A stretch of DNA of 32,000 bases from Aulosira sp. FACHB-615 (GCF_014698045.1 NZ_JACJSE010000019.1:84625-116624); one strand, 5' to 3'. Numbered from the stretch's first letter, positions 1-32,000 are shown. A program made the numbers and translations. Notes: generated by a model from the sequence alone, not told the origin.

Positions 1-1
1 T

Positions 2-874
2 TACGAAAAATCACAGAAAACAGCTGATAGCAAGAAAGCTGACTGTGACAAAGCTCAGAAAGACGCTGATACAAAGAAAGCTAATTACGAGAAATCAAAG
101 AAAACAGCTGAGACAAAGAAAGCTGACTGTGATAAAGCTCAGAAAGAAGCTCAAAGTAAGAAAGCTGACTGTGACAAGGCTCAGAAAGACGCTGATACAA
201 AGAAAGCTAATTACGAGAAATCAAAGAAAACAGCTGAGACAAAGAAAGCTGATTGTGACAAGGCTCAGAAAGAAGCTCAGAGCAAGAAGGATGATTGTGA
301 CAAGGCTCAGAAAGAAGCTCAGAGCAAGAAGGATGATTGTGACAAGGCTCAGAAACATTCTGACAACAAAAAGTCTGAGGCTTACAACAAGAAAGTAGAG
401 TGTGATAAGGCGGAGAAGGAGTCTGGTACACCCACACCAGCACCAGCACCAGCGCCAGCACCAGCACCAGTACCCGCACCAGTACCCGCACCTGCACCCG
501 CGCCAGTACCAGCACCCGCGCCAGTACCTGCACCAGTACCTGCACCTGCACCCGCGCCAGTACCTGCACCTGCACCCGCGCCTGAACCAGCACCAGTACC
601 AGCGCCTGCACCAGCACCAGTACCAGCGCCTGCACCCGCGCCTGAACCAGCACCCGCACCAGCACCCGCACCAGCGCCTGCACCCGTACCAGCACCCGCA
701 CCAGTACCCGCACCAGCGCCTGCACCATCTCCATCTCCCACAACTTACTATCAACCACCTGCTTCTCAGCCTCAGCCAAAGAAGGTACCTGAACCTAGTA
801 CATTAGCTGCGTTAGGCTTGTTTGGTCTCTGTACATTCAAACTGAAGAAAGTTAACAAGAAAAATGATGTGTAA
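2..874 (+). CDS. PEP-CTERM sorting-domain repeat protein, 5'-truncated by the window edge
   Basis: Frame 2 is open from nt 2 to TAA at 872-874. It is absent from the supplied track because no start codon lies in the window. Translation: YEKSQKTADS, then 14-aa units KKxDCDKAQKxAxx, then about 100 aa of (A/V/E/S)P dipeptides. The C-terminus reads ...QPKKVPEPSTLAALGLFGLCTFKLKKVNKKNDV*, i.e. PEP motif + hydrophobic helix + basic cluster, which is the exosortase/PEP-CTERM signal. Confidence 0.75.
   Translation, partial: YEKSQKTADSKKADCDKAQKDADTKKANYEKSKKTAETKKADCDKAQKEAQSKKADCDKAQKDADTKKANYEKSKKTAETKKADCDKAQKEAQSKKDDCDKAQKEAQSKKDDCDKAQKHSDNKKSEAYNKKVECDKAEKESGTPTPAPAPAPAPAPVPAPVPAPAPAPVPAPAPVPAPVPAPAPAPVPAPAPAPEPAPVPAPAPAPVPAPAPAPEPAPAPAPAPAPAPVPAPAPVPAPAPAPSPSPTTYYQPPASQPQPKKVPEPSTLAALGLFGLCTFKLKKVNKKNDV
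32..424 (+). repeat. Coding tandem repeat, 42-nt (14-aa) base unit arranged in 126-nt higher-order units
   Basis: gctcagaaagacgctgatacaaagaaagctaattacgag... at 53 recurs at 179 (offset 126 nt). The 42-nt units KKADCDKAQKEAQS / KKADCDKAQKDADT / KKANYEKSKKTAET / KKDDCDKAQKEAQS follow head to tail, with one Cys per CDKA unit. Confidence 0.85.
428..739 (+). repeat. Low-complexity coding spacer, (Ala/Val/Glu/Ser)-Pro dipeptide run
   Basis: gcaccagcaccagtacccgcacct... translates in frame 2 to TPTPAPAPAPAPAPVPAPVPAPAPAPVP...PAPSPSP. Every other frame is also open, which produces the spurious track ORFs here. Confidence 0.85.
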
Positions 875-913
875 GCTTCGGCAATACTTTTAAGCTTTCA
901 TCTTTAGCTATAT

Positions 914-955
914 ATGGGTTGAGAGGTAACAAAAAACTTCTCGCCCATTTTTTTA
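914..955 (+). terminator. Candidate rho-independent terminator between the convergent PEP-CTERM gene and ABC ATPase gene
   Basis: atgggttgagagg (914-926) pairs with cttctcgcccat (937-948), allowing one bulge and G-U pairs. The stem is followed by a T7 run at 948-954. Confidence 0.45.
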
Positions 956-1729
956 TACAGCAGAAATGGCACAAACTTGTAAACCAACTGGTGTTTGTAT
1001 AATTACAGCGTCTACACCAAAAACTTGTGCGATCGCCTGGGGTGTTAACACTTCTTTGGGCGTACCAACTCCCCAAAGTTCTCCTTGTTTTAATAAGGCA
1101 ATCCGAGAACTATAGCGTGCTGCTAAATTTAATTCATGTAACACTGTGACTATTGTTAATTCCTGTTGTTGATTTAAATCTTTTAACAATTCTAATAATT
1201 GCAGTTGATAATTTATATCTAAATAAGTAGTTGGTTCATCTAATAATAAAACTTTGGGTTCTTGCGCTAATGCTAAAGCTAAAAAGGCGCGTTGTCTTTC
1301 ACCACCAGAAAGTTGTTCGACTGGGCGATCGCACTTATTTTCTAATTGGGTTTTTTGAATTGCTAAATCAACTTTTTGCCAATCTTGGGCTGTTAATTCC
1401 CATTGCCACCAAGGTTGATGCGGTGTGCGTCCTAAGCTGACTAATTGCCGCACATTCAATCCTACTGGGACAGTTTGTTGTTGTGGTAATAATGCCAATT
1501 TCTGAGCTACTACATTCGGCGGTTGAGAATGAATTGCTTTACCATCCAGTAAGACAATTCCTTTTTGGGGTGTCAAAATTCGACTTAATAATTTGAGTAA
1601 TGTTGATTTACCAGAACCATTCGCACCAACTAAACTTAACCATTCTCCGGTTTGCAATGTGAGGTTAATATCTTGAACAATTGGTTCTGCGGTGTAACCA
1701 CCAGTGAGATTTTGTAATTCTAGAGGCAT
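953..1729 (-). CDS. ABC transporter ATP-binding protein, iron-chelate/cobalamin (FecE/FhuC/BtuD) type
   Basis: Walker A GANGSGKST, signature LSGGERQR and Walker B LLLDEPTTYLD. It lies immediately downstream of a FecCD-type permease. Confidence 0.85.
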   Translation of the reverse strand: MPLELQNLTGGYTAEPIVQDINLTLQTGEWLSLVGANGSGKSTLLKLLSRILTPQKGIVLLDGKAIHSQPPNVVAQKLALLPQQQTVPVGLNVRQLVSLGRTPHQPWWQWELTAQDWQKVDLAIQKTQLENKCDRPVEQLSGGERQRAFLALALAQEPKVLLLDEPTTYLDINYQLQLLELLKDLNQQQELTIVTVLHELNLAARYSSRIALLKQGELWGVGTPKEVLTPQAIAQVFGVDAVIIQTPVGLQVCAISAV

Positions 1730-1744
1730 TTTATATTAGGTGAT

Positions 1745-1765
1745 AGGTTAGAGGTTAGAGGTTAC
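1745..1765. repeat. STRR-type heptamer repeat (aggttag x3) in the permease-ATPase intercistronic gap
   Basis: aggttag aggttag aggttac read directly. The same heptamer array occurs at 22433-22460. Confidence 0.8.
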
Positions 1766-1799
1766 AGATTTAACAGCTTGTCTATTCTGCATTCTGCTT

Positions 1800-2816
1800 T
1801 TACGATTTGCCTAATCCAGAAGAACGACGATATAGCAACCAAATAAATAAAGGTGAACCTAATAAAGCAGTCACAGAACCTACTGGTAATTCGACTGCGC
1901 CTAGTCTAGAGAGTAAATCTGCAAAGGTGAGTAACCATGCACCCGCCAGTGCTGACAGTGGTAAAACAAAACGGTGGTCTGTACCCACTAGCAAGCGGAC
2001 TCCGTGGGGTACTATCAAACCAACAAAGCCAATCAAACCACTAATGCTAACTGCACCTGCGGCGAGTAAAGTTGCAACACCACCAATTAATAAACGCGAT
2101 CGCGTTAATGATACTCCCAAACCCACAGCCAAATCATCACCCAAAGCCAGCACATTCACAGACCGCGCCAGCAACCATCCGCACAGCAGCGCCACCAGAA
2201 TATAAGGCCCTGCTGTCGTAATTTCTTTCCATCCCCTAGCATTCAAGCTACCCACCAACCAACTCAACGCCACTTGAATGCGACCATCTTCAGCAAGTAA
2301 TAATAATGTACTCTGCACCGCACCCAATAAAGAACTGACCGCGACCCCTCCCAAAATCAGCCGTTCAATGGAAATTCCTGAACCAGCGCGACCCAAAAAA
2401 ATCACTATGGCTGAGGTCAAAATTGCACCCAGCCACGCCGCAAAGGGAATAGCAATGGGGAAAAATTGCAAAGTGATCATCACAATCACAATCAATCCTG
2501 CACCTGCGGAAATCCCTAAAATAAAAGGGTCAGCTAGGCTGTTGCGTAACATTCCTTGCAGTAGTGCGCCAGACATTCCCAAAGCTGCACCCACAATCAT
2601 CGCAGCCACAATTCGCGGTAGCCGTAAATCCCAGATAATAGTTTGATTGGTGGGGTCGCCTTGATGCAAAATCGCCTCCCACAATTGCGAAAAACTCAAG
2701 AGGACTGCACCTTGAGACAGTGACAGCACTAGAGTCATGATTAGTGCTGTACTGATGAGTAACACAGCCCAGAATATGCGGTTTTTGGTAACAGCAGCTG
2801 ATAAAGGAATTTTCAT
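1800..2816 (-). CDS. FecCD-family iron-chelate/B12 ABC transporter permease
   Basis: 338 aa, multi-pass hydrophobic protein with typical FecCD/BtuC strings: RLPRIVAAMIVGAALGMSGALLQGMLRNSLADPFILGISAGAGL and LALGDDLAVGLGVS. Confidence 0.85.
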   Translation of the reverse strand: MKIPLSAAVTKNRIFWAVLLISTALIMTLVLSLSQGAVLLSFSQLWEAILHQGDPTNQTIIWDLRLPRIVAAMIVGAALGMSGALLQGMLRNSLADPFILGISAGAGLIVIVMITLQFFPIAIPFAAWLGAILTSAIVIFLGRAGSGISIERLILGGVAVSSLLGAVQSTLLLLAEDGRIQVALSWLVGSLNARGWKEITTAGPYILVALLCGWLLARSVNVLALGDDLAVGLGVSLTRSRLLIGGVATLLAAGAVSISGLIGFVGLIVPHGVRLLVGTDHRFVLPLSALAGAWLLTFADLLSRLGAVELPVGSVTALLGSPLFIWLLYRRSSGLGKS

Positions 2817-2861
2817 TAATAGACTTTAGGGACTTCCAATTAAAAAATATCCCATCATCTG

Positions 2862-3128
2862 GAGATAGGGAAGACGTGGGAGACAAGGGGGACAAGGTAG
2901 ACAAGGTGACAAGGTAGATAAGAGAGAAAAAGCTAGTGAATTAAGACTTACGCATAAAGGTTGTGTATTGAGAATATGTGTAAGGTTTTGAACTTCAAAC
3001 TCTTGATTTTTTGTCCTATTACGTAAGCACTCAGAATGTTATTACCTAAATCCTCCACTATCTTCCTTGTCCCCCTCATCTCCCTTGTCTTCCTTGTCCT
3101 CCTCATCTCCCCTATCTCCCTCGTCCTC
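2862..3128. repeat. Large imperfect inverted repeat (MITE-like) filling the intergenic region; arms built of gacaagg/ggagata-type heptamers
   Basis: Left arm: ggagatagggaagacgtgggagacaagggggacaaggtagacaaggtgacaagg. The right arm, 3061-3128, is its approximate reverse complement: cttccttgtccccctcatctcccttgtcttccttgtcctcctcatctcccctatctccc. There is an inner pair cttacgcat / ttacgtaag. A single related arm occurs at 21681-21725. Confidence 0.6.
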
Positions 3129-3129
3129 C

Positions 3130-4152
3130 CTAAATTACCGTTGGGTCTTCACTGACTTTCACAACCAGCTTGCCAAAATTTTCACCCCGCAATAAGCCAA
3201 TAAAAGCACGGGGCGCGTTTTCTAAACCAACTACGACATCTTCTTTATATTTCAGTTGACCAGATTTTAACCAACCAGCCACATCACTCACAAATTCATT
3301 GGTGCGATGTTGGTAGTCACGCACTAAAAAACCTTTGATTAACGCACGTTTGATTAACAAAGGTCTTAAGTTTGGCCCAGGAGGCGTGGATGTGGCGTTA
3401 TATTCGGAAATCAAGCCGACTAAGGGAATCCGCGCCCCTAAGTTGATTTGCTGCAACACTGTTTCTAATATCACCCCAGCCGTATTATCAAAATAAATGT
3501 CAATACCATTAGGCGCTGCGGCTTTTAATGCTGCATCAAGTTCTTGGGTTTTGCGATTAATCCCCACATCAAAGCCTAGTTCTTTGACTAGATAATCTCG
3601 CTTGTCATCACTGCCAACAATACCAATAACTCGACAGCCTTTGATTTTGGCAATTTGACCTGCAACTGCACCCACAGCCCCAGAAGCAGCAGAAATCACT
3701 ACTGTTTCGCCTGCTTGGGGTTGACCAATATCCAACAGCGCCGCGTAAGCAGTTAGTCCAGGCATACCCAACACACCCAAACTATAAGATAAAGGTGCTT
3801 GGCTGGGATCAAGTTTCCGCAATGTTTCGCCTTTGGCTACTGCATAAGTTTGCCAACCATTACCACTCAGAACAAAATCCCCGGCTTGAAATTGCGGATG
3901 ATTTGATTGAATGACTTGGCTAACTGTACCACCCACAATGACGGAGTTTAATTCCACATTGGCTGCATAAGACTCTCCCTCACTAATTAACCCACGCATA
4001 TAAGGGTCTAGAGATAAATAAATTGTGCGGCTGAGAACTTCGCCTTCGCCGGGTTCTGAAATTGGCGCTTCGACTAAGGCAAAATCACTTGCTTTTGGTT
4101 CACCAACAGGGCGACTTTTGAGCAAGATTTGTTTGTTAATTAAATCAGACAT
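3130..4152 (-). CDS. NADP-dependent medium-chain reductase (alkenal/one oxidoreductase, YncB/CurA/PTGR1-like)
   Basis: 340 aa. Rossmann motif AASGAVGAVAGQIAK. N-terminal MSDLINKQILLKSRPVGEPKASDFALVE and C-terminal ENAPRAFIGLLRGENFGKLVVKV are typical of this MDR subfamily. Confidence 0.75.
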   Translation of the reverse strand: MSDLINKQILLKSRPVGEPKASDFALVEAPISEPGEGEVLSRTIYLSLDPYMRGLISEGESYAANVELNSVIVGGTVSQVIQSNHPQFQAGDFVLSGNGWQTYAVAKGETLRKLDPSQAPLSYSLGVLGMPGLTAYAALLDIGQPQAGETVVISAASGAVGAVAGQIAKIKGCRVIGIVGSDDKRDYLVKELGFDVGINRKTQELDAALKAAAPNGIDIYFDNTAGVILETVLQQINLGARIPLVGLISEYNATSTPPGPNLRPLLIKRALIKGFLVRDYQHRTNEFVSDVAGWLKSGQLKYKEDVVVGLENAPRAFIGLLRGENFGKLVVKVSEDPTVI

Positions 4153-4155
4153 AAG

Positions 4156-4527
4156 TTATTCCTTGGTAAATTCGGCAATTTCTATTCTGTTTCCACCAGG
4201 ATCACGGATAAAAAAGCGATTAAATCCCGGAATTGGTGTTCCTGGCAGAATTTCCACATCATAGGCTTTTAAATGTTCGGCGAACCCATGCAAATCATTG
4301 ACTCGAAAACAAACATGTCGTCTAGATGTTTGATTATGGGTGTTTTCTTCTGGACTTACATGAATTTCTGTATTCCCCAACAAATACCACCCTCCAGAAT
4401 TACTGGCTTCAGGTGGGTTAATTTCGCTTAATCCCAAAACTTGACTGTAAAAAAACAGTATCGCCTCCTCAACTTCTCGCTGATAGGTTACTTGTATATG
4501 ATGAACTGCCTCAAGTCGCATCTCCAT
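4156..4527 (-). CDS. VOC-family (glyoxalase/bleomycin-resistance/dioxygenase fold) protein
   Basis: 123 aa with the VHHIQV...HVCFRV...FIRDPGGNRIEI pattern of VOC metal-binding beta-alpha-beta-beta-beta modules. Its stop lies 3 nt from the start of the downstream reductase, so the two are likely co-transcribed. Confidence 0.65.
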   Translation of the reverse strand: MEMRLEAVHHIQVTYQREVEEAILFFYSQVLGLSEINPPEASNSGGWYLLGNTEIHVSPEENTHNQTSRRHVCFRVNDLHGFAEHLKAYDVEILPGTPIPGFNRFFIRDPGGNRIEIAEFTKE

Positions 4528-4693
4528 TCTCCTGTTGATATAAATGTCACTGGGTTGAGAAAAAATACTTGCTATTCAACAATGTTTGTGGAATACTACT
4601 CTTAAAGTACGATAAATCGGTAAAGATTTAGTAGTATTTTTAGACAAACCATAAAAATCCTGTCCTCAAAGGAATTGTGGACTAATTCTTAAG

Positions 4694-5449
4694 ATGACAA
4701 ACCCAGGAATTCGGATTAATCGAGTTAAAGTCCCCAACGGAGATTTACAGATTGACGCTTATTTAGCGGAACCTGTCAAAGAAGGGAAATTTCCCGCCGT
4801 GATTGTGATTCAGGAAATCTTTGGAGTCAACATCCACATTCGGGAAGTTGCAGAAAGACTAGCGAATGAGGGGTATGTAGCGATCGCACCAGCATTGTTT
4901 CAACGAACTGCGCCTGGTTTTGATGCTGGTTATACCCCTGATGATATTCAGCGTGGACGCGCGGCCAAGGATCAGACAAAAGCCCAAGAGATACTGAGTG
5001 ATATTCAAGCAGCGATCGCTTACTTGCGAACTCTACCAAATGTCAAAGGAGATGCGATCGGTTCTATTGGTTTCTGTTTTGGGGGTCATGTTGTTTATCT
5101 AGCAGCCACCTTACCAGATATCAAAGCCACAGCTTCCTTTTACGGTGGGGGAATTCCTAATTCTACGCCCGGTGGTGGAGAGCCGACAATTACCCGTACC
5201 TCAGAGATTAAAAACCCAATTTACGCCTTCTTTGGTACAGAAGATAAAGGTATTCCTTTAGAACAAACCGAACAAGTAGAAGCGGAATTACAAAAACACC
5301 GCATTCCCCATCAAATTTTCCGCTATTCTGGTGCAGAACATGGCTTTTTCTGCAATCATCGCGCCAGCTATAATGCCGAAGCTGCGGCTGATGCTTGGAA
5401 GCAAGTTTTAGGACTATTTCAGAAAAATTTACAATTGCAGCCAGTTTAA
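4694..5449 (+). CDS. Dienelactone hydrolase family protein
   Basis: 251 aa. PAVIVIQEIFGVN, nucleophile elbow GFCFGG (Cys type) and C-terminal AEHGF are typical DLH motifs. Confidence 0.75.
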   Translation: MTNPGIRINRVKVPNGDLQIDAYLAEPVKEGKFPAVIVIQEIFGVNIHIREVAERLANEGYVAIAPALFQRTAPGFDAGYTPDDIQRGRAAKDQTKAQEILSDIQAAIAYLRTLPNVKGDAIGSIGFCFGGHVVYLAATLPDIKATASFYGGGIPNSTPGGGEPTITRTSEIKNPIYAFFGTEDKGIPLEQTEQVEAELQKHRIPHQIFRYSGAEHGFFCNHRASYNAEAAADAWKQVLGLFQKNLQLQPV

Positions 5450-5770
5450 ACCTGAATTGCCTATTAAACATAACTCCTCCCTACCGCATAAATAACCTCT
5501 GCCATAAATTCACTGACTTGGTGATTGGTAATTAATTATTAGTTCCCAATTGCCAGTCTTTACTTGTGTAGATGTTTACAAATTTACGAACCCAAGAACG
5601 AAAAATAATTTTTGGGCAATTTATTAAGTCAGTGAAAACTGACTTCAATTTGTCGTGTCTAGCTTTTTTCCGAAACTTAAAAAAACAAACATTGATGTGA
5701 AAGCAGTAATGCTAACTACTGAACAATATGCCGCAATAACTCCGAAAACAATTAGCCAGAGATAGGATTT

Positions 5771-6907
5771 ATGGAAATATTTTGGTATTTACCGACCCAA
5801 GGCGATGAACGATATTTAGGGACAAAAATTGGTAGACGACAAGCTAATTATCCTTATATGCAGCAAATTGCCCAAGCTGTGGATAAATTAGGCTACGGTG
5901 GGATGTTAATTGGGACGGGACAAAAGCAGGATACTTGGATTGTGGCTGCTTCTTTGATTCCAGTGACAGAACGCTTACGGTTTTTGGTGGCGTTTCGTCC
6001 AGCCATTATGTCACCTTCCCTTGCGGTGAGAATGGCGGCTACCTTTGACCAACTTTCTAACGGTCGGATTATTTTAAACGTGGTGACTGGTGGTGACTCT
6101 AAAGAATTAGCGAAAGATGGAGTTTTCTTAGACCATGACCAGCGTTATGAATTGACTGATGAATTTTTAACAATTTGGCGATCGCTTATGCAAGGTGATG
6201 ACGTAACCTTCAAAGGTCGCCACCTGCAAGTTGAGGGTGCTAAATTACAATTCCCCCCAGTCCAAAAGCCTTACCCGACTTTATATTTTGGCGGTTCTTC
6301 TGATGCGGCTTTGCAAGTTGCAGCCAAACACATCGATGTTTATTTAACTTGGGGTGAACCACCAGCCCAAGTTGCCGAAAAAATTGCTAAAGTCCGCCAA
6401 TTAGCAGCAGAACAAGGTAGAACAGTCCGTTTTGGCATTCGGATGCACGTTATCGTCCGGGAAACCACCCAAAAGGCTTGGGATGCAGCCAACGAACTAA
6501 TCAAATATCTCGATGATGACACAATTGCATCTGCTCACAAACGCTTTGTCCAGTCAGAATCAGCAGGACAACGGCGGATGGCGCAGCTAAATAACGGTAG
6601 TCGCCAAAATTTAGAAATTAGCCCGAATTTATGGTCTGGTGTCGGGTTAGTCCGGGGTGGTGCAGGTACAGCCTTAGTCGGAGATCCAGACACAGTGGCC
6701 GCCAGAATACAGGAATATGCTGATTTGGGGATTGATACCTTTGTATTTTCCGGCTACCCCCACTTAGAAGAAGCTTATCGCGTCGCTGAGTTACTTTTCC
6801 CCCGCTTACCACTGCAAACTCCGCAAAACGCCATACCACAGCAATTACCAACACCCTTTAACGAGTTTGTCACCAAGACAGATTTACTTAAACCCCAGCC
6901 TGTGTAG
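5771..6907 (+). CDS. ssuD: FMNH2-dependent alkanesulfonate monooxygenase (LLM class)
   Basis: [18 protein letters not shown]..., [99 protein letters not shown] are collinear with E. coli SsuD as I recall it. Confidence 0.85.
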
Positions 6908-6951
6908 TTGCAGGCGATCGCATTTATGTTTCTACCATAAGGATAAAAGTA

Positions 6952-8331
6952 ATGAGTACGCCAAAAAAACAAATAAAGCTGGGTGCATTTTTATCCAGTA
7001 GTGGACATCACCTAGCCTCATGGCGGCATCCCAATGCACAAGCTGACGGTGGTTTGAACTTAAACCATTTTAAACGCCTTGCCCAGACCGCAGAACGGGG
7101 CAAATTTGATATGATTTTCTTTGCTGATGGAGTATCTGTGCGCGATCGCGGTCAAGGTACAGAAGTTTTAAGCCGGAATGGGAAACTCGTCCATTTTGAA
7201 CCCCTGACCCTGCTTTCAGCCTTGTCTGTAGTCACAGAACGCATTGGGTTAACCGCGACAGTCTCCACCACCTACAACGAACCCTATCACCTCGCCCGGA
7301 AGTTTGCTTCCCTCGACTATCTTAGTGGTGGTCGTGCTGGTTGGAATCTCGTCACCTCCGCCACCGAATCAGAAGCATTGAACTTCAACCGAGAACAACA
7401 CATGGAACATACTCTGCGTTATGAACGCGCCCGCGAGTTTGTCGATGTTGTCACTAAACTTTGGGACAGTTGGGAAGACGATGCTTTCTTGCAAGATAAA
7501 GAATCAGGTATTTACTTCGACCCAGATAAATTACACGTTCCCAACCACAAAGGCGAACATTTTGCGGTGCGCGGCCCGTTGAATGTCGCGCGTCCCATCC
7601 AAGGATATCCAGTCATTATTCAAGCTGGTTCCTCAGAAGATGGTAAAAATCTCGCCGCCCAAACCGCAGAAGTTATCTTCACAGCCCAACAAACCCTAGA
7701 AGAAGCCCAAGCCTTCTATACTGACGTGAAAGGTAGACTCGCCCAATATGGACGTTCCCCAGAACATCTGAAAATTATGCCCGGTGTATTCCCCGTCATT
7801 GGTAGAACTGAACAAGAAGCCAAGGATAAATTCGAGCAAATTCAAGAGTTAATTGATCCTGTGGTTGGCTTGAATTTGTTGGGAGGAATGATTGGTGGAT
7901 TTGATTTATCAGCCTACCCATTAGATGGGCCATTACCAGAACTTCCGGAGACAAACGGTGGTAAAAGCCGTCAAAAACTTTTGACAGACCTCGCTCGCAG
8001 AGAAAATTTAACAATTCGACAACTGTATTTATCAATAGCTGGCGCACGCGGACATCGGCAAATTCTCGGCACACCAGAACAAATTGCTGACCAATTAGAA
8101 GATTGGTTTATTCATGGTGGGGCTGATGGATTTAATATTATGCCGCCTTGGCTACCGGGAGGTTTAGATGAGTTTGTAGATTTGGTCATCCCCGAACTGC
8201 AACGCCGGGGACTATTCCGCACCGAGTATGAAGGCTGGACACTGCGTGAACATCTTGAGTTACCTCGTCCAGTTAACCAGTTTAGTCAAACGCAAGTTAA
8301 TTCTCAAACTGTAGCAGTTGCTTCTGTTTGA
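6952..8331 (+). CDS. LLM-class flavin-dependent monooxygenase, NtaA/SnaA/DszA (SoxA) family
   Basis: 459 aa. MSTPKKQIKLGAFL...GHHLASWRHP, FDMIFFADG, YHLARKFASLDYLSGGRAGWNLVTS and GADGFNIMP are typical of the nitrilotriacetate monooxygenase component A family. Confidence 0.8.
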   Translation: MSTPKKQIKLGAFLSSSGHHLASWRHPNAQADGGLNLNHFKRLAQTAERGKFDMIFFADGVSVRDRGQGTEVLSRNGKLVHFEPLTLLSALSVVTERIGLTATVSTTYNEPYHLARKFASLDYLSGGRAGWNLVTSATESEALNFNREQHMEHTLRYERAREFVDVVTKLWDSWEDDAFLQDKESGIYFDPDKLHVPNHKGEHFAVRGPLNVARPIQGYPVIIQAGSSEDGKNLAAQTAEVIFTAQQTLEEAQAFYTDVKGRLAQYGRSPEHLKIMPGVFPVIGRTEQEAKDKFEQIQELIDPVVGLNLLGGMIGGFDLSAYPLDGPLPELPETNGGKSRQKLLTDLARRENLTIRQLYLSIAGARGHRQILGTPEQIADQLEDWFIHGGADGFNIMPPWLPGGLDEFVDLVIPELQRRGLFRTEYEGWTLREHLELPRPVNQFSQTQVNSQTVAVASV

Positions 8332-8353
8332 TCAATCTCTTAATTTCTCAAGC

Positions 8354-8390
8354 AGAGGGGTATACAGATGTATGCCCCTCTATCTTTAAT
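8354..8390 (+). terminator. Candidate terminator hairpin after the LLM monooxygenase gene
   Basis: agaggggtata (8354-8364) pairs with tatgcccctct (8371-8381), followed by atctttaatt. The U tract is weak. Confidence 0.4.
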
Positions 8391-8410
8391 TAGATTACAT
8401 TCTTTACGCA

Positions 8411-8536
8411 ATGTGCGACTTGATCTCAAACCTAACCCCCAACCCCTTCCCTTGTAGGGAAGGGGAGTAAGAATTAAAGCCTCTCTCCGTTGCGGGGAGA
8501 GGAATGGAAGTGGGGTTTAAAAAATAAGTCGCACAT
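8411..8536. mobile_element. MITE-like element with 11-bp perfect terminal inverted repeats
   Basis: atgtgcgactt (8411-8421) and aagtcgcacat (8526-8536). Two internal hairpins: ccccttcccttgtagggaagggg and cctctctccgttgcggggagagg. No ORF. Confidence 0.65.
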
Positions 8537-8586
8537 CTGTTATGCTCAGGAAAATAAGTATAATCTCGGAATATTATTGTTAAGTT

Positions 8587-9048
8587 ATGGAACCAGTAAC
8601 CTTAACAGCCGTAGGAACTGCGATCGCTACTATAGTTTTAACTAAGGCTTTAGAAAGAACAGGCGAAATGCTGGGGGAAGCTGCATTAGAAAAAAGTAAC
8701 GAGTTAATCGCCAAGCTACGCCAGAAAAATAAGCTGCCCTCGTCCTTAGCGAATACGCCAGAGGGAAAGGCAGAGGAAGCGTTAGATTATGGTAATGCTG
8801 TGTTGGAGTTGAAAGCCGCAGCCGATACAGATACCGAAATTGCTCAATCAGTGCGGGAAGTGGAAGCCACAATCAATCAAGATCAGTCCCAGACTGCTGA
8901 GGAAATTCAAAAATTAGCCGCAGAAATTCAAGCGCAGCCAGCAATTGTTAATAACTTTGCCAAGTTAGCAGAAAGTATCCAAGCTGAAAAAGGGTCAATG
9001 GTTGCCCAACAAATCACAATTAATAATCCGCAAAACACATACAACTGA
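8587..9048 (+). CDS. 153-aa all-helical protein with a hydrophobic N-terminal helix; candidate N-terminal (effector) domain of the downstream NB-ARC/TPR protein
   Basis: MEPVTLTAVGTAIATIVLTKALERTGEMLGEAALEKSNELIAKLRQK..., with residues 3-19 uncharged and rich in G/A/T/I/V. The rest is charged, Ala/Glu/Gln-rich and helix-like. It is in the same frame (mod 3) as ORF 9118-11562 and separated from it by only one stop codon. Confidence 0.6.
   Translation: MEPVTLTAVGTAIATIVLTKALERTGEMLGEAALEKSNELIAKLRQKNKLPSSLANTPEGKAEEALDYGNAVLELKAAADTDTEIAQSVREVEATINQDQSQTAEEIQKLAAEIQAQPAIVNNFAKLAESIQAEKGSMVAQQITINNPQNTYN
9046..9048 (+). other. Single in-frame TGA separating the N-terminal helical domain from the NB-ARC-TPR reading frame
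   Basis: ...aca tac aac TGA cta cag ccg ccc gaa cag gaa cgg gta aag tca aat cct gaa ata ccg caa aat tta ccc ctg agt ggg gtg gtg aaa ttt gtg gga cgt = ...TYN*LQPPEQERVKSNPEIPQNLPLSGVVKFVGRDEEL. There is no further stop until 11560. Confidence 0.9.
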
Positions 9049-9117
9049 CTACAGCCGCCCGAACAGGAACGGGTAAAGTCAAATCCTGAAATACCGCAAA
9101 ATTTACCCCTGAGTGGG

Positions 9118-11562
9118 GTGGTGAAATTTGTGGGACGTGATGAAGAACTGCAAAACCTCCACCAACTATTGCAGGAAAATAACCAAGTAGCCATTGCAGC
9201 TATTTTAGGAATGGGTGGACTGGGTAAAACAGAACTCGCCTTGCAATATGCCATGACTCAGCGCGAAAACTACAAAGGTGGACTGTGCTGGTTACAGGCG
9301 AAAGTCGAGGATTTTGGCGTTCAAGTGGTGCGGTTTGCCAGAACTCAGCTTGATTTAAAGCCACCAGAAGAATTTGATTTATCTACACAAGTACAATACT
9401 GCTGGCGGAACTGGCGTGAGGGTAATGTGCTGCTGGTGGTGGATGATGTTACAGATTACCAGCAAATCAGACCTTACCTACAGGGCGCATCTTCCCGATT
9501 TAAAGTGTTGATGACTACCCGCAAAAAGTTGGGTGCAGCCATCAAGCAATTACCTTTAGATGTATTACAACCAGATGCAGCATTGGAGTTGTTACGGTCT
9601 TTGCTGGCAGAAACACCAGGGCGAATTGAGAGAGAATTAGATGTAGCAAATCAATTGTGCGAATGGCTGGGGTATTTGCCTTTGGGTTTAGAGTTGGTGG
9701 GGCGATATCTGGCGCGGAAGCAGGATTTGTCTATATCGAAAATGATGGGGCGATTAAAGGAAAAGGAAAAGCCACTAGAACAACCTGCACTTGTGAACCC
9801 AGAAGCCGATATGACAGCACAATTGGGAGTGCAAGCCGCCTTTGAGTTGAGTTGGCAGGAATTAGCAGAGGATGATAAGTTATTAGGCTGTGTACTCAGT
9901 TTATTTGCAGCCGCCCCCATACCCTGGAAATTAGTAGAACAGTGCTTAACAGAAAAAGATGAGGATGAGTTAGAGGAAATTCGGGATGATAAATTATTGA
10001 ATCTGCATCTACTCCAGCGCAAAGGTGAGGGAATCTATCAACTACATCCCCTACTGCGGGAATTTTTCCAATCTAAGTTTACAAGTTTAGAGCAGGTAGA
10101 GGAATTTAAGCGATCGTTTTGTCAGGTAATGGTAGCAGTTGCTAAAGAAATTCCTGAGACTCCTACCCTTGAAGAAATTAACGCTGTTTCCCTCGCCACA
10201 CCACACATAGCTGAAGTAGCAAACAATCTCATTCAATACGTCAGTGATGAAGATGTAATCTGCCCTTTCGTCGGCTTAGGTTATTTCTATCAAGGACAAG
10301 GGTTATATACCCAAGCCGAACCTTGGAATCAGCAGTGTTTATCAACAGCACAAAACCGCTTGGGAGACAATCATCCCGATGTCGCCACCAGCCTCAACAA
10401 TTTGGCTGAACTCTACCGCACCCAAGGAAAGTACGACCAAGCCGAACCCCTGTATCTCCAAGCTTTAGAACTCAGACAAAGCCTGCTGGGAGACAATCAT
10501 CCTGATGTCGCCGCCAGCCTCAACAACTTGGCAGCACTCTACAATTACCAAGGAAAGTACGACCAAGCTGAACCCCTGTATCTCCAAGCTTTTAAACTCA
10601 GACAACGCCTGTTGGGAGACAATCATCTCGATGTCGCCGCCAGCCTCAACAACTTGGCAGAACTCTACAAATCCCAAGGAAAGTACGACCAAGCTGAACC
10701 CCTGTATCTCCAAGCTTTTAAACTCAGACAACGCCTGTTGGGAGACAATCATCTCGATGTCGCCGAAAGCCTCAACAACTTGGCAGGACTCTACAAATCC
10801 CAAGGAAAGTACGACCAAGCCGAACCCCTGCATCTCCAAGCTTTAGAACTCAGACAACGCCTGCTGGGAGACCATCATCCGTCAGTCGCCCTAAGCCTCA
10901 ACAATTTGGCAGCACTCTACAAATCCCAAGGAAAGTACGACCAAGCCGAACCCCTGTATCTTCAAGCTTTAGAACTCTATAAACGCCTGCTGGGAGACAA
11001 TCATCCCTCAGTCGCCACCAGCCTCAACAACTTGGCATTACTCTACTATTCCCAAGGAAAGTACGACCAAGCCGAACCCCTGTATCTCCAAGCTTTAGAA
11101 CTCGATAAACGCCTGCTGGGAGACAATCATCCCAATATCGCCACCAGCCTCAACAACTTGGCAGCACTCTACTATTCCCAAGAAAAGTATGACCAAGCCG
11201 AACTTCTGTATCTCCAAGCTTTAGAACTCCATAAACGCCTGCTGGGAGAGAATCATCCCAATGTCGCTATGAGTCTCAACAACTTGGCAAATCTCTACAA
11301 TTACCAAGGAAAGTACGACGAAGCCGAACCTCTGTATCTCCAAGCTTTAGAACTCGATAAACGCCTGCTGGGAGAGAATCATCCCAATGTCGCCACCAGC
11401 CTCCACAACTTGGCAGCACTCTACTATTCCCAAGGACGGTATGACGAAGCCGAACCCCTGTATCTCCAAGCTTTGAATATTTTGGAGCGAAGTTTAGGAG
11501 GGAATCATCCTAATACTGTGAGAGTGCGTGAGAATTTAGCAATTTTACGCGATCATCTCTAA
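9118..11562 (+). CDS. NB-ARC (STAND/NLR-type) ATPase with C-terminal TPR array. The frame is open from 9049, and the annotated GTG start is probably not the native N-terminus.
   Basis: P-loop GMGGLGKT (9208-9231), Walker B LLVVDDV and GLPL-type motif WLGYLPLGLELVG, followed by about 9.5 x 42-aa TPR units. The only in-frame start candidates after the TGA are GTG 9118/9121, right at the VKFVGRDEEL boundary motif. The first in-frame ATG is inside the P-loop. Confidence 0.85.
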   Translation: MVKFVGRDEELQNLHQLLQENNQVAIAAILGMGGLGKTELALQYAMTQRENYKGGLCWLQAKVEDFGVQVVRFARTQLDLKPPEEFDLSTQVQYCWRNWREGNVLLVVDDVTDYQQIRPYLQGASSRFKVLMTTRKKLGAAIKQLPLDVLQPDAALELLRSLLAETPGRIERELDVANQLCEWLGYLPLGLELVGRYLARKQDLSISKMMGRLKEKEKPLEQPALVNPEADMTAQLGVQAAFELSWQELAEDDKLLGCVLSLFAAAPIPWKLVEQCLTEKDEDELEEIRDDKLLNLHLLQRKGEGIYQLHPLLREFFQSKFTSLEQVEEFKRSFCQVMVAVAKEIPETPTLEEINAVSLATPHIAEVANNLIQYVSDEDVICPFVGLGYFYQGQGLYTQAEPWNQQCLSTAQNRLGDNHPDVATSLNNLAELYRTQGKYDQAEPLYLQALELRQSLLGDNHPDVAASLNNLAALYNYQGKYDQAEPLYLQAFKLRQRLLGDNHLDVAASLNNLAELYKSQGKYDQAEPLYLQAFKLRQRLLGDNHLDVAESLNNLAGLYKSQGKYDQAEPLHLQALELRQRLLGDHHPSVALSLNNLAALYKSQGKYDQAEPLYLQALELYKRLLGDNHPSVATSLNNLALLYYSQGKYDQAEPLYLQALELDKRLLGDNHPNIATSLNNLAALYYSQEKYDQAELLYLQALELHKRLLGENHPNVAMSLNNLANLYNYQGKYDEAEPLYLQALELDKRLLGENHPNVATSLHNLAALYYSQGRYDEAEPLYLQALNILERSLGGNHPNTVRVRENLAILRDHL
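10360..11559 (+). repeat. 126-nt (42-aa) coding tandem repeat, about 9.5 units, kinesin-light-chain-type TPR
   Basis: Units start at 10360, 10486, 10612, 10738, 10864, 10990, 11116, 11242, 11368 and 11494 (partial). Consensus: LGDNHPxVAxSLNNLAxLYxxQGKYDQAEPLYLQALELxxRL. Adjacent units differ at only about 6-7 of 126 nt. Confidence 0.9.
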
Positions 11563-11613
11563 TGAGAACACGAAAATTTACCTTCCCAACCGCATCACTC
11601 TAGCTTTTATCTC

Positions 11614-11856
11614 CAAGTTTCCTGTTTTGAACTCAACGTTTCATGTTCAGAACCCGAAGTTTCGTGTTGCAAACGAGAATGTTCCTGTTTCCAACTAAAG
11701 TATTCTTGTTTTCAGTGAGAACGTTCTTGTTCTAAAGGAGAATGTTTCTGTTTCAAACGAGAACTTTCCTGTTTCCAGTGAGAATGTTCTTGCTGCAAAG
11801 GAGAATCTTCTAGTTCTGAGGTCGAATGATGGTGTTTTGAAACGTGAGTTCGATGA
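11614..11856. repeat. Degenerate 20-22-nt tandem array (about 11-12 units), many units containing a GAAnnTTC palindrome
   Basis: Units include cgagaatgttcctgtttccaac / tgagaacgttcttgttctaaag / gagaatgtttctgtttcaaa / cgagaactttcctgtttccag / tgagaatgttcttgctgcaaag / gagaatcttctagttctgag. GAAnnTTC occurs at 11656, 11677, 11718, 11761, 11782 and 11803, spaced about 21 nt or multiples of it. Confidence 0.75.
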
Positions 11857-11883
11857 CCTCTCCCCAACCCCTCTCCTTGCAGG

Positions 11884-12090
11884 CTACGGTATACACACAA
11901 GTCGAAAATAGGCAGTATGAAAGCCTATCCCGCCTTGAACTAAAGTTCCAGGCTCATAGCCAAAGTCCACTCAAGTGGACTGGAATGAGTTTCTTGTTGA
12001 GTCCTCTTCAGAGGACTTGCGCTGTGAGACTCGGAATTTATTCCGAGGCGGGACAGATGCACTCAACCGAGATTTGTGTGTACACCATAG
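11884..12090. mobile_element. Nested MITE-like insertion with about 17-bp TIRs and an 11-bp flanking direct repeat
   Basis: The TIR is ctacggtatacacacaa (11884-) paired with ttgtgtgtacaccatag (-12090). It is flanked on both sides by ctccttgcagg (11873-11883 and 12091-12101), which looks like a target-site duplication. Three internal hairpins: ccactcaagtgg, gtcctcttcagaggac, ctcggaatttattccgag. Confidence 0.6.
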
Positions 12091-12107
12091 CTCCTTGCAG
12101 GGGAGAG

Positions 12108-12238
12108 GTAAGTAACCACGCAAAATTAATTACAGTCATTGCGAGCGAAGCGAAGCAATCCCAGCCCTTGCGATTGCTTCATTTCGCTTCGCTCCATTCG
12201 CAATGACTTTGTGTAATTAATTATGTTTAACTACTTAC
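12108..12238. mobile_element. Second nested hairpin element (gtaagta...tacttac ends) with a long gtcattgcgagcgaagcgaagcaatc stem
   Basis: The ends are gtaagtaaccacgcaaaattaattaca and tgtgtaattaattatgtttaactacttac. The inner stem 12135-12207 pairs gtcattgcgagcgaagcgaagcaatc with gattgcttcatttcgcttcgctccattcgcaatgac. Confidence 0.6.
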
Positions 12239-12441
12239 CCTGCGGGAAGCAAGCTATGGAGAGGGGTTTTTTAAACTCATCGAACTCACGTTATGAAGGT
12301 GTAGGGGGAGCATCATCAAGTAAATTCACAGGCGATATGTGGGGTATGATGGGTTTGTTTTGAGAGTGGCGATCGCTTAAAACAAACACTATGAGCGATC
12401 GCTTGTGAGAATTGAGAGATATAGCGGTAGTCAGTTTTTAT

Positions 12442-12831
12442 TCAAAATCCCAATACCTGCATTGATTTTTCTAGCACTTCTTTAGGGCGAAAAGGTTTAG
12501 TCAGATATAAATCAGCACCTACCTCTATACCTTTTTGTTTATCAAATTCTTGTCCTTTTGCTGTCAACATTACAATGTAGACATCATCCATTTTTAAGTC
12601 ATGCTTAATTATCTGACAAACTTCTAAGCCACTCATTTTTGGCATCATCACATCAAGAAAAACGAGATTTGGTTTCTCTATTTTGATAGTTTCAAGTGCT
12701 TCTTCGCCGTTTCTCGCTGTTAAGATTTCAACACCTTCATCTTCTAAAGCTTCTAAAGCTTGTTCCAGTAAAATTACGATGTTAGGTTCATCATCAACAA
12801 TCAAAATTTTTTGCGTCATAGAGTAATCCAA
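12442..12831 (-). CDS. Single-domain CheY-like response regulator
   Basis: 129 aa with ILIVDDEP, phospho-acceptor context VFLDVMMPKMSG, VMLTAKG and YLTKPF. All canonical REC residues are present and there is no output domain. Confidence 0.9.
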   Translation of the reverse strand: MDYSMTQKILIVDDEPNIVILLEQALEALEDEGVEILTARNGEEALETIKIEKPNLVFLDVMMPKMSGLEVCQIIKHDLKMDDVYIVMLTAKGQEFDKQKGIEVGADLYLTKPFRPKEVLEKSMQVLGF

Positions 12832-12844
12832 TTTAATATTTGTA

Positions 12845-12903
12845 GAGGCTAGAGGCTAGAGGCTAGAGGCTAGAGGCTAGAGGCTAGGGACTAGGGATTA
12901 GAG
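12845..12903. repeat. STRR-type heptamer array (gaggcta x6, decaying to gggacta/gggatta)
   Basis: gaggctagaggctagaggctagaggctagaggctagaggctagggactagggatta read directly. ctagcctctagcc reappears on the far side of the adjacent MITE (13151-13166). Confidence 0.85.
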
Positions 12904-12942
12904 ATAAAAGATTATAAAAACCAGTTTTTAAGTGTAACAACA

Positions 12943-13154
12943 CTAGTACAGGTCGGCGTAAATAAACAGACTATCTGGAATTGCTAAAAGGCTTGAGGTA
13001 TCGTTATTCTTTCTTTTTCCTTTTGCCCTTCGGGTTCACCATTTGACGACAGTTGCCTCAAGTCGGGAGACCCGCCCACGGCACTGTCTCCTTTATGCCG
13101 GGAAACCCGTCCACCGCAATGGCTCACCTTTTTCCTTTTGCCTTGTTGTACTAG
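12943..13154. mobile_element. MITE-like element, family 'ctagtaca...tgtactag', copy A (carries a nested insertion)
   Basis: ctagtacaggtcggcgtaaataaacaga...ggaattgctaaaaggcttgaggtatcgttattctttctttttccttttgcc[insert]tttttccttttgccttgttgtactag. Copy B at 22490-22599 is collinear but lacks the approximately 100-bp insert. Confidence 0.7.
13026..13128 (-). mobile_element. Nested copy (long variant) of the 'GGTGAGCCAnnGCG...CCCGAAGGG' small-element family
   Basis: The reverse complement reads ggtgagccattgcggtggacgggtttcccggc...ggtgaacccgaaggg. It is flanked by the direct repeat ctttttccttttgcc on both sides. Related copies are at 21499-21555 and 26041-26093. Confidence 0.6.
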
Positions 13155-13172
13155 CCTCTAGCCCCTCTTAAT

Positions 13173-16100
13173 TCAATGATCAGCCAACATGATAAAAAAT
13201 ACATTTTCTAAATCTTTTTCAAACCGTAGGGTTTTCACTAAGTCGGTTTCTGTGGAAAAGATGGAATCAATGATAATCATGTCAGGTTTAGCGGCTCGTG
13301 CTTTGTGCAGACATTCTTGGGGGTCGGAGGCTTCAATCACGCTGTATCCTTGAGTTTGCAGGACATCTGATAAGGTTTTTAAGGTTGAGGCATTTTTATC
13401 AACCACCAATACTTTTTTGCTGGAAGTTCCTTGAGAAAGTAGTGAACCAATTTCATTACGGAGTTGTTCTGTATTGATGGGCTTGGTGAGATAGCGGTCA
13501 ATACCAATGTGGTAGCCACGCTCTTTATTTTCAATAATTGACAAAATGATGATGGGAATATCTGCCGTTTGCGGGTCATTTTTCAAGACGGCTGCGACAT
13601 CAAAGCCGTTAATTTGTGGCATCATTACATCCAGAAGAATTAAATCGGGACGGGCAATTTTGATTTGATGAATTGCATCCATACCGTCTTTTGCTTCTCG
13701 CACTTTGTAGCCTTCGTTTTCTAATTGCTGCCGGAGTAATTCTCGAATATTGGTATCATCATCTACTACTAAAATGGTTTTGCGGTTTTCGTTGAATACG
13801 GCATTACTCGTAATAACGTGTTCTTTGAGTTGTTTGACGAGGGCTTCTAAATTAATTTGTCCATTGTTTTGGTCATCTTTAGTATAAATCGGAATCAAAA
13901 ACGAGAAAGTGCTGCCTTTTCCTGGTTCACTTTCTACCCAAATTTTGCCGCCATGATGTTCAACAATTTGTTTGCAAATTGGTAATCCTAATCCTGTACC
14001 TTTGGGTTTGTCGGTGAGGGTGTCGCCAACTTGGCGGAATTTCTCAAAAACTTTTGGTTGGTCTTCCGGGGCAATACCAATACCTGTATCGATTATGCTA
14101 ATGCAAACACCTTCGTGCTGTTGTTGGACGCGACAGGTAACAGTCCCAGTTTGAGTAAATTTCACAGCATTGGAAATTAAGTTAATCAGGACTTGCAATA
14201 AACGGTTGCGATCGCCCACTATTTGCGGTAAACCAGAATCAATCTCGCTGACTAGTTGCAAGTTATGGGTTTCAAACAAGGCGGCGGTGGCTGTAGTCGC
14301 CCAATCTAATAATTCGCCAGGATCAAGGGGCTGCATGTGCCATTCCACCTTGCCGGCTTCCATTTTGGCAATGTCTAAAACATCGTTAATCAAGGATGTC
14401 AGCCGTTCTGCTTCCGAGACAATAATGTTGAGGTTGTCACCTACCCGTTTAATGGTTTTTTGCAGTTTGCGGTCTTCGCTAGTCAGCATCGGGAAGACAT
14501 CGGTTTCGAGTTTTTCTTTGATAATCGAGGCAAACCCCAACACTGAAGTTAAAGGTGTCCGCAGTTCGTGGGAAACTGTGGAAATAAAATCGGTCTTCAT
14601 TTTGTCCACTTCTTTTTCGGCGGTGATATCCCGAATTAGCAATGCAGAACCAAAACAGGTGGCTGGTTCGTTAGCTGTGGTTTGTTTAAAGATAGCGGTG
14701 GCGACGGCTTGACCAATGCGTTCTTTCGCCAGTGAAATTTCCGCCGCAAAGACTTCTTGGGGATGGGATTGAGTTTGTTCTATTAAATGTGCTAAACCTG
14801 CGATCGCTAGTTCTTGATAGTTGCCTTGAAGCATGTTGGCTGTCAATCCTTGCATAGCTAAAAAGGCAGGATTGAAATGGGTAATTTGCCCTGATATATC
14901 TACCACCAACAAACCATCTGCTAAGTTATCTAAAATGGCATTTAACCCTTGGGCTTCCGCTAGGGTATCTTGCAAGGCGGCTGTGCGTTCCGCAACTCTG
15001 GCTTCTAGTTCTTGATTAAGTTGGCGCAGCGCAATTTCCGCTTGTTTGCGGGCGGTAATATCTGTATTAATTTCTAATACTGCACAAGGTTCACCAGCTG
15101 CATCTCGTTGCAAAGTCCATCGACTCTGGACAGTAATAATTTTGTCATCGTGGGTAATATGTTGGACTTCTCCTTCCCAATGGCCTTGCTGTAATAACTC
15201 GGCGGTGATTTCGGCTTTGGGTTTGGGAAAAACTTTCTTGAGGAAGGTATAAATATATTGGTCTTTGACTTCTTCTCGCGTCCAATGGTAAAGCCTTTCG
15301 GCACCTTGATTCCAATAGGCGACTTTATCACTCATATCCCGGATAATAATCGCATCACTGGAGTGATTCAGCATATCAAATAAACGCTGATTTTCTGCTT
15401 CTGCGAGTTTGCGATCGTGAATATCTGTGCAAGTGCCAATCCATTCCCGAATGCTACCATCTGCGGCGAAAACAGGAGCGCCACAAACGGAGAAATAGCG
15501 GTAAACTCCATCTTTCCCCCGCAGGCGATATTCAGTTTGGTAAATACTGCCGTTCGCTACGGCTGTATTCCAGGCGGCTTGGGATTGACTACGGTCATCA
15601 GGATGAATCGGATCAATCCAACCCCAACCAGCAACTTCTTCTTCAGTTTGCCCTGTATAAGCAATCCAAGTGATCATTTCACTGCTAATCCCTAAACCTT
15701 CGGCTGTTGCGCCCCAAACAATTTGAGAAGTAGCGGCGACTAAAGAGCGATATTTTTCTTTTAATCTTTGATTTTCTGCTTCTGCGAGTTTGCGATCGTG
15801 AATATCTGTGCAAGTGCCAATCCACTCTTTGACGTTACCATCATCTTCAATGACAGGCGCACCCCAGACCCAAAAGTAGCGATAGTTGCCATCTTCACCA
15901 CGAATGCGATATTCAATTTGATATTGGCTGAGGTTGGCAACAGCAATACCCCAAGCTTCTCCAGTGTAGCCGCGATCATCGGGATGAACGGCATCAATCC
16001 AACCGCCGTTTTCGGCTTCTGCTAAAGTTTGCCCGGTGTAAGCTATCCAGTCGGTAAGTTCAAAGCAAATTCCCTCTGGTGAACTCACCCAGACAATTTG

Positions 16101-16544
16101 CGTATTAGCTTTAATCAAAGAACGGTATCGTGCTTCACTCTGTTTTAAGGTTTTTGCAGATTCCTGATATGCTTTTTGAGTTTGTCTGAGGTCAGTAATA
16201 TCTTCCACACTCGACCAAATCAACTTCTCTCCATCTTGTTCAATTATGGCCGCAGAGATTCTCACCGGCACTAAATGTCCATCTTTGTGGATGTATTCTT
16301 TCTCATAAGACCCGTGGCGACCAGTTTTTGCTAAGTTTTCGATAATGGCTTGCTCAGTGGCAATATAACTCTCAGGAGTGATCTGCCAATTGTTGAGGTG
16401 GAGAGTTTCTGAAACAGTGCGCCCCAAAATCTCAGCGTAGGCGGAGTTAGTATGAATTAAAGTCCCATCTGTGCGGTAGAGTACCAGACCAACGGGACAT
16501 TTTTCCAAGAGATGACGGTTAAATTCGTCAAGTTGGCTAGACAT
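13173..16544 (-). CDS. Multi-PAS hybrid sensor histidine kinase with one full receiver domain and a C-terminal truncated pseudo-receiver
   Basis: 1123 aa. Several PAS/PAC modules are present (repeated WIAYTGQT...IHPDDR...YRYF...EWIGTCTDIHDRK). H-box FISTVSHELRTPLTSVLGF; HATPase N/G boxes (LINLISNAVKFT, DTGIGI, GTGLGLPICKQIV). REC1 has ILVVDDD...LLDVMMP...LTKP. REC2 (VLVVDKN...MIIIDS...) ends before the conserved Lys. Confidence 0.9.
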   Translation of the reverse strand: MSSQLDEFNRHLLEKCPVGLVLYRTDGTLIHTNSAYAEILGRTVSETLHLNNWQITPESYIATEQAIIENLAKTGRHGSYEKEYIHKDGHLVPVRISAAIIEQDGEKLIWSSVEDITDLRQTQKAYQESAKTLKQSEARYRSLIKANTQIVWVSSPEGICFELTDWIAYTGQTLAEAENGGWIDAVHPDDRGYTGEAWGIAVANLSQYQIEYRIRGEDGNYRYFWVWGAPVIEDDGNVKEWIGTCTDIHDRKLAEAENQRLKEKYRSLVAATSQIVWGATAEGLGISSEMITWIAYTGQTEEEVAGWGWIDPIHPDDRSQSQAAWNTAVANGSIYQTEYRLRGKDGVYRYFSVCGAPVFAADGSIREWIGTCTDIHDRKLAEAENQRLFDMLNHSSDAIIIRDMSDKVAYWNQGAERLYHWTREEVKDQYIYTFLKKVFPKPKAEITAELLQQGHWEGEVQHITHDDKIITVQSRWTLQRDAAGEPCAVLEINTDITARKQAEIALRQLNQELEARVAERTAALQDTLAEAQGLNAILDNLADGLLVVDISGQITHFNPAFLAMQGLTANMLQGNYQELAIAGLAHLIEQTQSHPQEVFAAEISLAKERIGQAVATAIFKQTTANEPATCFGSALLIRDITAEKEVDKMKTDFISTVSHELRTPLTSVLGFASIIKEKLETDVFPMLTSEDRKLQKTIKRVGDNLNIIVSEAERLTSLINDVLDIAKMEAGKVEWHMQPLDPGELLDWATTATAALFETHNLQLVSEIDSGLPQIVGDRNRLLQVLINLISNAVKFTQTGTVTCRVQQQHEGVCISIIDTGIGIAPEDQPKVFEKFRQVGDTLTDKPKGTGLGLPICKQIVEHHGGKIWVESEPGKGSTFSFLIPIYTKDDQNNGQINLEALVKQLKEHVITSNAVFNENRKTILVVDDDTNIRELLRQQLENEGYKVREAKDGMDAIHQIKIARPDLILLDVMMPQINGFDVAAVLKNDPQTADIPIIILSIIENKERGYHIGIDRYLTKPINTEQLRNEIGSLLSQGTSSKKVLVVDKNASTLKTLSDVLQTQGYSVIEASDPQECLHKARAAKPDMIIIDSIFSTETDLVKTLRFEKDLENVFFIMLADH

Positions 16545-16556
16545 ATTGAGAGTTTC

Positions 16557-18506
16557 CTAATTGTGGGTAGGGGCGGGACAAGCAAACCAGGACAATAAGG
16601 TGGAGTAAAGCTTTAAGGCAATGGGATGACGTTGGAAAATTTGATAAATTTCACTGGCGGAAGTTGTACTGACATCTGGACTTTGCCGTGACAGTCGCCG
16701 GATGATTTGACTGTGGCGAATCAGCATTTCATGGGATTTGAGCATATTGTTTGGAGAGGAAATGAAACCTTCTGCTGGGGATATCTTGGTTTTTTGGACA
16801 ACACTGTTCACGGCAAAATCTGTGATGTCTTGATACTTCTCAGCATGGGCTACCAAAGAATTAATTGGAATTTGAATCCAGAATTCTGTGCCTTGTCCAG
16901 GTTGAGAATGACACTGGAGAATTCCTTGGTGTCTCTCAACAATGACTTGGTAGCTGATGGCCATACCTAAGCCAGTGCCTTTACCAATTTCTTTGGTGGT
17001 GAAGAAGGGATCATAAATTCGTTGGATGATTTCTTCTTTCATCCCTGGGCCATTGTCAGCAATGCGAATCACAATCCACTGATGGTCTAGGGTTTGGGTG
17101 TGAATGGTGATTTGAGGTTGAGTTAATTGACTGTGGAAAATTGATTCTTCTAAAGCATCAATGGCATTTGCCAGGATGTTCATAAACACTTGATTTAACT
17201 GTCCGGGATAGCACTCTGTTGGGGGAAGTTGGGCATAGTTTTTGATCACTTGAATTTCTGGGCGATGGGAAGTCGCTTTCAGGCGATGGCGGAGAATCAT
17301 CAGCGTCCCTTCTATACCGTCGTGGATGTTGACGGTTTTGATTTGGGCTTCGTCGTGGCGGGAGAAGTTTTTCAGGGATTTGACAATTTCTACAATGCGA
17401 TCGCTCCCTAGTTTCATAGAATCTAGTAGTTTGGGCAAATCCTCACTGATAAACTCCACATCGATATTTTCAACCTCTGATGCCAACTCAGCCGACACCA
17501 CAGGAAAATTCTTCTGATACTCTTGTAATAAGTGCAGTAAGTCTTCTGCATACTCAGAAACACAGCGCAAGTTGCCACAAATAAAGTTAACCGGATTGTT
17601 GATTTCGTGGGCAACACCGGCTATTAGTTGTCCCAAACTGGACATTTTCTCACTTTGAATTAACTGGGTTTGCGCCAGTTGCAAATCTTGTAAAGCCTGC
17701 TGGAGTTTTTCTGTTTGGGCTTTGGCTTGGGCGGTTGCTTGGGTGCTTTGTTCATACAGCACGGCTTTTTCAATGGCGACTGCGGTTTGAGAAGCAAAAA
17801 TACTCACCAGTTTGAGATGTCCGGCTGTATATGCGTCGATTTGATTTGTCCCCAGAGCGATCGCACCTAGTATCCGTTCTTTGGCACGCAGGGGAACACA
17901 AATCAGCCCATGAATGTTTTTCTCATCTCCTAAGCGTGGATCAGTTTGCACATCATTAATCAGTTCTGCACGCCCAGATTGGATAATGTGACCAATAATG
18001 CCTGTGGTCGAGGGAATTAGACTCTGCTCAAATAAATTCCCAAATTGGGCAATTACTTCTAAAGTTGCGGCATCTTCACTCAGCAATAAAATCGTCCCCG
18101 CAGATGATTCAATTAATTGACTTATTTCCTGAAGCACGAGTTGGGCAATTTGTTTGGTATCTAAACTCGTTGTTAGTTGTGTCGATATATCTTGAAATAA
18201 ATCAATTTCCTGATATCGCTCTAGTAATTCTTTCGCTAGTTCTTTTTTTTCGGCTTCTTGTTTGGCTAACAGCGACAGTAAGGCTGCAACTGTATGTATT
18301 TGTTCTGTCCCAACTACCCAACCAATGTTTTTTCCAGCAATCTCAATCGGATACCGGTTGTTTGTCGTTTGCGTACCAATACTGAGCAATGGTGTACCAT
18401 CTAACAGTTCAATCTGAATAGCACTGTTGAGTTGATTGGCTAAGTTCTGAAGCAGGGATAATAATTCTTTTTTGTTCAGAATTTTTCTTAGGCTAATGAT
18501 AGACAT
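16557..18506 (-). CDS. GAF-domain sensor histidine kinase
   Basis: 649 aa with a GAF-like segment (GTILLLSEDAATLEV...LICVPLRAKERILGAIALG) and a coiled-coil linker. H-box AGVAHEINNPVNFICGN and ATPase motifs (NILANAIDAL, DNGPGM, GTGLGMAISYQVI). About 100 aa of unassigned C-terminal tail. Its stop lies 12 nt upstream of the next kinase's start. Confidence 0.85.
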   Translation of the reverse strand: MSIISLRKILNKKELLSLLQNLANQLNSAIQIELLDGTPLLSIGTQTTNNRYPIEIAGKNIGWVVGTEQIHTVAALLSLLAKQEAEKKELAKELLERYQEIDLFQDISTQLTTSLDTKQIAQLVLQEISQLIESSAGTILLLSEDAATLEVIAQFGNLFEQSLIPSTTGIIGHIIQSGRAELINDVQTDPRLGDEKNIHGLICVPLRAKERILGAIALGTNQIDAYTAGHLKLVSIFASQTAVAIEKAVLYEQSTQATAQAKAQTEKLQQALQDLQLAQTQLIQSEKMSSLGQLIAGVAHEINNPVNFICGNLRCVSEYAEDLLHLLQEYQKNFPVVSAELASEVENIDVEFISEDLPKLLDSMKLGSDRIVEIVKSLKNFSRHDEAQIKTVNIHDGIEGTLMILRHRLKATSHRPEIQVIKNYAQLPPTECYPGQLNQVFMNILANAIDALEESIFHSQLTQPQITIHTQTLDHQWIVIRIADNGPGMKEEIIQRIYDPFFTTKEIGKGTGLGMAISYQVIVERHQGILQCHSQPGQGTEFWIQIPINSLVAHAEKYQDITDFAVNSVVQKTKISPAEGFISSPNNMLKSHEMLIRHSQIIRRLSRQSPDVSTTSASEIYQIFQRHPIALKLYSTLLSWFACPAPTHN

Positions 18507-18705
18507 ATCTCACCTCCTCTAAAGAACTTGGATATTTACCCGTGAGCCAACCAAGCAAGTGAGGAATTTTAGCCAATCCTGCTGCTAAGTTTTTGCTTTG
18601 TAGCAGTTGGATATTTCGTTCAAGGTGTACATTTTTGGGAAAAATCAAGCCTTGAATGTACAAGTTCTTGAGAATTGTCAGGCGATCGCGTGTAAATACT
18701 TCCAT
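18493..18705 (-). CDS. Hypothetical 70-aa ORF overlapping the kinase start by 14 nt (possibly the tail of a decayed gene)
   Basis: The ORF is open: MEVFTRDRLTILKNLYIQGLIFPKNVHLERNIQLLQSKNLAAGLAKIPHLLGWLTGKYPSSLEEVRYVYH. I recognise no motif. Protein-like fragments in other frames lie just upstream (see findings). Confidence 0.25.
   Translation of the reverse strand: MEVFTRDRLTILKNLYIQGLIFPKNVHLERNIQLLQSKNLAAGLAKIPHLLGWLTGKYPSSLEEVRYVYH
18511..18519 (-). promoter_or_regulatory. Shine-Dalgarno sequence for the GAF histidine kinase
   Basis: The minus strand reads GAGGAGGTG-agat-ATG, giving 4-nt spacing to the ATG at 18506. Confidence 0.6.
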
Positions 18706-19095
18706 AAACTGTGGGAAAACAATGGGGAATTAGTCAGCACAGCGAATACCCGATCAACTAAAGTACGACCCCCAGCATCAATCTTCCTAGCAATGATCTA
18801 GTCAGTAATTTGCACCGTTGCATCAAAGTGACCATTGATATACTTAGGAACTTTCATCACCGTCTAGGGATCTCATCTTGCTCAATTAAGACTAGTCTTC
18901 CCAGAAATGTTAGTTGTATAACTATTAGGTAGATATTGATGATTTTTCCCAGCAGTCAAGCTCTTTGTTAATCACCGATTTCTGAATTTTAATATTTATT
19001 AAGCAACTTGATGTTAAATTTATCTGTCCACTTACGAATTGCTTGACTACACTTAGAAATTAGCAACTGCATTGCTGTCCTTAAGCGTAATTATT

Positions 19096-20301
19096 ATGAA
19101 TTTATCTTTGAAGCAACTGGCTATTTACTTATCTTTACTATTGGTTGGTGGTGGTGCAGGTCTATTTGGTAGTCGCTATCTCCTGACGCAAAATCGCTCA
19201 TTTCGAGAGTTAAGAAATGTAACAGCAGCTTTACCTCCAGAATCTGCCACTCCCTCTGCCCCTAGTGGTAGTTTGGGAGCGACTGGTGGAGATAATGTGA
19301 ATTTTATTGCTACAGCAGTGCAGAAAGTCGGCCCGGCTGTAGTCCGCATTAATGCAACTCGAAAAGTCGCAAATCCCATCTCTGACGCTTTAAAAAACCC
19401 CCTCTTGCGCCGCTTTTTTGGTGATGAAGAACAAGCCATTCCCCAGGAACGGATTGAACGCGGCACAGGTTCAGGATTTATTTTGAGTCAAAAAGGTGAA
19501 TTACTGACAAATGCCCATGTAGTTGCTGATACAGATACAGTCCAAGTCACCCTCAAGGATGGTCGGACTTTTGAGGGCAAAGTTATAGGTATTGATACGA
19601 TTACAGATGTAGCGGTTGTGAAAATTCCTGGTGATAAATTGCCGACGGTGAAGCTGGGCAATTCGCAAAATTTGATTCCTGGACAATGGGCGATCGCTAT
19701 TGGCAATCCTCTGGGTTTAGATAACACTGTTACCATCGGCATTATCAGCGCCACTGACCGCACCAGCGCCCAAGTTGGTGTACCAGATAAACGTGTAAGT
19801 TTCATCCAAACTGATGCAGCTATTAACCCTGGCAATTCTGGCGGGCCATTGTTAAACGCCCAAGGTGAAGTTATCGGCGTAAATACCGCCATTCGTGCTG
19901 ATGCCCAAGGATTAGGTTTTGCCATTCCAATTGAAACCGCCGCCCGTGTGGCTAAAGAATTATTTACTAAAGGGCGGGTAGATCATCCTTTTTTGGGAAT
20001 TGAAATGGCAGACTTAAACCCCACTAAAAAGCAGCAAATTAATCTCGAAAACAAACTCAACATCAAACAAGATTCTGGCGTGGTGATTAAGGGCGTATTA
20101 GATAACTCGCCAGCAAAACGGGCTGGTCTGCTTCCTGGTGACATAATTCAAAAAGTGAACGCAAAACCAGTTAAAACAGCCGCCCAAGTGCAGAAGCTAG
20201 TAGAATCCAGCACAGTCGGCGATATCCTCGTACTTGAAATCAACCGCAGTGGCAAAATACAGACTTTAAAAGTGCAGTCAGGTGTCTATCCGAAAAAATA
20301 G
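19096..20301 (+). CDS. Deg/HtrA-family serine protease with PDZ domain (HhoA/HhoB/HtrA type)
   Basis: Signal-anchor MNLSLKQLAIYLSLLLVGGGAGLF. Catalytic His in LLTNAHVV, Asp in DVAVVKI and Ser in GNSGGPLLN. C-terminal PDZ (GVVIKGVLDNSPAKRAGLLPGDIIQKVNAKPV). ATG 19096 is preferred over the track's TTG at 19072. Confidence 0.9.
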   Translation: MNLSLKQLAIYLSLLLVGGGAGLFGSRYLLTQNRSFRELRNVTAALPPESATPSAPSGSLGATGGDNVNFIATAVQKVGPAVVRINATRKVANPISDALKNPLLRRFFGDEEQAIPQERIERGTGSGFILSQKGELLTNAHVVADTDTVQVTLKDGRTFEGKVIGIDTITDVAVVKIPGDKLPTVKLGNSQNLIPGQWAIAIGNPLGLDNTVTIGIISATDRTSAQVGVPDKRVSFIQTDAAINPGNSGGPLLNAQGEVIGVNTAIRADAQGLGFAIPIETAARVAKELFTKGRVDHPFLGIEMADLNPTKKQQINLENKLNIKQDSGVVIKGVLDNSPAKRAGLLPGDIIQKVNAKPVKTAAQVQKLVESSTVGDILVLEINRSGKIQTLKVQSGVYPKK

Positions 20302-20312
20302 TCAATCGTCCA

Positions 20313-20350
20313 AGATTTTAGATTTTGGACTTTTCACCAATCTAAAATCT
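20313..20350. terminator. Perfect 12-bp hairpin between convergent genes (candidate bidirectional terminator)
   Basis: agattttagatt (20313-20324) and aatctaaaatct (20339-20350) flank a 14-nt loop. The stem is AT-rich and there is no separate U tract. Confidence 0.4.
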
Positions 20351-20358
20351 AAAATTGA

Positions 20359-20706
20359 CTATTGCCCCTCAGACAAGTAATCTAACTGCATTCTTTGTTC
20401 CATCTGCCGTAAGAAATACCCCGTCATCATTGCTGATGCTAATAGCCCAGCCAGATTTTCTCTGTCTGTCGTAATTTGCACGTTGAAGTTTTCTGCGGGT
20501 AGCATTCCCACTAGCCCTTGGACGTTTTGGGAAATTATTTGCTTAATTTCAGGGCTGACAGACTGGGCGACACGCGCTAACACATCAGGCGACTGATGCT
20601 GCAAATACTGGAGTAACTGATTGGGATTTTCCTCAAAGTTCTCGCCTAGAAGTTGATTCGGGTGTTCCTCGGAGTTGTCATTCAAAAAGTCAGGGTCAAA
20701 CACCAT
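20359..20706 (-). CDS. DUF760-family protein (cyanobacteria/chloroplast-lineage conserved)
   Basis: 115 aa. LLQYLQHQSPDVLARVAQSVSPEIKQIISQNVQGLVGMLP...FNVQITTDRENLAGLLASAMMTGYFLRQMEQRMQLD matches my recollection of the DUF760 signature. Confidence 0.65.
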   Translation of the reverse strand: MVFDPDFLNDNSEEHPNQLLGENFEENPNQLLQYLQHQSPDVLARVAQSVSPEIKQIISQNVQGLVGMLPAENFNVQITTDRENLAGLLASAMMTGYFLRQMEQRMQLDYLSEGQ

Positions 20707-20826
20707 TGGCAGTCTTTTTTAGCTTAGTTGCTAATTCTACTCTAAACCATAGTACAAGGGTAGCGTCTTTTCCACAGGTATGGGTTTTATATCCAGGACT
20801 TAGCGCCAAGGTTGTATGTGAAGAAT

Positions 20827-20889
20827 GGGTGTAAGGGTATAGGGGTATAAGGGTTTTTAAAACCTACACCCTTACACCCCTATACCCCT
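20827..20889. repeat. Palindromic small element, family 'gggtgtaagggt...acccttacaccc', copy 1
   Basis: gggtgtaagggtataggggtataagggtttttaaaacctacacccttacacccctatacccc. It is preceded by agaatg, as is copy 2 at 30207-30313. Confidence 0.7.
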
Positions 20890-20919
20890 TAAGTCTTACT
20901 AACCTGTCACCTGTCACCT

Positions 20920-21495
20920 CTAACCTGTTACCTCTTCTACCTCATCTTCAATAGCTAGGTCTAATTCTAGTTGCTGTTCTTTAGTGTCAAATGGTTGGGG
21001 GAGTTGTTCGATTTGGAAGTACTGATGAAATTTTGGTGTTACTTGTAGCGAGTAAGAACGGGATTCGTTATCTCGGCGTTTCTTGACAAAACCAAGTTCG
21101 ACTAATTCTTGAACATGCTGATACGCACCTGAACCCCGGAGGTTAATCAAGTCGCTTTGCAAAATTGGACTATTGAGAGCGATCGCCGCTAAACTCCTCA
21201 ATGCGCCTACTCCCAATTCTACCGGAATCAGTGTTTGTACTAAATCTTGAAAATCAGTTCTTAGTTGCAGGCTGTAACCATCTGTGGTTTCAACAACTTC
21301 TAAGGCGCTATCTCTTCGGGCGTAACTATCTATCAGTTCGATTATGCCTTCTTGGGCAGTGGCGCGATCGCAAGCTGCATATTCGGCTATTTCACTGAGA
21401 GATAAAGGCTTACCCTTCAAATAGAGAATTGCTTCAATTTTAGTCGCTGTCTTGGTCGCGGTGGCTGTTTTCATTGGGTGTGAGTCAATGGTCAA
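20920..21495 (-). CDS. scpB: SMC-Scp complex subunit ScpB (segregation and condensation protein B)
   Basis: 191 aa. IEAILYLKGKPLSLSEIA, ALEVVETTDGYSLQ and LSLAAIALNSPILQSDLINLRGSGAYQHVQELVELGFV are typical tandem winged-helix ScpB motifs. The true start may be Met8 (21474), because the first 7 codons lie in STRR sequence. Confidence 0.8.
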   Translation of the reverse strand: MTIDSHPMKTATATKTATKIEAILYLKGKPLSLSEIAEYAACDRATAQEGIIELIDSYARRDSALEVVETTDGYSLQLRTDFQDLVQTLIPVELGVGALRSLAAIALNSPILQSDLINLRGSGAYQHVQELVELGFVKKRRDNESRSYSLQVTPKFHQYFQIEQLPQPFDTKEQQLELDLAIEDEVEEVTG

Positions 21496-21498
21496 TAG

Positions 21499-21555
21499 TG
21501 AGCCAGCGCGGTCTTGGGGGTTCCCCCTATGAGCGACTGGCGAACCCCGAAGGGG
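21499..21555 (+). mobile_element. Small hairpin element, family 'GGTGAGCCAnnGCG...CCCGAAGGG', copy 1
   Basis: tgagccagcgcggtcttgggggttccccctatgagcgactggcgaaccccgaagggg, flanked on both sides by ggtcaatag. Confidence 0.6.
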
Positions 21556-21610
21556 TCAATAGTCAATAGTTATTAGTCATTGGTCACTGACAACTGATGA
21601 CTAGTAACTG
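21555..21610. repeat. STRR-type heptamer array (gtcaata/gtcattg/gtcactg-type, 8 units)
   Basis: gtcaata gtcaata gttatta gtcattg gtcactg acaactg atgacta gtaactg read directly. It resembles the classical heterocystous-cyanobacterial STRR motif TTGGTCA / TGACCAA. Confidence 0.8.
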
Positions 21611-21724
21611 ACGATTAACAAGTGTGTGGGATCATACTTGATTTTGTTGCAAAAGTCAAAAATTTCCTTAACAATTCTTCACATTCTCCTAATCTCCCTT
21701 GTCCCCCTTGTCCCCCTGTCTCCC

Positions 21725-22408
21725 TCACCCTCCCCGATGACTGATAATAAATTCAGCGATCGCTAAATCCTGGGGAGTAGTAACTTTTAAATTCGTCTCC
21801 TCACCTGGAACAATTCGCACTTCAATACCACATCTTTCAAATAACGCTGCATCGTCCGTCACTTCCCAACCTTGACGAATACCTTCGGCGTGGCACTGTT
21901 TCAATAACTGGACATTAAATCCTTGGGGAGTTTGGGCAGCCCACAAATGTTGTCGGTCAGGCGTACTTTGAATTATGCCAGTTTCATCAACAATTTTAAT
22001 CGTGTCTTTCACTGGTATAGCTGCAATTAACCCAGCACAATGGCGAATTGCTGCTGCACAAGCATTTAGCAAATTTGGTGTAGCCAAACATCTAGCACCA
22101 TCATGAATTAATACTTGTTCTGCTTCTGGTGGTAACGCTTGCAAGCCGTTGTAAACCGACTCTTGCCGAGTACTACCACCAATGATAAATTCCACAGGTT
22201 TAGTCAGCGACAAATCAGCAATGATATTTTTAAAGTCAGGCCAGTCACTAGGCTGAGAAATAATTCCTATCCAACTAATAGAACTTGCTGCTTCCGCCGC
22301 TAACAAAGTCCAAGCAATAATCGGTTTTGACTGTACCTCAAGAAAAAGTTTATTGCGGTTACTACCCATTCTTTTACCGACACCGGCAGCAGGAATTAAT
22401 AAATACAC
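21725..22408 (-). CDS. ispD: 2-C-methyl-D-erythritol 4-phosphate cytidylyltransferase
   Basis: 227 aa. N-terminal LIPAAGVGKRMG signature, plus VLIHDGARC and WAAQTPQGF motifs. Confidence 0.9.
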   Translation of the reverse strand: MYLLIPAAGVGKRMGSNRNKLFLEVQSKPIIAWTLLAAEAASSISWIGIISQPSDWPDFKNIIADLSLTKPVEFIIGGSTRQESVYNGLQALPPEAEQVLIHDGARCLATPNLLNACAAAIRHCAGLIAAIPVKDTIKIVDETGIIQSTPDRQHLWAAQTPQGFNVQLLKQCHAEGIRQGWEVTDDAALFERCGIEVRIVPGEETNLKVTTPQDLAIAEFIISHRGG

Positions 22409-22432
22409 AAGCGTCCTCGATGAGAAAACTAA

Positions 22433-22460
22433 AGGTTAGAGGTTACAGGTTAGAGGTTAG
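22433..22460. repeat. STRR-type heptamer array (aggttag x4)
   Basis: aggttag aggttac aggttag aggttag, the same unit as at 1745-1765. Confidence 0.8.
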
Positions 22461-22489
22461 AGATTTATAGAGGCATTTTGAACCTAGTC

Positions 22490-22599
22490 CTAGTACAGTT
22501 CGGCGTAAATAAACCGACCATAAGGAATTGCTAAAAAGCTTGTAGTATCCGTATTTTTTCTTTTTCCTTTTGACCTTTTACTTTTGCCTTTTTGTACTA
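22490..22599. mobile_element. MITE-like element, family 'ctagtaca...tgtacta', copy B (uninterrupted)
   Basis: ctagtacagttcggcgtaaataaaccgaccataaggaattgctaaaaagcttgtagtatccgtattttttctttttccttttgaccttttacttttgcctttttgtacta, collinear with 12943-13154. Confidence 0.7.
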
Positions 22600-22692
22600 C
22601 TCCCTACTCACCACTCCCATCACTACAAAAATAAAAAGGGGATGCCCCCGGAAGCACCCCCAAAAAATTTGACACAAACACTGCTGTTTTGT

Positions 22693-23697
22693 TTAGACTT
22701 GAACTGCTAGTTTTGCTTCCTTTGATGTTAAACGTTCGTAGGTGGCACGCATTTTTAGACCTGTCAGCACTTGGAACAAACCAGTTCCATTGTTAGAACC
22801 AGGATACTCACGGTGTTGGAGTAACAAGTGAGTCATTTCACCTTCGTACTTGGTGGATGTGTTGCTGAGATGGTTTTCGATGTAGATGATTTCTTCTAGG
22901 TTGTCAAATTGACCATCTACTTCGAGTACTGAGACATAGCGGCCATAGTAAACATCGGAACCATAGTACAGTTGCATACCTGGATAGGAACAGGTAAGCT
23001 TGCGTCCACAAGGAGTCCAGTTAATGGTGGAACCTTCATCAAATAAGTAAACAGGAGTGAATCCTTCTTTACCTTCGCGTTGCAACATCCGTACCCGCAA
23101 AACTTTGCGTTCGGTGTCGTTTTTGATGAGGTTTGTGGGCAGTACTTGGAGAACTACGTCAGCGAATTCTCTTTGGGGTTCGATATATTTTGTAAAGTCA
23201 GGTTTACGAGAGTTGATAGCAGCTAAAACATCTTCGTAGCGATGGCCTCTTTCTGCCATATCGCGTTGAATCTTCCAAGCAATTTTAACTTCATCGCTGA
23301 TATCAAAATAAACGCTGAAATCAAGGAGCGATCGCACCCGTTCATCATATAAAGGATGTAGACCTTCAACCACAATAATGTGATTTGGTTCTACTATTTC
23401 TGGGGGATCAATCAGGCCGGTTTCGTGGTTATAAATCGGCTTATTAATGGTTTGACCTTCTTTGAGAGCTTTAATTTGCTCATACATCAAGTCAAAATTG
23501 TTTGCCCTGGGGTCAAGTGCAGTTATCCCAGTTTCTTTGCGCTGTTTGCGATCTAAGCAATGATAGTCATCCAAACAGATAACTGTCATAAACTCTTCGC
23601 CAAACAAGTCTATTAAACGACGCAAAAAAGTAGATTTGCCGCACCCGGAGTCTCCGGCTACTCCAATTAGTACCACGCGTTCCGGCTTACTTGTCAT
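22693..23697 (-). CDS. prk: Phosphoribulokinase
   Basis: 334 aa. P-loop GVAGDSGCGKSTF, then the LDDYH and EGLHPLYDERVRSLLDFSVYFDISDEVKIAWKIQRD motifs of class II (cyanobacterial/plant) PRK. Confidence 0.92.
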   Translation of the reverse strand: MTSKPERVVLIGVAGDSGCGKSTFLRRLIDLFGEEFMTVICLDDYHCLDRKQRKETGITALDPRANNFDLMYEQIKALKEGQTINKPIYNHETGLIDPPEIVEPNHIIVVEGLHPLYDERVRSLLDFSVYFDISDEVKIAWKIQRDMAERGHRYEDVLAAINSRKPDFTKYIEPQREFADVVLQVLPTNLIKNDTERKVLRVRMLQREGKEGFTPVYLFDEGSTINWTPCGRKLTCSYPGMQLYYGSDVYYGRYVSVLEVDGQFDNLEEIIYIENHLSNTSTKYEGEMTHLLLQHREYPGSNNGTGLFQVLTGLKMRATYERLTSKEAKLAVQV

Positions 23698-24682
23698 AAA
23701 TCTCCTCTAAATACTAAATGTGTCAATCAATAATTTTTCACACAGCAGATTTTTGAAGCCAGGAGTCTACCCCATTGGTTTTTCCTGTGTTCTTGCTACT
23801 CAGCTACATAACTATTATCAGACGGGTGTACAACCAAATTAGCGGCTGTTACTCGTCTGAGATTGCCTTATTTTGCAGCTAGTAAGTATTTAATCCTAGT
23901 GGTATACTTAATTTTAACAGAATGGGTAATCCTATACAAGATTTGATATCAGGATGAATCTTGTGGTGCTACTGTCAGATTAATCATTTAAACATAAGTT
24001 TTCTCGACACAGCACAAATTTTGTTCTTCACCCATCTTCTTTGTGAGATAGCTATCTTCCCAGTAGGAGCGGGTATAATTTTGTGATGAAAGCCAAGTTC
24101 GGAGATTTACAGTTGCGTAAGTGGTGTTAACTCTCATTTGCAACATTCATCTTGAAAATCTACCGCAAGAAGGAGTAGATATTGAGCAGTTAGCCTGATG
24201 TGCTGAATCGTAATCTTGAGTAAATATTTAAAGTATAAATATAAACCTGAACTCCCACTGATTGAAGTTAATCTAAGTTGGATATTCAGTGAAGTTCATG
24301 GTCATAGTTTATGTTATCTTTATTTTTCAGCAGGACTGTTAAAAAAAACATAAAGAAATCAGCAACAAAAGCCAAGTAGTACAGAGTAGAATTCGCCTCT
24401 ATCAAGCATTAGTTGTAGCTGCTCAAAAGTGTTTGCTTCGGGTTTGTTGAGGTCGTCAGCAGTGATTTTATCAAAAATAATTCACGAAAAAAAGATTAAA
24501 TTGACTCATGGTTAACATTCTGTCAGGGACTTATCCTCTATTTTAGAGGATGAACAGGTGTGTTTATTCCAATACCTGCTTGTCTGGAGCGAGTGTACTT
24601 AGCAAGGTATCATTTTTTGATGCCTCTTTCCCAACGCGCTAGTTTTGGTATCCCAAAATCCGATAAACTAAAATCTGGCTAA

Positions 24683-26014
<1,332 letters not shown>

Positions 26015-26040
26015 GTTGGTTATTAGTCATTAGTCATTGG

Positions 26041-26093
26041 TGAGCCAGTGCGTTGGGCGGGTTCCCCGACTCCCTCACTGGCTCACCCGAAGG
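26041..26093 (+). mobile_element. Small hairpin element, family 'GGTGAGCCAnnGCG...CCCGAAGGG', copy 2
   Basis: tgagccagtgcgttgggcgggttccccgactccctcactggctcacccgaaggg. It has an internal stem gtgagccagtg/cactggctcac and is flanked by gtcattgg / gtcattag STRR units. Confidence 0.6.
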
Positions 26094-26148
26094 GTCATTA
26101 GTCAATAGATTAAGACAACTGACAAAATATAACTGAAGCAGGATAATC

Positions 26149-26186
26149 TGTAGGGTGGGCGATGCTCACCCTACAATTGTTTTGTA
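26149..26186 (+). terminator. Candidate petH terminator hairpin
   Basis: tgtagggtg (26149-26157) pairs with caccctaca (26167-26175), followed by attgttttgta. Confidence 0.45.
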
Positions 26187-26223
26187 TATATACTTGCTGA
26201 AACAAGAGTTCTGGTGGTTATAG

Positions 26224-26265
26224 CAGGAGGCAGGAGGCAGGAGGCAGAAGGCAGGAGGCAGGAGG
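26224..26265. repeat. Heptamer tandem repeat (caggagg x6)
   Basis: caggagg caggagg caggagg cagaagg caggagg caggagg. The adjacent aggtaaaagttttactat recurs inverted at 29170-29205 next to cctcctgccttctgcc. Confidence 0.85.
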
Positions 26266-26418
26266 TAAAAGTTTTACTATATCTAGCATTCATGCTTTTT
26301 AAATTTCCTAACCTATACTTCGACTGCTATACATAACCACTCAGCACTCAGCGAGAAGTTGCGTGCGGGGGTTTCCCCCGCCCTTGCAAACTTCGGTGAC
26401 TCAGCACTCAGCACTAAG

Positions 26419-27723
26419 ATGGATGAAAAGTTTGTGGGTGTAAAGCTAGGAATATTGGGATTAGGTACTGTAGGTACAGGTACGGTGCAACTACTACAAG
26501 ATGCTGTTGGCCGTCATCCGTTGTTGGGAGAAATCGAAATTTATCGGGTGGGTGTCCGATCGCCTGACAAACCCCGTGCTGTAGAATTACCAGAGTCAGT
26601 CATCACAACCGATTTAGCTGCGATTGTCAATGATCCGGCTGTGGATATTGTAGTTGAGGTGATGGGAGGATTGGAACCGGCGCGATCGCTCATTCTCCAA
26701 GCAATCAAAAATGGTAAACATATCGTCACAGCTAACAAAGCGGCGATCGCTAGATTTGGGGCAGAAATTTTCAACGCCGCCAATGAAGCCGGGGTGTATG
26801 TGATGTTAGAAGCGGCTGTTGGTGGGGGAATTCCCGTGATTCAACCCCTGAAGCAAGCTTTAAGTGTTAACCGGATTCACACTGTTATTGGCATTGTTAA
26901 CGGTACGACTAACTATATCCTCACCCGGATGCAAACTGAAGGCAGTGATTTTGGGGATGTGTTAGCTGATGCTCAACGCTTGGGTTATGCTGAAGCTGAC
27001 CCGACAGCCGATGTAGATGGTTTAGATGCAGGCGATAAAATTGCGATTTTGGCATCTTTGGGTTTTGGTGGACGCATTCATTTACCAGATGTTTATTGTG
27101 AGGGTATCCGTCAAGTTAGCAAGACAGATATTACATACGCTGAAAAATTGGGCTTTGTGATTAAATTATTAGCGATCGCTAAATACCAAAATAATGACCA
27201 CTCCCAGTTATCTGTGAGAGTACATCCCACCTTTGTACCTAAATCTCACCCATTGGCTAGTATTAACGGTGTGTATAACGCCATTCTTGTAGAAGGTGAA
27301 CCCATCGGCCAAGTGATGTTTTTTGGCCCCGGTGCGGGTGCAGGTGCAACAGCCAGTGCTGTTACCTCAGATATTTTAAGTGTGACAGCAGCCCTCAAGA
27401 GTAATACAACCGCACCAAATCCCCTGCTCACTTGTAGACATGAAGATTACTGCCAAGTTACCCCGATCTCGGAATTAGTTACCAGATTTTACGCCCGCTT
27501 TCTCACCAAAGACCACCCTGGTGTCATTGGTAAACTAGGTACTTGCTTTGGTAATCATGGTGTAAGTTTAGAATCTGTGGTGCAAACTGGCTTTCAGGGA
27601 GGATTAGCAGAAATTGTGGTTGTTACCCATGATGTGAAAGAAGGCGACTTCCGCCAAGCTTTAGAAGAAATTCGCAGTCTGGAAGCGATTGATAGCATTC
27701 CCAGCATTTTAAGAGTGCTTTAG
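26419..27723 (+). CDS. hom: Homoserine dehydrogenase
   Basis: MDEKFVGVKLGILGLGTVGTGT (NAD-binding GxGxxG), TANKA, GIVNGTTNYILT and EADPTADVDGLDA motifs, plus a C-terminal ACT-like region. The track's upstream start at 26359 would translate a repeat hairpin. GTG 26434 is an alternative start. Confidence 0.88.
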   Translation: MDEKFVGVKLGILGLGTVGTGTVQLLQDAVGRHPLLGEIEIYRVGVRSPDKPRAVELPESVITTDLAAIVNDPAVDIVVEVMGGLEPARSLILQAIKNGKHIVTANKAAIARFGAEIFNAANEAGVYVMLEAAVGGGIPVIQPLKQALSVNRIHTVIGIVNGTTNYILTRMQTEGSDFGDVLADAQRLGYAEADPTADVDGLDAGDKIAILASLGFGGRIHLPDVYCEGIRQVSKTDITYAEKLGFVIKLLAIAKYQNNDHSQLSVRVHPTFVPKSHPLASINGVYNAILVEGEPIGQVMFFGPGAGAGATASAVTSDILSVTAALKSNTTAPNPLLTCRHEDYCQVTPISELVTRFYARFLTKDHPGVIGKLGTCFGNHGVSLESVVQTGFQGGLAEIVVVTHDVKEGDFRQALEEIRSLEAIDSIPSILRVL

Positions 27724-27755
27724 AAGTATGAAGTATGAAGTATGAAGGATGAAAT
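27721..27755. repeat. Heptamer tandem repeat (atgaagt-type, 5 units) beginning at the hom stop codon
   Basis: tagaagt atgaagt atgaagt atgaagg atgaaat. The first triplet, TAG, is the hom stop codon. Confidence 0.8.
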
Positions 27756-27790
27756 AAATGCTTTGAGATGATATCTGACAATTAAGCTGT

Positions 27791-27864
27791 AAACCCGCAT
27801 AGGTGTTCACTGAGCGAAGTCGAAGCGTGTTCACTGAGCGTAGTCGAAGTGCGGGTTTTGTTTA
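27791..27864 (+). terminator. Candidate hom terminator: 9-bp outer stem enclosing two copies of a cactgagcg(a/t)agtcgaag repeat, followed by a U tract
   Basis: aaacccgca (27791-27799) ... tgcgggttt (27850-27858), followed by tgttt. The loop is ttcactgagcgaagtcgaagcg + ttcactgagcgtagtcgaagt. The same repeat unit occurs at 29232-29250. Confidence 0.55.
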
Positions 27865-27936
27865 GATAGCTGCGGCTTTTATCGCCCAAGCTTATTGATT
27901 TTTGAGTGGGAACTTTGCAATTTCAGGGAAAATACG

Positions 27937-29028
27937 ATGACCAACTTACCTCCTTCCGACCCCAAGTCATCTGAAAAAACAGCCCTTGGCTTTGATGAAT
28001 TTATTGCCATTTTAGTTGCCTTCGGTGCGATCGGGGGGATTCTCTTGTGGTCATTTTCTCGCCGAGATGCTGGCTGGAACTTCAATATAGTGTTGTCGCC
28101 GACACCAACTTCCACAATCCAAACGCAACCAACTCCCGCCGTTACTGCTCCAGCTTCCCAGGTGCAGCCAAGCACTAATCCTCAAGTTGAAGCTGCACCT
28201 GTATCTCCCAAAGAAGTAGTCCCCGAACCCAGCCCAAATTCCCCTCAAATCCTGCCACCAGTCCAAGTAATTCCACTTAATTCAACACCAAAAACCGTAC
28301 CTTTTTCTACGTCTAAAAATCCAGAGTCATCAGTTACCTCATCGCCCTTACCCTTAGTTACCCCTGCTGAACAAAAATCAATTATTCCACCACCTATTGC
28401 CTTTAATGATGTGCCGAAAAATTTTTGGGCGGCTCGATTTATTAATGCACTTTCGGCGCGTGGAATTATCAAAGGTTTCCCAGATTACACGTTTAGACCA
28501 AATCAGCCTGTGAATCGCGCGGAATTTGCAGCCATTCTCCAGAAAGCTTTTGACACAGAACTGAGTAAAAATTCTGTACCCTTTAAAGATGTCTCAGGTA
28601 AATATTGGGCAACACCAGCAATTGACCGCGCTGTGGGTACAGGTTTTTTAAAGGGGTTTCCCAACAAAACTTTTAAACCCAACCAAAAAATTACCCGTGT
28701 ACAAGTTTTAGTGGCGCTGGTAAGTGGGTTAAATCTCAAACAACCAGCCAAACCCGCACAGGTGCTAAGTATTTATCAAGATGCCAAAAAAATTCCTAAA
28801 TATGCCGTGGCTAAGGTAGCGACTGCCACAGCCAATGGTTTGGTAATTACCGATGCTAACCCTCAATTCTTGTCTCCCAATCAAGCAGCCACTAGAGCAG
28901 AAGTAGCAGCAATGGTGCATCAAGCTTTAGTTAAACTGGGAAGACTAGATAAAATTTCTTCTGAGAATATTGTGCGCTTACCTGAACAAACTTCACTCTC
29001 TGAAAATAAATTAGCCAACGAACCGTAG
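27937..29028 (+). CDS. S-layer homology (SLH) domain protein with N-terminal membrane anchor and Pro-rich spacer
   Basis: From ATG 27937: MTNLPPSDPKSSEKTALGFDEFIAILVAFGAIGGILLWSF (TM), then a P/T/S/Q-rich spacer. Three SLH-like units follow: FNDVPKNFWAARFINALSARGIIKGFPDYTFRPNQPVNRAEFAAIL; FKDVSGKYWATPAIDRAVGTGFLKGFPNKTFKPNQKITRVQVLVAL; and a third ending PNQAATRAEVAAMV. Confidence 0.85.
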   Translation: MTNLPPSDPKSSEKTALGFDEFIAILVAFGAIGGILLWSFSRRDAGWNFNIVLSPTPTSTIQTQPTPAVTAPASQVQPSTNPQVEAAPVSPKEVVPEPSPNSPQILPPVQVIPLNSTPKTVPFSTSKNPESSVTSSPLPLVTPAEQKSIIPPPIAFNDVPKNFWAARFINALSARGIIKGFPDYTFRPNQPVNRAEFAAILQKAFDTELSKNSVPFKDVSGKYWATPAIDRAVGTGFLKGFPNKTFKPNQKITRVQVLVALVSGLNLKQPAKPAQVLSIYQDAKKIPKYAVAKVATATANGLVITDANPQFLSPNQAATRAEVAAMVHQALVKLGRLDKISSENIVRLPEQTSLSENKLANEP

Positions 29029-29087
29029 CAAAGTGCTGAGTAATAACTCAGTATTCTCAGGAGTTTCAGCCATTAAGTTGAATTTAC

Positions 29088-29135
29088 CAGAAGAGAGGGC
29101 AGTGTTCTGCACTACCCTCTCTTCTGTGTTTGAAA
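29088..29135 (+). terminator. Rho-independent terminator candidate after the SLH gene
   Basis: A perfect 12-bp stem, cagaagagaggg (29088-29099) with ccctctcttctg (29115-29126), followed by tgtttgaaatt. Confidence 0.6.
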
Positions 29136-29265
29136 TTAAATTGCAGCGAGAGTCAGTTATAGCAGTCGGGCATAGTAAGACTTTTACCTCCTGCCTTCTG
29201 CCTGGTTGGTGAGCGAACTTGTACTGAGCGCAGTCGAAGTAGCCGAACCACTGCCTCCTGCTATA

Positions 29266-29715
29266 TTATGCGCTAGGAGCGTTTTTACCAACAACTTGTG
29301 ATTTGAGTGTTGTAATTTCGTTAGTTAGCTCTTTTCTGGTTGAAGCCTTGAGTAAATAGCGGTAAATAAACCAAGCAGAGTAACCAATCCCAATCAACTC
29401 AAAGGTAGGTGCTACTAAAGGAATATCATTCAAAGAATCTAATATTGCCAAAAGTACCTTAACTGCGACAAGTGCTGTCACAATTGCGCCAACAACAACT
29501 AAGGGTTGCTTATATTTGCTGAACAAGCTCCCCAGGTACTCAGGCAGTGATGCTAAAAAGCTAGAAATTTGTTCGCCGTACTTCACCCATTCCTCTTGAG
29601 GTTGAGCAGGAGGCTGGAGTTTAGTAATGGTACCTGTTTGGCTGTTGATATCTGGCACTGCTGCTTCTGTGGATTTTGTTTCTGCGAATTCTGGTTCTGG
29701 CATCTTAATTTCCAT
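29266..29715 (-). CDS. CAAD-domain protein (CurT/CURT1-like thylakoid membrane protein)
   Basis: 149 aa with an acidic/Pro-rich N-terminus and two adjacent hydrophobic helices (PLVVVGAIVTALVAVKVLLAILDSL and PLVAPTFELIGIGYSAWFIYRYLL). An amphipathic C-terminal helix follows. ELIGIGYS.WF.YRYLL is the CAAD signature as I recall it. Met5 (29703) is an alternative start. Confidence 0.65.
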   Translation of the reverse strand: MEIKMPEPEFAETKSTEAAVPDINSQTGTITKLQPPAQPQEEWVKYGEQISSFLASLPEYLGSLFSKYKQPLVVVGAIVTALVAVKVLLAILDSLNDIPLVAPTFELIGIGYSAWFIYRYLLKASTRKELTNEITTLKSQVVGKNAPSA

Positions 29716-30206
29716 AAATTTGACAGTTGGGTTTTTTTATCTGGACAATGACAACCAAAAGGCTGTGATTGGACAAGGCACAAGTTGATCAGACTTAGAT
29801 GGGTAACACATTGTATTCCCTATAACCATAAATGCCTCTAACCTCTACTGCATCAACTCCAAGGTAGACAGTCACTAGAAGGACAGAAGCCAAAAATTGT
29901 AGGCTGTGTTACTACATCTATCTGTGTTTTGTGTTTTTCAATCAACGGCAACCTTCAGGATGAGATTATCCTATGCCGTATCAGTTGCTGATAATCGTAC
30001 TCCTGCAAGTACAATTCATGCAAAAATCAGATCACCTCTCATTTATACAAGGTTAATCGCCGATTTTAACTGAATATTAAAGCTATCTTCAGCCAGATTC
30101 GTCAATGAATCCATTGGTCATTGATATGAATACTTAATAAAAGTTCTTCTGTATTCACGTATCTGGCTTTGATAAATCAGGGCTGACACACAACAGTTGT
30201 CTGATG

Positions 30207-30313
30207 AGAATGGGTGTAAGGGTGTCGGGGTACAGGGGTGTATGTCTTCAAAACCTTTACACCGTTCGGCTAACGCTCACGGCGAAGCCCCATACCTTTT
30301 CACCCCTACACCC
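30207..30313. repeat. Palindromic small element, family 'gggtgtaagggt...', copy 2, with an internal insertion
   Basis: agaatgggtgtaagggtgtcggggtacaggggtgtatgtcttcaaaacctttacacc[gttcggctaacgctcacggcgaagcc]ccataccttttcacccctacaccc. Confidence 0.65.
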
Positions 30314-30354
30314 AATTTCCACAGTTATGGGAAATGAGTCTACTTAAGTTCAAA

Positions 30355-30816
30355 TTAGTCCCAATCTGGCATTTGTGCGCCTTCTTCACCACCAACACCG
30401 ATGCCTGTGTTGAAAATATCTGCATCGGTGATATTCATATTGTCCATTGATGCGCCGTAGACGTTGGAGTCATGAATTTGAGCGCGGGTAAAATTCACGC
30501 CGTCAAGATTAGCTTTTTTAAAGTTAACGTTGGTGACAAAAGTTGAAGATAGGTTAGCTCCTTTCAAATTTGCGTTGGTGAGGTCTGCACCTTCGAGGTT
30601 TGCGCCTGCAAGGTTAGCTTTAGAAAGGTTGGCACCACGTAAATCTGCACCAATTAAATGAGCGCCACTGAGGTCAACTCCAGCTAGATTACACCTCTGA
30701 CATTCCCCAGTAGATAAAAGCCTTTGTAAATCTTGCGAATTCCCTGCTTTCACAGAGGTGGCAAAAATGAGGGGAGTGGTTGCTAAGGCTATAGCGGCAA
30801 TTAGCTTGAATTTCAT
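30355..30816 (-). CDS. Secreted pentapeptide-repeat protein
   Basis: From ATG 30816: MKFKLIAAIALATTPLIFATSVKA (signal peptide), then a CQRCNLAGVDLSGAHLIGADLRGANLSKANLAGANLEGADLTNANLKGANLSS... A(D/N)LxX pentapeptide run. The track's GTG at 30861 adds an unlikely basic extension. Confidence 0.85.
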   Translation of the reverse strand: MKFKLIAAIALATTPLIFATSVKAGNSQDLQRLLSTGECQRCNLAGVDLSGAHLIGADLRGANLSKANLAGANLEGADLTNANLKGANLSSTFVTNVNFKKANLDGVNFTRAQIHDSNVYGASMDNMNITDADIFNTGIGVGGEEGAQMPDWD

Positions 30817-31127
30817 AATCTTTCCCCTTTGTATTGAAGTTGTAACCGTTCTTTTCCTCACGATTCTATTATCTCACTAATTTTCTGGACAATGTTGATT
30901 TAACTCACAAAATCAAGGTGATGTTTAATAGTTTGGTCAAAGACATAAAAACAGTATGGATGCGGGTTTTGGGCTGGCGATCGCTCACAAAACTTACCTA
31001 AAATTACCAATCTTTATCTTGTTAAATCTTTTTAAGAAATACAAGCATTTATTTTGATTTGTCATTGGTTGTTAACCGGAATTTTTATATTATTAATTGG
31101 CACTCAGTAATTCTACTTTTTAGTATA

Positions 31128-31991
31128 TTAAATTCCCGTAAATTCACGCATGTATCGATTCACTAGATCCGGTTCCTCTTGCTGTACCCAATGCCCACAA
31201 TGGGGAATATACTGAATTTGCAAGTTGCTGACATAGGTATCAGTTCCATAGGTAAGCTCTTTCCCAAGGGCAGTATCATTTTCACCCCAAATCATCAGTG
31301 TGGGGACATTTAAAATTCCCCAATTTTTGTTGGGTAAAAAGTGAGAAAATACATTGCGATAGTAGTTGAGCATTGCTGTTAAAGCACCGGGTTTAGCAGC
31401 CGCATTTTTATAAGCTGCTAGGTCAGAGGCAGTAAAAGCATTTTTATTAACTGCTGTGCCTTGAATAATCTGAGCAATTGGCTGATAGTCAAAAGTTTGC
31501 AGGAGAAATTCTGGCATGATTGGTAGTTGAAATAAGAACATATACCAGCTACGTAGTAACTGTTGGGGAGTTGATAATCCCTGAGAAAATTTAGCGGGGT
31601 GTGGTAAGTTAAGTATGATTAATTTCTCTAGCATTTCTGGGTGAGCATGAGCAAAACACCAAGCGATCGCACCACCCCAATCATGCCCAACTAAAACGCA
31701 TTTTTCGTGACCTAAACCTTTAATTACACCCGCAACATCTTTGATAAATTCACCCATAATATAAGCTGATTGTGCTTTGGGTTTTTCACTATCGTTGTAG
31801 CCACGTAAATCTAAAGCCACAACTTGAAAATTTTCCGCAAATTCTGGTATTTGATGCCGCCAAGAATACCAAAATTCAGGAAACCCATGTAACATCAACA
31901 TCAAAGGGCCTGTTCCTTGGGTGACATAGTGCAGTTTTACACCATTGGTAGTGATATATTTATGTTCCCAAGCATTTTTAAGGTCAGACAT
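31128..31991 (-). CDS. Alpha/beta hydrolase, epoxide hydrolase / haloalkane dehalogenase-like (Asp nucleophile)
   Basis: 287 aa with HGFPEFWYSWRHQI (oxyanion HGxP plus the W/Y motif of epoxide hydrolases), nucleophile elbow GHDWGG and C-terminal catalytic His in PHCGHWVQQE. Confidence 0.8.
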   Translation of the reverse strand: MSDLKNAWEHKYITTNGVKLHYVTQGTGPLMLMLHGFPEFWYSWRHQIPEFAENFQVVALDLRGYNDSEKPKAQSAYIMGEFIKDVAGVIKGLGHEKCVLVGHDWGGAIAWCFAHAHPEMLEKLIILNLPHPAKFSQGLSTPQQLLRSWYMFLFQLPIMPEFLLQTFDYQPIAQIIQGTAVNKNAFTASDLAAYKNAAAKPGALTAMLNYYRNVFSHFLPNKNWGILNVPTLMIWGENDTALGKELTYGTDTYVSNLQIQYIPHCGHWVQQEEPDLVNRYMREFTGI

Positions 31992-32000
31992 TTGTTGTAT

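Follow-up and report, generated by a model that had tools for sequence, protein, structure and literature searches.

The window analysed comprises 32,000 nucleotides of Aulosira sp. FACHB-615 (GCF_014698045.1 NZ_JACJSE010000019.1:84625-116624) and contains, on its + strand, two open reading frames that share one frame. As the first-pass annotation had stated, the TGA codon at 9046-9048 is the sole interruption between ORF 8587-9048 and the downstream NB-ARC/TPR ORF. The first ORF starts at ATG 8587, runs for 153 codons and ends at this TGA, which is followed by C 9049. Past the TGA, 837 further codons are open to 11559 with zero additional stops, and the stop codon of the receptor ORF lies at 11560-11562. 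No terminator-like site was found on the + strand between the two ORFs. A terminator-like hairpin on the + strand at the end of the upstream monooxygenase gene (8354-8381; a 12-bp stem followed by a T-rich tail) marks the cassette as a separate transcription unit.

The surroundings were as first described, with metabolic genes upstream (luciferase-like monooxygenases and a dienelactone hydrolase) and two-component signalling genes downstream. The cassette had also been described as bracketed by MITE debris. Perfect 16-nt terminal inverted repeats were identified at 11841-12292; the 10-nt terminal inverted repeats at 8413-8536 are visible by eye and were not detected by the repeat tool.

Effector and Receptor

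The effector ORF (8587-9045, + strand) encodes a protein of 153 aa with a Bell-like helical domain and an MEPVT N-terminus, an assignment based on family conservation, an AF2 model and the published MEPIS-motif definition. The protein begins MEPVTLTAVGTAIATIVLTKALE, with an acidic residue at position 2-3 followed by a hydrophobic helix 1 (residues 6-25). The N-terminus (MEPVTLTAVGTAIATIVLT) is uncharged, in agreement with the first-pass annotation, and the C-terminal tail is N/Q-rich (AQQITINNPQNTYN). The effector family falls into 344 clusters at the 50% identity level, almost all of standalone proteins of 120-160 aa; M1, T5-T7, A8, T11-T15 and K20/E23 are invariant or almost so across the family. 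The AF2 model was an all-helical bundle (pLDDT 74, pTM 0.66) with helices at residues 6-25, 31-46, 68-81, 83-98, 102-115 and 118-145, and a disordered tail at 138-153.

A Foldseek search of this model against the PDB gave no match below E=1.6, and a PDB profile search was empty. There was no family match in Pfam, NCBIfam, PADLOC or PHROGs, none of which holds a Bell HMM. According to the literature, folds vary widely inside the Bell/HeLo-like superfamily. The earlier suggestion of a HeLo/Bell-like domain is thus upheld to the extent that the predicted protein agrees with the published definition (an N-terminus of MEPIS type, a helical bundle and NLR adjacency), but it drew no profile or structure match. 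Membrane targeting and cell-death activity of the effector are predicted. The effector at locus L064 (RCJ37669.1) differs from RCJ33357.1, which was used by Dyrka et al. (2020, bioRxiv 10.1101/2020.01.06.895854).

The receptor carries an NB-ARC NTPase domain at 9139-9723 on the + strand (PF00931, E=1.3e-15, residues 31-225 of the translation from 9049), scoring 57.7 bits against a cutoff of 23.5. The P-loop GMGGLGKT lies at 9208-9231, and the first ATG after the TGA sits inside it. The presumed sensor region, at 10267-11559 on the same strand, comprises about ten TPR_12/TPR_10 repeats (TPR_12 E=1e-187, 10 stretches). A Walker A-containing NB-ARC domain with a repeat sensor region after it is the arrangement of a STAND, or NLR-like, NTPase. 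Purifying selection was evident in both the effector half and the receptor half.

[quoted passage not shown] Related classical NLRs start at an ATG of their own and bear an amyloid-like motif at the N-terminus, just 5' of the same PQNLPLSGV.KFVGR boundary, which is the position that the effector tail would occupy in the predicted fusion; close NB-ARC relatives of the classical type have both the paired motif and their own start codon. Classification as a classical two-gene BASS pair was rejected, as the receptor lacks the tail motif and a start codon is absent in many loci.

The Junction Stop Codon and Linker

The tetranucleotide UGA-C (9046-9049, + strand) is the proposed recoding site. Among 87 loci found via the small protein alone, which are related paralogues and orthologues and do not represent independent events, the junction stop was TGA in 84 and TGA-C in 82. 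The metagenome set was picked by a DNA pattern in which TGA-C and portions of the stem are fixed. In the protein-defined loci, the receptor ORFs themselves ended in TAA (39), TAG (16) or TGA (11), with TGA-C in 1 of 66, and TGA-C accounted for 11 of 326 background stops. The dominant hexanucleotide at the junction was UGA-CUA or UGA-CUG. Both the stop codon and its context are therefore conserved, to a degree exceeding phylogenetic expectation, in the leaky form associated with programmed readthrough. A sense codon at codon 154, raised in the first-pass annotation, is not the orthologue state.

The three non-TGA exceptions were two broken Bell genes and one locus whose vWA partner starts at an ATG of its own. 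Receptor-less loci showed an altered stop or context (TGA-A in L087 and TAA in L151). Genuine sense-codon variants were seen in L150 (TGG) and L151 (TCC); as both loci are possibly decaying, they are uninformative on the inserted residue. A third candidate, P0069, was rejected as a gene-caller artefact.

The junction is conserved in more than 100 cyanobacterial loci, in Nostocales and beyond, including complete genomes such as PCC 7120, and the Bell proteins that share it go down to about 30% identity to that of the window. The effectors at the same junction are Bell-like, TIR (60 bits) or alpha/beta-hydrolase proteins, and the receptors are of the NB-ARC-TPR, NACHT-HEAT-NCC-H or NB-ARC-DUF7779-phycobilisome-like type. 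Orthologues in the form of two well-separated genes with independent starts were not found, and no published report of this readthrough junction was found in the literature.

The 23-codon linker (LQPPEQERVKSNPEIPQNLPLSG; 9049-9117, + strand) is open in the frame of the effector ORF, contains no canonical start and runs into VVKFVGRDEEL. The P-loop was in frame at 130 of 144 junctions, and the receptor lay in another frame at 0 of 144. No stop occurred in frame 0 in 5,595 linker codons from 77 loci, compared with 361 and 482 in the other frames, and each of the 13 distinct linker lengths was a multiple of 3. The linker pN/pS of 0.53-0.55 was only moderately low, and some of its conservation may reflect the RNA level.

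The sequence bore out the earlier remark that no ATG precedes the P-loop and that the only candidate starts are GTG 9118 and 9121. These are the first in-frame start-type codons after the TGA. They form a GTG-GTG pair (9118-9123, + strand; the Val-Val of GVVKFVGR) from which a receptor-only product could be initiated internally. GTG was used at 44/50 and 40/43 of the Val codons before KFVGR (88% and 93%), against 37% in receptor bodies. The downstream ORF is an in-frame, open coding region that initiation of its own does not account for, with the caveat of GTG-GTG in the NB-ARC class. Among 125 distinct junctions, seven had no ATG, GTG or TTG ahead of the P-loop, 31 had none at least 20 codons 5' of it, and 103 had no ATG at least 20 codons 5' of it. 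A quarter of the junctions consequently cannot start a complete NTPase canonically. For the PCC 7120 receptor, gene callers gave six different start positions.

The RNA Hairpin

An 8-nt spacer (CUACAGCC; 9049-9056, + strand) separates the stop codon from a covarying hairpin. Its length was fixed in 131/131 distinct junctions, and positions +4 C, +5 U and +8 A were nearly invariant. The hairpin (9057-9074, + strand) consists of GCCCG (9057-9061), the loop AACAGGAA (9062-9069) and CGGGU (9070-9074). Its cells were paired in 97.4% of cases, against at most 39% in slid controls. Compensatory double changes were present at 3/5 pairs (57 cells), a level reached in 0/500 shuffles, and one compensatory pair links a synonymous Pro third position to an R/Q change. 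All five pairs formed in 120/131 junctions, against 6% in the null; the arms came in 18 distinct paired versions, and RNAalifold independently predicted the same helix. A conserved RNA structure is thus present 3' of the stop at recoding distance. The 5-bp hairpin is weak in itself (MFE z = -1.7), and at one distant locus (L085) an in-frame TGA-C is found with no recognisable hairpin. The sequence holds no start codon at SD spacing after the purine-rich loop.

A second stem, CAGGA (9064-9068) with UCCUG (9084-9088), could form a pseudoknot spanning 9064-9088 on the + strand. Pairing in this candidate stem 2 was 92.8%, with compensatory changes at two pairs, but slid controls reached up to 86%. 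The duplex energy was -6.9 for self, -6.4 for cross (p=0.04) and -3.5 for shuffled pairings (p=2e-45). The pseudoknot is therefore plausible and not established.

Discussion

Of the three explanations offered in the first-pass annotation, the one in which UGA readthrough determines how much free N-domain is made relative to full-length NLR is best supported by the comparative data, because of the identity and context of the stop, the universal conservation of frame, the missing starts in many loci and the covarying 3' hairpin, which that annotation had not noted. We consider it probable that programmed readthrough yields abundant free effector and a rare effector-NLR fusion. The other two explanations, a pseudogene and a fission in progress, were refuted by the conservation of the in-frame TGA-C junction across lineages and across differing effector and receptor families. 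A lone in-frame stop with no ATG downstream would lead PGAP-type pipelines to flag a pseudogene. Against this, both halves are under purifying selection. The same TGA-C at the same position in 82/87 independently assembled related loci, including the complete genome of PCC 7120, also rules out the base-call error that had been considered. A pseudogene, fresh fission or sequencing error particular to this window is accordingly most improbable.

The main rival is separate translation of the receptor, by its own initiation or by termination-reinitiation coupling, from GTG-GTG 9118/9121 in the NB-ARC class or from a non-canonical codon. The hairpin would then serve coupling, mRNA stability or access to the ribosome-binding site, and the two proteins would interact in trans. 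The GTG preference before KFVGR is in favour of this, as are the two genes of gene-caller annotations, the classical Bell/NLR pairs, which are two-gene operons with tiny spacers or overlaps, and the essential absence of intact sense-codon fusions from the family. However, separate translation does not explain why the junction is always closed by TGA-C while the stops of the receptors themselves vary, why the receptor is never out of frame, why the linker is free of stops and its indels 5' of the GTG are all multiples of 3, or how a complete NTPase would be made at junctions that lack a start. The purine-rich loop is likewise without a start codon at a suitable distance, and the receptor, having no motif that matches the effector tail, offers no obvious surface for coupling in trans. 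We regard separate translation as unlikely on this balance.

Readthrough could instead depend on a dedicated or inducible decoder, such as a UGA suppressor tRNA, altered RF2 activity or a phage-borne suppressor, so that the amount of fusion receptor would report the translational state, e.g., infection or stress. The conserved UGA-C and structure are compatible with any mode of readthrough, and stress-induced accessory tRNA operons occur in Nostocales (PMC8421152). A text search of that report found no term for stop codons, readthrough, nonsense suppression, tRNA-Trp or a UCA anticodon, however, and there is no tRNA gene within the window. The spread of the junction family across many genera favours a universal decoder, and we consider a dedicated one improbable. 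A UGA closely followed by a conserved hairpin is also the layout of a selenocysteine codon with a bacterial SECIS. Here, the Rfam scan (E<=10) gave no match to a SECIS family, the site of the UGA is an interdomain linker, not a redox site, and no homologue has Cys at this position. The 5-bp stem with its purine-rich loop of 8-11 nt is also unlike SelB-binding hairpins as generally known. We rejected assignment as a bacterial selenoprotein gene, and we give selenocysteine insertion hardly any credence.

Under programmed readthrough, one cistron-like unit in one frame would give two proteins. Most ribosomes would stop at UGA 9046-9048 and release the free 153-aa Bell-like effector. A minority would decode the UGA by a near-cognate tRNA, probably tRNA-Trp, and translate on across the linker, giving an effector-linker-NB-ARC-TPR fusion of about 990 aa. 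Readthrough would be favoured by the leakiest stop codon, the +4 C and the hairpin (possibly pseudoknot) 8 nt 3', which would lie at the entry channel for mRNA when the A site holds the stop codon. The fusion would be the actual sensor. On a trigger, the TPR/NB-ARC module would oligomerise and cluster copies of the N-terminal effector and its tail. The clustered copies could nucleate or recruit the excess free effector via amyloid-like or homotypic templating, amplifying a membrane-disrupting cell-death or abortive-infection response. The fusion would thereby substitute for the NLR-side amyloid motif of classical two-gene Bell/NLR pairs, with template and substrate identical in sequence by construction and their ratio set by recoding efficiency. 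This model of nucleation and amplification is one that we infer in its entirety. We see an even chance that the UGA-C, 8-nt spacer and hairpin or pseudoknot form a dedicated, portable recoding joint of filamentous cyanobacteria between interchangeable death or signalling effectors and interchangeable STAND receptors, with the fusion, as a small and fixed fraction, seeding a large pool of latent free effector.

Viruses and eukaryotes provide well-established examples of programmed stop-codon readthrough. To our knowledge, only a few isolated cases of programmed readthrough have been described in bacteria, none with a conserved 3' RNA stimulator, and we know of no bacterial readthrough stimulated by a 3' structure. 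If the proposal is correct, it would be the first example from bacterial chromosomal genes of programmed stop-codon readthrough that extends across a family and is associated with a structure, and the more than 130 distinct junctions with covariation would provide a natural series for studying readthrough by the bacterial ribosome and RF2. It would also represent a third NLR architecture beside the "all-in-one" form and the "two-gene with paired amyloid motifs" form. It suggests a route to a very scarce NLR-type sensor that is nevertheless coupled stoichiometrically to an abundant executioner, in which the co-evolution of two amyloid motifs would no longer be needed. Signalling in Bell/NLR pairs, and the reason that the two known architectures coexist, would become testable. 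Genome pipelines give such receptors arbitrary N-termini, as in the PCC 7120 gene, and may label some as pseudogenes, so that bacterial NLR effector repertoires are probably under-counted.

Among known systems, Bell-type effector/NLR pairs signal via shared amyloid motifs (Dyrka et al. 2020), and a Bell relative acts in antiphage abortive infection (Bab/Agp; Ibarlosa et al. 2024, bioRxiv 10.1101/2024.11.07.622273). The present locus resembles the Bell/BASS and Bab/Agp systems in its small, predicted helical effector of about 120-150 aa with a MEPIS-type N-terminus and hydrophobic helix 1, in the short N/Q/G-rich C-terminal tail of the effector, in the position of the effector directly 5' of and collinear with an NB-ARC/NACHT receptor, in the enrichment of the family in filamentous cyanobacteria and in the use of TIR or alpha/beta-hydrolase as alternative effectors. 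Unlike in Bell/BASS pairs, the effector tail is not matched by any N-terminal motif of the receptor here, the receptor often lacks a start, and a single in-frame UGA-C, with a covarying hairpin after it, is what separates the two ORFs. A text search of Dyrka et al. (2020) found neither "stop codon" nor "in-frame". The predicted fusion has the same effector-NTPase-repeats architecture as the all-in-one bacterial NLRs with N-terminal MEPIS/Bell-like or TIR domains (e.g., Avs2 and bNACHT02/11/23), but it would be a minor product, and the same frame would supply free effector in excess.

The closest parallels in recoding come from elsewhere. The Q-beta coat/A1 pair shares prokaryotic translation, a leaky UGA, a common N-terminal module and a low, fixed ratio of the two products, of which the minor, extended one cooperates with assemblies of the major one. 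It differs in being a phage RNA with no known requirement for 3' structure, whereas the present locus is chromosomal and of immune type, with a receptor extension of ~840 aa and a conserved 3' hairpin. MuLV gag-pol has the same layout of stop codon, 8-nt spacer and structured element (in MuLV, a pseudoknot), and the UGA-CUA context is likewise found in viral and eukaryotic readthrough genes. MuLV, however, uses UAG with eukaryotic ribosomes and release factors, and stem 1 here is only 5 bp, with an unproven pseudoknot. The E. coli dnaX tau/gamma pair is similar in its chromosomal recoding, common N-terminus, set ratio and stimulation by a 3' hairpin. In dnaX, a -1 frameshift at a slippery site gives the shorter product, whereas the present junction involves neither a slippery site nor a change of frame, and the recoded product would be the longer one.

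The Effector and Receptor Reading Frames

The effector ORF extends on the + strand from an ATG at 8587 to a TGA at 9046-9048, a length of 153 codons, and the stop is followed by C 9049. The receptor lies in the same frame, which continues on the + strand for 837 codons past the TGA, to 11559, with no further stop. The first start-type codons in frame after the TGA are GTG 9118 and GTG 9121 (+ strand), and the first ATG is found within the P-loop GMGGLGKT (9208-9231, + strand). The first-pass annotation was exact in describing one frame with this single interruption, and correct on the start candidates and the first ATG. It had also claimed an NB-ARC and TPR content, to be checked by HMM search; Pfam gave both, with NB-ARC at 57.7 bits (cutoff 23.5) and approximately 10 TPR_12/TPR_10 repeats. 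At the peptide level, the effector ends in ...HNTYN, followed by the UGA codon and the linker to the receptor, LQSPEQER..., whose stretch 5′ of the GTG includes VRLNPEIPQNLPLSGVVK. An exact-sequence protein look-up of the 153-aa product returned no record.

The 5′ neighbours of the cassette are a dienelactone hydrolase and two luciferase-like monooxygenases, and the 3′ neighbours are a response regulator, PAS and GAF histidine kinases and an HtrA-like protease, in agreement with the metabolic and signalling flanks described previously. A terminator-like hairpin (8354-8381) closes the gene upstream of the cassette; none was identified on the + strand between the effector and receptor ORFs. MITE debris had been proposed on both sides of the cassette. 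The proposal held for a MITE-like element at 11841-12292, whose terminal inverted repeats of 16 nt are perfect (AACGTGAGTTCGATGA / TCATCGAACTCACGTT) and stand 420 nt apart; several nested imperfect palindromes were noted in it. The element at 8413-8536 is small and palindromic, with internal hairpins and 10-nt terminal inverted repeats (TGTGCGACTT / AAGTCGCACA) that were missed by a repeat search at seed 9 and minimum length 14; Rfam gave weak microRNA-precursor-like matches to it on both strands.

The Effector Family

The effector has 158 close homologues, all of them standalone among the matches listed and nearly all of 139-160 aa, with a few shorter fragments and two just under 200 aa. Profile searching against 1.84 billion representative proteins gave 344 family clusters at 50% identity, almost all of 120-160 aa. 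No match was found in Pfam, NCBIfam, PADLOC or PHROGs, and nothing significant in the PDB by Foldseek or by a sequence-profile search; a structure-based naming of the domain was dropped on these results.

Bell proteins are 120-140 aa long, adjoin NLRs and are abundant in Nostocaceae (Dyrka et al. 2020, bioRxiv 10.1101/2020.01.06.895854). What unites the Bell, Hell and Babybell domains in the published definition is an N-terminal "MEPIS" motif, which is conserved and opens a hydrophobic helix 1 cupped by approximately four helices; homology is otherwise very low. The effector begins MEPVT-LTAVGTAIATIVLT and is modelled (pLDDT 74, pTM 0.66) as a bundle of helices ending in an N/Q-rich tail that is disordered. 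By its sequence and model it appears to fit the Bell definition. The Bell/HeLo-type assignment in the first-pass annotation was retained as far as the N-terminus and fold model carry it, and the name was kept at "Bell-like" because no profile or structural match confirmed membership.

Conservation of the Junction

A genome scan identified 278 effector relatives, and the best 80 of the 278 loci, mostly from Nostocales, were compared. TGA closes the small ORF in 78/80 loci, as TGA-C in 77/80, and the frame stays open as far as a P-loop NTPase; the remaining two loci have Bell genes that are visibly broken. From further afield in the family, six members were sampled blind. Four (L083, L085, L086 and L089) have TGA-C in frame with a downstream STAND NTPase, and L087 has TGA-A followed by a decayed receptor remnant of 67 codons. 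The sixth, L088, ends in an ordinary TAA before a vWA gene with its own ATG, and serves as a negative control, showing a normal two-gene layout within the effector family.

These counts come from loci that share ancestry and so are not phylogenetically independent. The comparison of orthologues for a stop or sense codon, which had been suggested, returned a conserved TGA. As the TGA-C junction is kept in 77/80 loci and in 4/6 of the distant ones, a base-call error is excluded, as are the disarmed pseudogene and the fission caught in progress that the first-pass annotation had considered. Receptor loss accompanies loss of the TGA-C context, as in L087 (TGA-A) and L151 (TAA). In L151, TAA closes a Bell-like gene (196-700), which precedes a recognisable junction/hairpin remnant, GTGGAGTCGCCTGAATCGGAACAGACAAAGTTAACTC; no receptor is present. 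In a metagenome locus, L126 (junction at reverse-strand position 6830), a second stop lies one codon past the TGA, and the receptor ORF that comes next in frame has 498 codons, its P-loop being at codon 51; the second stop is a nonsense mutation of recent date or else part of a double stop.

Three database proteins with W, W and S at the junction had been taken as natural fusions showing Trp decoding, a reading withdrawn once the DNA was read. P0069 (L149, ENA ERZ27286106 k141_596624) shows Trp in the protein and TGA in the contig, evidently translated as Trp, and is therefore a gene-caller artefact. P0266 has a true TGG at the junction and a frameshifted receptor, and P0221 has TCC and has lost its own ATG; both loci are possibly decaying. 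Apparent fusions in protein databases thus need checking at the DNA level.

Stop Identity, Reading Frame and Start Codons

Of the 87 loci defined by protein alone, 84 have TGA as the junction stop, and in 82 it is TGA-C. At the same loci the receptors themselves end in TAA (39), TAG (16) or TGA (11), with TGA-C in 1/66; TGA-C is the rarest background stop context (11/326). The P-loop follows in frame within 140 codons at 130/144 junctions. The other 14 comprise contig ends, decayed loci, one junction with a variant P-loop and one with an extra nonsense codon, and in none is a receptor out of frame. From the TGA to the P-loop, frame 0 has no stops over 5,595 codons, compared with 361 and 482 in the other frames. 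The linker occurs in 13 different lengths, all multiples of three, including indels 5′ of the putative GTG start. Linker dN/dS is 0.53-0.55, a value that is only moderately informative because the synonymous sites are constrained too.

Among 125 distinct junctions, seven have no ATG, GTG or TTG at all before the P-loop. At a distance of at least 20 codons 5′ of the P-loop, the room that a complete NTPase domain needs, 31/125 have none of these codons and 103/125 have no ATG. The receptor orthologue in the PCC 7120-type Anabaena/Nostoc genomes (L081/L082, 5460-7715) is recorded with six N-termini (640, 644, 724, 727, 728 and 731 aa), because it has no clear start codon.

The RNA Element after the Stop

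The nucleotides 3′ of the stop are conserved, synonymous sites included, and typically read TGA CTR NAG TCG YCN ... GGTAAAGTYAAATCC. A hairpin, short at 5 bp, starts exactly 8 nt past the UGA; its arms in the window are GCCCG 9057-9061 and CGGGU 9070-9074, and RNAalifold independently predicts the same helix. In the protein-defined alignment, pairing is present in 97.4% of cells, compared with ≤39% when the partner is slid. Compensatory double changes occur at 3/5 pairs (57 cells), a result reached by 0/500 shuffles. One covarying pair couples a synonymous Pro third position (CCC/CCT) with an Arg/Gln change (CGG/CAG), a coupling that is not explained by protein-level constraint. In the enlarged set, the stem is perfect in 120/131 distinct junctions (6% of shuffles), with 18 arm pairs. 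Because the DNA search pattern fixes TGA-C and part of the stem, the metagenome set is circular for these features, and the stop-codon and first covariation statistics therefore rest on protein-defined loci only. At the distant locus L085, TGA-C is in frame and the hairpin is unrecognisable.

The loop is rich in purines and complements a pyrimidine run further 3′ (CAGGA 9064-9068 with UCCUG 9084-9088 in the window). Shuffles pair far less strongly (p = 2 × 10−45) and the covariation signal is weak (self against cross, p = 0.04), so that a pseudoknot is plausible but unproven. A candidate outer helix, UGACU 9046-9050 with AGUCA 9077-9081 3′ of the hairpin, is pairable in 98% of aligned cells and would tentatively sequester the stop codon; the alignment neither supports nor refutes it, as both strands are nearly invariant. 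Rfam identified no SECIS or other known RNA family at the junction.

Portability of the Junction

The receptors behind the junction include NB-ARC+TPR (as in the window), NACHT+HEAT+NCC-H with or without NCAB1, and NB-ARC+DUF7779 with a phycobilisome-protein-like domain. The last type was noted at L069:5436-7421 (Aetokthonos hydrillicola) and L127, with PF00502 at the C-terminus (E = 2 × 10−36); there, the phycobiliprotein-like sensor region replaces the TPR or HEAT repeats.

Metagenomes searched with the DNA pattern of the RNA element alone yielded 60 sites with the same plan, in several of which the upstream ORF is not Bell-like. These upstream ORFs include a TIR domain (L114:201-869; TIR_2, 60 bits) and alpha/beta-hydrolase or serine-esterase-like ORFs (L112:1634-2587, reverse strand; L116; L125; L128:506-1474), each ending in an N/Q/G-rich tail right before the UGA. 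TIR and alpha/beta-hydrolase are effector classes that carry amyloid signalling motifs next to NLRs (Dyrka et al.), and the non-Bell ORFs at the junction belong to these same classes. Viral contigs yielded no copy of the element.

Discussion

The computational comparison demonstrates that the UGA-C is conserved, that the linker is open and always in frame, that start codons are often lacking, that a covarying hairpin lies at recoding distance and that the junction is reused in modular fashion. Among the stops UGA is the most leaky, and a C at +4 adds to this, as in Q-beta; UGA-CUA is one of the contexts for readthrough, UGA can be decoded by near-cognate tRNA-Trp, and in MuLV the readthrough signal consists of an 8-nt spacer and then a pseudoknot (PMC7026636). 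The first-pass annotation had suggested that UGA readthrough sets the ratio of free N-domain to full-length NLR. The comparative data favour this suggestion over the other two; the readthrough itself we infer. Most ribosomes would stop at the UGA and release free effector, and a minority would read through to give an effector-linker-receptor fusion, which may in turn act as a seed for the free pool. Close classical-type NB-ARC relatives start at an ATG of their own and carry, directly 5′ of the PQNLPLSGV.KFVGR boundary, an amyloid-like motif at the N-terminus; in the fusion the effector tail would take the place of that motif at the same boundary. Receptor oligomerisation would then cluster copies of the effector and tail, identical in sequence to the free pool, and these would act as nuclei for the conversion or assembly of that pool. 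In antiphage abortive infection, a Bell relative is a demonstrated executioner that acts via amyloid signalling.

Separate initiation of the receptor is the serious rival to programmed readthrough, and is strongest for the NB-ARC class found in the window. The two Val codons before KFVGR are GTG in 88% and 93% of cases, against a background of 37%, and a possible small hairpin (ACCCC 9105-9109 / GGGGU 9115-9119) overlaps the first GTG and could regulate an internal start. Given the GTG-GTG preference, a receptor-only product may exist besides the fusion. Separate initiation cannot account, however, for a stop that is specifically TGA-C, a frame kept universally, indels 5′ of the GTG that stay in frame and loci that have no start codon. 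The UGA could also be read as selenocysteine, which is disfavoured by a negative Rfam scan for SECIS. Its decoding by a dedicated suppressor tRNA is conceivable but improbable, and nothing supports it: the window contains no tRNA genes, and the stop-codon and readthrough terms looked for are absent from the text of the Anabaena tRNA-operon paper (PMC8421152).

If programmed readthrough is correct, bacterial chromosomal genes would have in the junction a readthrough signal that is shared across a family and associated with structure, and NLRs would have a third architecture; the reading is directly testable in Anabaena PCC 7120, where the effector BAB75480.1 is followed by a TPR protein. No prior report of such readthrough was found in the cyanobacterial or NLR/antiphage literature searched, most subscription journals lying outside the search, and the terms "stop codon" and "in-frame" are absent from the text of Dyrka et al.
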